A stretch of DNA of 64,000 nt from Rhizodiscina lignyota (Eukaryota): the NCBI GenBank assembly GCA_010015805.1, contig ML978122.1, positions 1,274,453 to 1,338,452 of the forward strand. Reading direction: 5' to 3'. A program made the position numbers and the translations under genes. Positions 1 to 64,000 of the stretch are shown one piece after another (the first letter of the stretch is position 1; each line of letters opens with the position of its first letter). The notes beneath the pieces were generated by a model. It saw nothing but the letters and a program-made list of their open reading frames with translations, had not been told where the DNA came from and did not search any database.

Positions 1-531
1 AGGGGTACCCCATACTGAGGAAAGCGTCCTCCACAGAGAGGTAATCAGTCCTGTGCATGACCAGAAAGTTCGATGAACTATATTTACTATATCTGTCAGG
101 TGCTCTGATGGTGTAGAGTCATAACAATCAATGGCGTGCTCTTACTGTTAGGCAAACAGTGGCGCTTCCCGCACACAACAAGTGGCGTTGCTGCCAAGTT
201 TCATGGGTCGTTGTTACAGAGCTCCAGGCAAGCAACACCAAGTTTTACGAAACACAACACTCCCGCTTATATACCCTTCTCCAACCTTTTCTGCACTTCT
301 GCAACCATTCACCTGCCGTTCTGCACCCGCTACAGCTTTGAGAACACGTTTTCGTCGCGACACACCGAGCCTCCGCCAACTCCGCGCGCTTTACTGTGAC
401 GAGGCAACAGGTACAGCCACATCGGGCTCTCTGTTGCTACACTAGCCATTTACAAAGTTTGAGGAGGAGCAGGCAAGCTGGGGAAGAGAAAGCTTTCAGG
501 AGCGGATCTAAATGGTCCATCGAAGAAAGCC

Positions 532-3500
532 ATGACCGTGAGTGAAGATTCCCTTTGTGACAACGTACCGTCACTGTATGTCACGTCATGAACGCTGCCC
601 ACTGAGCTCCGTGGCAAGCTATAAAGCGCTTACCGCCCTCCAACGACCACCATCATTCTTGCAACTTGTACTAAGATACTACGTTTTGCGTTTAGGATCA
701 GAAAATGCAAATCGACGACCCTGCTGCAGCTGCGGCGCAGCTAAAAAATGGCAATGCTGAGATCGACGAGGGCCTCTATAGCCGACAGCTCTATGTCCTT
801 GGACATGAGGCCATGAAGCGTATGGGCTCTTCGAATATCCTCGTTGTCGGCCTTCGCGGCCTAGGTGTCGAAATCGCAAAGAACATCGCCCTGGCTGGGG
901 TCAAGTCCCTCACCCTCTTCGACCCCACGCCTGCAGCGATTTCGGACCTTTCTTCACAGTTCTTCCTACACCCTGAAGATGTTGGTAAACCTCGAGCTAG
1001 CGTCACTGTACCTCGAGTATCCGAACTGAACCCATACACGCCCGTTATCGAGTATGCCGCTACCGACCTGTTGACCGACCTCTCTCACCTCAAGCAATTC
1101 CAAGTAGTCGTTCTTACAGACACCCCGCTCAAGACGCAAGTGGCTATCGCGGACTACTGTCACAATAACGGCATATACGTTGTAATCGCGGATACATTTG
1201 GTCTGTTTGGCTGCATCTTCACGGATTTCGGGAAGAACTTCACTGTCGGCGATCCGACTGGGGAGAACCCCAATACTGGTATCGTTGCAGGCATAGACAC
1301 AGATGGCCTGGTATCTGCGCTTGATGAGACACGCCACGGGCTGGAGGATGGTGATTATGTCACTTTCTCCGAAGTTGAGGGCATGGAGGCTCTCAACGAT
1401 GGCACGCCCCGCAAGATCACGGTCAAGGGACCGTATACTTTCAGCATCGGTGATGTGTCTGGGCTCGGCACATATAAGCGTGGTGGTCTGTACACGCAGG
1501 TTAAGATGCCGAAGATCCTCGACTTCGAGCCTCTTAGCCAGCAGCTTAAGAATCCGACAACCCTGGTGTCCGATTTTGCCAAATTCGATCGACCGCAACA
1601 GTTGCATGTTGGTTTCCAGGCCCTGCACATTTTTGCTGAGCAAATTGGTGCCTTCCCGCGACCGCACAATGACGAAGATGCCGCTGCAGTATTTAAGATT
1701 GCACAAGGCTTAGCAGGCGAGGGCGACGAGAAGGTCGAGCTTGACGAGAAGGTTATTCGCGAACTCAGCTATCAAGCTCGTGGCGATTTGAGTCCGATGG
1801 CTGCATTCTTCGGTGGCTTGGCAGCGCAAGAGGTGTTGAAGTCCGTTTCTGGAAAGTTCCACCCAATCGTACAGTGGCTCTACTTTGACTCCCTTGAGTC
1901 GTTGCCTACATCGATAAGCCGAACAGAAGCGCTTTGTCAGCCACTGAATACGCGATACGACGGCCAAATCGTAGTCTTTGGCAAGGAGTACCAGGACAAG
2001 CTGGGCAACATGTCCGAATTCCTTGTTGGTGCAGGAGCTATCGGCTGTGAGATGCTGAAGAACTGGGCGATGATGGGCCTGGGCGCCGGACCGAAGGGTC
2101 GCATCATTGTGACTGATATGGATCAAATCGAGAAGAGTAACCTGAACCGTCAATTCTTGTTCCGACCCGCGGATGTGGGAAAGCTTAAGAGCGATTGCGC
2201 TGCGCACGCCGTACAAGCGATGAACCCTGACCTGAAGGGCAAGATTGAGTCGCTTAGAGATCGCGTTGGTCAGGATACGGAGCACATCTTCAATGAAGAC
2301 TTCTGGACAGGCTTGGATGCAGTCACCAACGCCCTTGACAACGTTGATGCTCGAACCTATGTCGATCGTCGCTGCGTCTTCTTCCGCAAGCCTCTCCTTG
2401 ACAGCGGCACACTTGGTACCAAGGGAAATACCCAAGTTGTCTTGCCCGGTATCACAGAGTCTTACTCCAGCTCTCAAGACCCCCCTGAGCAGTCTTTCCC
2501 AATGTGCACCTTGCGAAGCTTTCCGAATCGCATTGAGCACACAATTGCCTGGGCCAAAGATCTTTTCCATACCTACTTTGTCGGCCCCGCCGAGACTGTG
2601 AACCTTTATCTCACGCAGCCAAATTACCTAGCCAATGCCTTGAAGCAATCCGGTAACGAGAAGCAAACGCTGGAGATTCTGCGCGACTACTTGGTGACAG
2701 AGAAACCACTTACTTTCGACGATTGCATAGCTTGGGCGCGCTATCAATTTGAGAAGCAGTATAGCAACACGATCCTGCAGCTTCTCTACAACTTCCCTAA
2801 GGACTCAACAACGTCTAGCGGCCAGCCTTTCTGGTCGGGTCCGAAGCGTGCACCTGATGCATTAAAATTCGACCCTTCTAACCCTACGCACTTCACCTTC
2901 GTTGAAGCTGGGGCCCGCTTGCATGCCTTCAACTACAACATCAACCCGAATGGTGTCAATCGCGATCATTACATCAAAGTACTGAACAACCTCATTATCC
3001 CGGATTTCAAGCCAGATCCAGGTGTCAAGATTCAGGCAAACGACAGCGACCCTGATCCGAATGCAAACGCGCCTATCTCGGATGAGGAAGAACTGCAAAA
3101 GATCGTCAGCATGCTTCCTGCGCCCAAGTCTCTGGCTGGCTTCAAACTTGAGCCAGTTGAGTTCGAGAAGGACGATGACACAAACTTCCACATCGACTTC
3201 ATTACCGCAGCTTCCAATCTGCGAGCCGACAACTACAAGATCGCGCAAGCAGACAGGCACAAGACCAAGTTCATTGCTGGCAAGATCATTCCGGCCATTG
3301 CCACGACCACTGCTCTCGTGACTGGCCTAGTCAATCTGGAGCTGTACAAGCTCGTTGACGGCAAAGACGACATCGAGCAGTACAAGAACGGCTTCGTCAA
3401 TCTTGCATTGCCGTTCTTTGGCTTCAGCGAACCGATTGCTAGCCCAAAGGGCAAGTACGTGGGGAAGAATGGCGAGGTGGTGATCGACAAGATTTGGGAT

Positions 3501-3848
3501 CGTTTCGAAGTGGAGAATACGACTCTACAGCAGTTCTTGGACGATTTCCGAGACAGGGGCTTGGATGTAACGATGGTGAGCTCGGGTGTCAGCTTGCTCT
3601 ATGCGAGCTTCTATCCCCCAGCGAAGGTCAAGGACCGCTTGCCGCTGAAGTAAGCATTTAAAACTTGAACTGCTACTATTTGTGAATTAATGCTAACGAT
3701 GCAACACAGACTCAGTGACCTGGTGGCGACAATCAGCAAGAAGCCAGTTCCAGAGCATCAGAAGAACATCATCTTTGAGATTACTGCGGAGGACCAGACA
3801 GAGGAGGATGTTGAGGTTCCATACGTCATGGTCAAGCTGCAAAAGTAG
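532..3848 (+). CDS. UBA1: Ubiquitin-activating enzyme E1; exons 532-537, 696-3649, 3710-3848
   Basis: Motifs [28 protein letters not shown], catalytic [24 protein letters not shown] intron 3650-3709 restores the C-terminus ...[23 protein letters not shown] intron 538-695 joins ATG ACC in frame to DQKMQIDD. Confidence 0.97.
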
Positions 3849-4234
3849 ATACTCTCTCCATCGACATAGAATTCACTTGGTTTTGGCTGGCTGGTGGAAT
3901 GGCTACATAGATGATTGTGGATAACTTCGGCGCTTGGTACCCCGGTGTACAGCACTGTTCCCACTGTAGTCAATAGACCTTCAACAGGTAGAATGTCATA
4001 TGATTCTACACAAACTTGCAATCTGTATGCCTCGCGAGACTGCATCTTCTATTTGGGCTCTTAAACGCTCACGTGGTTTGTCTGAATTGTCCGCCACAGC
4101 ACCTTCTGTGTTTCACCAAACACATATTTCAAAACGTCATCCTGACGAGCCGTTATTCAATGTCGATGAAACTTGGGAGACGTTTTCCTGCATAAGACGT
4201 TACATTTTGACAGAGCACGCCGCACGCCGAAACC

Positions 4235-4969
4235 ATGTCCCATCATCATGGCCATTCCCACGAACACGATCATGGAGACGATCACGACCATGGGCAACCC
4301 TCCGAGCACACTTACGAGACAACGCCAGCCAACCTCTTGTATGAGCAATTAGACTTTCCTAAAGTTACGACTCTCAACGAAGATCAATCAGGATCCGGAG
4401 AGGCGATACTCAAGAAAACGTGGGCCGAGAGACTTGATCCCGAGCCTTTATTAGAGAGTGATGCCGACGAGCAAATCCTGATGACCGTCCCGTAAGTCAA
4501 TCTATGATTTTACGCAGTAATTGGTAAATTGACAATAATGTGCAGATTCACAGGACAGGTCCGTTTACAAAGCATCCTGCTCCGCTCATCAGACAGTCCG
4601 TCTGCGCCATCCACACTCAAAGTCTTCATCAACCGCGACGACCTTGACTTCTCCAGCGCAGAAGAGCTCTCCGCCACGCAAGAGTTTGAGCTCGCGCGCA
4701 CAAACGACATCCAAGAGTATCCAGTGAAGAGAGCGCTGTTCAACAACACGCGTAGTCTCAGTCTCTTCTTCACCGAGAACTTCGGCCAAGGCGAAGAAGA
4801 TGTCACGCACTTGTACTATGTCGCGTTCAAAGGCGAGTTCATGAAGCTCAGCAAGGAGCCTGTGAGCTTCCTCTACGAGGCTGCTGCGAACCCGGCAGAT
4901 CACAAGCCCATTGTGAGTGCTTCGAAGGGCGTGGACAGTGGGCTTGGTGGTAGAGGGGATGGGATGTGA
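4235..4969 (+). CDS. PITH-domain (proteasome-interacting thioredoxin-like) protein, PITHD1-like; one intron ~4492-4545
   Basis: ESDADEQILMTVP|FTGQVRL, LKVFINR..LDF, YEAAANPADH; His-rich N-terminus. Confidence 0.9.
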
Positions 4970-5790
4970 GGAGGCAGTCTATGTCTATTTTAAGCGCTCC
5001 CACCGATCGTCGGACTCCCGGTGGAACTCAATGCAACTGGTATCTGGGAATAACAATGAAGCATACTTCTTTCACCATGTTCAGGCCGGCAGCATCCTAT
5101 CTAGTTCAAGGATAGTGGTTCAAATAGGGTTAAAGATGATAAATCAGGGGCAGTATATACTGCCAAAACTAAGTCAAAAGTGGCTACTCGTGCCATGTCT
5201 CTAATTGAGGTGATTCCCGCTCTGAGTTACTAGTAACCCTGGAATATTCCAAGAAGAAGACGTAAAGATGGATCATGGGTCACCAGAATTTGAAAATAAT
5301 CATTTTCAGATTCACTCTTATGGACTGTTCTGTATTTAAGCCCTGTTAGCGAGTCAGGGGCCCCTCGACATTATAAAGGATGACTCTCGCGGGACAGTCA
5401 ACCTACAAAATTTTGTCAAAACCTTCCAACGAAGTAACTACTCCATAACTCCATGTGGATCTGGCAAACTCGGATTACTCACCACTCTATCCGAGCCTCA
5501 GGGCACGCTTGCTTGACTTCTACTAGCCTGTCAGCGGCAATTTCGCAAGGCCGATTCCGTGAAAGACGGTCAATCCTGACAATTGCGGGTCGCAACTCGC
5601 GCCTCGCGCCTCTCGAGCGAGCTAGAAAAACAACACGTAAGACTGGGATGGTGAGACACATCAAGTTGAAGGTTATATAGCGCAATGTATCATGGGAAAG
5701 TATAGCTTCTTTTCAAACCGTCTTTCTCTTGTCGCCTGAAAGAACGTCTAATTCCTTCCATATTTGTCTCTCGTCTCTATCTATCTGGCC

Positions 5791-7284
5791 ATGGCCCCCA
5801 CTCATTCGCCTCTCAACATAATCATTGTTGGCGCTGGTATCGCTGGATTGACTGCGGCAATTGGTCTACGAAAAGATGGACATCGTGTTAGGGTTATCGA
5901 GCGGTCTGCCTTGAAGTCTGAAGTGGGTGCTGCACTCACAATTTCGCCCAATGCATGCCGAGTCCTCCTTTCTCTCGGCCTGGACCTCAAAAAGATGCGC
6001 ACTGTCCCGGCCAGTGGTTCTAAACTAGTTCACGCAGACCAAGAAAACTTACAATTGGGCGGTTTCAGGGTCAACTTAGGCGACGCCACGGAGAAGTACG
6101 GCGCGCCTTTCGTCTTCTCACATCGAGTTGACCTGCATGACGCTTTAAAGTCGAAAGCTTTGGCATCTGATGGTGAAGGGACGCCGGTGGAATTGGTACC
6201 GGGGGCCAGTGTTGTCTCATATGATCCAGAGATGGGTTCGGTGACGACAGAAGACGGCACTGTCTACACTGCTGACCTCATTGTTGCCGCTGATGGCCTT
6301 CGGAGCAAAGCTCACGAGTTAGTTGAATTTGTCCTCTTTACGATCAATATCATTACTGAAATCCACAATGCAGGTACATCCTAGGGCATAAATTCCCAGC
6401 AAGACCGTCCAAAACAACTGTCATGCGCTTCACGCTGCCCACAGATGCGATTCTTGCCGATCCCTCGACAGCTCCTTTGATGGAAGGTGGACAGGACGTT
6501 CTTCGCGCTTACGTGATTTCTGATGTTAATCGATATCTGCTTCAATATCCTTGCCGAGAGTGAGTGCTTTCAATCTAATTCTCGTGTAGAGCTCATTATC
6601 CCATACTCAAGTTCAATTATTATTTTTCATGCTAACTGATAGGCCAGTAATCTACTCCAGAATTTTGTAGCATACGATATGAATGACACTGATAACCCAG
6701 ATACCGACAATTGGAGCCTCAAGACCAATCGCGAATACCTGATTCGGCGCATGCGAGGCTTCCATCCTGCGATTTTGGCTCTTTGCGAAAGATCGGACGA
6801 GGTAATGCCGCTTTGGAGATGTATCGATCGCGACCCACTCCCGAAACTTCAAAGAGGCCGACTCGTTGTGATCGGAGATGCTGCTCATCCAATGTATCCA
6901 CACCAAGGACAAGGCGCAGCATTCTCCATCGAGGACGGAGGTATCTTGGGGTATCTCTTTAGCCCAGCATGTCCTGTAAAAGACATATCCCACTGCCTTC
7001 AACTGTTCGAGAAGATACGTCTTGACCGTGTGTCTCGAATGCAGGTGTGGTCGCGCCTTCCAGCAGTCTTACAGACGACCGAGACTCTCATAGAGGAATG
7101 GGCGGAGCATTTCCCAGGCGATGAACTTCCAAGTACGTCGTGCAAGTTGTTCTTCCGTATCTTACATTTAGTACCTGCTAACACAGTACTGTATTTAGAA
7201 AATCGTATGGATTTGGTCCCGTCGATATACCGGTATGACTGCGTTAAGGCGGCGGCCAAAATCGTGGATGAAGAGTTAAAATGA
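5791..7284 (+). CDS. FAD-dependent monooxygenase (salicylate hydroxylase-like), 4 exons
   Basis: IIIVGAGIAGL, DLIVAADG, IGDAAHPMYPHQGQGAAFSIEDG; three GT-AG introns join the ORF pieces in frame. Confidence 0.9.
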
Positions 7285-7479
7285 AACCTGGCGCAAGCAA
7301 GCATTTAGAAGGGCATTCTATCGTTGATTACTTTATAGATAAATTTGGTAAGGTAACGATTGGCGTCAGCTGCGCCGTCGACTATTGCTCGAGGTTTCCC
7401 TTGCCATCTGCAAACGGAAAGCAACGGGTTGAGACGTAGCGGCATATATTTCTGATTTGGATACAATAATAAGAATCTA

Positions 7480-7560
7480 TGCCAAATTTTTAGCCTACTT
7501 CTTTCTAGGATGAGATTACATTTTACGTGGGAAAATGCTCAGCCAATCAGATGAGCTCCC
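7480..7560 (+). promoter_or_regulatory. Possible RRPE-like (AAATTTTT) and PAC-like (GATGAG) ribosome-biogenesis motifs upstream of NOP4
   Basis: AAATTTTT ~7484; GATGAG ~7509 and ~7550; short motifs that could occur by chance. Confidence 0.3.
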
Positions 7561-7645
7561 GCTTCTTCGGCTTGGCGTATCCTAAGGTCCGCATTCAAAA
7601 AATCTCCCAAAAAAATCTATCAACTTCAAAATAAGTTTTTCAGCA

Positions 7646-9895
7646 ATGGCAGAGCATACACGATCAAACAAACGCAGGCGAATGTCAGAAGGGGCGACAG
7701 ATACATCTGATGTGCCCAAAGACACAATCAATGCCCTCGACAAAAATGTAAAACCCGCAGAGAACCCATCCGAAGAATTGGATCAACCTTCAGAACAACG
7801 TCGCTCTGTCTTTGTCCGATCCTTGCCACAGGAAACAACAAATGAAGCCTTAGCAGAGCATTTCTCTCAATCTTATCCTATCAAACACGCTTTCGCTGTC
7901 CTCGACCGTCCGACGAAGAAATGCAAAGGATACGGTTTCGTTACTTTCACAGAAGCCGAAGACGCACAGCAAGCCTGTCGAGAGTTCGATCGATCCGAAT
8001 TCTTGGGGAAGACAATCAGAGTTGAACTTGCACAACCACGTCACCGCGATGAGGAAGCGGGTAAAACGGGCGATCCGGATCACACCGCAGCGAGATCATC
8101 GGGTGAGCACAAGGGGAGAGAAGAACAGCAGCCACCTCGACTTATTGTGCGAAATCTACCGTGGAGTATCAAGGAGCCTGAGCAGCTGGTGAATCTCTTC
8201 CGAAGCTATGGGAAGATAAAGCATGCCGCAGTGCCGAAGAAGCGGTCAGGCGAGATGATTGGCTTTGGCATAGTGTTGATACGTGGGCGAAAGAATGCGG
8301 AAAAAGCGATCGCGGGTATAAATGGCAAAGAAGTTGATGGCAGGACACTAGCTGTCGATTGGGCCGTGGATAGGGATACCTGGGAGAAGACAAAGGGGGC
8401 AGAAGTCGCCGACGAGGACGAGCCGGCGGAGCAAGAAGCAGCTAAAGATGGACTCGAGCAAGACGAGGCTATGTCGGATGCGGAAGAGGAGCTGATGGAT
8501 GTAGATGACTTGGAGAATGTTTCTGCAGACGGTGCGGTTTCCGCCGACGAGGACGCCGACCTGGAAGAGGCGGACGATGCTCTCAGCGAAGAGGAGGATG
8601 ACCAGGAAGACACAGGTGATGGCACCACCCTCTTCATACGCAATCTACCATTCGTATGCACGGATGAAGACCTGTATGACCACTTTCGACAATTTGGCCC
8701 ATTACGATATGCTAGGGTTGTTTTGGATCCTAATACTGAACGCTCTCGTGGCACTGGATTCGTGTGCTTTTTCAACAAAGAGGATTGCGAAACATGCTTG
8801 AAAGGTGCTCCAAGGGGTCTGGCAGTTCCGGCACACAAGCAAACCGAAGCACAAGCGAAGTCTACTTCTGTACTGCAAGATGAGAACCTCGACCCATCCG
8901 GCCGATATACTCTCGAAGGCAGAGTTTTACAAATTACCCAAGCTGTCGGCAAATCAGAAGCTAGCCGCCTTACAGAAGAGGGATCTCAGCGCCGCAATGC
9001 TCGCGATAATGACAAGCGACGGCTTTTCTTGCTCTCCGAAGGCACTATTCAACAGAGCTCGCCATTGTATCAGAAACTATCTCCATCAGAGATTGCGATG
9101 AGAGAAGCAAGTGTCAAGCAACGCCGAACGTTAATTCAGAGCAATCCATCCCTTCATCTCAGCTTTACGCGTTTATCTATCCGCAATATCCCACGCAGTA
9201 TCACTTCGAAAGATCTGAAGGCGCTCGCTCGAGATGCGGTAGTAGGGTTCGCAAAAGATGTCAAAGCGGGTGTGCGACAGCCATTGTCGAAAGAGGAACT
9301 CTACCGTGATTTCGAGAAGATGAAGGAAGCCGACAAGGATAGACGTGTCAAGTCGAAGGGCATCGTTAAGCAAGCTAAAGTTGTGTTCGAAGGCCGCGAG
9401 GGCACTAAGGTTAAGGAAGTCGATGGAGCAGGGAGATCACGTGGCTATGGATTTATCGAATATTACACACACAGATCGGCACTGATGGGGCTCAGGTGGT
9501 TGAACGGGCATGCGGTTGGGAAGAACGGGGCGAAGAGATCTGCAAGCATCACCCCTGATGAAGCGCAAGACCGGAAAAAGAGATTGATTGTTGAATTTGC
9601 CATCGAAAATGCTCAAGTCGTCGGGCGCAGGAAAGAAAAGGAGGCCAAAGCGCAGGGTAATGGCAGCGAAGTCGGCAACCGTGAAAAGAAGGATAACAGA
9701 GTTCCGATAAAAAAGCAACGATCTGGCAAGCGGAAGCGAAGTGGGAAGGACGATACTTCGGTAGATGAGCAACAGTCTTCGTCCCACAAGGACACAGCTT
9801 CCGAGACTAAGGACGACAAATTGGCAAAGAGAAACAGGATCATCGCGAAGAAGAGAGCCATGCGACGTACGCGGAGGAAACCAAATGGAGCTTGA
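7646..9895 (+). CDS. NOP4: Nucleolar RRM protein Nop4/RBM28 (60S biogenesis)
   Basis: Four RRMs (KGYGFVTF, RLIVRNLPW, TLFIRNLPF/RGTGFVCF, SRGYGFIEY), acidic linker, RLIVEFAIENA, basic tail; intronless. Confidence 0.93.
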   Translation: MAEHTRSNKRRRMSEGATDTSDVPKDTINALDKNVKPAENPSEELDQPSEQRRSVFVRSLPQETTNEALAEHFSQSYPIKHAFAVLDRPTKKCKGYGFVTFTEAEDAQQACREFDRSEFLGKTIRVELAQPRHRDEEAGKTGDPDHTAARSSGEHKGREEQQPPRLIVRNLPWSIKEPEQLVNLFRSYGKIKHAAVPKKRSGEMIGFGIVLIRGRKNAEKAIAGINGKEVDGRTLAVDWAVDRDTWEKTKGAEVADEDEPAEQEAAKDGLEQDEAMSDAEEELMDVDDLENVSADGAVSADEDADLEEADDALSEEEDDQEDTGDGTTLFIRNLPFVCTDEDLYDHFRQFGPLRYARVVLDPNTERSRGTGFVCFFNKEDCETCLKGAPRGLAVPAHKQTEAQAKSTSVLQDENLDPSGRYTLEGRVLQITQAVGKSEASRLTEEGSQRRNARDNDKRRLFLLSEGTIQQSSPLYQKLSPSEIAMREASVKQRRTLIQSNPSLHLSFTRLSIRNIPRSITSKDLKALARDAVVGFAKDVKAGVRQPLSKEELYRDFEKMKEADKDRRVKSKGIVKQAKVVFEGREGTKVKEVDGAGRSRGYGFIEYYTHRSALMGLRWLNGHAVGKNGAKRSASITPDEAQDRKKRLIVEFAIENAQVVGRRKEKEAKAQGNGSEVGNREKKDNRVPIKKQRSGKRKRSGKDDTSVDEQQSSSHKDTASETKDDKLAKRNRIIAKKRAMRRTRRKPNGA

Positions 9896-10987
9896 TGCTT
9901 AGAGCTTTGTTGCAGACAGCATAGAGCGGTGCACTGCTGACCAGTGACAACATGTCAATGCAGAGAAACTTTCCTTTCTCTTCCATCTTGTTCCGTTGAT
10001 GCTGTTGTGTAACAGTTGGTTGTGATTGTGGTTTGCTTGGAATCTTCAGCCCGCTACCCGCGCAGTAGCCTCTAACAGTGGCGTGCAGGAAATCTGCGGA
10101 GTTGCAGCACCCGAGAGCGCGTGCTTCGCTCAAAGTCTTCCGTGAAAGGCCCGGGCCGCAGCCACCTTCTGCAATGGAGATGATTCCGTTCTTCAAGGCT
10201 GCAGCATGATGCATGAGTCAAGCTATTCATATTCGAATATCTCCACTGGCACTGGCAGCACTCGCAGCACCACGCTAGCTCTGTGAACTCAAATGTGATA
10301 TATCATATCGGCCAGGATTTTCGAATGAGCAGGATTGGAGAATCAAGTCTTCTACGTCCACATTGACTTCACAGTATGGACATTCCAACCAATCACGAAC
10401 AGGTCTCTTCGAGCTCTTCGTCGGCGCAAGACGCTATCAGCAGAAAACCGCTTCAGCACATCTTCACCAAAGCTCGTAGCGCAGCTGATGCCGCTCGAAA
10501 ATGTCAATTTGTCGTTCTTCCCTGCTAGTTTCATTCGTCGATAACTCCTCTAAACGAAGGTGACTAGTCGCCTTATCTCAAGCAGCAAACGTGCGCACTG
10601 ACGCCATGGCTATCTGCCGCCCTTGATGGGCCTAAGGCGAGTGAACTTCTTCACTGGTGCTATAAAGATACCGTGGCTGTTATGATTTCAATGCATTCTT
10701 TCACTAAGTTTCTCATATAAGCGCCCGCTCCATTCACTTTCCCTATTCACCTCAAAGTTTCACTAGATACAGTACACGCGTCAGTATCTGCAAGCTTGGG
10801 GTATATTCACTCCACAACACATGCTGTTCGACATATAAGTACGCGAGCTCCTTGCAAAATCCTTCGATGCAGATATACAAGCGAAAAATTCCACAACAGC
10901 AGCTCACTAGTCAGAGATTCGTACAACAAGCCCCAAATCAAAGACACGGCAGCCGCACCTGCGCTCACGACACAAACGATCGCCAGC

Positions 10988-11263
10988 ATGTGCCAATACG
11001 AAAAGATCATCTATCGCTGCACGCATTACGAGAAGCGCCTCATGAAGTATTGCCACTTTGCAAGAAACGATCCTCTGCATCAATGCATGGGCGCCTGGAA
11101 CTGGGGCCGAGAAGTCAAAATCGACAACGAAGACTGCCCGAACTGTCGCGGAGCTGGACCTGCGGCTCTGAAGCCGCACCGGATCTCTGCGAATAGCTCG
11201 AGTAGCCTTGATTCGATGGACTACGAGTCCACTGGCTCAACGAGTTGGAGCTCTTATCATTAA
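10988..11263 (+). CDS. Small Cys/His-rich hypothetical protein (91 aa; MC..CxH..C..C..CxxC)
   Basis: ATG 10988 after a C/A-rich leader; MCQYEKIIYRCTH...YCHF...QC...CPNC. Confidence 0.7.
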   Translation: MCQYEKIIYRCTHYEKRLMKYCHFARNDPLHQCMGAWNWGREVKIDNEDCPNCRGAGPAALKPHRISANSSSSLDSMDYESTGSTSWSSYH

Positions 11264-11681
11264 TCGAAGGGTGCGTGGAGTAGGCCTTGGAGTGGAGAAT
11301 ACCTGCGGTGGAATGCAGTTTTGAAGAATTTGAGGTTTTCGGTTTGCTATTTCGATAATCATGCATATGGTAATTTGCTTTCGTGCATAGCAGGATGGGC
11401 GTTATTGAGAGCATATTAATGGCGGGTATGTGGTAATCTCACGAATTGCCTTGCTTAAGTGTGAGGATTCGACCACCATAGTCAGGCTGAAGGGATCTTA
11501 TTTCCACTGTATCCTAATAGGCAACTGGATCCATTGCTGCAATTCATCAAATGGTGGTTTCCGGTGTGCTTTGATTTCTCTCGGAAATGGGACAGCCTGG
11601 GCAGCGGCCGTGAATACACTAGCAATACGACGGCAACGAAGAGATCATTCCCAAGGAAGAAAATATTGTCTGATGAGGCAT

Positions 11682-12227
11682 CTACAAATTTGAAGCGCCC
11701 TGTACTTGTCCAACAACGTTGTAGCGCTTGCTGAAGAACGTCATCCAGTCATCCAATACCTTCTTGTCCTTGTCTTCAAGGTCTTCCCATTCCGGCCGGC
11801 AGTCCTCAGGTTTCAGTGACGAGAGCGCCAGAGCACGAGATGCGTCCTTTCCCGTGAAGACTGTATTTCCCAGTTAGACGGTCTTTTGAGCCTCTTTGAT
11901 TAACCACTCGTACCGTGATAGCTGCCCTTCGGGCTATATGCGGTGTTTCCGGTGACGTCGAAGACTTTGCCCTTCACTAGAATCAGCATCGGCATTCTTT
12001 CCAGGGACCCAAAACCCAATATCGCGAACCTTTATTGCCACATATGTTGGGTATCCTTCGTGCAAGCCTGTCCGGAATGTATTAGCAAGATGCCGCCTCA
12101 CTCAGGGCGGCGGAGGATGCTCGCCATCGCATTTAGCAAGGTGCTCTAGCGATATGGGATCGTCTTTTGGTGGATCCAAGGTCACAGGAGTCTTGGGCTC
12201 GAACTTTTTCTTCGGTTCTTCTGCCAT
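11682..12227 (-). CDS. Cytochrome b5-like heme/steroid-binding (MAPR-family) protein, 4 exons; absent from the ORF track
   Basis: Manual splicing gives MAEEPKKKFEPKTPVTLDPPKDDPISLEHLAKCDG LHEGYPTYVAIK GKVFDVTGNTAYSPKGSYH VFTGKDASRALALSSLKPEDC...FSKRYNVVGQV. Confidence 0.9.
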
Positions 12228-12688
12228 GATGCGACAAGAGGTTAATTGATGTTTTGATGATAGTCAACAGTTGCAATAGGAATTTGGAAGCGATTTCACC
12301 GTTTGACATCTGACTGCCAAGGATATGAATTGGTGAATCCGAGGCTCCCATCTTTGCCACTTTTCGGCCGTTACATACCATCATCATCTAAATACTCAAA
12401 CTGAAGCTAGTTCAGTGTTCAGGTTCACTTTTCTGAGGCACGGAATTTATTTGCAGGATGATTAAATCCCAGGTCATCCCAGCTATTCTCGATCTTTGGT
12501 CTATGTGCATATGTATCTCACATTTTTAGGATTACTTATCAGAAACCACTCAGCGCGGTTGCGGTTGCCGAACAAGTGGCTCTATATACGATTTCTCGTA
12601 GTAGTAGGAGAAATCTCTCGTGATTCTTTGAATCAGTCCCTCGAAAGTGCTCAACCCTCAACGAGCATCAATATCGGCCATACCTTTG

Positions 12689-14669
12689 TTAATCCTCAGA
12701 GGCTACAGGCTCTTGAACCATGAGTGCCAACAAGGAATGAGCGACCTCTGCCGCTGCTAGGCTGGTTGTTTCTGCTGCCGTATCGTAGACTGGAGCCACT
12801 TCGACTGTCATATTGATTAGCAAGTTCAGTCGCTTTCTCCCATCTTAGTTCAAACATACCAATGTCAGCTCCAATGAGTTCAATACCGGATAGCCCATCT
12901 AAAATAGTAAAGAGCTCTCTCGTCGTCCAGCCTCCAACCTCCGGAGTCCCAGTTGCTGCAACGTGTTCCGGTAAGTCAACAACGTCAAGCAAAATCAATA
13001 TGGAGACAGTACCTGGCGCAAATGCTGGATCAAGTACATCAATATCCACGCTGATGTACACTTTTGAGCCTGCAATCCTCTCCTTCAGCCTCCTGATAAT
13101 GCCGTCGGTGCCAAGTCGATCAATCTCTCGGGCTTTGATCATATCAAATCCGCATCGGATATCGTTGCGGACATCGCCTTTCGGGCGCGACATGGGTCCA
13201 CGGATTCCAGCATGAATCGAAGTATTTCGAATCAGGCCTTCTTCATGCGCGATGTGCAGAAAAGTTCCGTGGTTGACTCCACTGCTCAAGTTAAGCGAAC
13301 TCGTCAGCACTGCACTGGACCGAGGACGTACGCATATTCGGATAGTCCTCCGCCTGATCCTCATTAGCTGCCGCTATTATTTGGGTAGAAGATACGACTT
13401 GCCTAACTGGCTTGGGTCCCAGGTATCTGCGCAAGGTAAGCCAAATGCGGAGCTGTGAACCCGATCACCTTACCGATATGCGAATCAAAATGGATAACGC
13501 TCACAGCTCCCCAATGGTGAAATGTGGACCGCAGCGCAGAAAGCGTCGTAGTGTGGTCGCCACCAAGCATTATAATCCGGGGCGTCGTGTACTCTGACGA
13601 ATTTGCTGGTCGCCCAGAAACGATCTTGACTGATGAGCCTGCAGTGTCCCCGAACCCTCAAAAGAGCATTTGTCAACACACCTTATGAGCCCGATCTAAT
13701 TGCTTAAGAGCAACAGTATTGTCCTAATCCTCGTGGTTAGCCCTGTCAATCGGCTTGACGCACCATATTCGGACGCACCAAGAACGTTAATGGCGCGTCC
13801 CCGCAGTCTACGATCTTTGCCCAGCTCTTGAATACATTCTCTCCTATATCACATTGTTAGTTTCGTTCCGCAGCCTTAGCTATCGCTCCAAACAGAGGGA
13901 GACATCTCAATTGATGGGGAACACAGAAACGGGACCGTGAGATTGCTCTTCTGCTGTGACCCGGAACGTGCTTGAAGTGCGTGCGCATCGGGGATTTTCC
14001 ACAGCATTGCAGGTCTCCGGCCGCCGGCAATTCCAGTGTAACGAATTTCATGCTAGAAGCCGCGTGTCTTGCATTGATGTGGAACACGTGGAGCAAGAGA
14101 TTGAGCTAAGACATACCAGTGTAAGCGCTCCACGCGAAATCTGGTTCAATTCTCCTCGAGGCTCCACGAATGCCAGTGGGGCCGAAACGTGCTCCTGGTC
14201 TAGCTGTTGTGCCCTGTTGCGTGGAACAAAGTGAGGATTGTAACCATCAGAGGCAGGGGAGGCCAGTTATTCGAGATACACAGCAGAGAGCAATTGGAGG
14301 TCATAATGAATAGAGCGACGAGAATGGGCCAAGCCAAGACAACTATGAGCCTCGCAGGCGTGAAATGTAAAAACGTACAGTGTCAAAAGGAGCCCCGAGA
14401 ATTGCAATGTCAAATTTTTCCTTATCAGACAGCACTCCTTGTTCAAGGCCCTTCAAGCAGTCTACATACTGCAGATTTGCGAATGAGACCAGCCCAGAGA
14501 ACGTTCCTGGAATAACGACGTCATCTGAAGAGTCAGAAAAGCTGTCAAGTTGCTGCTGAGCTCCATGCCGCGGTACATAACCTGCAACAGGAGGAAAGAC
14601 GATATCCCGAGCTTGAATGGACACGGAATAAAGCGCAATGAGCGCAATGGAGAGACGAAACATGGACAA
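12689..14669 (-). CDS. Secreted/vacuolar ureohydrolase (agmatinase/guanidinobutyrase family), multi-exon
   Basis: Signal-peptide-like start; [62 protein letters not shown]. Confidence 0.92.
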
Positions 14670-14993
14670 TATCGACCTCTCAACGACTGGTTTGGTAATG
14701 AACGCGTATCAGTGATATTTTCGCTGATGTATTTTGGTGATAGGCGTAGAGGTTCCACGATGTGAAGTACCCCTCGGTTTGCCAAGTGCGGGATGTTAAG
14801 TAATAATAAGATAGCCGACGACTCCTTAGGGCTGCCATCTCCTGAAGATAAGACTCAGGATAAACAACTATGAGGATGTGAAATCATCGCAGGCATTCGA
14901 TTGCCCAAAATCAAATTACATCATCAATGCCTGGAGGCCGGCAATTCTACGCTACGCAAGCCCAAGGTATAGCAACTGTCTTAGCACGGGACC

Positions 14994-16515
14994 TCAAGAC
15001 TTCCCCTTCAATAGTTCTTCCGCCTCCTTGTTGATACTTCCGCTCCTCTCTGCTGGACTGAGTGTATTTCCCTCAGTACTGGTTCCAGACTCGCCTTTCT
15101 CAGCTGCCGCTTTCTTCAGGCGTTCGGTATCTTCCGCTTTGAGATCTTTTGTTTTGGCCTCCTCCTCATCGCTGTCGCCCAGACTGAAAGGATCGTTATC
15201 CTCGCTCTCTGGATTCGGCGCCAGCGACGTAAGAGGTTGCCACTTCTTGCCAGGCTTGCCATTACCAGGAGAAGGCTGTCTGTTCGTAGGGGTGGGAGCT
15301 CGATAGAGAGCGTCAACCTCGTCTACTGGGCCGGTGTGCGGAGCGACTGGAGTAGGTTTGAAAAGGTCGGGATTCGCTAGTGGCCTGTTTCGTGGTGGTT
15401 GCGGCGGCGGAGCTGAGTGAAGTTAGTTCTGCAATATCTTCGTGCCTTTGTAGCTCTACTGACCCTCTTCATCCCGCAATTCGAGTTGAGTAAAATCATC
15501 GCTCAGAACACGTGGATCGGCATCATATCGTTCTCGATCTCCGCTCCTTCGCCCTTCTTGGCTCTTGCGGATACCATACATCTGCGCAGACTGTGAAGGT
15601 CCATAGTCTTGACGCTGATAAGAATCACTAGACTGTCCCGGATGGCCATCTTCCTCATCGCCATCGATACGCTTCCTGAAATCAGTTATCCACTTGTTGA
15701 CTGTCTTCTGAGTCTGAAGGAAGCCCTGTCGCACGTTTTCTCGAATGACAGGCAAGTCATCTGCAGCGTCTTAGCCAAGTAGTCGTTGTATTCATTACGT
15801 TCGTACAAACCATCAAAGAAACTGTGCTCCTTGTCATCGTATAGCTCGTTTGGTTTAAGGTTCGAATCCTTTCTGGCTTGCGGCAAAGGAGGATCACCGC
15901 GAGAGCGGGAGCCATACGCCCCGAAACCTTCCGCACTTTGGTAATGCGCGGCAAGCTGACGAGCGTACTGTTCGTCCGACTCCAATTGATGCTGTGCTTG
16001 TGTAGGTCGTGGAGGCTGTGGGGGAGGAGGAGGATCGTGTTCGTAGCTGGGATCGGACATGCCTGTCATACATGAGCAATTGTGCAAATATTGATACGAC
16101 TGTCACGCACTGAGAAGAGCATTGAAGGCAGGCTCGACCTTCCCACCGCTAGCCACGAGCACGGCTTTAACCACTTTCGCATCGAGAGAAGGGAAGGCTT
16201 CGATTAAAGTTGCTTCGGCCTGTGCCTGTGGACTCATCGGTCGCGGTGGTTTCGGGGGAGGTGCTTGTTCTTCCTCTTCCTGAAAGCTGACTTTCTTCGG
16301 TGCAGATGCCGCTGCTGGAGCCTCGCTGAAAGTTGTTGAAGGCTCCTGGGTTTCATCGTCAAAGTCAGGCTCTCGGGCAGTCGTTGGAGACTCTGCGCCG
16401 CTCGTTGAGCTTCCCTTTATATCCTTCAAGCCGATCAGCAACCCTAAAGAATATTGGGTGAGCAAAACGGGGTGGACGTGGAACATACCAATTTCTCTGT
16501 TGCCTTCTCCGCCAT
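14994..16515 (-). CDS. CUE5: CUE-domain ubiquitin-binding protein, Cue5-like
   Basis: CUE LIEAFPSLDAKVVKAVLVASGGKVEPAFNALL, QLESDEQYARQLA, DDLPVIRENVRQGF, C-terminal DPFSLGDSDEE. Confidence 0.85.
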
Positions 16516-17396
16516 CTTGAGTACCTGTTTCAGCTGATTGCACTATGCACAAGACCGAGTGTGTGGCTTCGTAGATAGATGCAAGATGTCCCCTGCTGAG
16601 GAGATTATATTCCAAGCTGCAGCCTAAAGTGAAACGGCGTTGGGTATTGCGTGGCTCGGAGAGGCGAGGACGATTGATGGTCGTATGCGGCGGAGGGATT
16701 GCTCTGCAGCATGCATGCAAACTGGATCCATGCCTTAATGACGCAGCTTCACCGATATAGGCTTAGATCCTAACATGTGTTTAAGTTACGGTTTACGTAA
16801 CGCGCTAGAACAGGGGCTTGAATTACAATGTCGGCCCTATCAATATGTATCACAACGATCGAATGCTTCAGGTTCGTATAGGTGTTGAACTGAGGGCCTC
16901 CTTTAAGATGCATAGAAATGTAGGGGAGGTTTACAAAAACGTATATTCCCAAAAAGCCGATTCTGCGAGTGCGAGGTGCGGCACCGGAGCACAGACGCTC
17001 GAATTTGCCGAATTGAGCCAGCGTGAGAAGTAGGCTGGAAATATACGCCATCCTCCAAATTTTTGAACAAGTCTATGTAGTATTGTTGGTTTGACAAAAT
17101 TCTTCGAATTAAGTGAGAACATGGAGCAGTACCTGCATTTTCATACGAGCATTAGAATAGATGTGGTGCTGTGCCCATTAGGCGGTCTTTGTAAGCAGTA
17201 TTGGACATTATAAAGGGTAGCTCCAGTATAAACATGAAAACTGCCTCATCGTGAACCAACACCACCATCAATTGCAAGCTTAACACATCCACAACAATGT
17301 CTTCCGCGCACAGCACGGAGGGAACTTGCCCCGCATCCGAGAGAGGTAAACGCAAATTTTTACGCTGCCGCCGAACACCTAGCTCTTTTGTTTTCT

Positions 17397-17420
17397 CTTC
17401 AACCTTCAACCTTCAACCTT
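17397..17420 (+). repeat. Short tandem repeat (CTTCAAC)x3
   Basis: Read directly from the sequence. Confidence 0.7.
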
Positions 17421-17461
17421 TCCACTCTCAACATCAACCACTCTGGTGAACCACACACATT

Positions 17462-19700
17462 ATGGATCACTATCTCTGGCCGCTTCACAAAGACCCTGGC
17501 GATTTGCCAATCAGTGCCAACCGCAGAGACCTCGTATGGCTTGTCCAATCATGCCAGGTGGTGTTTGTTGTGGGCGAGCCTGGTATTGGCAAGGGTACTC
17601 AAATCCCTCAATATCTCTTCGAAGCCGGATTCTGCGGTAACGGCAAGACGATTGGAGTCACTTGCCCGAGCAGGATGAGGGCCGAGGGTCTTGCAACAAG
17701 ACTCAACATGCAGATGAACCCGAGTTTCAAAGGAGAGATGAAAAGTCAACAGGTATGTTGGAGATATCAAACACTTCACTTCATGCACAATGCAGTTTAA
17801 TAACACTAGTAAACTCAGGCTCATTTCGAAAGCCGCTGGCTTCGCCGCCCCAAGCAGACGATGCCCACCAACATCAACTACGTGGTAGACTCGGTTCTAG
17901 TTCGCTATATCCTCAAGTTTCCAAATCTGGACGACTACTCTGTCATCATGGTAGATGATGCTCACGAACGTAACCTGAACACTGAAATTCTGCTCGCCTT
18001 GCTCAAGAAGATCGTCAAGCAAAGATCAGATCTGAAAGTCATTGTCAACTGTGGACAAGAGCAAGTCAGGGAGTTCTTCAAGTTCTTCACTGGCGCAGAA
18101 CTTAGTGAAGCAACGAACGGCCCCGCTTCAAGCCTCCCCATGAAAGCAGGCATCATTCCAATCCTCGGCAACATGCAGTCTTGCCCCGTCTTCTATCTCT
18201 CTGAACCAACCGCAGACTATATCACTGCTGCTGTCGACACAGTCTTCTGGATTCTCGACGAGGAAAAGGCGGCACAACAGATGACTGAGATGATTCACAA
18301 CAACAAGAAGTCGGGCGACATCCTTATCTTCTTACCCAACACCGATTCTGCCCTCCAGGCCTTCGAGATCTTCTTCAATCGTTATCTCGCTCTTGGCGAA
18401 CAAGTTCCTAAACTCCATGGCCGGCTCTTACACCGAGGAATCAGTCTGGAGAAGCAACAGGAGGCCGTCCAACCAGCTCCGCAGGACGCACGAAAAGTTA
18501 TCTTCTCAGCTGAAATCGCGGAACGCGTCTCGATCCCTGGTGTTGTTTACGTGATCGACACCTTGTTCTGTCAAAAGCGCTTCTACAGTGTCTCAACGGG
18601 AATGAATACTCTGTGCAAGAGACCTATCACCAAAGCACATGCAGAAATGCGAGCTCGCAGCGCGAAAATTTGCCCTCCTGGAGAGAACGCCAAAGTGTAC
18701 CGTCTCTGCACTGAAGACACCTACGCCAAGCTCGAAAATGCACCAATCCCAGAGACTAGCCTACAGAATCTCGCACCGATACTCCTGAAGCTGATGGCTC
18801 TCACTGTCAGCAACGTGCTCAAGTTCGACTACTTGACACCGCCACCCCCTCTTAGGATCGGAAAAGCCCTGGAATATCTATGGGCACTAGGATTGGTCGA
18901 CATCGAGACCGGGCAGCCCACAAGCCTTGAGAAAGTTCGTCGCGTGGCCGAACTCGACATGGATCCAATGATGGCGAAGGCGCTCCTGGACGCATCCAGC
19001 TTCGGTTGCCTCAGCCTCATGATCACAATCGCCGCCATGAATGCCGCCATTACGGACTCGGGTGACCTCTTGTGGGTAAAGAGAGTCGTAACTCACCGTG
19101 GCATGGATGAGGCGACAATGAATGCGAAAGCCCGGTTCGACAGCGGAGAAGGTGACCCGATCGTCTGGGTCAACGTCTTCTATGCCTATTCTGGCTTCGC
19201 TGGACAGACCGAGAAGGAGCGCAGGGACTGGTGCCGAAGGAACTGCCTGAACTACGACGTTGTGGCTAGCGCCGTTGACATACGCGCTCAGCTCGCCCAA
19301 CATATGCAGGCGTTCGGATTCCCGCGCACAGAGACGCTGCTGATGCCGCTCAACCTCCACGAGCAGGGTGGAAACCACGAGGAGAGCAAGAAGGTGCGCC
19401 GCTGCCTAGCGGCGGCATACTTCATGAACGCCGGCAAGGTCGGCAAGGCCGGTGAAGAAGGCTGGTGCACCACACCAGCCGGTGCCAGAGTATTCTGGCA
19501 CGAAAAGTGTGTGGTCTTCGTGAGTTCCACCCCTAGTCCCCCGAGAATTTGGCATAATAACCTTATCACAGAAGCAGCCCGGCAGCTGGGTTGTGTTTGC
19601 GGACGTGACGAGGTACGCTGGCCGGGCGAGGGCCAGCGTAGTGACGCCGGTCGAGAGGCCGTGGTTTGGGGAGTTCGCCTCCCATTACTATCAGGAGTAG
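17462..19700 (+). CDS. Divergent DEAH/RHA-family RNA helicase-like protein (DHX35/Prp43-like) with degenerate motifs; introns 17753-17818 and 19520-19571; start uncertain
   Basis: GEPGIGKGTQIPQYL, YSVIMVDDAHER, GDILIFLP, KVYRLCTE, HA2-like ALEYLWALG..ELDMDPMMAKALL, C-terminal EFASHYYQE*. Confidence 0.85.
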
Positions 19701-20792
19701 GGAGGGCGTGTGGCGGTGGCGGACGGGCTCGAGGAGCAACAGTAGATAGACGAAATGGACTTTCCTGAATGAACATATCAATATCCACAAGTCTGTGCAA
19801 GTGATTCGATCAAACTCCAAGCGTGTTTAAACCAACTCTCCACTGTCACGTGCTTTCGCGCCCTCACGCGCGTCTAACTTAGCAATTCGCGCTCGAAAGC
19901 ACGCGTACTCGCGTATAAAGTTGCATTTGCTTGTAAATAACGCGCTTTCCCTAAGTCTGTACACGTGATATAAGGGAAGTGACGATGGAGTCACTCGCGC
20001 GAGGAGGAGGCGGGCATTCTTCACAACTGCTCCAAAGTCGTCAGTCAGATGGGAGTTACGTCATGACATCGTTTCACTCTGATCATAACACATCGAAAGT
20101 GCCTGCACATTCACAGTCAATTGTGCACTGTACCGAGATCGGGGCGAGGCTGCAGAGGCCACGGGCATGCTGTGCAGGTATAAGTAGCACAAACCTTCGG
20201 ATGAACACCTTCCCTCCTTCATCTCACCGCAGCACTACGCGGTGCGCCCTTCCAGGCGCTACCAAATGAAATTGCACAGGAAATACTGCTAGTGGCGCTA
20301 GAGGCCGACACGCCACGCGACGACATTTCGAGCGAGGACATGAGTTCAGGCAGCTGACTGGTGGCGGCATGGCCGAAGCAGCTGCACTGCGCATCCATCG
20401 CAAGTATCGCGAATCGCTAGCTATGACGGGGCGAAAGGCGCGTTCTACAGAGAATTATCAGCTCTACGATATAAATTAGTAGGACAGAGAGGGTATAAGT
20501 ATGTAGATTTTCCCGAAGTCCGCACAAGCAACAGAAGGAGACTCCGGTTATATTTAAACACTACCTTCGTTCTTAGCTGAGCCATAACCTTCAACCTTGC
20601 AACGATTCGGGAATTCAAGCTCAAAGGCCTCGATACTCCGCTCTTCTTAAGCACTTGCCAGTAAATACAGGGATTTTCCAACGCCGCGCAGGCAACTGAA
20701 GGAGATCCCGCGTGTAATTGGACGCAACCCCAACTATCTAGTCAGCCAGCGCTTCTAACTTAGGCACTCAAGACTTGAACAGCAATGGAGAA

Positions 20793-21818
20793 TCATAGTT
20801 TTGCTTTATCAGAGCTCTGTAACAGCTCCTTCAGATAATCATCCCACACCTCTGCAATAGTATGTGTCCCATGCCCTCTCGTCGCTTCGCTAATTGGCAT
20901 CAGAATGGCCTTTCCACGCGCAATCTTCATCGTCTCGCGCTCGAATATCCCAAGCTCCGGAGGATTCACTTGGTCGTCCGCAAAGTTAACAGCAAGCAAA
21001 GGCGCTTTGATATTCTGTACCGGAGGATCGTAATCATGCGAGGCATCGAATGCGAAGCACAGATTATTCGCGTCTTTCTCTTTCATCCCCTCGGCAATCT
21101 TTGCGTCGAGCCATGCATCCGCAGTCTCTCGATCGGGGCATTCGACCTGCATTTGGAGCGGACATGAAGACATGAAGACCAAAACGTACAGAGCCGTGAT
21201 GAGGCCACGAGGTTGCTTGTCCGCTGGATAATCCCCACCCTGCCATTCTGGATCACTTTTGATGGCATCCATGGCCATTTTGCGGGTCATGCGATTGCGG
21301 CCGGATATCTTAGCAGGAAGTGAAGCCAGCGGCATAACGGCGTCCATGAAATCTGGGTACGTGCTGCCCCAAAGCCAGCTGTGCATTCCTCCCATTGACG
21401 TGCCCATAACCAAGCGGAGATGATCGACACCCAAATGTTTCGTCAATAGCTCGTAGTCGCCTCGAACCATATCGCGGTAGCCGTAGCGGGGGAACTTCGC
21501 CCGCAGTCCATCACTTGGTTTGCTCGACCCACCATGGCCGATGCCATCACGGATGATGAGGAAATAAGTATTCGCGTCGAGTAGTTGTCCAGGATTGAAG
21601 AGCTTCCCGGCGAAGTGGTCGACCAGAAATTGCGCTCCTGACCCACTCGTACCGTGCATGATTAAGACTGCGTTCAGCGCATGGCCATTTTGATCCGTCT
21701 TCAGTTTTCCGAGTGTCCGGTAGTGTAGCTTAAGCTCTGGGAGAGTGCTGCCGTTGTTGAAGCGGAAATCCTTGACAATGTAATCGCCCTCTGTGACTGC
21801 TGGCCAGTTCTGTGACAT
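20793..21818 (-). CDS. Alpha/beta hydrolase of homoserine O-acetyltransferase (MetX)-like bacterial type; C-terminal PTS1 (-AKL)
   Basis: EGDYIVKDFRF..LHYRTLG, HGTSGSG, IGHGGSSKPSDGL, nucleophile GTSMGG, GHGTH; intronless. Confidence 0.88.
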   Translation of the reverse strand: MSQNWPAVTEGDYIVKDFRFNNGSTLPELKLHYRTLGKLKTDQNGHALNAVLIMHGTSGSGAQFLVDHFAGKLFNPGQLLDANTYFLIIRDGIGHGGSSKPSDGLRAKFPRYGYRDMVRGDYELLTKHLGVDHLRLVMGTSMGGMHSWLWGSTYPDFMDAVMPLASLPAKISGRNRMTRKMAMDAIKSDPEWQGGDYPADKQPRGLITALYVLVFMSSCPLQMQVECPDRETADAWLDAKIAEGMKEKDANNLCFAFDASHDYDPPVQNIKAPLLAVNFADDQVNPPELGIFERETMKIARGKAILMPISEATRGHGTHTIAEVWDDYLKELLQSSDKAKL

Positions 21819-22506
21819 TATAACTGATATGTGGGGACAGCTCTACAATTGGAATAATCGTCGAAGTTTTGCCAGAAAAGCTTAGCCAAGGATCTCTGAA
21901 TAAGTGTAAGGGTTGATTTTGAATATGATCTGGAGGAGAATTACGACGTACGCCGTACACCATTTGATTGAGTTAAGTAACGAGAATCCCATAAACCATA
22001 TCTGCCAATCGCGACCTGATCCGCAACCGCAGTTTAGGCTGTTCGGCACCTACGCCATCTTTGCACCAATTAGGACTACTGTATCTCGCATTATGGTTGA
22101 CTCTGTTGTGAGATCTCGGATGAATCACCGCACGGAGGAAGCGAAGAGGCGGGATGGCACCGCGTTCCGTCTATTTATTTGGCCTTAACGAACCTCCTCT
22201 TCGCTCAGGAGATTCAGAATCCGCGGAGATAGACTTCTTGAGCCCTACCCCTTTCAAAGGAAAAGGAAGTCGTGCCCAATTGAGAAGAAAAAGGAGCATG
22301 AGCTTAATCAGGTCATTTTATGGCAATCAAATCAAATGCATGTTATCTAGGTACTTCATGCTCCGTAAGGATAGAAGAGACGTCCGAAATGCCGTGCACG
22401 GGCCTTCCCTTGCCTCCCGCGACGTCTTATCCACCCGTTTTCGTTCTCAACGTTACTCTTTATATCTACATGTCAGATTCAATCGCTTATCGCGTCTACG
22501 TGGGCA

Positions 22507-23444
22507 ATGTCTGATTTCCTTCGTAAGTTTGGTGTCACCAAATCGGCTGTGCAAGACAGACTATCGTCCGCACACAACGAGTCTCACTCACAACCGCCTC
22601 CTTCATATCAACGTCCTCCACCGTTGTTACCCTATTGGACAGCCGATTTCAACGCGGCCAGTTCAGTCTCTCGTGAATGGCGACACGAGTTAGGAGACAA
22701 CGGCTGGGGAAACAATGAACTTCAGAACTATACCGATACGACGCGTAATTCTTTCTTTAGTGCGGACGAGCAAGGCCGCCAATGCCTTGTATTACGAGCT
22801 ATTGCCGATGACACGCACCTGACGAGCGCACGATTAACAAGCAGAATGACCCTTGGACGGGATCGAGGATACCTCTCTGCAAGAATTACGGCGCCCTCTG
22901 CTAGTATGCCCAATTTCTCCATCTCTACATGCTTAGTCTGTCCTGATTTGGCTGGATAGGAGGCATATGGCCTGCATTTTGGCTTCTCCCTGAGGAGCCT
23001 TTCAGTTGGCCCACGGACGGAGAAGTCGACATCATGGAGTCGTGGAATGGAGAGCGAACAAACCACTCTTGCCTTCATTGGGGTCATTACAACGGCCCTG
23101 ATCATGACAAGCACCGTGTTGTCCAAACGCCAGTATCTTCGCTCGATCAATCAATTGGTATCCAGTATGGATTTGCTTGGGACCAGTCATCTGGAAAGCT
23201 GCTTTGGTACATCCATGGACGTCCGGTTATGCGCGCTAAAATTCCTGCGGGTACAAGGAAGATGGCCGATTTCCAGATCAAGCTCAATATCGCTATGGGA
23301 GGCAATGTCGTACAGGGACAGAGGCCTCAAAATGGTACTTATGACATGGTTGTGCACGAGGTAGGCATGTTTGAGGGACCGCCAGGTGGATGGTCTACCT
23401 TCGAAAATCACTGGCATAGTACACCAGAAGGCCATACAATCTGA
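22507..23444 (+). CDS. Glycoside hydrolase family 16 (laminarinase-like); one intron ~22904-22959
   Basis: GWGNNELQNY, TSARL, GIWPAFWLLP, WPTDGEVDIME catalytic motif, LNIAMGG. Confidence 0.92.
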
Positions 23445-24042
23445 ATTGCAGAAATTCAGCTCCTATACGGCTCTAGCTCGTGGCCTTTGAGGGATTCAGC
23501 AGGACTCCTTCTGATGTACTTGGAGTAGGAAGAGTAGCTACGGAGAAGGCCGATCACACATTTTTGCACAGTAAAAGCTCGGACAGTATAAATGAGCTTC
23601 CAACTCGGGTAGCAGGCTGCACAGAGCCGAATGGCTCGTCCTTTCGACTAGAAGTTACTACGTACATATCGGCAGCCGGCATCCTAATCGACCATTTTCC
23701 ATCAGCATCTTGGCCTGCTTTGATATGCATTGATGGTCATCATCATCCTTGTCTCTCGGAAGCATGTATCCTAAGCATTTCTCTTACTCTTTGAGGGACT
23801 GTAAACTTTAAGTCTCACCACTTACAAATGAGAACCCCGCGGAAGTAGGTTATTTAAAATATCAAACCGGCTGCCAACATGAGCTTGATGGACGGTTTTC
23901 CACTGCCGGCTGCGAGCTACCCGGATTTTTTCGGTTCTTGACTACATGGAATAGTCGATTATATTCCGGTTCTCGGGAATTGTCTCCCTCTTTCTGCTAT
24001 TTTCATTTTCAGGTTTCCCTTTGAAAAAGCACGTGGATCGCA

Positions 24043-25706
24043 ATGACTTCAAGCATAGAGAAGGATGTCCAAGTGGACTCTGTGCCCAATCGCTCGGAAG
24101 ATGAGGGCCAAGTGGAATATTTCGTGGACCCAGAAGAGGAAAAGAAGGTCGTTCGGAAGATTGATCTCTATGTAATGCCTGCTCTGGTCATCGTTTTCTT
24201 CTTCCAATGTGAGAACTATTGTGCTGGGAAAGTCTGAGTTCGAACGCTAACGCTGATATAGTTCTGGACAAGCAGACAATCAATTATGCCGCCGTCTTCG
24301 GAATGCAGACAGACCTACACTTAAGCGGAAGTGGATTCAGTTGGGCCATCACCCTGTACTATTTCGGTCAACTTGCGTCGCAGTATCCTTCCGCCTACTT
24401 CATCAGTCGATTCAAGGTTGTGAGAATTGTCGGGATCACGATGTACGTTCTTCAAACAACATCGCGAGATCAGATAATCTAACAGATTTCAGCGCGGCCT
24501 GGGGTGCATGTGAGATGCTTATCGCATCAACTCAAAACTTTGGCGGTCTTGGAACTGTTCGATTCTTCCTTGGCTGGTTCGAGGGCGCCGCGTCACCTGG
24601 TTTCGTGATCATCACCAGCAACTGGTATCGCCGACGAGAACATCCAGCCCGAGTAGCATGGTGGGAAAGCTGCAGCGGGCTATCGCAAATCATTGGTGCC
24701 GTTCTGATGTACCTGATCGGGCAGGCAAACCATCTCGCTATTGCGAGCTGGAGGGTCATGTATTTGGTGTGTGGAGGCGCCACCATGCTCATCGGAGTAT
24801 GTTTTGCCATCTTTATGCCGACAGACACGACTACTGCGTGGTTTCTGAAGCCTGATGAGCGTCGCATTGCCACTGAACGGCTTGCTCTGGATAGGTCTAC
24901 CCGTGACCGGTCGTCTTTCAATCTGGAACAAGTCAAAGAGGCGCTTATGGATCCCCAGACCTTCCTGCTCTTCTTGGAAGGATTGTTTATTTGCATTCCT
25001 TCTGCTATCTTAAAGGTTCGATTTCACCTCTCTATGTTGCAAATACTTACTGACTTCTGAGATGCAGTTTTCGTCATTGGTTATTAGTGGGTTTGGCTTC
25101 AACAAGTTCCAGACCATGCTAGTCGGTCTACCCGCTGGAGCTATCCAAATTATCACTATATGGGTGGCAGCCTTGGGTATGCAGTACACTCGCGATCTCC
25201 GTTGTTTCTGGGGAATGGTACTTTCTCTCGCGCCTCTTGCTGGTAGCATCTGCCTGCTCACGCTCCCGGCATCTGACAAATGGGGAATTGTAGTCGCGAC
25301 CTGGTTTGCTGCATGCTCATCGTCGCTTATGGTGGTGTCCTTGAGTCTTGCAGCTTCCAACGTCAAGGGTAATACGAAGAAGTCGACAGTCAGCGCGATC
25401 TTTTTTGTTGCATACTGTACTGGCTGCATTATCAGCCCGCAGTTGTGGCAAGCACCTGACGCACCTCGCTACGTTAAGGGATGCATCTCGAGCATTGTGA
25501 GCTGGGCGTTGCTAATTATCACATATGCGGCGCACTATCTGGTTCTATGGAGAGAGAATGTGCGACGAGATCGTTTGCAGCTGGAGAATCAATTGAGGGA
25601 GAATGCAGAAGGTGTGGATATCCCAGAGAAGGAGGCACATGTCGGAGTCTCAATCGATTCGGACATGACCGATCGTCAGGATATGAAATTTCGATATACG
25701 CTGTAA
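24043..25706 (+). CDS. MFS transporter, allantoate permease (Dal5)/anion:cation symporter family, 4 exons
   Basis: VVRKIDLYVMP, LDKQTINYA, RFFLGWFEG, WYRRREHPAR, SNVKGNTKKST, DMTDRQDMKFRY. Confidence 0.92.
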
Positions 25707-25874
25707 TAATATGTATTGCAGAGCAAACTGACTGGTATCTCTCAAACCTGGCCCTAACACCCTGCATCTTTCTTTCAATCCGTCAGCGGAAAGCGCTACA
25801 ACATGACATAAAGCAGAAAGACTAAACTCCAGACAGATGCAAAAATGAACCGTCATAAGGTAAGCGAACACATG

Positions 25875-26707
25875 TTACTTGAGAGCCTGAACGAACAAGG
25901 CTCTGATGCCCTTAAGGAATGGTGTTAAGTCTCTCCCCTCGTTCAGCTTGTCGAGCAGCTGTTCCAACTCTCTACGTTCCAGCTTCGGGCTGCATCTGAA
26001 TATCTGATAGTCTCTGCTTCCAGTACCAAGTTCGAACCATGCCTCTTTTTCCCAGTCTGCCTCGCACACATGCGTGAAAACAAACTTCAAGCGGTCCACA
26101 GCTCCAGCGCCTTCAATGCGCATACATAGGTAGTCCTGCCAGAAGTCGAGCTCGGGCATATTGAATCGTGATTGTTGGTTGAGGTAGCGCTGATGCGACT
26201 GCTGTGCAGATCTCCGCGCGGCGATATCTTTCTGTACTTCTGCGATTTGTTGTTTGAGAGCGTCTCGTTGCGCGAGTCGGTCGTCGCGTTGGGACGTGAG
26301 GTTGTTGATTGCGGAATGCATTTCAGCGGTTTCTTGCGATTCCTTCGCGACAGTCTGCGCATATGTGGCCGTCTTGAGAGTCATGATTTCGATATTACGT
26401 TTTCGCATATGTTGGTCCTCTAGATAGTTGTAAATTGTCAGCGCGCGCATCCGTATCGCACGGATTCGTACTTACTTTGAAGTTCTGCTACATTTATGCG
26501 GAACTGATTACCCTCCTCTAACACCCTCTTCCTGCCTCTCTCAATGAACTGATCAAAGCGGAACGTAAAGCTGTCCATGCGATCTCGCAGCTCCTTGAAT
26601 CCGAAATTGATGTTTGGAAGGGAGTCTGCCATGGAAGGCGCTGTAGCGGACGAGAATGGCGCATGGATTGCGCTTGTTGAGAGCGACGGTTCAAATGCGG
26701 TGGCCAT
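25875..26707 (-). CDS. SPC25: Kinetochore Ndc80-complex subunit Spc25; one intron
   Basis: MATAFEPSLST..ADSLPNINFGF.ELRDRM coiled coil; RWD-like NMPELDFWQDYLCMRIEGAG..DRLKFVFTH. Confidence 0.88.
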
Positions 26708-27074
26708 AGCGACGATATGAATTGTGACGGCCTTGTGGTATATAAGTGGAATTTCAAGTGTGTCAAGAGTGGTTTGAGTTTGCAATGTTGAGATGGCTGG
26801 AGTTGAAGTGATGAAATCAATGTTTACATTTTCCTGAAAGAGGATAAGCGCAGACTCGGCATCCTCGGCGCCGACGCCTCATGCGGGCGGCATCTGCACG
26901 AAAGAGCTTTCTTTACGGAGCACACTTGAGCGCTCTTCAACATTCTGCGCCAGTCCTCTTATTGCTCCTCCACCTCATCGTGTTCATGAAGCTTTGCGCT
27001 CCACCACTCCAACGACACGATGCGAAAGTTAACGATCCAAGCGACTTTCAGTTCACGAAGAAGACAAAAGCCGA

Positions 27075-30000
27075 ATGACTAGTCAACTTAGCTATGGTCA
27101 TTTTGGCCGCGCCGAATATGACAGAAACACGAATTCATGGCGATTCCAAAGGCAGTACGATACGCAAGAGTCCCTGATATCCGTGGCGGAATTGGAAGAT
27201 GCGCTCCCTTCGACCTCGACCACCCAGGGCGATGCGACTCCAAATCTGAGCGTCGGAGGAACTATAAATCGGAATCCTGAGCTACAGCCTGCTCTGAGGG
27301 TATTGAAGGAATATGCCACAGATTCTCGTTCGAGTTTACCCGATACGGCTTCGCCAGGTTCTCTCATATCTTTTGGTCAATTGGCATACGCCAATGAACC
27401 TCAGAGGGCACGCTTAGGTGCTACAATTGTTGCATTTGCAGCACCGGGTGGTGAAAACGGCGATGCGCTTCGTATTACAAGAGTACAGAACAGTCAAAGG
27501 AGGCTTGACGAAGAAGGCTCACATGTAGAGGTACCGGTATTCTCTGATGAGGTGGGATGGTGGGTTGGCTTGGGAGAACCTATTCGGCAGATTCGATTTG
27601 CTCAAGTGCTCAAATCACAAGGCTCCTTGTTAGCAGTCCGCCTGTCCACCCAGATTATTATCTTCAGACCATTGTGGCATTCTACAAAGGTCCCTCCGAG
27701 TGGTACTTTCCACGGGTGCCCGTACCCACCGTCTCGAATCGATGCCAATCCAATCCTCACGATACCAATTCGAGATACCGGGGGCTGCTCTCATGTGGAC
27801 ATTTGTTTCAATCCTGGTGATCAGAGGCAGCTTGCAGTTGTGGACGAGAAGGGCAACTGGGCTGTGCTTAATATCAGCGGTAGACATTCACAATCGAGGC
27901 TCTCATATGCTGCGAAGACTATCAAGAAAGGAACAGTACTTGGCGCTGTCCCTGTAGAGGATGTCGATGAGGAATTTGATGAATCTCTAATAGATGACGC
28001 ACCCATTGGCTCCATATGGCATCGAGTATTATGGGTGCAGAGTCTTCTGATCATTGCCTCTCGATACAAGCTTGAAGCAGTGCATCACCAGCGTGGCTCT
28101 GTACTTGATAGACTGCTCCCCCTTGGCTCAAATACAAGACAGACTCCACTGTTGGATATCCAGATGAATCCTTTAAAGCCTGATGAAGTCTTCATTTTGG
28201 ACACGAAACAGCTGCTTCTCCTTCGCGTAGGCTCTGCCACTGCTCCTGTCAAGGCTACCTTGATCTTCTCATGGACTCATTTCAGAGACTCTGAGGACTA
28301 TAGCCTCAGACTTTCTGTCTCTGCTCTTGGTCAAGGTACTGTTGTCCATCCACATTCGCTAAACATAGAGTCTGACCAGTAATAGATGCGATAATTACGC
28401 TGTACTCTAGGTCCTTCGAAACTCTCACGGCGATTCGTTACTCCCAAGCTAATGATACTTCGGGTACTTTCGTTCAGGATCCAGTCATACTTCGAAATGT
28501 TCATACCGATGTCTCTGTCAAAGATTGTTGTGGTTTGGTTTTGTTAGCCCTGCAGGTGGGCAGAGCTGGAGACAATGCCCATCCAGAATATTTACAGGAC
28601 TCGTACCGAGCGATTTATCTTCAGCTGCAGCTGTTACCAGATTGCAAAATATCGGCGAAGCTGATTGGGTCCTTCAATTCTGACGATACCCTACGCGAGG
28701 CGCGAGGCTTTCTTGCTCTCCGTGCTAAACGCCCGCGGCGGTTGTACCAAAGCGATGCTTTCGTTCTACGAGACGACTTTGTAGTGAGGGCAGGCCTGGA
28801 AGGAGCTGATGCAATCCGAACGGCACGAGTGTTCGATCGGGCACTTATAAAAGCCACTAGATACGAAACGAAACGTACCTCGCGGAGATCTGGCGAACAG
28901 CTGGATATGTGGACGATAGATAACACGCCTGTATATGTAGGAGTAACGGGTGCGCCTTCAGAAATACTTGTCCCCTTCGAGGAAATTATCGAAGGCCTGA
29001 GAGATCTATCTTTACACTCAGACCAAGAGCAGGAACATCCTACTGGCTCTCTGTATGTTTGAGCGGAGTGTAATCATCTACGAATAGCAGCTAATAGAGA
29101 CAGATTCGAACTCGACCGACGACCGACAGTTATCACTGATATTGAGCAGTCTGCACAAGACCTCCAAGACCTAGTCATGACTTGGGACCCCGCTCTGTTG
29201 ACAAGCCTTCCAGCCCAACTCCTCTCCATTGAGTTGTCTCCCAATATACCTGAAGTAGAGTCAAGCGGACCGATTTGGAAAGCTTATGATGACATTATCA
29301 CTTCTTGGGTTTCACAATTGCCGCATGAAACTCCGACACAGACTCGGAAGCATCTCTCGGACCTGGCGAGTTCTATTGCTGCCGAATGCTGCCTCGCTAG
29401 TGTTGTGATCCGACGGCCTAAAGCTCTACATCGGCCACAAGGTGTGGAGGATGAGGAAGGCATCCCCACGTCTTTGAAGGGCAAGGAGCGACAACGAGAT
29501 CGGAGTTACAGTGCCAGTGCTCCTGCAAGCCCTGGGTACGAACTTTCACAATCGCAGGATTCATCTATCGTACCTTTTGACTCACAATTGGAGCCCCGGT
29601 CGCTGCCTCCCACCCCCTCGGCGACACCATCTATAGTCTCAGGATCATCTTTCTCATCCACAGCGCCGAATGAAGGTGACCTTGCTTTCGAGCGGCTGAG
29701 TCGCTTAACATCATTCGGATTCCAACCAACGCCGCTGCCACAGCGATGGAATGGAGTTCCCGCGCACTGGACGCCAGGTTCGGATCCAAATGAATACAGC
29801 TGGGCAAGAGCGCGGAGAGAAGTTGAGAAGAAGAGCGAAAGTAGACTGACGAAGAAGGCGGAACGGAAAGCGAGACAGAAGCTTCGGCGGGAGCGGATAG
29901 AGAATGCGTCTGCACTGGCGGGTTCTTCGAGGACTTCCATAACTGCCCGGCAACTAGAGGCTCTTGCGAGTCGGAGAGGTTCGCCTATCCCGTCTGGATC

Positions 30001-30178
30001 AGGGCAGTTGGCGGCTAGCCAGCCTGTATACGCACAAGGTCTGGGTGAGTCGCAGAGTCAGAGCCAGCCATCACAAAGTCGAGTAATGGGGATACCGGGC
30101 ATGGCATCTCAAATTGAGAGCGGAGCTTTTGGAGGACGACCGCCTCCGAGGAAGAGGCCTCGGAGAGCTGGATTTTGA
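27075..30178 (+). CDS. RRN6: RNA polymerase I core factor subunit Rrn6-like, 3 exons
   Basis: LSYGHFGRA, PIRQIRFA, RIDANP, HVDICFNP..QLAVVDEKGNW, SWTHFRD, HWTPGSDP..YSW, C-terminal GAFGGR..RKRPRRAGF. Confidence 0.75.
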
Positions 30179-30300
30179 GTGTTTGTGAGGAGCGGCTAGC
30201 TGTCCGCGCTATGTACACCCATATCTATGCAATATATTGTTGAACTCCTGCAATGCTTCTAATGCATCCACCCAATGCAATGGACCTTGAGCAATACGCC

Positions 30301-31356
30301 TTATCCTGCCGCCACCCCGTTGCTGTCCATATGTATCGCCTTTCGTACACCAGCCACTACCTCCAACAACGCAGTTGAAGCAGGACTGTCCGGGTACGCA
30401 TCGAGGAAGCTCTCACCAAAATCGCACGCCATCCCTATCCTCGGGTCGAGCGGTACAGCTCCCAGAAATGGTATCCCCTCCTCCTCAGCCAACCGTCTTG
30501 CGCCGCCCGTCGATGCACGGAATATCTGCGATGTCCCGCGACAGTTGGGACACACGAATCCCGACATATTCTCCACAATGCCCAGTATCTTAATATCCGC
30601 CTTCCGGCAGAAGTCCACCTCCTTCCGCACATCCAACAAGCTAACCTCCTGCGGTGTCGTCACCAGCACCGCGCCATCAATACCCGCCTCTTTGAGAAAG
30701 CTGTTCACGCTGAGGTGCTCATCGCTCGTACCGGGCGGAGTGTCGACTACTAAAACGTCGAGCGCGCCCCACGCCACGTCCTTCAGGAAGCGCTTGATCA
30801 GCCCGTTCTTCTTCGCCCCGCGCCAGATGACCGCGTCGTCGCGGTTCGGCAGCATGAACTGGACGGACATGGTGCACAGGTTGTCCGACACCCACACGGG
30901 GCTCCAGCCCTCGCCGCTGATGTGGATGGATTCGTCTTCTACGCCGAGCATTTTGGGTATTGACGGGCCGGTGATGTCTGCGTCCATGAGGCCGACTGTG
31001 AGTTCCTCGTCTCCTGCCTTTGAAGCAGCGAACCCGAACGCAAGCATGCTGCTCAGACTGCTCTTCCCCACGCCCCCTTTCCCGCTTAGCACGACAATCT
31101 TGTGCCGCACGCCCGCCAGGCGCTCCGCGATGAGTGGGATGTCTGGGTCGGGGCCTTTCGGTGCGGATGCGCATATCGCTTGGTTGGGACAGCCGGCGCA
31201 GGCGTCACCTTTGCCTGCTTGTTCGGACTCTGGGCCGGGACAGTGTTCTGGCTCGGGCGCGACGAGGGCAGGTGCGGCTTTGAGCGGTGCGTTGAGTACG
31301 GATTGGGACTCCTCGTCGGGAGGTGGGGTGAGGGGGGGATCTGGTGGCGGCGCCAT
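30301..31356 (-). CDS. NBP35: Cytosolic Fe-S cluster assembly factor Nbp35
   Basis: N-terminal [43 protein letters not shown]; intronless. Confidence 0.96.
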
Positions 31357-31760
31357 TGTGGCGGGGTTTGTGGGAGGTGGAGACGATCGATTCGACTTGC
31401 AAGTGATTTGTTTGTTGCGTATTAGCGATGGGGTCTAATGCGCATGTTGTGTGCTGTGTGGCTGTGGAATGGGTTGTGAGGTTGAAGAGAAAAGAACGGA
31501 TTGATAATCGGTAGCGGCCGATATGGGACGAGGTCACGCCACGTGCTCGAGAGGAGTTCAGACGAGACGATTTCGTCCCTTAAATTATGCAAACATCTCT
31601 CGATTGATAAAATGCCATTGTATATGATGTCATATCGTCTCAAATACGTGAGACTCATTTTGCGATCGAGATTCACCAACATGTGTCCGGTAGACATCGA
31701 ACCACAACGCCTTTGCTGGATGCAAGAAACCACAATTGCCACTACCAACCATTGCATTTC

Positions 31761-32527
31761 TTATGCAGGTACCATTTGCCGCCCTTCCCCTTCCCCTTCC
31801 TCTTCCTCTTGCTCCCTAGCTCGCCGCCGCGCTCTCTCTTTCGCAGTCTCGGCGAGTGTAGGCTGCTGTCCCTCCAGCTCTTGCGATGGCGCATCTGGCA
31901 ACTTGACGCCCGATACTTCAGCTTCCAGCGCCTCTAACTCATCCTCGACCTCATCTTCGTCCTGGTTAGACATTCTCCCCGCCAGCATCTCAGAGATTTC
32001 CTGCGCAAAGTCAGTCCCCATCTGCCCTATATTCTGAATAATAGCCAGAGTAACATACCCTCTGATATGCCTGTGCCTCCTCACTCTCCCCCATCAACTT
32101 CTCCACATTCTCGACACCGCCCATCTCGCGGTGAATCTCCTTCAGCACCTTTGTGCCCTGCTGCAGCCCGTAAACGACGTCCTTCTGCACCAGCGCAAAC
32201 TCGACGTCACTCGTGAGAACCTCCAGCTGTGCGAGCTGCGCATCAGTCTTGCTCAGAAGCGACTCCTGGTACTTCTTGCGACGCAGCGCGAGGAGGGCTC
32301 TCTTCTTGTCGCCGGCGCGAAGGCATTCTTTCGCGATGGCGGTTTCGCGGTCTGTGATGACGGTGATGCGTTTTTGGTATTGTTGCAGTTTGTCGCGCTG
32401 GATTTTCATGTCCAGGATCGCCCTACAGAGTTTATGCGTCAGAAATAGGATTGCACGGAGAATTGTGATGATGAGCGACGCACCTGTCCTGGGCAGACAC
32501 CTTGGGCGCGCTGCTTGAATTGCCCAT
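31761..32527 (-). CDS. VPS20: ESCRT-III subunit Vps20/CHMP6, 3 exons
   Basis: Myristoylation-type MGNSSS start; AQD|RAILDMKIQRDKLQQYQ, ALLALRRKKYQE, DEVEDELEAL..LPDAP. Confidence 0.93.
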
Positions 32528-32774
32528 CTTTTCAATGTTTCCACAGCCATGAGACCAGCTCAGCAACGCGCTCGTAGAATCTGCGAAATGTAGCAGAGTG
32601 ACTGATTCATTGATGTAAAGGTTCGTTTGTGTCTGCCAGAGCTCAAGATACAGGTGGGTCTGGGCAACAGTCCCGCAGCAGACCGATATCATCCCGCCAG
32701 GCGGTGACAGGCGGCAGAATTATCCAACCTCCAAAACTTTTGCGGTGACGATATTAAAACGAGCACGCCCCAAA

Positions 32775-34979
32775 ATGCCCTCTCGACAGGGCGGAGGACG
32801 CTCGTCACTCAGTCGCGCGCTCGACAATGATGTCCTACAAATTGTGCGCAAATTACTCGACGAACAACCGAGCGGTGCGAGATATCCCTCGTCGCGGACG
32901 GTATACGAATGGATCCAGCGCTCCAATTCAAGCCTGAAGCGCAAGCCTAAGAATTTAATAGAAAACAGCATCGAATGGGCATTGGAAGTCTTGCGTGAAG
33001 ACACCAGCGACGAAGATCAAGTCCTTCCGTCTGAATCCACAGACGAGCGGCAGGCACGCGCAGACGCAGCGAATTTAATGAACAAGAGCATCGTGGGATC
33101 ATGGGCTTCACCCGGCACTGCAACACCAGTTACAAATGGGAAGGCTCCTACAATGCAGGTGGCCCAACGTCAAGCAAACGGCGAGCCGGCGAAGAAGAGA
33201 AGAAAGCCCGCAGCTACGGAGGAGGTAGACAAGCCAGCGATGCCAAACGTGCGTCTGGTCGACATTGGCGGCGTCGCGCCTATCAAGAACATGCTTAAGA
33301 AATACGTCATCCGCCCGCTGCTATTTCCAGAGGAATTCAGCGCCAGGAAGATACCCATACCACGCGGTGTGCTCATCCACGGACCGCCGGGGTGTGGAAA
33401 GACGCTGATATCACGCGCGGTAGCGACAGAGTTGGGCGTGCCATGCATTGAGATCCTGGGGCCGTCGATTGTATCAGGCATGTCTGGAGAATCAGAAAAG
33501 CAGGTGCGAGAGCTGTTCGCAGAGGCGCGGAGGAAGGCGCCATGTCTCATATTCATCGATGAGATTGACGTTATTGCGCCGAAGCGCGACACCTCGCAGA
33601 GTCAGATGGAGAAACGCATTGTCGCGCAGTTTCTCGTGTCTATGGACAGTCTGGCGATGGAGGACAATGATGGCAGGCCTGTCATCGTCTTGGCGGCGAC
33701 GAATCGGCCTGATAGCCTTGACCCTGCGCTGCGGCGTGGTGGGAGGTTCGACAAGGAGATCAACATGGGCGTGCCGAACGAGTCGATGAGGAAGCAGATT
33801 CTCCACGCTCTAACAAGGGGGAACAAACTCGCCCCGGACGTGGACTTCGACGCTCTAGCAAAGATGACCCCCGGCTTCGTAGGCGCAGATCTGCGGGACT
33901 TAGTCGGCCAAGCAGGCAGCTGGTCAATGGACCAATACTGGACCGCTCTAGAAGCCCAAGCAGCATCACTAGATACAGATATGGACCTCGACAACGACAC
34001 CATCCTATCCCCCGAGGCCCAGATGAACCACTCCATCCAACGCCTCATCGCCCGCTCAAAGGACAAATCCCTCGCCCGACCCCCGGGCTTCGAAGATACT
34101 GCCATCCCAATGCGCGCCTTCGTCTCCGTCCTTCCCAACGTCCAGCCCTCCTCCAAGCGCGAGGGCTTCGCCACCATCCCCGACACCACATGGTCCGACA
34201 TCGGCGCTCTCCAGTCAGTAAGGGAAGAACTGCACGCCGCCATCGTCGACCCAATCAAACGGCCCGAGAGGTATGCACGCGTGGGCATCTCCGCGCCTGC
34301 GGGCATTTTACTCTGGGGTCCGCCTGGGTGCGGCAAGACGCTCCTCGCGAAAGCAGTCGCGAATGAGAGCAAAGCGAATTTCATCAGCGTGAAAGGGCCT
34401 GAGCTGTTGAACAAGTACGTTGGCGAGAGCGAGCGCGCGGTACGCACAGTGTTTTCCCGTGCCAGGTCGTCTATTCCGTGCGTTGTGTTCTTCGACGAGC
34501 TCGACGCGCTGGTGCCGAAGCGGGATGATGTCCTGAGCGAAGCGAGTGCGAGGGTGGTGAACACGCTGTTGACGGAGCTGGATGGGATTGGGCAGAGGGA
34601 TGGGATTTATATCATCGCGGCGACGAATCGGCCAGATATTATTGACCCGGCGATGCTGAGGCCGGGCAGGCTCGATACGCCGCTATTCGTGGGGCTGCCT
34701 GGTGCTGATGAGCGGGTGGAGATCCTGACGGCACTGATTCGCAAGACTCCCATCGAGGTAGGATTGGCGAGGATGGCGAAAGAATGTGAGCATTTTAGCG
34801 GCGCGGACCTGAGTAATTTGCTGCGGAAGGCCGGACAGAATGCGCTGAAGAGGGATTCAGAGGTGGTGGCAGAAGAGGACTTTGCGTTGGCAGTCAAGAC
34901 GGTGAGACCTAGTGTTGGACCGAATGACCTGTTGAGATATGAAAGGATTAAGGAGAGGTTGAGTCTTGGTAGTTCATGA
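32775..34979 (+). CDS. RIX7: AAA ATPase Rix7/NVL (pre-60S remodelling)
   Basis: Two AAA domains (GPPGCGKT twice), [42 protein letters not shown]. Confidence 0.93.
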
Positions 34980-35238
34980 AATCTAGAACATAAGAAAGTT
35001 TGGAAAGAAACAGGATACTGTTGCGTCTGTCCTTGCAAAATCAAGTGAGTTTGAACTGTTTATTCATTTGATACAGTCAAATTCAAGTTTGGATTTGACG
35101 AAAACGCAACGACACAAAATGCAGGGATCGTTAAGCCTGCCCCGATGCCTCATCGCCATGTCCAGTGATTCTTGTGCAATTGTTTGAGAGAATAGTGCAA
35201 CGCTCCCACGCCATCTCACATGTGTGAGTCACCCCTGT

Positions 35239-36076
35239 CTAGAAGACCATCTCGTGTGGCCGGTCGCCCTTCCTCAAGCTAAAGCTCGAGTGCAAGTAGC
35301 TCAACAGCATGGGCTCCTTCTTCAAGGTGCCCAACAGCGCCTTGTCTACCGACTTCTGGTCCTCCACGCGGCTGCTGGCAAGCTCCTTCTTCTGTAATGA
35401 CATTGTCAGTATTCCATCGAATCAGTCGCGACAAATTGGAACCTACCTCCGGTTTCTCTCCCTGCTTGAAGAACGCATCCTCACCCTTCTTCTTCTCGCT
35501 CTTTTCCCGCGCAAAGTAGTCTGCGCCAGCAACCTTGTCGAGAACGCCGCTATCAACGCCCTTCAGGTCGACGGTAGTGCTTGTTGCGATGACATATCGG
35601 GCATTGACTCTTCGGAGCGGGACACCGTTGACTTTGAATGGGCCAGTGACGAGCAGAACGCCCTGATCGAGGTTCTTTAGGAGGACGACGCGCTTGCCAC
35701 GGAAACGGCCGGCAAGGAGAATGAGGATGGTACCGGGCTTAAGGGATGGTCGGTACTTTGTTGGGCGGATGGTCTTGCGGACCTGTAATGATTTATGTTA
35801 GTATAAATTCGGTCTTGAGTAACGGTTGAAGAATGCTGAATTGCCAGCCACGCAACTCGGCGACCGGCGCAAGAGTACAGTCCCCAGCTCTTAATACCAA
35901 GAAGCATACGGCACTGATAGAACTGCGCGTAGAATAGTAATATGTTAAACTCGACGTACCTTCTTGGGCTGTGGCTCGTCCTCGGCAGGGTAGTATTTCT
36001 TCGCCTTCTGGGTGTGGTGTGGCACCTCCCTCGTGCCCTTGGCGAAGGTCTTCTTCGTGCTCGCCGGCTCCGACAT
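35239..36076 (-). CDS. RPL6: 60S ribosomal protein L6 (eL6), 3 exons
   Basis: [61 protein letters not shown]. Confidence 0.96.
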
Positions 36077-36351
36077 AGTGACCTTCTGGATGTGCAAAGG
36101 TCGTGGTATTGGAGGTGTGGAATTCGAAGTTGATATCTCGAAGTCTGATGTGCATCGCTAAACGAATGTTGAAGTGCGCCGGAGTTTTGCCGGCCCGTGG
36201 GTTCGGAAAATCACGGCGCCGGAAGGGCTAAAGAGACATCCCTGCTGGTGGCTTCACAAGCTCTGACAACCCTGCCACTTTCGCCATAGCTCTCTGCCTC
36301 TGCTTTGTGAACCGCAACAGATATCAAGACACAACAAACGAATCGAACAAA

Positions 36352-37896
36352 ATGTCGATACAACCCATAATTACGTTCAAGGCTGGAAAATGCAATCTCG
36401 ATGTATGTGCCGAAGTCGTCTTTCGAAATATAGCTCTTTCAAAAGTAACGTCTTCACAGAATACCGTAACTCCATGGAAAATCACAGCTGATTCCACCCC
36501 CGGCTACCTCTACTTCTGGCAGGAAGATGGTAAGAAGAAGGCCTCCTTTTTGTAGGATCTCGCTTTAGTTAACTAGTCTTTGTAGAGCTTATGCATTTCT
36601 GCTGGCGGCCTCGGTCTGCCTCCGTCCGCGACCCCGACATCGAGCTCTTCATGATTGCCGGAGACGCGTCCTTCCTGCCTTACACTGGAAAAGATAAACT
36701 CGTACCCGGCGAAAACCCGCTCTCGCCCACGAACGGCCGCATCTGCGTGCTCAAGTTCCACTCGAGCGGCGAGAGGTACCTGTTTTGGCTGCAGTCGAAG
36801 AGCCAGCATCCAGAAGGCAAGCCAAACTGGTTCAGCCAGCGGGACTTGCGCATGGTCAAGATAATCGACTTGCTGCTGTCTGGACAAGAGGTGAACCCTG
36901 CGGATATCGAGGGAGAGATCACGTTCGATCAGTCGAGAAGAGATGATGACGACGGAGGCGATCAGGACGAGCCCATGGGTGACGCAGATCCACCTGGGGA
37001 TCGATCAAATAGCACTGGTGGAGCAGGTGCCGATGCAGCTGGTGGCGATTTCAGAGAGGAGGGAGAAGAAGCAAGAGAGGGAGGTGCTGATGGCGCTCGA
37101 GCGTAGGTGCTGCATCTTTCATATCGGGCGTTAACAGCTGTTGGCTACGGATAGCATTGCCAGGCGCGCTGGACACGTTTACAAAAGCACAGGCGCTACA
37201 CCGTGTATTGTATTCAAATCAACAAATACAGGCATTTCGCCTTTCAATTTAGCGCCTGCGCTCTCTACCTATCCGTGCCACACTGTGCGCCTTCTTTACT
37301 GTTGCGTATCTATGAAGGCTTGCTGACAGTTCCGCTCTTATAGTGCTTCAGCAGGAACGACAGACGCGTCAGCCATCGTACAAAACTTCCTCAACTCCCT
37401 CAAAGGCCGCAATATCGCTAGCTCTTCACAACAAGAAAAACTCTTCACAACTCTAGGAGACCTCCTCTCATCCGAAAATACCGTTCCCATCATCCAAAAA
37501 GCCGACATCTCCTTCCTCGACGGCCTCCTCTCCCACCTACCCCCAACCATCTTACTCCTCGCCCAGGAAGTCGACGATGCCACCGAAGTCGAGCCGAATG
37601 CCGAGACCGTGCAAGCCGCGATCGAGGCGCTGAGCGTGGAGCAGAAGAAGGACATTCTGCTCCGCGTCTTGCGCTCACCGCAGCTGCATCAGAGTCTTGG
37701 AAGTCTGACGGTCGCGCTGCGAGATGGAGGGCTGCCGAGTGTGAGCGAGGCGCTGAAGATCCCGGTGGAGAACGGGGGATTTGTGAGGCATGGCGCGGTG
37801 CCGTTGGGTGGAGGGGATGCAGTGGAGGCATTTTTGAATGGGGTGAAGAAGGCCGTTGATGAGGAGAAGGGGGATGAGAAGATGGATACATCTTGA
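36352..37896 (+). CDS. RPN13: Proteasome ubiquitin receptor Rpn13/ADRM1 (Pru + DEUBAD), 4 exons
   Basis: IITFKAG, GYLY, LMHFCWRPR, GRICVLKF..RYLFWLQ; C-terminal SPQLHQSLGSLTVALRDGGLP, VEAFL. Confidence 0.92.
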
Positions 37897-38424
37897 AAGG
37901 CTCTTCTTTCAGGATAGCAAACGCCCCTGTTGCGTGGGGCGAGCACTTTGCTGGGGTTTGGTCTCCAAGCATTCATGCAGTTCGCCTTTGCACGCCGGTG
38001 AAGCCGAAACTTCAAGAAACCTGGATCCCTTTGAGGGATGTATATCAATGCAGCATACCAGACATAGCAAATTATCTGACGAATTGCCTGACAGTCGCAT
38101 GGGTAACGCCCCATGCGCCTGTGAAACATGATCCAATGCCTTCAATGTTTGCCTCTGTCACCATCTTTGTGCATCACCCTTTGTGATCAAGACCATTTGA
38201 ATCACTACCAACGCACTTCATCACTCAAAAAAGCCGGTCTGCTATATATTCTCATCATTTTGTGTCGGCTCCCCTAAGACATCCAGTTTCACAGAAGACA
38301 CCAGACATTCTCTGATCGAAGCACACGTGTCTCCATCACTGCACAGATCATTTTCAGATCAGTTTAAAACATCAAACAAGCAGCGACGAAAATCTACAGC
38401 ACATTCCAATCAGATCCAGCAACT

Positions 38425-38796
38425 ATGTGCGTCACATATGTCCAAAAGTGGGCCTGCGTCCATCCTAAGAGTCCGAACGGAGGCGATCCAGAAGTCACCA
38501 GCATCTCCACGACGGACAAGTGTTACTACGCACTTGAGGGTGAGGAGAAGAGAACTTGCACGTATCCCACGATTGTCCAATTGCTGCGCTCGAAGCAGGT
38601 CTGTGGGGAGTGCTTCGCCAAGCTCGGCGAGCTTCAGAGGGCGAAAGGGAAGGACAAAGCGAAGATGAAGGCCGAGATGAAGGCCGAGAAAAAGGCTAGG
38701 ACAGAGGAGCAAGAGGGGGATGAGAGAGAGAAAAGGAAAAGAAGAGAGGAAGAGACAGAGAAGGTAGTAGTGAAAGTGATAGTGCCGCGGTGTTGA
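38425..38796 (+). CDS. Small Cys/His-motif hypothetical protein with charged tail (123 aa)
   Basis: MCVTYVQKWACVH...KC...TC...VCGEC followed by a Lys/Glu-rich tail; TATA-like TATATA ~38243. Confidence 0.6.
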   Translation: MCVTYVQKWACVHPKSPNGGDPEVTSISTTDKCYYALEGEEKRTCTYPTIVQLLRSKQVCGECFAKLGELQRAKGKDKAKMKAEMKAEKKARTEEQEGDEREKRKRREEETEKVVVKVIVPRC

Positions 38797-39251
38797 GAGC
38801 GACGGATCTGCTGGAATGGGCAAAAGGAAGAACAGTGATATTTGGCTGCTCTTTGGAGTTTCGCTTTGCCACAACCAAATCGAGACGTAAATGGCGTTTG
38901 ATGGCTTTTCGGTTTTGAAATATCCTCATGACAGTTGGATATAAATGGACACTGTTCGAGAGGCGTTTGCGGAGTCTTGCAATAGCATTTTCATCAATTT
39001 AGCGCTTCTAGCAAGTGCGGACGCATGCTACACACCTTTTTACAGCCATGTCCCTGACTTCTCTCATTGCGCGAGGTGCTTCTGATAGTCCTCCAAACAC
39101 ATTTTCGAAGGCTGGACCTCTGCGCTGGCGAAATCGCTATCTGGCATCGCGACATGTCGTTTTCCTTCCAGATTAATGCCAAACTACTCTCAGCCATGTC
39201 ACAAATTTCGATACCCATGACCAGTAGGTCTTTATCGCATCATCCTGCTCT

Positions 39252-39614
39252 TCACACATGTTTCGTGCCCCCAATGATCTCGCCCTTCACCTCACTCCAA
39301 TTAATGCTCGAATCCAGCTCCTCGTCTACCAGTCCACACACCACCACCGTATCGCCTCTGATCAGGTACAATCCATGTTGCGCCTCAGCGCTAGGCTCCG
39401 GGTCGTCAGCTGGCCGGATGATGCGCTCGACGGTGGAATGTAACACGAGGTTGGTGAGCTGGTCGCATGAAAGGAGCGTGCCGGTGAGGGTGCGGCCGTC
39501 GGTGGTGATGACGAGGACGCGCTCTATGAGCTGGATATTAGTATGTCATATATATTTATATATATAAAAGGAGGGGGAACTCGTACTGTTTACGTAGGGC
39601 TGGAGAGTGGACAT
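39252..39614 (-). CDS. LSM8: U6 snRNA-associated Sm-like protein Lsm8; one intron
   Basis: RVLVITTDGRTLTGTLLSCDQLTNLVL, GLYLIRGDTVVVCGLVDEELD. Confidence 0.93.
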
Positions 39615-40248
39615 GATTGTTGGAGCGCTGCTTGCTGCTCAGTGCGCCAGCAGCGCTCTGCTGCGAAAGGAGGATATGACTGCGTCTGAAATTCGAGCGG
39701 CTAGTGCAGCAGAGAAAGGATTGCTCGCAATTCACATGCAGATATCGTTCATGAAATGGTTGAGCTTGGGCGAGGTTGTGCAGTTAGTTTCTCGTGGAGC
39801 ATCGCGAAATTCGAAGGTCAAAACAACCCTGCAAAAATGTCCCACTATCATGAGTGGATACGGAGCACCCGCGTGTTCTCCACATGTATTTACTACGATG
39901 CCTATCTAAGTCCTACACTGTTATCCGATGTTTTGGTTGGGTTTGGAAGATCCATCCCACAGCAATTCGCTCGTCTTTGATTTCATCCGAGGCATTATCT
40001 GTTCCCAGCGCGAGCTGTAACGCAAATTCCTCCCTCGATATCTCAAACATGACCAGATTATGTCTTCGCGGTATCCTTGGGCTAGCAAATGGAAACCGCA
40101 AAATGCTCGACGAGTTGGCTCGAGCAAGATGCTATTGCTGTTCGTTCGTAGGTTCGTAGGCTTTAATATGCAGTTCGTGTAAGATCCGACCACGCGATAA
40201 GCATAGTGTTCAAAGTGTTCCGCTATTGTACAGGCCAATGCAAATGAT

Positions 40249-41027
40249 CTAAACTACACGTTTCACCTAAGCTTTATGATTAGCATCATGAACCATGGAA
40301 CCTGCGACTCTGGGGATGCTTACCTCGAAGAATCGCTTCAACCACCAAACCTGAAAGACGCCTTCACCAATCAGCACAAGCATTTGGAAGACGCTCCACC
40401 ACTTGACTCGAGAGTTTGTGCTCTCTGCCGTATTCCTGTGTGTCCTCTCTCGAATGACAATGTACGACTGCTCGTCCTTGACTTGAGCGACCAGCTCTGA
40501 GAGTTGCCGCACTAAAGCAATGTGAGTGCTTGATAGGATTGTGAAAAGACTTCGTGGTCTGGATACACACCTTCCTTCTCCAAAGGATCCTGAGGCGCCT
40601 CAGACTCTGGCACGTAGACAATCCCGTGAACGTTGAAAGAGACCTCCTTCGTATTTGCCGCCCAGTGCTCATTGCTGAAGCAATATGTGTACCTGCCATC
40701 TTTATCCGCGGTGAAAGAATGATCGCCAGCGGAGACGCTGCGCTCGAAGACTTGATGGGCGTTTACTGGATTCTCGATCTGTGTACTGTATTAACAAATC
40801 GGCACACGAGCATGCTGCAGGTTGCAAATTACCCAGAAATCAATCTCCAGATTCCCACTGCCTCCAAATTCCCGGTCACCGACTTGGAACGTCACCGTCA
40901 TCTTGTCATCGGCGTGGAGCTGCTCGTGGAAGCATTCGCGGCTGTGGGACTTTAGTTGGATGTTGTGGGACGTGACGAGGCCGACGAGGCCTAGGAAGGC
41001 CGCGTATATGGCAAGAACCGATATCAT
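40249..41027 (-). CDS. EMP24: p24-family cargo receptor Emp24 (GOLD domain), 4 exons
   Basis: Signal peptide; RECFHE, YTYCFSNE, RERTHRNTAESTNSRVKWWS, LKRFFEVKRVV*. Confidence 0.95.
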
Positions 41028-41861
41028 ATTGGACGATGATATCAATTTCAGGATCCCATTGAATTCGTGAAAGCGTGTGGATGCGTTGGACTTGCGAGGA
41101 AATTCTTATGGAAATAGCAAATAGACAGCTTGCGCCGGCTAAACTCCGGTAGCCTCCTTTATGAGACGACAATTCTCTCACCTTCTGCATCCCATGTGGT
41201 TTTAATCGTAGGAAACTGTCCTTTTCGATTGTATTCTCCAATATTCACAGTCTCATTGTAATTTACAACGTATGTCGTAGGAGAGAGTTCAATAAGCTCG
41301 AGAGTACCGTAGGCTCCTTGCCCTCTCGATGCTTCCGCACTCAATGAACTCCGAGCATAATCGAACGTGAGCTGGCGAGCAGTCGGAACCTGGACTTCAG
41401 CATGGAGACATGGGCTCGATCACGCTTTCATGCACGGTACACTTTGGCCTGAATACATACTTAACAAAGATCGTGAACTTGCACCAGTCGATACGGATCA
41501 ATTGCTATGGTAAGATTCTCTGAATATAAAGAGGTACAAAGGTAGGATGGGAATGATTTTTCACATTACATCTGAAAGCTTGATACTTGTGCTGTTAGTT
41601 GAGGCTTCCATCTCCCCATCTTTGATTGATTTCGCTGCTTTGTTCGACTCCATTCACAACACACACCCTTCACTGTTCTCCTCCCAACTGACATAACTTC
41701 CCGCAACAACACCTAAACACTTAGCCACTTTTCAAGAGTGACAAGCGGTACTCACTGTGCTGATTTTCATTACTTTTCTACTTTCCACAGCGCCACTGTC
41801 GCAGTCCTTTCAAAACTCTTTTGCAATTTGCAACGCAGCACAATAAGCCGTTGTCTCTAAG

Positions 41862-42785
41862 ATGGCTGGGGCACAAGTTCGTCGCCTCGGATTTCGCGAT
41901 ATCTTGGGAGGTATCTTTCTCCCTGAGGATCCGAACAAGCCTAAGGTGTGTGCTGGTGCCCTTTCTTCTGCGTCAGTCTTAACGGCTCAGTCGTCGCTTG
42001 AGGTTTTTGGTGTTTTCTATAACGAATTATGACTGACATATCGCAGCTAGTAGCCGTTCGCAAAAAAGTGCGCTCCTCTTGTCAACAGCGTAAGACGACC
42101 AAGACTACTGAAAATAACCAGGTCGGCAAAACCCAGTACTACGGTAAACAGCCCAAGCAGAAGAAATCGGACAATGCCAACGCCAGTGGTGCAAAAGAGG
42201 AGAAAGAGAAGAAGGACGAGAAACCCGCCGGTGATGGAGGAGATGTTGACACATTCACCACGGAACAGGATGCGGAACTTGTCAAGATGAAGAGCGACAA
42301 CAAGACCTGGAAGGAGATTGCGGAAGCGCTGGGCAAGCCTAAACACGTACTCACGAAGCGATACAAGGAGCTCCAGCAGAAGGATGGAGGCCAGCAGCAC
42401 GGTGGCCAGTCCGGAGATCGAGACGGAGGCAGTAATAAGGGCAAGAAGGAGAAGCAGGGCAAGGGGGAAAATAAAGATGCTTGGAACGCTGATAAGAGCT
42501 GGAAGAAGAAAGAGAAGGAGGTGGTGGAGGAAGTGCAGGAGCAGACCGAGTACGTGCAAATTGAGGAAGATGAGGACTTCAGCACAGAAGCAGTAAGATT
42601 TGCCGTCCGTCTAGATTGGTTTTGCATAGGACTAACGTTCCTTTCAGTTGGAGGCCATTTCAAGGGCTATGCACAACGACAATGCTCAGTACTGGCTCCG
42701 CATCCAAGAACGGGTCTTCAAAGAGACAGGCTGGAAGTTCCACCCGAAGGACATTCAGGAGAAGATGGAAAGTGTTCCCCTATGA
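41862..42785 (+). CDS. Hypothetical protein with Myb/SANT-like HTH segment; exon structure approximate
   Basis: FTTEQDAELVKMKSDNKTWKEIAEALGKPKHVLTKRYKEL; C-terminal YWLRIQERVFKETG after a GTAAGA..CAG intron. Confidence 0.7.
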
Positions 42786-43146
42786 GCCATCAGTTTCCGA
42801 GCACGCTCACTTATCCACAATCAGGAAGCTGGAATGGACTGGGTTGATCCGACATGGATCTGATGCGAGATGATCAATCAAGCGATGATTCTTTAGCATT
42901 GAGTTCAAGTGGCAGACGTCCAAAGGACAATCTTGGGGCGTGCATGGGGAGTTCAAAAGTTATAGCGTCATTGACTTCATCTTAGATTCCCCTTCCCTTT
43001 AATATTCTCAGCTTCAGCCCATTAGCACACTCTTTTCTAGTTACAACTAAATGACGGTTTCAGCTCGTTTCACTACATAACATCAGCCGTCAGGTACACC
43101 CTGTCCCCGGAGCATTCATGAAATTATGCACCAGGTCTGAACAGCA

Positions 43147-44931
43147 TCAAGTCTTACAAACCCCGAGCAATCCTTCCCATGGCCTCAACGTTATCGCGCC
43201 GGTTAGAGGCTTATCACTCGAACCAACTTCGTAATTTCCAGCTGCCCAGCTCTCGATCTTGAGCGCTGATGGTACGTTCCATTGGGACTCTTGGCCTGAG
43301 AAATTCAGGACCACAACGAAAGCTTCGTCTCTGCTCCATCTCTTGTACGCAAACACGTCACCTGCGTCGTTCTCGTCACCCAGCAGCTCAAAGTCGCCAT
43401 ATATGAAGACATCCTTGTGTTTCTTCCTGTTCTCTAATCCGCGCTTCCAAAACTGCCTGACCGAGAAGTCATTTCCTCCCGCTTGTTTTGGGGCCATCTG
43501 CACAGCAGCGTTTACGGTCGGATAGTCATCGTTGACTCGCATCCATGGCTCCACGTCTGAACTACAGAACCCAGCATTCGGCTCCTCTGTCCATTGCATG
43601 GGCGCCCTGCAATTGTCCCTTGACTTCTTCTGCAGCACTTCCATCGCATGCCTCCTCTTCTCTTCGTCGCCTGGATACATGCTCATCATTTTCTTGTAGT
43701 AATTCACGCTCTCGATATCTTTATACTCTTCCGGTCCCCATGTGGGTGGCACGTTCCGCATTCCCAGCTCTTCTCCCTGGTAAACGTACAACGTCCCAGC
43801 GAGCGTCGTCTGCATCAACGCCAACAGCTTCGCGCCTAGCTCTCGGTACTCATCAGAATCGTCGCAATACCGCGATACGCTGCGCGGGTTGTCATGGTTC
43901 TCGCAGAAAAGGCTGTTCCATCCGTCGCGCTCAATCATCAGCTTCTGCCAGCGGTTCATGCAGCGTCGGAGGTCGGAGACCTTCCACGGATGCAGCGCCA
44001 TGCGGTAACTCCCAGGCACGTTGTCAATATCGACGATCTCGAAGATGAAGATCATATTAAGCTCGCCCGCCTCTGCACCGACGACCTTCAAGACTTCATC
44101 CTCGTCGCGGACGAATGGCATCTCGCCGACCGTGATCGTATCGTACTTGCTCAGAACCTCGCGGTTGATTTCTTTCAGATACTCGTGTAGACGCGGGCCG
44201 TTGGCGAAGTATTTGAAGCCAGGTTGGTATTGGTGGTCTGGGGCTACGACTTCGCCGTCTGGAAACGACTGGACTTTCGATATGAGGTTGATCACGTCCA
44301 TCCTGAACCCAGATGCACCGCGATCCAGCCAGAAGCGCAGCACGTCGTGGACTGCCGCTCGCACGTCGGGATTCTCCCAGTTGAGGTCGGGCTGCTCTGG
44401 CGTGAAGAGCGAAAGGTAGTATTCCTGAGTCGCTTCATCCCATGTCCACGCCGAGTTCATCTCACCGAGGATCTGCGACCAGTTATTCGGCGGTTGGCGG
44501 TTTCCTTGTGCATCGAATTTAGGTTTCTTCCAGATGTACCAATCACGCTTGGGGTTGTCTTTTGATGAGCGAGACTCCTGGAACCATGCGTGCTCGTTGG
44601 AGGTGTGATTGACCACCAGATCCATCATGAGCTTCATGTTCCTCTTCTTCAACTCCGCTATTAAATTGTCGACATCCTGGAGCGTGCCGTATCGATGATC
44701 AATGTCTTTGTAATCGGCTATATCATAGCCCATGTCCGCCTGTGGGCTTTTGTAAATTGGTGAGGTCCATACTACGTCAACTCCGAGCTCTTTCAGATAA
44801 TCCAGTTTAGAAGTGATCCCTTTGACGTCGCCCCAGCCATCATCGTTCGTATCATTGAAACTTGCAGGATATATCTGGTACACCACGGCTTCTTTCCACC
44901 AGCGGTGCCTGTCAATGCCACTAGGCGCCAT
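43147..44931 (-). CDS. GH13 alpha-glucosidase/maltase (oligo-1,6-glucosidase-like), intracellular
   Basis: WWKEAVVYQIYPASF, DLVVNHTS, GFRMDVINL, TVGEM, ENHD, YVYQGEELGM; intronless, no signal peptide. Confidence 0.96.
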   Translation of the reverse strand: MAPSGIDRHRWWKEAVVYQIYPASFNDTNDDGWGDVKGITSKLDYLKELGVDVVWTSPIYKSPQADMGYDIADYKDIDHRYGTLQDVDNLIAELKKRNMKLMMDLVVNHTSNEHAWFQESRSSKDNPKRDWYIWKKPKFDAQGNRQPPNNWSQILGEMNSAWTWDEATQEYYLSLFTPEQPDLNWENPDVRAAVHDVLRFWLDRGASGFRMDVINLISKVQSFPDGEVVAPDHQYQPGFKYFANGPRLHEYLKEINREVLSKYDTITVGEMPFVRDEDEVLKVVGAEAGELNMIFIFEIVDIDNVPGSYRMALHPWKVSDLRRCMNRWQKLMIERDGWNSLFCENHDNPRSVSRYCDDSDEYRELGAKLLALMQTTLAGTLYVYQGEELGMRNVPPTWGPEEYKDIESVNYYKKMMSMYPGDEEKRRHAMEVLQKKSRDNCRAPMQWTEEPNAGFCSSDVEPWMRVNDDYPTVNAAVQMAPKQAGGNDFSVRQFWKRGLENRKKHKDVFIYGDFELLGDENDAGDVFAYKRWSRDEAFVVVLNFSGQESQWNVPSALKIESWAAGNYEVGSSDKPLTGAITLRPWEGLLGVCKT

Positions 44932-45335
44932 GACTCGAATTCCTGACACGCTGAATGCACGAATCTGAATTACTGTAGAATGTAATAATTTCTCCAGTTA
45001 ATTTGAGGATTCCTTGCACGAAAAGAGTTTCATTCAGGAATTATAGACCGACACTGCGGAGTGATGTAACTAATGCGCTTGAGATCGACTGCGTTAGCGC
45101 TGCGTGGGTTCCACAAAAAGGGGCACGTCAAACTGTCACCCCATAATTTGCGTATTCTGTTTCAATCAAACTTTTCTGATATCGCAGTCGAAAGAATTGG
45201 GCTTGCTTCTGAATCGTTACGCCCCAGTCTATAGTCAGCTGTTGACGAGGGAGACCATTTTCAGGAAGCCCATCAGAGGCATGCATATATAAGTCAATCT
45301 CAGCCGCTCTACGACCCTGCATTCACTCGATTCTA

Positions 45336-46184
45336 TCATAAGCCGAAGCCAGTACCCGTTGACTCTGTGATTCCTCCATCCACTACAAGCTCATGACTTG
45401 TCACATACCGCGCAGCATCACTGCTCAAAAACACAACCGCATTCGCGACATCGAATGCACTGCCCATATATCCCATGGGCACGTTATGCTGCGTGATCCT
45501 TCTCGCTACCTCACGATCCTCCTCCTTGTCACTGTGCTCCATGTTCTCGACGAGAGGCGTGTACATCAACCCGGGAACTACGCAGTTAACCTTTATGCCT
45601 TTGGACGCGTACATCACGCCCGTAGACTTGGTGTAGCGTATCACAGCAGCCTTAGCAGTGGCGTAACCAATTTGAGGCTTGCCGATGTACCGAAGCGCTG
45701 TGATGGAAGCGTTGTTTATGATCGAGCCAGAACCTTGCTTCTCCATTACGGGTAGCACGAGTCTGCAGCAGCGGAAGACGCTGTTGAGATTGAGATCTAT
45801 CTGCTTCTGCCATAGCTCCTCAGACATGCTGCCGGGGTCTCCGGGCAGCGTCGCGCCCACATTGTTGTACAGGATGTCGATTCGTTGATGCTTCTCCAGC
45901 ACTGCTTGGACGAACTTTTCAACGTCGCTCATCTTTGTCAGGTCCGCTGTCATGACATCACAAACGGCCTCAGGGTTATCCTCCAGAAGCCGCTTCTGTG
46001 TGTATTCAGCAGTACTGAGATTGAGATCGCATCCGAATATCTTGACGCCATTGTAGCTCAATATGCGGGCTGTAGCAGCGCCATTACCCCAGGTTTGCGA
46101 GTTTGGGATTCCGACTTGGCCTATTCCTGTTATCAAAGCCACTTTCCCTCGGAGGTCAGGATAGATGGGAAACCGAGAAGTCAT
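45336..46184 (-). CDS. Short-chain dehydrogenase/reductase (classical SDR)
   Basis: KVALITG..WGNG, DILYNNVG, catalytic YATAK, VNCVVPG, DVANAVVFLSSD, VDGG; intronless. Confidence 0.93.
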   Translation of the reverse strand: MTSRFPIYPDLRGKVALITGIGQVGIPNSQTWGNGAATARILSYNGVKIFGCDLNLSTAEYTQKRLLEDNPEAVCDVMTADLTKMSDVEKFVQAVLEKHQRIDILYNNVGATLPGDPGSMSEELWQKQIDLNLNSVFRCCRLVLPVMEKQGSGSIINNASITALRYIGKPQIGYATAKAAVIRYTKSTGVMYASKGIKVNCVVPGLMYTPLVENMEHSDKEEDREVARRITQHNVPMGYMGSAFDVANAVVFLSSDAARYVTSHELVVDGGITESTGTGFGL

Positions 46185-46706
46185 GACGAATGCGGATTTT
46201 TGTAGGGAATATTCACAGAAATAGAATCAAGCAGCTTGAATTGCGGGAAGGTGCCGAGCTTCTGGTCTTCGGAGTTCCAGCCGGACGGTGATAGAGAAGT
46301 GAAAGCAGATGAGAGAACGAATAGACACGCTCCGAAGAAGCACACTTTCAAACAGAGTAGAAAGCAAACCAAGTCCAACTGCCTTCATAAAGCGATATCG
46401 GACTTACTGATTGATTTGAGCACCACTCGGAGCCTCTCAATGGAGGTTCAAGGTGCGAAAGGTCTCGAGACTCGACCAAGTTCGGCAACTTCTTTAGAGC
46501 CCCGCAGTGCCCAATACCTGCCGTTGTCTGCTTTTCCGCTTTTCGGAGCATCTTCCTCCATCAAATTTTAAGGTCATTTGTAAGTATTTGATACTGGACG
46601 CTATTATCCTCGCTCACAGTCCTCATCTCTACCTTGTCTCCAGTTGCATCTCATTGAAATCAAGGCTGCTACCTTTCTCTCAAAGTCAACTTTTGGTATT
46701 CAAGCA

Positions 46707-47702
46707 ATGGTGGCCACAACGAAGCATCCTCTATCGCCACCTTCGTTAGAAGAGCTTGCAGGAGTCTTAGCTCCTGCTCTGAAAGCCAACTTTGAGAAGG
46801 CCTCTGTGAGCGTGGAAACATGTCCTGACCTGCGGAAAGGTCCCTTCTATCTAGCCGCTGAGGGGCTGTCTGGTGCAGAATGCATTGCCGACATTGGAGG
46901 CCAGCCAAACCTCTTTCCGGAACCGCGACTTGAGAAGAAGTACTCCCTTATGTCAATGCCAAAGGAGATGGAGATGAGCCCAGAGCGTGGACAGCTCTTG
47001 GGTGCTGGTGCCGGACCATTCCACGTTATCGGTGTCAACTGTGAGCTGGCTCCCAACCTCAGCTGGGAGGGCAGCTTCGACAATGTCAACAATTTAACGT
47101 GTTTCACCAAGGTCGACAAGGCGAGTGATCAAAACGCCACAATATGCGCTAGAAGCCCTACTACCGACTGCGCCCTGATGATGAATCTCTATGGCTCGTC
47201 AGGCCTGCCTGGAGAAGTTTTGAAAATTACTGCTCGCTCTCGCACAGGCAGCCAGAAAAGCTTCACCGAGTGCATACGCCGAACGCTGATAGAGAAGTAT
47301 GGAGACGCACGACCGATCAGCATAGGCGGCGCTTTCGTGATCAAGACGGGGAAAGCTCTTTTCCACGTCATGCCGGATTTTCCATCAAAGGAAGAACTCC
47401 CGTTCCAATCGCCTGAGCAACTCAACGACTGGCTGACGTACCATGAGTTCGACGCCCCGATTGTCTGCTTGTCAGTGTTCCATTCCGCAGACCCTGGCAA
47501 GAAGCTGGGACTGCGTATGGAGCATACCCACTCTTTCTCTGCTGAAGGCGGTATTCGAGGCGGTCACTACCACTACGACTTGGAGCTCAAGCAACATCCC
47601 GGGATTGAGGAAGTAGAATATGAGGCGTACTTCAACACGGCGAAAGTCATTTATCGGATTGACAAGCCCGAGGTCACGCTTGTAAGAGATCTTCATGATT
47701 AG
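46707..47702 (+). CDS. DUF1907 / C11orf54 (PTD012)-like zinc protein
   Basis: CPDL..PF.LAAEGLSG, GAGAGP, ALMMNLY, HVMPDF, LRMEHTH..GGHYHYD (Zn ligands), EYEAYFN.A..YRIDKP. Confidence 0.9.
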   Translation: MVATTKHPLSPPSLEELAGVLAPALKANFEKASVSVETCPDLRKGPFYLAAEGLSGAECIADIGGQPNLFPEPRLEKKYSLMSMPKEMEMSPERGQLLGAGAGPFHVIGVNCELAPNLSWEGSFDNVNNLTCFTKVDKASDQNATICARSPTTDCALMMNLYGSSGLPGEVLKITARSRTGSQKSFTECIRRTLIEKYGDARPISIGGAFVIKTGKALFHVMPDFPSKEELPFQSPEQLNDWLTYHEFDAPIVCLSVFHSADPGKKLGLRMEHTHSFSAEGGIRGGHYHYDLELKQHPGIEEVEYEAYFNTAKVIYRIDKPEVTLVRDLHD

Positions 47703-48674
47703 AGGTCTTCTATGCAACGACTTTGCTATGCTCCTATGGAGACAGCGTCGGCGAGTTGTGTCGTCTTGGTCGTCTAAGGTTGCCCTGATTCCCAACCCTC
47801 CGAGGTGGAGGAAGTGTCAGCGAATGGTGTGATGGTGCGGCAAAACATGTTCATGCTGGATCGACTGTTCTTTCCTGATGTTAGCACCAATTATTCTTGG
47901 AGCAGGCGCAATCAAGATTCAGGGGGGAAAGTAGCCGAGCTCAATCGAAGAGGCTCACCTGCGGTGGCCGTCCATCAATCCTTCGGAGGACGCACTCTTT
48001 TCTCATATCTAGACCATTACTCCGTGTACATGAATATATCGTCACGGCGGACGGAGGATCTTCGAGCAACTAGAATTTAGACGACAATACATCCCTGCAC
48101 ATACCTTATGTACCTGTGCTGCAGCGAACGGTCGCGTGATTGCGTCAGTGGCTGAAACGTCTCGGAACATTTGAAGGCCCGTGACGGCTCTCAGTCAGCG
48201 ACGTGAGGCTTTTGATCTCTCTACTTTGGCCTGACTCTCAGGACACTTCGGTGCTTCGTGATGCTGACGGCGAAGTGCAGCCATGAGTACACAGGGTCGC
48301 TTTCCCTTTCCAGACATTACGTTTGATTAAGCCGGATGCGGCATGGCGCGGAGGGTTGACAGTTGCACACCCCTGTCCCCCCGCGTTTTATTAGGTACTC
48401 TAAATGCGGGGAGGTGCCAAAGCTCCCCAGCGTGCTCGCGTGAGGGCAGCTGAGACTCCGTGCCCTCCTATTGCAGGAATGGTCACGGGCTGTTGCCATT
48501 GATCACGCACCTGCCCCGCACCAGGAATGGCCTCTCCTTTCTCCTGGCGAGCTGACTCTCTCCCTTTCCTTCTCTCTCCGTGCACTTAAACACAACCTCT
48601 GAGCTGCTCAAGTCACTATCAAGCTTCAATCTACGTCTTCAAGCTTCCCAGCTTATCAATCACACCACACCATC

Positions 48675-49475
48675 ATGTCCGCCGACACGCAAGAACCCCT
48701 CTCCAAGGTCGACTCTGCCATTGAGCCCGGCTCTCCCATCGAGAAGAAGATCAGCCATCGTCGAACAAGCAGCAGTAACCCTGATGTACACAACATTGCA
48801 GACCTCGGTAGGCCTCTTGCTTTGAGCTGTGTTAATGTACGCGCCCTCGCTGACGTCACTTAAGAGAAGCAGGGCATCGATATTCTGATAGCTCCTGAGA
48901 CACAGAAGCTGGGATGGTACGTACCTCTGCCAACTTAGCCTCGTTCATGTGCTGGGACACCTCAAGTGTATGTTGCAAGGCTGACCTGTGTCCTCTTTTA
49001 GGAAGCTGAACACCTCGCCTTCGACGATAGGCGAGCCAGACACACTGAAGAAGCCTCTCTGTATACCAATGGTCAAGAAGGTCGACCTGCACTTCCCTCT
49101 CGGCCTTGAGGTCACTGCGCGAAACCTGAAGGGAGTGACAATCAAAGATGCGCTGGACGCTATTCACAAGCAGTTCAAGAAGAAGGTCAGCAGACACTCA
49201 CCTTACCAGTCACCCGGATCTTCCGCATTGGTGCTGACATACGTAGGCTGATGATGAACTGGACGCACCATACCTCGCTGGCTTCGAATGGGATAAGGAT
49301 GAGTGCTATACGAGATTCGTGGTCCATCAGGTCAGTAGTTCCGGATCTCCGGTTCTTCTGCCGCCACAAATATACTGACTGTCACATACAGGCCAAGCTG
49401 CCCACCCTGACAGGCGGCGGATCATCAGGCTCGAAGAAGTCGAAAAAGAAGGGCGGCGATGCCATCGACGAGTAG
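48675..49475 (+). CDS. Conserved fungal hypothetical protein, ~5 exons
   Basis: Splices to ..IAPETQKLGWKLNTSP..VDLHFPLGLEVTARNLKGVTIKDALDAIHKQFKKKADDELDAPYLAGFEWD..; canonical intron signals. Confidence 0.8.
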
Positions 49476-50024
49476 TGAAGGACTACTATGCCTACAAGCC
49501 ACACCTTTTGCCCTGCCTGCGCTGTCCTGCTTTGCTGCATCTTGCCAGTATTCAGATAGACCTGCTCTTGCTTCTGCCTAACGGCGAAAAGGGACCTCTT
49601 ACTGCGTGCCGGAAAAAGTATCAAGCACAAGGGTGGCGTCCAGCACTTGTACGATTTGCTTCATCTGATCACCGAACTCCACCTTGACTGGCTCGGTCAG
49701 GCTGGAAGAACTACACTCATTAGCAAATGTGAAAAGAATTAATATTCTACCCAAAGCTTTTGCATTCACTCGAGCAGCACGTAGTCATGCCAACTGCACA
49801 AAAGACTGCCCATGCGTTGATCTGCCGCCTCTGCATTTGCTTCGCTGTTATAGTTGCCGGATTCGGCAATCTGCTCCCTATCAAACGCGGCCACGGCATG
49901 CCGAGAGTACCCATGCTTATTACAGGAACATGACTTAAATATTGAGAGATTGGCCTCTTTTTGCGATCTTGCTTCGATTTTAGATATTTCCTAGCCATAT
50001 ATTATTCCATTTATTCTTATCAAG

Positions 50025-51772
50025 ATGGAAGCCCGGGGCCGTATCCCACCAACCCTACCCCGCCAGAATCCTACCGTATCTTATTGGCACGATCCACTCG
50101 CGTCAATTGCGAATCTTCGGAGTACAGAAGAACTTCCTCAGCATGCGGACTATGTGATTGTCGGTAGTGGGGTTAGCGGAGTATGCATTGCATGGAATAT
50201 CTTAGAAAGAGAAAAGGGTGCGAAGGTTGTGATGCTTGAAGCGAGGACGGCCGTTGGAGGCGCTACGGGCAGAAATGGTGAGAATTTCACAATGCATCTA
50301 ATATTTCCTTTTCAAATCCAGAGAGATTTGTATCACTTGAGATAGTTGTTATTTTGTTCCAGTCAAAGTTCCGTTATATTCCATGTCATCAAGTCGATTT
50401 CCCCTTATCAGCGTCTACAGAATCGCTCTCTAGTCGTCCCTCTAGGCCATCAGTTTCGGTCATTTTATATCCTTTTAAAGATCATTTTCTGCTATCATCA
50501 TATTCACTATTTCTCCCCAAAATTCCAATATTGATAAATATACTAGGCGGCCACACAAAAGCAGCCTCCTACCGCAGCTACATCAACCACGCCACCGCCC
50601 ACGGCACCACCGAAGCAATCCGCATCGCCCACCTCGAAGCCGCCAACATCGCCGCGACCCACGCCTTCGCCAAGTCGCACTCCATCCCGTGCGAGTCCCG
50701 CCCCTGCGAGACCGTCGACGTCATCTACGATGCCGCGTCGTACGCGGCCGGCGTGCAGGCCATCGGGCGCATGCAAGCCGACATGGGACCGCACGACCCG
50801 AGCGCGCAGTACAAGACGTACGATGCCGAGAGCGCGAGGAAGACGTTCCTGACGCCGGGGGAGGATGTGCAGGGAGCGTTTGCTTATCCTGCGGGCAGTC
50901 TTAGCTCGTATAAGTTTGCGATTGGGATTCTGAATCTGTGTCTGGCGAGGGGTTTGAATTTGCAGACGATGACGCCGGTGACGGGTATCAGAGGCGCTAC
51001 GCCGAGTAGTGGTGTGAATGGTCGGTGGACAGCTGCGACTCCGCGTGGATCGATCTCTACGCCCAAGCTCATCCTCGCGACGAATGGGTATACCGCACAC
51101 CTGCTTCCCTCTCTTCTTGGCTCCATCGTGCCCTACCGCGGACAGGTCATTGCTTCTGCTCCCTCGCGCACGCTCGAATCTATCGTACCGTCCGGTCTAC
51201 CGACGACCTACTCCTTCATTTACGCCAGTGGCTACGAGTACATGATCCCGAGGCCTCACCACAGCACGTCCAAAGAGGTGCCGGCAGACTGCCAGGGCGA
51301 CATTGTCATCGGCGGCGGTACAGCGCGACTGCCGGGCGAAGGAGTCAGCGAGTTTGGGAACACTGACGACACCGTGATCAATGAGCTGAACAGCCCGTAT
51401 CTGCGCCAGACGCTGCCGTCGTACTTTGGTGAGAACTGGGGCGATGCTAAAGCTACGCCAGTTAAGAAGGAATGGACGGGTATTATGGGTGCAACGAAAG
51501 ATGGTCTGCCATTTGTGGGTGGGTGGCCGGGCGCTGAGGGACTGTGGGTTAGTGCTGGGTTTAATGGACATGGCATGGTGCTTTGCTTGAAGTGTGCGGA
51601 GGCGCTGGTGGGCATGGTATTTGGTGAGAAAGTTGAGGGCGGATCGTTGGATTGGTTCCCGAGGAGTTTCCTACTTTCGAGTGAGAGGGTTGAGAATGGG
51701 ACGTTTGAAGGGAGAGTTGGTATGAGGGCTGTATCGAAGGAGGAAGAGGGTAAATTCCAGGCCAAACTGTGA
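50025..51772 (+). CDS. FAD-dependent oxidoreductase (DAO/PuuB-like), PTS1 -AKL; intron 50278-50546
   Basis: VIVGSGVSG, LEAR..GGATGRNG|GH, ILATNGYT, WTGIMG.T.DGLPFVG, AGFNGHGM. Confidence 0.92.
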
Positions 51773-51972
51773 TATTTAGCAGGCAGCTATTCGTCGTCTT
51801 TGGGAGAGATCTGGGACGAGGGGTTGGTTCAGGATCAGAATGATCTAGTATTTGGGAATCTAGACTCCATGCTCCTGCCGAATGTGCAAAATGACTTGAA
51901 GCGCCGATGTAGCCTCATCGACATGCATTTGAGTTTGAACCTGCAAGCTACCACCTCACGCTTTCCATGCCT

Positions 51973-52741
51973 CTAGTCCTCGATAATGTTGCCCCTCTCC
52001 GAGACGTACAGACCGTCCAAGAACTGCAATTGTGTCAGCAAATGAAGAGCATCCCATGCCATGAATCCACATACCTTTCGAATATCCTTGTTCCGCACCC
52101 GGCATATCTGCTGAATATCCGCAGCGCTCTGTGACACATTCTCCAACGAGTTGCCCGTCAACTGAATCTCGTCCTTCTGGTTCTTCGACGTCTCGACATC
52201 GACACCCTCGTGCATGGTGACCCTGCGCACAATCTTCTCGCCAATGAAGTTACGGATCTCGACCTCGAACAGGCCCGTCTCCTTGTTCTTGTCGATGTTG
52301 ACGTTGATGGGGAAATGGGCGTAGACGTATCGCATCTTGTACTTGAAGCCCTTTGTCACGCCGATGATCAGGTTGTTGATGAGGGTGCGGACAGTGCGCA
52401 GTGTCGCGACGTTCTTGCGCGTGCCATGGTGCAGCTCGATGTTGATGATGTTCTTCTCGTTCTGAGGGACGGAGAAGGAGACGGCCAAATGACCGAGATT
52501 CTTGGTGAGCTTGCCTACAGGAACGATATTAGATTCCCTTCGGTCGCTTTCTACAATTGAATTTATCGGGGAGAAAGAATTACCTCTTGGTCCTTCAACG
52601 GTCACAATTCTCGTCTTGATGTGGACCTTGACTATATAGTGCGCGTTAGCCAGCTGCTTCGTGCGTCCAAAACAGTTGCTGGAAGGGTATCGTACCCCCA
52701 TCCGGGATGTTCAGCGTCTCCTGCGAATGAATGTACTTCAT
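51973..52741 (-). CDS. RPL9: 60S ribosomal protein L9 (uL6), 4 exons
   Basis: [62 protein letters not shown]. Confidence 0.97.
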
Positions 52742-53207
52742 CTTGGAGAGGCTGCGGAGAGATTGATGTTGGGTTTGGTGCTGCTGTCGTCGAAGTTTCT
52801 TGGTGCGGCGCCAAATTCGTAGTGGGAGCGGATCTATCGGTGGTTTTATTTTTCCGACCCGAGGCCCTCAAGACTCCATGCCAAGCTCGGTTGGACTCCT
52901 TAGACTCTACTATCTATCTCGAGCAACAAAGGAACGTCCGAGTCCTCTGCGCACATGAGTTCTCAGTGTTTGCAAGTTTAATAGTCACTCCTTTTTCTGT
53001 TCAAGCACTGCTATTTGATAACAACCTCTCCTGGCCGTGTAGGCCACTCGGGCACTCTCCACTCCTGATGCTTATAATCTGGCTTGTCCAGGCGTTCGAC
53101 TTTTGGCAGTTTTCATCCTTGAACATGAGATGCTTATAATCTGTTTTGTCCAGCGATTCAAGCTATGGGAATAAATTTGACCGCCTCTTGTACTTCGCAA
53201 TCTGGAG

Positions 53208-54689
53208 ATGACGATTGGCGCGTTGCGTGTCCCGTTGCAATGGCGTATGCAACATACGACGCACATCTTCAACGTCACGCTTGTTCGCCATGCCTCTAGC
53301 AATTCTTTAGACCCGTCCTCAACTGTAAGATGGTCTCCGAATGAACCTTCTGATCAATCCGCCATAGATACAGGGTTAGCTCGTTCTACATCGTCTAATG
53401 GGTCTTTCAATCCTGCAAAAAGGCTTACTTCCAAATCGCTGAATGGCTTTCCTGGTAGAGGTAGAGGTTCGGCACCAGCCTCTACTGAGCGCAATAATCC
53501 GAGCAACAGAGGGGTTACCCGCTCACGTTCTCTCCTCTCGGAAGGATTAGCTGGTCGAAAGAATGCACACCTTACCCTCGATAGCGACCGAAGGGGCACA
53601 TCTGCAGCGAACCTTTTTGGGACGCAGCGTCTATCGAATGACCATGTCCGGAGTGTCAAAAGCACGAATTCGTACGGGAGCGGCTCCACACAAGGATGAA
53701 AATCTCAATGGAGAGCAACCATGCGGCAGAGAGTCAATCAAATCCAATACAGAACGGTGGATAACTGGCCAGAATTACTTCTCTTATGGGACAGACCTCC
53801 GAGTTCGACAAATCTTACCTCCCCTGCAAAAGTCCGTGCGGTTCAGAGAGTACTTTATCATGCTACCAGCATCACCTATGAGTTCCGCGCATTGAATCGG
53901 AGCTATAAATCAATATTGGCATGTCTTGCGTCATTTAACCCGCGAACATCTAGCTTGGTAAGAGGAGGGGCAGCAAAGCAGGTCATGGCCTACTTTAGGG
54001 AGATGTCGAGCAACCTAGCGAGTTTCACCGCTCTGGTCGAGACACACTTTTTGTCTGCCATCTGCCCCCAGTCCGCAATTCCGACTGAAGAAATAGCACA
54101 ATACGGATTCCGAGATCTGTTCACTCATCTTCTTACGACCCGAGTTCTACTGGAGCGAAAAGAGTTCGAGAATCTGAGATGTTCCTACCCAGATGTTTTC
54201 TCGATCCAGCACCTTGACAGCCGAATAGAACTCTTCGTGGCTTGTAAATTTCCAATTCTTGCTCTCGCACAAGAAAGGACCTTTAAGACTAGACCCAGAT
54301 CCTTCGTCTTCAGTTGGTTATGGATGGTGTTGAGAAAACAATCTTCGCAAGCGGACAAAACAGCCCATCTCGTGTCGATGTTTGGCCGAAAAGTAGCTTT
54401 GGACCTAGAAACACTCCAAAAACTTTCATCATTTTCTCAACAGCTCATGGATTGGGCAAGGAGTTGGGGAAGATCCATAATCCTCGCTCGACCGGTCTTA
54501 CTTGTGCGAAACGAGGACATGGACGAAGATGAGCTGCATAGGCGAGTACTTTTCGTCCGTCAAATTCGCAGAGAGCAGCGCCTGTGGCGGTTGAAGAGGA
54601 TTAACGAAATTCACTTCAAGCAGGATAATCCTTCTGGATTATCACTGGAGCTCGAAGATGATGAGCTAGTCGACGAGCGCAATGAGTGA
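53208..54689 (+). CDS. Hypothetical gene (or pseudogene) split by a single in-frame TGA at 53697-53699
   Basis: Two ORFs (163 aa and 322 aa) in the same frame, 21 nt apart; no recognisable domain. Confidence 0.5.
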
Positions 54690-54982
54690 GTCGAGGGTCA
54701 CCAGCTTTTGTTCACCACAGGTTGAACATAAGAGAAGCAATCAACACTAAGAATAAACATTTGGGTATCTATGAAGCAGCTGCCTTACAGCCAACATCTT
54801 ACACTCAATCCGTCCATGCCGGCCTAATCGTACCAATTTTTCCACACGCCGATGGAGAACTTGCGCAGAACGGTATTTTCGAGCAGTATCGAAGACCTGA
54901 ATTACGATACCATAGTCAAACAATAGGTTTCAGCTCAATCAAAAGATGAATCAATCCTCCTGACCCTCGACCCAAGCACATC

Positions 54983-55943
54983 TCACCTCTTCACCCTCCG
55001 TCTCTTGACTTCGTCTCCTGTCGCAACCTTCTCCACCAAACTCGCTTCCATGATCCTCTTGCCGCCCATCGTCTTCACCGTGTCGGTCAGCGTGCCCTGG
55101 TCATGCAGTGCCTGGACGTCGTCGCCACCACCAATGCTCTTCCCGTTGATCAGCACGTTCGGCACGGTCCTGCGCCCCGTGCTTGTTGCCAATGCGGCTT
55201 GCAGCTCAGGGCCTAGAGGATGCTCGTCTAGCTCCACGACATATGGTGCGGGGGTGATCTTGTAATCCTCGAGGAGGATGCGCTTGGCCTTTTTCGAGTA
55301 TGGGCAGTATGTTTTGGAGAAGATAATTACTGTGCGGCCATGTTAATTGGTTTCTTGAGCTGTCTCTAGAATTCAGGTAATAATATCGCCGGATAAGGTG
55401 GAAAGGAAGGATGGGCATACTCGGACTCCGCTTCAATATCGAGTTGAGCTCCTCTTCCACTTTATGCTCCTCTTGCGTCTCAGCCGTCTGCTCCTTTCCC
55501 TTCACCGGCACCTGATCCTTTGCTGCCGGCGCAAGCGCATGATCCTCCGCATCCTCCGCAGCGTACGGGTACATCCCATCTTCCTCCTCGTCGTCGAACA
55601 CCACTCCCTTCCGTCCTGCACCGCTCTTCTCATCCGGGATCTCCTCCATCCCCAGCGCCGCACGATGCTCATCGCCTTTCTTATCTGCCGCCGCCTTCGC
55701 CTGCTCCTCCGCCTCCCTCAGCCGTGCGGCAACGTTCGCGTCGCTGCCGACCGCCTCGCCTGCTGTGCCCGCGCCCGCGACATTGGTGTCGTCTTGTTGT
55801 GAGAGTGCATCCTGCGTGCGCTGGTAGAACTCTGATTGCTGTGTCGAGCGCGCGGAGGAAGTGAGGTAGAGGACTGTCAGGACGATGAGCACGACGATGG
55901 TTAGGAGGGGCTTGAAGCGGCGTGTGCGGAGAGGGGTGGGCAT
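54983..55943 (-). CDS. Monothiol glutaredoxin with N-terminal signal anchor (Grx6/7-like); one intron
   Basis: Hydrophobic LLTIVVLIVLTVLYL; IFSKTYCPYS, TGRRTVPNVLINGKSIGGGDD. Confidence 0.92.
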
Positions 55944-56888
55944 GATCGATCGATTGAGCGCGGGGGCCGCGCTATAGTGGTTTGAGATGTGTGCGGAAGA
56001 GGGTAATGCGAAATCTGTGATATCAGAAAGTCGCCCTGCTTATTCTCTTGCTAAAGAGCAATTGAAATCCTCGAGTCTCCCGGAGCAAAAGCGGAGGTGG
56101 ATTTCAATGGGAGGGCACGCGCATGGGTGCTGCGGGAGTAAGGGGCGTCAAATGCAGTGCGATTATCGGACGAACGATAAGCGATGATACGCGAGCTCTC
56201 CAACGTGAGAATTATCGACGGAATGAAAGAGAGCAAGACGAGAGAATTTATGGCTCCGCGAGCCTGAAAAGGAGTCGAGATCAAGACGGGTCGCGCTCCC
56301 TTCCGCCCGCTCAGCAAATGCAGGAGCAGCTGATAGCGGAGCTGTACGAAGGTGCATCCCTGCAAGCCATGGTGCGCTAGTCCGGAAGAGGAACTACTAA
56401 ATATCTTCCGGACGTGATCCTTCACGCGTCTTCCACGCGACCACCACGATCTTCGCGAATACGAACTTTTGCGCTGCATCTCTCGATTTGAAAGTCATCA
56501 ATTTCCTTGCAGCCGCTGTTGATTCATGGCTGCTTCGCTTCATTGATCGCTGATTCAGAAAGACTCGGCAATTAGGTTGCTTGCAGGAATACATACACGT
56601 GTGTGTCTTGCAAACAACAAGGACTGCACACCTAGGACACCTACTTGTCTTGACATCTCGCAATCTTCAAGGCTCCTCAACCTGAAGTGACGCAAAATTA
56701 AGAGCACCAGATTCATGTGCTGCTATCAGTTTTTACTTTGACGGTATATAACGCTCCTCCCCTGCTTCCAGTCTCTTCAGCCGTTAGGCAACCATCCTCC
56801 ATTCCTTTACGTAGAATAGTGTCATTACTCCTTCGGCCACACAAGACTATCAAGAATTCCGACACATCGTGGACTATCTCTGCCACTG

Positions 56889-57710
56889 ATGGCCTCCAAA
56901 CGCACTGCACCTGATACCTCAAACAATCGCTCGATGAAGCAAACCAAGCTCAACTTTGGGGGACCACCGAAGTCCACTGCTCCTCCTCGCCACCACTCAC
57001 CGGAAGCAGAGAAAATGGACCAAACCGAAGTCAAACCCAACGGTCCTCCGGAAGATGCATCCCCAGAAAACACGGACCCACTACAGGAAGAGGACACCGT
57101 CGATATGGAATCAGACATCGCAAAGGGCATGAAACCGAAGCCACCGCGACCATCCTCCCAGAACCAAACTCCTGCAGATCCAGCAAATCCACCCACTGAA
57201 AACTCGAAGGGCTTCACTGTAATCGACAAAGTCGGCGACCTCTTCGCTGCCCCGCCAAACTCCGTCTTGATCCACGCATGCAACTGCCTCGGAAGCTGGG
57301 CCGCCGGCATCGCCGCCCAATTCAAAAAGAACTACCCCACCGCATACAAGGCGTACGTTGACCATTGCAAGTCCCTTAGGCCGAACCAGCTCATTGGTAC
57401 CGCGCTGCTGCTCCCACCCGCGCCGGGAGAGAAGCACTGGGTGGGCTGTGTGTTCACCAGCAAACGCTTCGGAAGGGCCAAGGATAGCCCCGAAATGATT
57501 CTGGCCGCGACGAAGACGGCGATGGAAGATCTGTTGAAGCAGATTGGAAAGGCGAAGAGGGAGGGTAAGGAGGTTGCTGAGGTTAGGACGTGCCACATCA
57601 ACGCTGGGTTGTTCAATGTGCCTTGGCCGAAGAGCAAGAAGGCTATTGAGGAGCTGGAGATCGATGATGCGGATGTACCTCGAGAGATCATGGCAGTAGC
57701 ACTAGGCTGA
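56889..57710 (+). CDS. POA1: Macrodomain protein, Poa1/TARG1-like ADP-ribose-1''-phosphate phosphatase
   Basis: GDLFAAP..VLIHACNCLGSWAAGIAAQFKK.YP, WVGCVFTS, INAGLFNVPW. Confidence 0.82.
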   Translation: MASKRTAPDTSNNRSMKQTKLNFGGPPKSTAPPRHHSPEAEKMDQTEVKPNGPPEDASPENTDPLQEEDTVDMESDIAKGMKPKPPRPSSQNQTPADPANPPTENSKGFTVIDKVGDLFAAPPNSVLIHACNCLGSWAAGIAAQFKKNYPTAYKAYVDHCKSLRPNQLIGTALLLPPAPGEKHWVGCVFTSKRFGRAKDSPEMILAATKTAMEDLLKQIGKAKREGKEVAEVRTCHINAGLFNVPWPKSKKAIEELEIDDADVPREIMAVALG

Positions 57711-57925
57711 GACAGGATATGCTGGAACCATTTGGTTCAAGTCACAGGCGTGTGAGCAAAATGGAGTATCATGGTGTTATGGCTAGCCTTTCTTCTCTTC
57801 AATGAGAAGTCTGAATCGGCGTTAAAAGAAATATACTTAGAGTGCATATCTGCATATGAAACGAAATTTCCTCACGACACTTTTTTCACTTTCAAGCCCT
57901 TCCATTAACGCAAACTTGCTCAAAC

Positions 57926-59432
57926 TCAGAGCGTCGCTTTCACAGCAGCGACCTCCTCGTCCTTCGGCAGGATATCCGGCACCGGACCCAACGGCGTGAT
58001 GCTCTTTAAACTCGTCAGTAAATCTTCACCAACCCAAAGATAGCACCTAACAAGATAAGACTTACAAAAGGATTAATCTGCTTATGACTCTTCGTATAGT
58101 GCTTCTTGATGTGCTCAAACTGCGTCGTGTCATGGAACGCGGGCACGTCCCAGTACAGCTTGCGCACCCAGCGGTGGATGGCCGGGTAGCCTGAGCGAAT
58201 GTCTCGCAGGTTCGTCTTGAAGTGCTGCACGTACACGGCGTCGAAGCGTATGATGGTGGTGTAGAGGCGCACATCGGCCTCTGTGATGCGGTCGCCGTGG
58301 TAATATGGGCCGGGAGTAGATGAGAGGTGCTGCTCGATGCGGTCAAGTGAGGTGAAGAGTGTTGTCACGGCCTTTTCGTAGGCTTCTTGTGTCCTGTACG
58401 CTTCATGTCAGTTCCACTCTGACTACGGGATGAGATTGTCGGAGGTAGGGTGTACTAACGTCGCAAAGCCGGACCTGTACACCCCATTGTTCACATCATT
58501 ATAAGTCCACTCATTCGTGCTCTCAATCTCCTTCCTCAGCTCTTCCGGAAACAAATCCAGCTTCTTATACTCCTCGGGGAGCAGCCCGTCAAACTCGTAA
58601 TACAGCATGCGGATAATCTCGCTGCTCTCGTTGTTCACAATCTTCCGCGCCTTCTTGTCGTACAGCGTCGGCACCGTGAACCGGCCCGCATACTCGGGGT
58701 TCTGCTCGAAGTAGAGCTGGCGTATGTGCGTGAAGCCCTCGTGCAGCGGATCTGGCGTCACGTTCTCGCCAGGGACGTCCTCGTCAGCAGTCGCGAAGCG
58801 CCATCCTTTCTCCAGCATGTGCCAGTGCACGCTGGTGAAGGAGATGATGTTCTCGAGGCCCTTCAGCTTGCGCACGATGAGCGTGCGGTGCGCCCATGGG
58901 CATGCGTACGAGACGTAGAGGTGGTAGCGGCCCGCCTCTGCGGGGAACTCTGCGCCGGGCTTGGAGGAGATGAAGTTGCGGAAGCTGGAGGCCTGGCGTT
59001 TGAATTCGCCGCTCTTGTCGCCGGGGGCGACCCAGTTGAGGATGTTCTTGGTTGTGTCCTGGCGGCGGAGGTTAGATTGGGGTCTATTCTGCTGGAAACT
59101 GGACATGATAAAAAATAATAATCCTGTAGCAATCAATTGACAGTAGAAAGGGTGCAGGAGGAAGATTGTAAAGAATTAATATCCATTCAATAACAATGAG
59201 ATGAACGAAAACTGGGACTCACTGCCATGGTGCTCATCGCTTGTGTACCAGATGCCGTAGTTCCTAACTGACTATATTGCTGAAAGTGTCCTACTAATGC
59301 CCTCGTACGTGCCAGCACAGCGTTCATATATCCCCAATCCTGCCGAGTACCAGCTAGGAAGACGGGCAAAACAATTGCGGCGATGACGACACTCAAGCTG
59401 ATTCCAACTACCGCACGAATGTTCAATGGCAT
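57926..59432 (-). CDS. ECM4: Glutathionyl-hydroquinone reductase / omega-like GST (Ecm4-like), 4 exons; start codon uncertain (59432 or ~59228-59237)
   Basis: GEFKR..FR, GRYHLYVSYACPWAHR, RFTVP.LYD, NNESSEIIRM, NNGVY.SGFA, ITEADVRL..RFD, HIKKHYT.SH..INP..ITPLGP. Confidence 0.93.
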
Positions 59433-60573
59433 TCACAGGGTCGACCTTGCTCCGGAACCGCTCAATCCAACCTTTTCGTATAGGTATCAGGCCGAATTAA
59501 CAATCTCCCCTCGTGTAGAGCTGTAAAGCATCGACAGGTACGAGGGATCATACTTAAATCACTGCCGCTCAAAGCAAGGGTAGCTTACCTAACGCCCGCT
59601 CCATTTGACGTGAGTTTGCGGGGCATCTCTCATTCGCTGCCACGAAAGCTTGAAAGGCGTACTCATCGCTGGGCCGCAGCGTTGTGCTCTTTCCGCAGCT
59701 CCAAGCGCTGACATACTCATGACAAACGGACGACAAATGCAGCGGCCACCCTTCACATTCGGTAGCCCGGCTCACGGCTCCGAACGGTCCTGCTCGGCGC
59801 CCATGGCACGAGGGATTGCATAAGCTTGATACTCGGGGGTCGGGATAGAGCAAAACGTGTCTCTTGTGGTCGACGAAGATTGAATTTACAGCTCAACACA
59901 AATAGTCGTGATGTTCGAGATACCGGTGGAGTCGGGATGGAGCCTTAGTGCTCAGAGCTGGTAAAGACCGAGATACATACAGAGTGATGAAACGCAATTA
60001 CCAGAAATATAGAGAACCAATATTCCATTCTAGTAGTAGATAACGTTCGGTCCGAACCAGATTAACTGAGATCGAATGACTACAGTCATAACAAAGCTTG
60101 CTCAAGCATTTTGTCAACCTCACCATTCTAACCTCCTTCAGAAGGAATTAATCATTCACTAGGATCGAAAGAACCGGACTTAGCAACGGTATATTTCATT
60201 GGCCGTTAGTTCTGGAAGATACCCTCATACAACAGCGTCTAAGTCAAACAACCAGAGAGCAAAGCCCCGTAGGGCAGCAAAGCTACTGCATCCCGAACGC
60301 AATAAAATCAAAAAGCCAAAGATCCGCAATAACGCCCGCTAAAACGCAGCAAAGACCCACTCAGCCCCATCAAAGACCAGAGAGCAGCCCCAAACGTAGT
60401 CGTACATCCTCCTGCACGGAGCCACCACTTGTCGGTCCATCACGTATCTTCCCAAAGCATTGTGTCGTTGAAGCCCTATCCCGATCCCATCCCAGTCCCA
60501 GTAGTTGTACATCCCAAAAGAGTCCGGAATCATAACGTCATTAAGTCTTCCTCAGTTCATTTCTTACTGTCCC

Positions 60574-63500
60574 TCACTTCGTCCCCTGCTCAACCTCTGT
60601 CAACCATCTCTTCACTCCCTCTTTGAGAGTCGACTCTCGCAAATTCTCCCCGCTCAGCCTGATCACTGACTTCTTGTCATCCATTGTTACGTCTTCCCCT
60701 GCCTGCTGTCTCTCGGTCACCACGCTCCTAACAATGGCCTCAAGTGCACCCATCACCGCATCCCTGGTCTCCCTCGGCACGTCCCCAGCCGCAATTGCAC
60801 CTGCACTTGATCCAGAACCGTGATGTTGGACTTCATTCCCCTGGCTACCTGATTGCTCTTCCGGAACGATACTCGTCAGGGGCGCGACATCTCCTTCCAG
60901 CCGCCCTCTTCTCGAGCTACTCCGACTTGATGTCGCACTCGGTATCCTGCTTCCAGCGAGGCTCACAGGGCCCACAGAGCCAGCAGCGCTGCTAATCACC
61001 TTCTCCACAGCCTCGACAAGGACGTCGTCGAGATCCATGACGTCCTCCGTCTTCCACTCCTCCTTGAGATGGATCTCGCTCATCGCCAGCTGCGGCCCCG
61101 CGCCATCCACCTTACTGTGCGTATATGCTTCGTACGGGTTGCCATACCGGCTGCGGCCCGCAGCAGCAACAGCAGCGCCACGACTGGCCATTCCTAGAGG
61201 CGCTGCACCGGGAGTGATACCAGGGGTGACAGCAGGTTGGCCCAAGACAGGGACGAGGCGCACGAGGCGGCGGAGGGACAGGCGCTTGACTTTCCACTCG
61301 CGCGTGTCGGCAATGAGACAGCGACAGACGTCGACCCACTTGTCGGTTGGGCCGGACTCCGTATCCGGTGTCAATGCAGCACACACAGGTGTCGGTTCGG
61401 CGCGCATGGCATCCTTGATGTCTGCCATGAGATTGGCATACGGCGATACGGCTTGCAGCGCAAAGTCCGGGTGGAACATGGTGAGCCAGCCTGCGACATT
61501 AAGCGGATGTGTCGTGTCTCTGATGGAGTTGAACGGCTGTGACAGGTGAGGAAAGGTGAGCAACGAAGGTGGGTGAGGATGGCCGGGGCTGTTAGATGTG
61601 CTGCTTGCGAAGCTAGAGCTGTGATGATGCCCACTGCCACCGTGATGGTGATGAGAGTGACTGCTGTGTGGTGGCAGATATGGTGAGCGCTGCGTAGACG
61701 GCGGGGAGCCCGTGAAGTCCAGGAATGGAATTTCCACATCGATAATGCCGTCCTTCTCGTTGACACTCATCTTAAAAGGACTCTCGGGTACTTTCGCTCG
61801 CTCTGGAATGGGCTGTGCGGACGACGGTGGAGTCGATTGGCCTTGTGAGCCGTCAAAGAGATCAGGCGACTGTTGTTCGCTTGCCATGGACGGTGGTTGA
61901 TGCCGATCAGCGTCGTAACTGGTGCGTCCACTTCCGATTTCTACTTCTCGTACCATTTGCTCTAGCTTGCTCGAGGAGCGTGACTGCACCAGTCTTGCAC
62001 CGTTCAAAGACAAGATACCCAAGCCCTCGTCAGTTGATTGTAGGATGTCGCTGTAATCGGTACCCGATTCCCGTCGCGTGCCCATGCTCCAAAAGCTCTT
62101 GAGACTACCCCATCGGCTGCCTGCTGGCTGAGACTCTGTACTACTGCCAGTGCTGTTGCGATTGAGTGCGCTGACCAGATTTGCGGATGCAAGGCTCCCA
62201 CTGCTACCAGGCCGACGGTGGAGCGCTCGGCCTGCGAGATCGGTGGATGAATTCGTGCGCTGAATTGCAAAATGTGCAGCAGGCACCCCAGTGTCCGGCG
62301 TGATCGTTGAAGTCGTCGTGGCACTGGCCTTCCGCAACGTAGCGTCTTCTTCGGGGGAGAGGGTTATCGGGGCGCGCAAGATCGAGCGGGCTTCTGATCC
62401 ACGGCGAGAGCGCTCACCATCATCGCCAGAGAGATCGTTGCCGCTGAGAGTGCGCTCATCGGCAGATTCTCCTCTGTGGCCACCACGGCCTGATGGTAGG
62501 CGCGTCCGTGAAGAACTTGCGTGACCTCTTCGATTAATGGTCCGTCTCAGTGACTCTTGCCGTCCGATTGTTGCCATTCCCGGCGGAGACTGTGAGTATC
62601 CGCGAAGAGATACAGCAGTGCCAGGACGGCCGGGAGAGCTTGTACCCTCATGACTTGGGTGACTAGAGGGCAAGAATGCGGACAGTAAAAATATCAGCCT
62701 CCGAGCTGCCATCTTGTTGTCCGTGATGATGATGGTACGATTCGGAATCGTCAGGTCGTCGTTCAGTTTGGCGTTCTGCTGCTCCTTGTACCGTTTCCGG
62801 TGCCATTTTGGCCCGAAGACTCTCATCCAATCCGTGTGCTGGCCCAGAAAGGCAGTCATGAGGTTCTCGAGGAAAAAGCTCTGCTCTCGAGCGCCAGCCC
62901 ATTTGCCTAGCCAGATTGCCTCTTCACGCCAAATGCCCCAGCGGCCTTGACCGGTGCGCACTCGGGGTAATTTGATGCCACGGACAATCCTGCGTCCGGC
63001 CGACTCAGCAATCTTTTTCATGTCCTCATCAGCAGTCAATGCACCAGGCTGAAGCTGAGGCCGGTATGCCCGCACCTGGGGCTTCAGTAGAGCCAAGATC
63101 TTCTCTTGAGCGAGGTATTGCAGTGCAGTCAATGTGCGGGAGATGATGTCCCAGTGCTGACCAATAAGATCTACGCGATCATCGACGTCGCTGTTAAACG
63201 AGCTCGACAGCATTGAGTCCACCCCGAAAACAGAGTCAACAAAGGACCAGCCTCCACTTCGACCTTCAGAGCCAAGGGAGGAGGCGACAGAATCGCTTCC
63301 ATGCTGCATAGGTGGGAAGTAGCCAGACCTATTGCGGCGAGGTGCATTCGGTGGAGGAGCAACAGGCAGTTGAATGATGAGCGAGATGCCGTACATAGGG
63401 AGCGAATGTGATTTGCCCTGCGACGGAAGAAGACGGAGCTGCTTTCCACCAATGCCACCACCATTAGCGTTCTTCGGAAATGGAAACCCTCCTGATGGAT

Positions 63501-64000
63501 TGGGATTCGCAGGTGTCGGCGTAGTTTCGTTTGGCGTGGCCACTCCTTCTCCGCCATCGACGAGCGGGACTGAAAAGGTCCTGCTTATTAGCACCGTCCG
63601 CCTTCTGACGTCTCTGACTGGCGTATGTGGTGTACGTCCACCATCAGAGCCCGTATTGGCCGGAGGGTCGCCTGGAGTGTAAGATTTGGCCAAGTGACTC
63701 CGGCGCTGCCCTCCAACTTTGCCAAATGATGCAGGACCGTCGGCAAACGTTGGACTCGAGAGGACAGTCTCATTCGGCTTCTGCTCAAGTGGAATGATGT
63801 GAATTCTATTGCTCGTGCCCTTGTAGCTCGACTGCGCGTTTTCAAACATGCACTCCAGCGCAGTCTTGACCATGTCTTCTGATTCTCGATGGCGCGCTTG
63901 TGCAGTCTCGTCGATGAATGGCAACGGCGTCGAAATCGACGTGTTTCGGAGTCTGTTGCGCTGAAAGGCGCCTCCCGAGCCAAATGAGCTGGGCGAGCGT
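60574..64000 (-). CDS. Folliculin-interacting protein (Lst4/FNIP)-like, 5' end probably beyond the window
   Basis: 1116-aa ORF with VLISRTFSV, MYGISLIIQLP, NLMTAFLG.HTDW, RTIII...MAARRLIFLLSAFL, VAGWL..FHPDFALQAV; assignment from memory of the family. Confidence 0.65.
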   Translation of the reverse strand, partial: RSPSSFGSGGAFQRNRLRNTSISTPLPFIDETAQARHRESEDMVKTALECMFENAQSSYKGTSNRIHIIPLEQKPNETVLSSPTFADGPASFGKVGGQRRSHLAKSYTPGDPPANTGSDGGRTPHTPVRDVRRRTVLISRTFSVPLVDGGEGVATPNETTPTPANPNPSGGFPFPKNANGGGIGGKQLRLLPSQGKSHSLPMYGISLIIQLPVAPPPNAPRRNRSGYFPPMQHGSDSVASSLGSEGRSGGWSFVDSVFGVDSMLSSSFNSDVDDRVDLIGQHWDIISRTLTALQYLAQEKILALLKPQVRAYRPQLQPGALTADEDMKKIAESAGRRIVRGIKLPRVRTGQGRWGIWREEAIWLGKWAGAREQSFFLENLMTAFLGQHTDWMRVFGPKWHRKRYKEQQNAKLNDDLTIPNRTIIITDNKMAARRLIFLLSAFLPSSHPSHEGTSSPGRPGTAVSLRGYSQSPPGMATIGRQESLRRTINRRGHASSSRTRLPSGRGGHRGESADERTLSGNDLSGDDGERSRRGSEARSILRAPITLSPEEDATLRKASATTTSTITPDTGVPAAHFAIQRTNSSTDLAGRALHRRPGSSGSLASANLVSALNRNSTGSSTESQPAGSRWGSLKSFWSMGTRRESGTDYSDILQSTDEGLGILSLNGARLVQSRSSSKLEQMVREVEIGSGRTSYDADRHQPPSMASEQQSPDLFDGSQGQSTPPSSAQPIPERAKVPESPFKMSVNEKDGIIDVEIPFLDFTGSPPSTQRSPYLPPHSSHSHHHHGGSGHHHSSSFASSTSNSPGHPHPPSLLTFPHLSQPFNSIRDTTHPLNVAGWLTMFHPDFALQAVSPYANLMADIKDAMRAEPTPVCAALTPDTESGPTDKWVDVCRCLIADTREWKVKRLSLRRLVRLVPVLGQPAVTPGITPGAAPLGMASRGAAVAAAGRSRYGNPYEAYTHSKVDGAGPQLAMSEIHLKEEWKTEDVMDLDDVLVEAVEKVISSAAGSVGPVSLAGSRIPSATSSRSSSRRGRLEGDVAPLTSIVPEEQSGSQGNEVQHHGSGSSAGAIAAGDVPRETRDAVMGALEAIVRSVVTERQQAGEDVTMDDKKSVIRLSGENLRESTLKEGVKRWLTEVEQGTK

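Follow-up and report, generated by a model that had tools for sequence, protein, structure and literature searches.

The locus described here raises the question of whether an SDR gene and a DUF1907 gene that face each other across a short spacer form one functional unit and, if they do, which compound that unit handles and in what order its enzymes act. In the window, by which we mean the whole 64-kb stretch of DNA that was analysed, both genes were found as intronless reading frames arranged head-to-head, with a GH13 ORF adjoining them (PF00128, E 9e-146; Table 1), much as an earlier note on this DNA had described: an intronless pair across about 520 bp, next to an intronless GH13 gene. The N-termini of the SDR and DUF1907 proteins agree with those of their orthologues in alignments. 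The only MFS gene of the window lies about 20 kb from the pair.

Table 1. Coordinates of the gene pair, its spacer, the adjoining GH13 ORF and the TCGGAG strings, in positions of the window.
Feature	Position	Strand	Remarks
GH13 ORF	43147..44931	-	uninterrupted
SDR gene	45336..46184	-	intronless, single uninterrupted ORF, 282 aa
Shared divergent spacer	46185..46706		522 bp, putative bidirectional promoter
TCGGAG copy 1	46269..46274	+	string search
TCGGAG copy 2	46330..46335	-	opposite strand, string search
TCGGAG copy 3	46427..46432	+	string search
TCGGAG copy 4	46543..46548	+	string search
DUF1907 gene	46707..47702	+	intronless, uninterrupted ORF, 331 aa, C11orf54/BKGD homologue

The DUF1907 protein matched PF08925 across profile positions 1–285 of 285 (E 5e-112; 374 bits, the cut-off being 25), and the structure of human C11orf54 (1xcr) was matched over residues 10–324 at 1.7e-67. 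Human C11orf54, or BKGD, is a beta-keto-L-gulonate decarboxylase that yields L-xylulose (PMC12337341). In the alignment, H273, H275 and H287 of the window protein correspond to the human zinc histidines H266, H268 and H278, and H220 and R270 to human H217 and R263. The HxH..H zinc site that had been noted before is thus present, as H273-T-H275 ... H287, and none of the five residues varied among the 18 fungal sequences aligned. The same source reports that H217N and R263Q kill the activity of the human enzyme, that H217 and R263 set it apart from acetolactate decarboxylase, a structural relative of DUF1907, and that a C-terminal Asp raises its efficiency (PMC12337341). The window protein ends in ...RDLHD with D331 as its last residue, and a C-terminal D was seen in 79 of the best 120 DUF1907 relatives. 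By alignment, the protein keeps every residue shown to be important in human C11orf54 and is a putative decarboxylase.

Its pair partner is an adh_short/adh_short_C2 protein (SDR), not a 3HCDH of the CRYL1 type, with matches to PF13561 (E 1.8e-52) and PF00106 (E 3.9e-40). An alignment of 16 SDR orthologues showed a mean column identity of 77%, and S160, Y174 and K178, which we take from general SDR rules to be the catalytic Ser-Tyr-Lys, were invariant in all 16. The cofactor loop is atypical, reading TGIGQVGIPNSQTWGNG; in place of the canonical TGxxxGxG motif, the protein has TGIGQVGIP and, after an insert, WGNG. The same variant loop occurs in a SAR116 bacterial homologue and in 5jc8, a putative SDR of Burkholderia xenovorans, which was the closest solved relative among the matches listed (6e-60). 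Common to 5jc8 and the window SDR are the ...G.G..G...WGNG loop and an R-x-x-G-x-x-Q before the catalytic Tyr; 5jc8 differs in being a bacterial protein of unassigned function with no known DUF1907 partner. On these features, the window protein is classed in the classical SDR superfamily, with an atypical loop. D53 at the end of strand beta2, and R165, K169 and Q171 between the catalytic Ser and Tyr, were likewise invariant in the alignment (n = 16). An Asp at the beta2 end is presumably, by the general SDR rule, an NAD-type signature, so D53 would point to NAD preference, and R165, K169 and Q171 may form an anion-binding pocket. Two bacterial SDR loci were found, the one close homologue (L047) having 42% identity and uninformative neighbours.

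A check proposed in the earlier note was whether DUF1907 genes are linked to this SDR clade across ascomycetes. In 12 of the 13 named species that could be tested, from three ascomycete classes (Dothideomycetes, Sordariomycetes and Eurotiomycetes), the SDR and DUF1907 gene models stood side by side. Adjacency was established by locus tags in Zasmidium cellare, Vermiconidia calcicola, Saxophila tyrrhenica, Fusarium decemcellulare and Colletotrichum karsti, by consecutive accessions in all five species looked up in this way (Dothistroma septosporum, Fulvia fulva, Aspergillus versicolor, Aaosphaeria arxii and Zymoseptoria tritici), by coordinates in Phoma macdonaldii, and by DNA at a locus (L012) identical to the Extremus antarcticus protein. 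In Fusarium solani-melongenae, the two locus tags are 309 apart. In 7 of 30 informative metagenome loci, an orthologous SDR (67–71% identity) was the immediate upstream neighbour, in divergent orientation; in the other 23 it was missing upstream, among them four loci of the ...DLHD type (L001, L006, L009 and L023). Spacers of the linked metagenome loci measured 526–771 bp in the same divergent layout, and the ...DLHD tail was present in all five with a visible end, L010 having an extra E after it. The linked cases fall into three subclades within one 50-row DUF1907 clade, while the outer fungal DUF1907 clades are without the C-terminal tail. The SDR-DUF1907 pair is therefore a conserved unit and no one-genome accident, and its linkage is not universal among fungal DUF1907 loci.

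Expression of the orthologous pair was taken from the list of common in-planta DEGs in three infected sunflower tissues (PMC10218939, Table S11). In Phoma macdonaldii, where the spacer is 506 bp, the SDR gene Pm_8155 (- strand) showed logFC values of 7.5, 5.8 and 4.6, the DUF1907 gene Pm_8156 (+ strand) 6.5, 3.7 and 3.6, and the MFS gene Pm_8157 12.2, 11.2 and 11.0; induction of 15 selected genes, 21- to 2718-fold, was confirmed by qPCR (PMC10218939). The pair is thus co-induced in planta in one species and one study, which bears out the proposal of a co-regulated unit. Of the outcomes that the earlier note had named as refuting its proposal, linkage confined to this genome and lack of co-expression were thus not observed. 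Since, in leaves, the pair and the adjoining transporter are among the genes that this plant pathogen induces most strongly, the substrate is probably an abundant plant compound.

Flanking genes were compared across 46 loci. No relative of the GH13 enzyme was found in any of them, and GH13 was rejected as a module member; an FAD oxidoreductase was rejected on the same count (0/46). Oxidoreductases do recur as neighbours of fungal DUF1907 genes: AKR genes adjoin outer-clade members at L020, L022, L029, L039 and L034, and other SDRs adjoin DUF1907 at L002, L004 and L020. A Zn2Cys6 factor and an MFS transporter flank the pair in Phoma macdonaldii, and in Colletotrichum karsti the gene is bordered by a weak match to Fungal_trans. 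The Zn2Cys6 cysteine pattern was absent in every frame of the 64-kb window and the 46 loci.

CGG triplets in the spacer had been read as half-sites of a Zn2Cys6 regulator. The spacer contains 15 CGG/CCG triplets against 9.0 in dinucleotide shuffles (P 0.0145). In 244 overlapping 522-bp tiles of the window, however, the mean was 14.0 and 42% of tiles had at least 15, so the triplets are not special for this DNA, and that reading is not supported. The strings quoted earlier were all found in the spacer. TCGGAG, a motif picked after inspection of the sequence, occurs four times where 0.33 copies would be expected (P 0.0005 from 2000 shuffles), a count reached by just 0.8% of 522-bp tiles; over the whole window it was not enriched (38 observed, 40.6 expected). 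In orthologous spacers of other lineages, TCGGAG/CGGAG was not enriched either (6 against 3.6 expected, P 0.16), the window spacer had 20 8-mers in common with them against 8–22 in shuffles, and no conserved promoter motif was found in those compared. The spacer is presumed to act as a bidirectional promoter.

Taken together, the pair is probably a small acid-breakdown unit in many ascomycetes. As to its chemistry, we favour, at a little under even confidence, a co-regulated two-enzyme catabolic module in which the SDR makes a beta-keto acid, which the DUF1907 enzyme decarboxylates. Both genes would be transcribed divergently from the one short spacer, and the NAD-type SDR would generate a hydroxylated beta-keto acid, most likely 3-dehydro-L-gulonate (beta-keto-L-gulonate). 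This could arise by C3 oxidation of an aldonic acid, either L-gulonate (from glucuronate) or L-galactonate (from galacturonate, such as that of pectin); the two are C3 epimers, so C3 oxidation of either gives the same keto acid. Alternatively, 2,3-diketo-L-gulonate from ascorbate breakdown might be reduced to beta-keto-L-gulonate. The zinc DUF1907 enzyme would then decarboxylate the labile beta-keto acid to the ketopentose L-xylulose, which would enter the fungal xylitol/pentose route, and the SDR would stand in for CRYL1, the unrelated animal dehydrogenase. The substrate, cofactor, order of steps and shared promoter are what we infer for the module. Part of the interpretation in the earlier note is supported, namely the conserved unit, its co-induction and the decarboxylase residues; GH13 as a conserved neighbour and the CGG triplets are not. 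Two reports count against the scheme: Kuivanen et al. describe Aspergillus niger extracts as having no L-gulonate 3-dehydrogenase activity (PMC4870679), and fungi are stated to be typically without the CRYL1/BKGD/DCXR set (PMC12337341).

A somewhat unlikely variant keeps the same module and places the SDR after the decarboxylase, where it would turn the alpha-hydroxy-ketone product, be it L-xylulose or a ketone akin to acetoin, into a polyol by reduction. The best named relatives of the SDR are ketone/diketone reductases, namely levodione reductase among solved structures (3e-38) and the meso-2,3-butanediol dehydrogenase BudC, so such a role fits equally well; every NCBIfam match, however, falls under its cut-off, that of BudC at 168 bits against 270. 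DCXR in animals and BudC beside bacterial acetolactate decarboxylase are both SDRs with this role, and the structural kinship of that decarboxylase to DUF1907 also speaks for the variant. In bacteria, budA (acetolactate decarboxylase) and budC (acetoin reductase, an SDR) lie in an operon, in which, as apparently in the window, a zinc beta-keto-acid decarboxylase of related fold stands beside an NAD-linked SDR. There the SDR acts after the decarboxylase, whereas the window has a divergent eukaryotic pair with a BKGD-type, not ALDC-type, active site. DCXR is also a diacetyl reductase, to go by the title of reference 15 in PMC4870679. Human DCXR was absent from the best 60 solved relatives listed for the window SDR. 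Asp at the end of beta2 goes by rule with NAD, and D53 would therefore speak against NADPH, the usual cofactor of DCXR and of fungal L-xylulose reductases, although NADH-linked exceptions exist. On this variant, moreover, fungi, which are reported to lack CRYL1 (PMC12337341), would still be without an enzyme to form the beta-keto acid.

It is unlikely that the module acts on a beta-keto acid not derived from hexuronates, such as oxaloglycolate from tartrate, or an acetolactate-like or another hydroxy acid of plant origin. The Phoma transporter Pm_8157, classified by eye alone, as was Pm_8154, presumably resembles those MFS permeases that make up the anion:cation symporter group, whose members carry varied organic anions. 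The unlinked outer DUF1907 clades, tail-less and with other partners, also suggest that substrates within the family may differ. In the linked clade, by contrast, the human-type H217, R263 and C-terminal Asp are all kept, which speaks for an identical or closely similar substrate.

That the two proteins serve as tailoring enzymes in a secondary-metabolite cluster of polyketide type is very improbable: Pm_8155 and Pm_8156 do lie inside the predicted T1PKS Cluster 26 (PMC10218939), with a PKS and a methyltransferase a few genes off, but no PKS family match was found in the scanned ORFs of the window or the linked-locus flanks, the PKS-side genes Pm_8149–8154 (and Pm_8158) are absent from the entries listed in Table S11 while Pm_8155–8157 are present, and the pair is conserved by itself across three fungal classes. 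No more credible is inherited synteny without functional coupling, to which a gene order common to related fungi, outer-side neighbours that vary between lineages and evidence drawn in part from a single order, Mycosphaerellales, would lend themselves, since adjacency persists over three classes while the flanks change (GH13 in the window, Vac14 in L002, L007, L010 and L035, a transcription factor and MFS gene in Phoma) and both genes are co-induced in planta.

Returning to the favoured module, in which the SDR acts before the decarboxylase, one of its closest known counterparts is human BKGD of the glucuronate-xylulose pentose pathway, which has in common with the window protein the Pfam family, the zinc histidines, the H217/R263 equivalents and the C-terminal Asp (PMC12337341). 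Each is tied to a dehydrogenase/reductase, which in animals is CRYL1, of the 3-hydroxyacyl-CoA-dehydrogenase type, and in the window an SDR; the fungal system is a divergent gene pair with a predicted decarboxylase. Rotifers fuse DUF1907 to the 3HCDH dehydrogenase of the preceding step (PMC12337341 and PMC12435205), giving one polypeptide with another dehydrogenase fold where the window has adjacent genes and an SDR fold. A genetic tie between DUF1907 and a dehydrogenase in both rotifers and this locus argues that two consecutive steps are coupled. The sugar-acid genes of A. niger, likewise of oxidoreductase type and induced by acids of the plant cell wall, are also grouped in small clusters or divergent pairs, but the route there runs via 2-keto-L-gulonate and L-idonate with no decarboxylase, so that its enzymes and intermediates are unlike those of the window module.

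The literature searched contained no paper assigning a pathway to a fungal DUF1907 protein, in keeping with what had been stated before, and searches by gene identifier for the Zymoseptoria, Dothistroma and A. versicolor orthologues returned no papers. The decarboxylase of the glucuronate-xylulose pathway was itself identified only in 2025, and in animals only (PMC12337341). Fungal sugar-acid catabolism has gaps on which the pair bears: for A. niger, the enzyme of L-gulonate oxidation and the glucuronate transporter are given as not yet identified (PMC13158570). If the favoured module is correct, fungi would couple the same decarboxylase to another dehydrogenase, an instance of non-orthologous displacement, and two widespread 'hypothetical' fungal genes would gain a function. 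It is possible, though doubtful, that many filamentous ascomycetes run an animal-like route from uronate to L-xylulose with an SDR displacing CRYL1, feeding the L-arabinose/xylitol pathway, in some cases accompanied by a Zn2Cys6 regulator and an organic-anion MFS transporter of its own, and switched on during plant colonisation.

Structure prediction of an SDR-DUF1907 complex gave no verdict and no support for interaction. A pattern scan of bacterial genome contigs returned no DUF1907 relative, and PF08925 was seen in none of the 401 genomes sampled from a single bacterial phylum, in a scan without any match anywhere, so that absence is not established. No SDR-DUF1907 fusion was present among four longer DUF1907 relatives. 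Two of these four probably arose by merging of gene models, in one case with Ubp14 and in the other with a region resembling a transcription factor.

The SDR and DUF1907 (C11orf54-type family, PF08925) genes of the window are uninterrupted ORFs with family matches, bearing out the earlier description of two intronless divergent genes, and stand head-to-head across a spacer of 522 bp. The GH13 gene reported beside them is also present. The remainder of the 64 kb is mainly housekeeping (ubiquitin E1, Rrn6, a Cdc48-type AAA ATPase, ribosomal proteins), with a few scattered metabolic genes. Short ORFs at ~48600-49500 (+) resemble exons of a single gene, one matching DUF6699 (2.7e-07), and this putative gene sits between the DUF1907 gene and an FAD oxidoreductase. 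The closest relatives of both the SDR and DUF1907 proteins are from Mycosphaerellaceae-like Dothideomycetes (74-84% identity).

Coordinates of the gene pair, its neighbours and related genes (L handles, metagenome loci; logFC, infected tissue versus culture)
Feature	Sequence	Position	Strand	Remarks
GH13, alpha-glucosidase-type	window	43147-44931	-	intronless; 404 bp downstream of SDR, same strand
SDR	window	45336-46184	-	282 aa; PF13561 1.8e-52, PF00106 3.9e-40
DUF1907	window	46707-47702	+	331 aa; PF08925 5e-112, profile 1-285 of 285
FAD-dependent oxidoreductase	window	50025-51772	+	PF01266; intron-split; 2.3 kb downstream of DUF1907
Pm_8155, SDR	P. macdonaldii contig16	1201644-1202519	-	logFC leaf 2 d 7.5, leaf 6 d 5.8, stem 4.6 (PMC10218939)
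Pm_8156, DUF1907	P. macdonaldii contig16	1203026-1204000	+	logFC leaf 2 d 6.5, leaf 6 d 3.7, stem 3.6 (PMC10218939)
Pm_8157, MFS permease	P. macdonaldii contig16	1206156-1207824	+	logFC leaf 2 d 12.2, leaf 6 d 11.2, stem 11.0 (PMC10218939)
Aldo-keto reductase (AKR)	L020	4990-6155		directly downstream of DUF1907
Aldo-keto reductase	L022	6574-7817		directly downstream of DUF1907
Aldo-keto reductase	L029	1166-1948		directly downstream of DUF1907
Aldo-keto reductase	L039	3966-4748		directly downstream of DUF1907
Different AKR (32% identity)	L034	9428-10399		directly downstream of DUF1907
Second, unrelated SDR	L002	4570-5438		just downstream of DUF1907
Second, unrelated SDR	L004	2116-3054		just downstream of DUF1907
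Same second SDR	L021	1158-1924		partial contig

Pairing of the two genes exceeds chance, as judged from named genomes, short contigs, metagenome contigs and the DUF1907 tree. Consecutive locus tags were found in Zasmidium cellare, Vermiconidia calcicola, Saxophila tyrrhenica, Fusarium decemcellulare and Colletotrichum karsti, and consecutive protein accessions in all five species pairs checked (Dothistroma septosporum, Fulvia fulva, Aspergillus versicolor, Aaosphaeria arxii, Zymoseptoria tritici); both denote neighbouring gene models irrespective of orientation. The pair is adjacent by coordinates in Phoma macdonaldii and in the DNA of L012, which encodes a protein identical to the Extremus antarcticus one, while the sole exception among testable named species was Fusarium solani-melongenae (tags 309 apart). 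Indirectly, nine Logan/JGI contigs of 3.3-136 kb have same-sized entries in both the SDR and DUF1907 match lists. The metagenome sample comprised 46 contigs with a DUF1907 relative, 30 of them reaching 1 kb or more upstream of its start; an orthologous SDR (67-71% identity) lies immediately upstream and divergent in seven of these 30 (L002, L007, L008, L010, L012, L035, L037; spacers 526-771 bp), L007 and L008 being one and the same sequence. The linkage sought in other ascomycetes was thus found in both named genomes and metagenome loci.

A DUF1907 tree of 75 rows excluded partial loci below 250 residues and took L036, the most distant row, as its root. Linked cases fall into three of its subclades (Mycosphaerellales; metagenome-only; Fusarium/Pleosporales/Aspergillus) within a single 50-row clade (SH-aLRT 90). 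Every linked locus with a visible C-terminus has the DLHD tail; in the outer clades the proteins stop shortly past YRIDxP, and linkage to this SDR never occurs. Loss of the linkage has occurred repeatedly: in L001, L006, L009 and L023 the DLHD tail type goes with different upstream genes, and L011, L013, L015 and L016 have neither SDR nor tail. In the Cercospora-like L001, a DUF7924 protein (1819-3702, -) occupies the SDR's usual place.

Beyond the pair, there are no conserved neighbours, and the flanks vary by locus. Vac14 flanks the pair in L002, L007, L010 and L035, and an arylsulfotransferase lies downstream in L006, L007, L010 and L025. Relatives of the GH13 gene and of the FAD oxidoreductase were found in none of the 46 loci, ruling out GH13 as a conserved neighbour.

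The CGG/CCG triplets highlighted in the earlier note number 15 in the spacer, in line with the window as a whole (mean of 14.0 per window tile). TCGGAG, a motif picked after inspection, shows a local excess (4 versus 0.33 expected, P 0.0005) that is not conserved, with CGGAG occurring 6 times versus 3.6 expected (P 0.16) in orthologous spacers outside the window. Likewise, 8-mers common to the window and orthologous spacers were no commoner than in shuffles, and neither the window nor any of the 46 loci encodes a Zn2Cys6 pattern. The spacers of L002, L007, L010 and L035 contain a ~90-bp island around GTGCGGAGATCT (e.g. L007 ~7620-7715), with 77-82% identity amid otherwise diverged sequence, reduced to a 29-bp core between L002 and L035; this may be a promoter element shared by that lineage.

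The window DUF1907 protein aligns with the solved human C11orf54 (1xcr) over residues 10-324 (1.7e-67). According to the accessible part of a 2025 PNAS paper (PMC12337341), C11orf54 is a beta-keto-L-gulonate decarboxylase (BKGD) yielding L-xylulose, with zinc ligands H266, H268 and H278; H217N and R263Q abolish activity, both residues separating the enzyme from acetolactate decarboxylase, and the C-terminal Asp315 raises efficiency. After correction for 1xcr chain numbering, which is protein numbering +1, the window counterparts are H220, R270, H273, H275 and H287, unchanged across an alignment of 18 fungal relatives. The C-terminus reads ...RDLHD, the final D being present in 79 of the 120 best relatives. 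Because of the domain match, the five invariant residues and the C-terminal D, the predicted protein has all family-defining sequence features. Tails of L006, L010 and L025 have one additional acidic residue beyond the terminal D; lengthening the human enzyme by one residue lowers its efficiency. L009 has an in-frame stop within the tail (...ERD*HD, ~3540-3565). Two long 'fusion' proteins, P0243 of Colletotrichum karsti (DUF1907 plus a weak Fungal_trans region, 20.3 bits versus a cut-off of 23) and P0241 of Recurvomyces mirabilis (DUF1907 plus Ubp14), are probably merged gene models.

The SDR orthologues form a tight group (16 sequences, three fungal classes, mean column identity 77%), in which catalytic S160, Y174 and K178 are invariant; the intervening loop has three further invariant residues, R165, K169 and Q171. 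The atypical cofactor loop (TGIGQVG, an insert, then WGNG) is shared with the closest solved relative, a Burkholderia protein of unknown function (5jc8, 6e-60), and with a SAR116 bacterial homologue. An Asp ending strand beta2, which by the usual rule denotes NAD rather than NADP, is invariant and indicates an NAD-type enzyme. Every NCBIfam model scored below cut-off, the best named being meso-2,3-butanediol dehydrogenase, glucose 1-dehydrogenase and FabG.

In P. macdonaldii, Pm_8155 contains the TGIGQVG...WGNGAATAR loop and Pm_8156 ends in ...QDLHD; the genes are divergent, 506 bp apart, and their lengths match intronless genes. Pm_8154, beside the SDR, encodes a Zn2Cys6 cysteine motif, and the Pm_8157 transporter, judged by eye, resembles the organic-anion (allantoate/tartrate-type) MFS branch. 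In the available data of PMC10218939, Pm_8155, Pm_8156 and Pm_8157 are up in each infected tissue and belong to 15 qPCR-confirmed genes (21- to 2718-fold), so that the predicted co-expression of the pair holds in planta in this relative.

Given the conservation of the divergent layout, the joint induction of the genes and an intact active site of BKGD type, the pair is most likely a two-step unit in which an SDR reaction is coupled to the decarboxylation of a hydroxylated beta-keto acid by a zinc enzyme. We favour an order in which the SDR would act first, making the keto acid that the DUF1907 enzyme would then decarboxylate, because fungi are reported to lack CRYL1, the animal L-gulonate 3-dehydrogenase, so that the keto acid needs another maker (PMC12337341, accessible part); because a labile keto acid rewards coupling; because rotifers reportedly fuse DUF1907 to the dehydrogenase of the preceding step, whereas the window has separate genes; and because the signature of the SDR is of NAD type, with invariant basic residues close to its catalytic centre. 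L-gulonate and L-galactonate differ solely at C3, and by stereochemical reasoning C3 oxidation of either would give the same beta-keto-L-gulonate, as would 2,3-diketo-L-gulonate, a product of ascorbate breakdown, on reduction; each source would fit leaf induction alongside pectin-degrading enzymes. The main rival has the SDR reducing the ketone product after decarboxylation, like animal L-xylulose reductase (DCXR) or the bacterial SDR BudC, and sequence data are equally compatible with both orders. Against a uronate reading, A. niger extracts lacked L-gulonate 3-dehydrogenase activity (PMC4870679, accessible part), and the known fungal glucuronate route reportedly passes via 2-keto-L-gulonate; A. 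niger is absent among the DUF1907 holders listed. A role within a polyketide cluster, since Pm_8155 and Pm_8156 were assigned to a predicted T1PKS cluster, is opposed by the absence of PKS-side Pm_8149-8154 and Pm_8158 from the table of common in-planta DEGs (PMC10218939, available portion) and of PKS family matches from the scanned ORFs adjoining the pair in the window and loci flanks.

Literature searches of paper texts found neither a function or pathway assigned to fungal DUF1907, in line with the earlier note, nor a description of the gene pair; the available part of the Phoma paper names both genes and draws no connection between them (PMC10218939). The pair would give a known decarboxylase family a partner that is new and non-orthologous, in a group of hosts likewise new for it.

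DUF1907 genes of other clades likewise adjoin NAD(P) oxidoreductases. L020, L022, L029 and L039 share one AKR (87-92% identity), of which L040 carries a fragment, and L020 has a classical SDR upstream as well; DUF1907 genes with an AKR neighbour belong to the outer clades without the DLHD tail. The second SDR of L002 and L004 occurs in one metagenome lineage. In the related loci L026 (5748-7019), L027 (2-868) and L028 (343-1638), a CobW/COG0523-type GTPase, from a family that includes zinc chaperones, lies directly upstream of DUF1907 and so neighbours a zinc enzyme.
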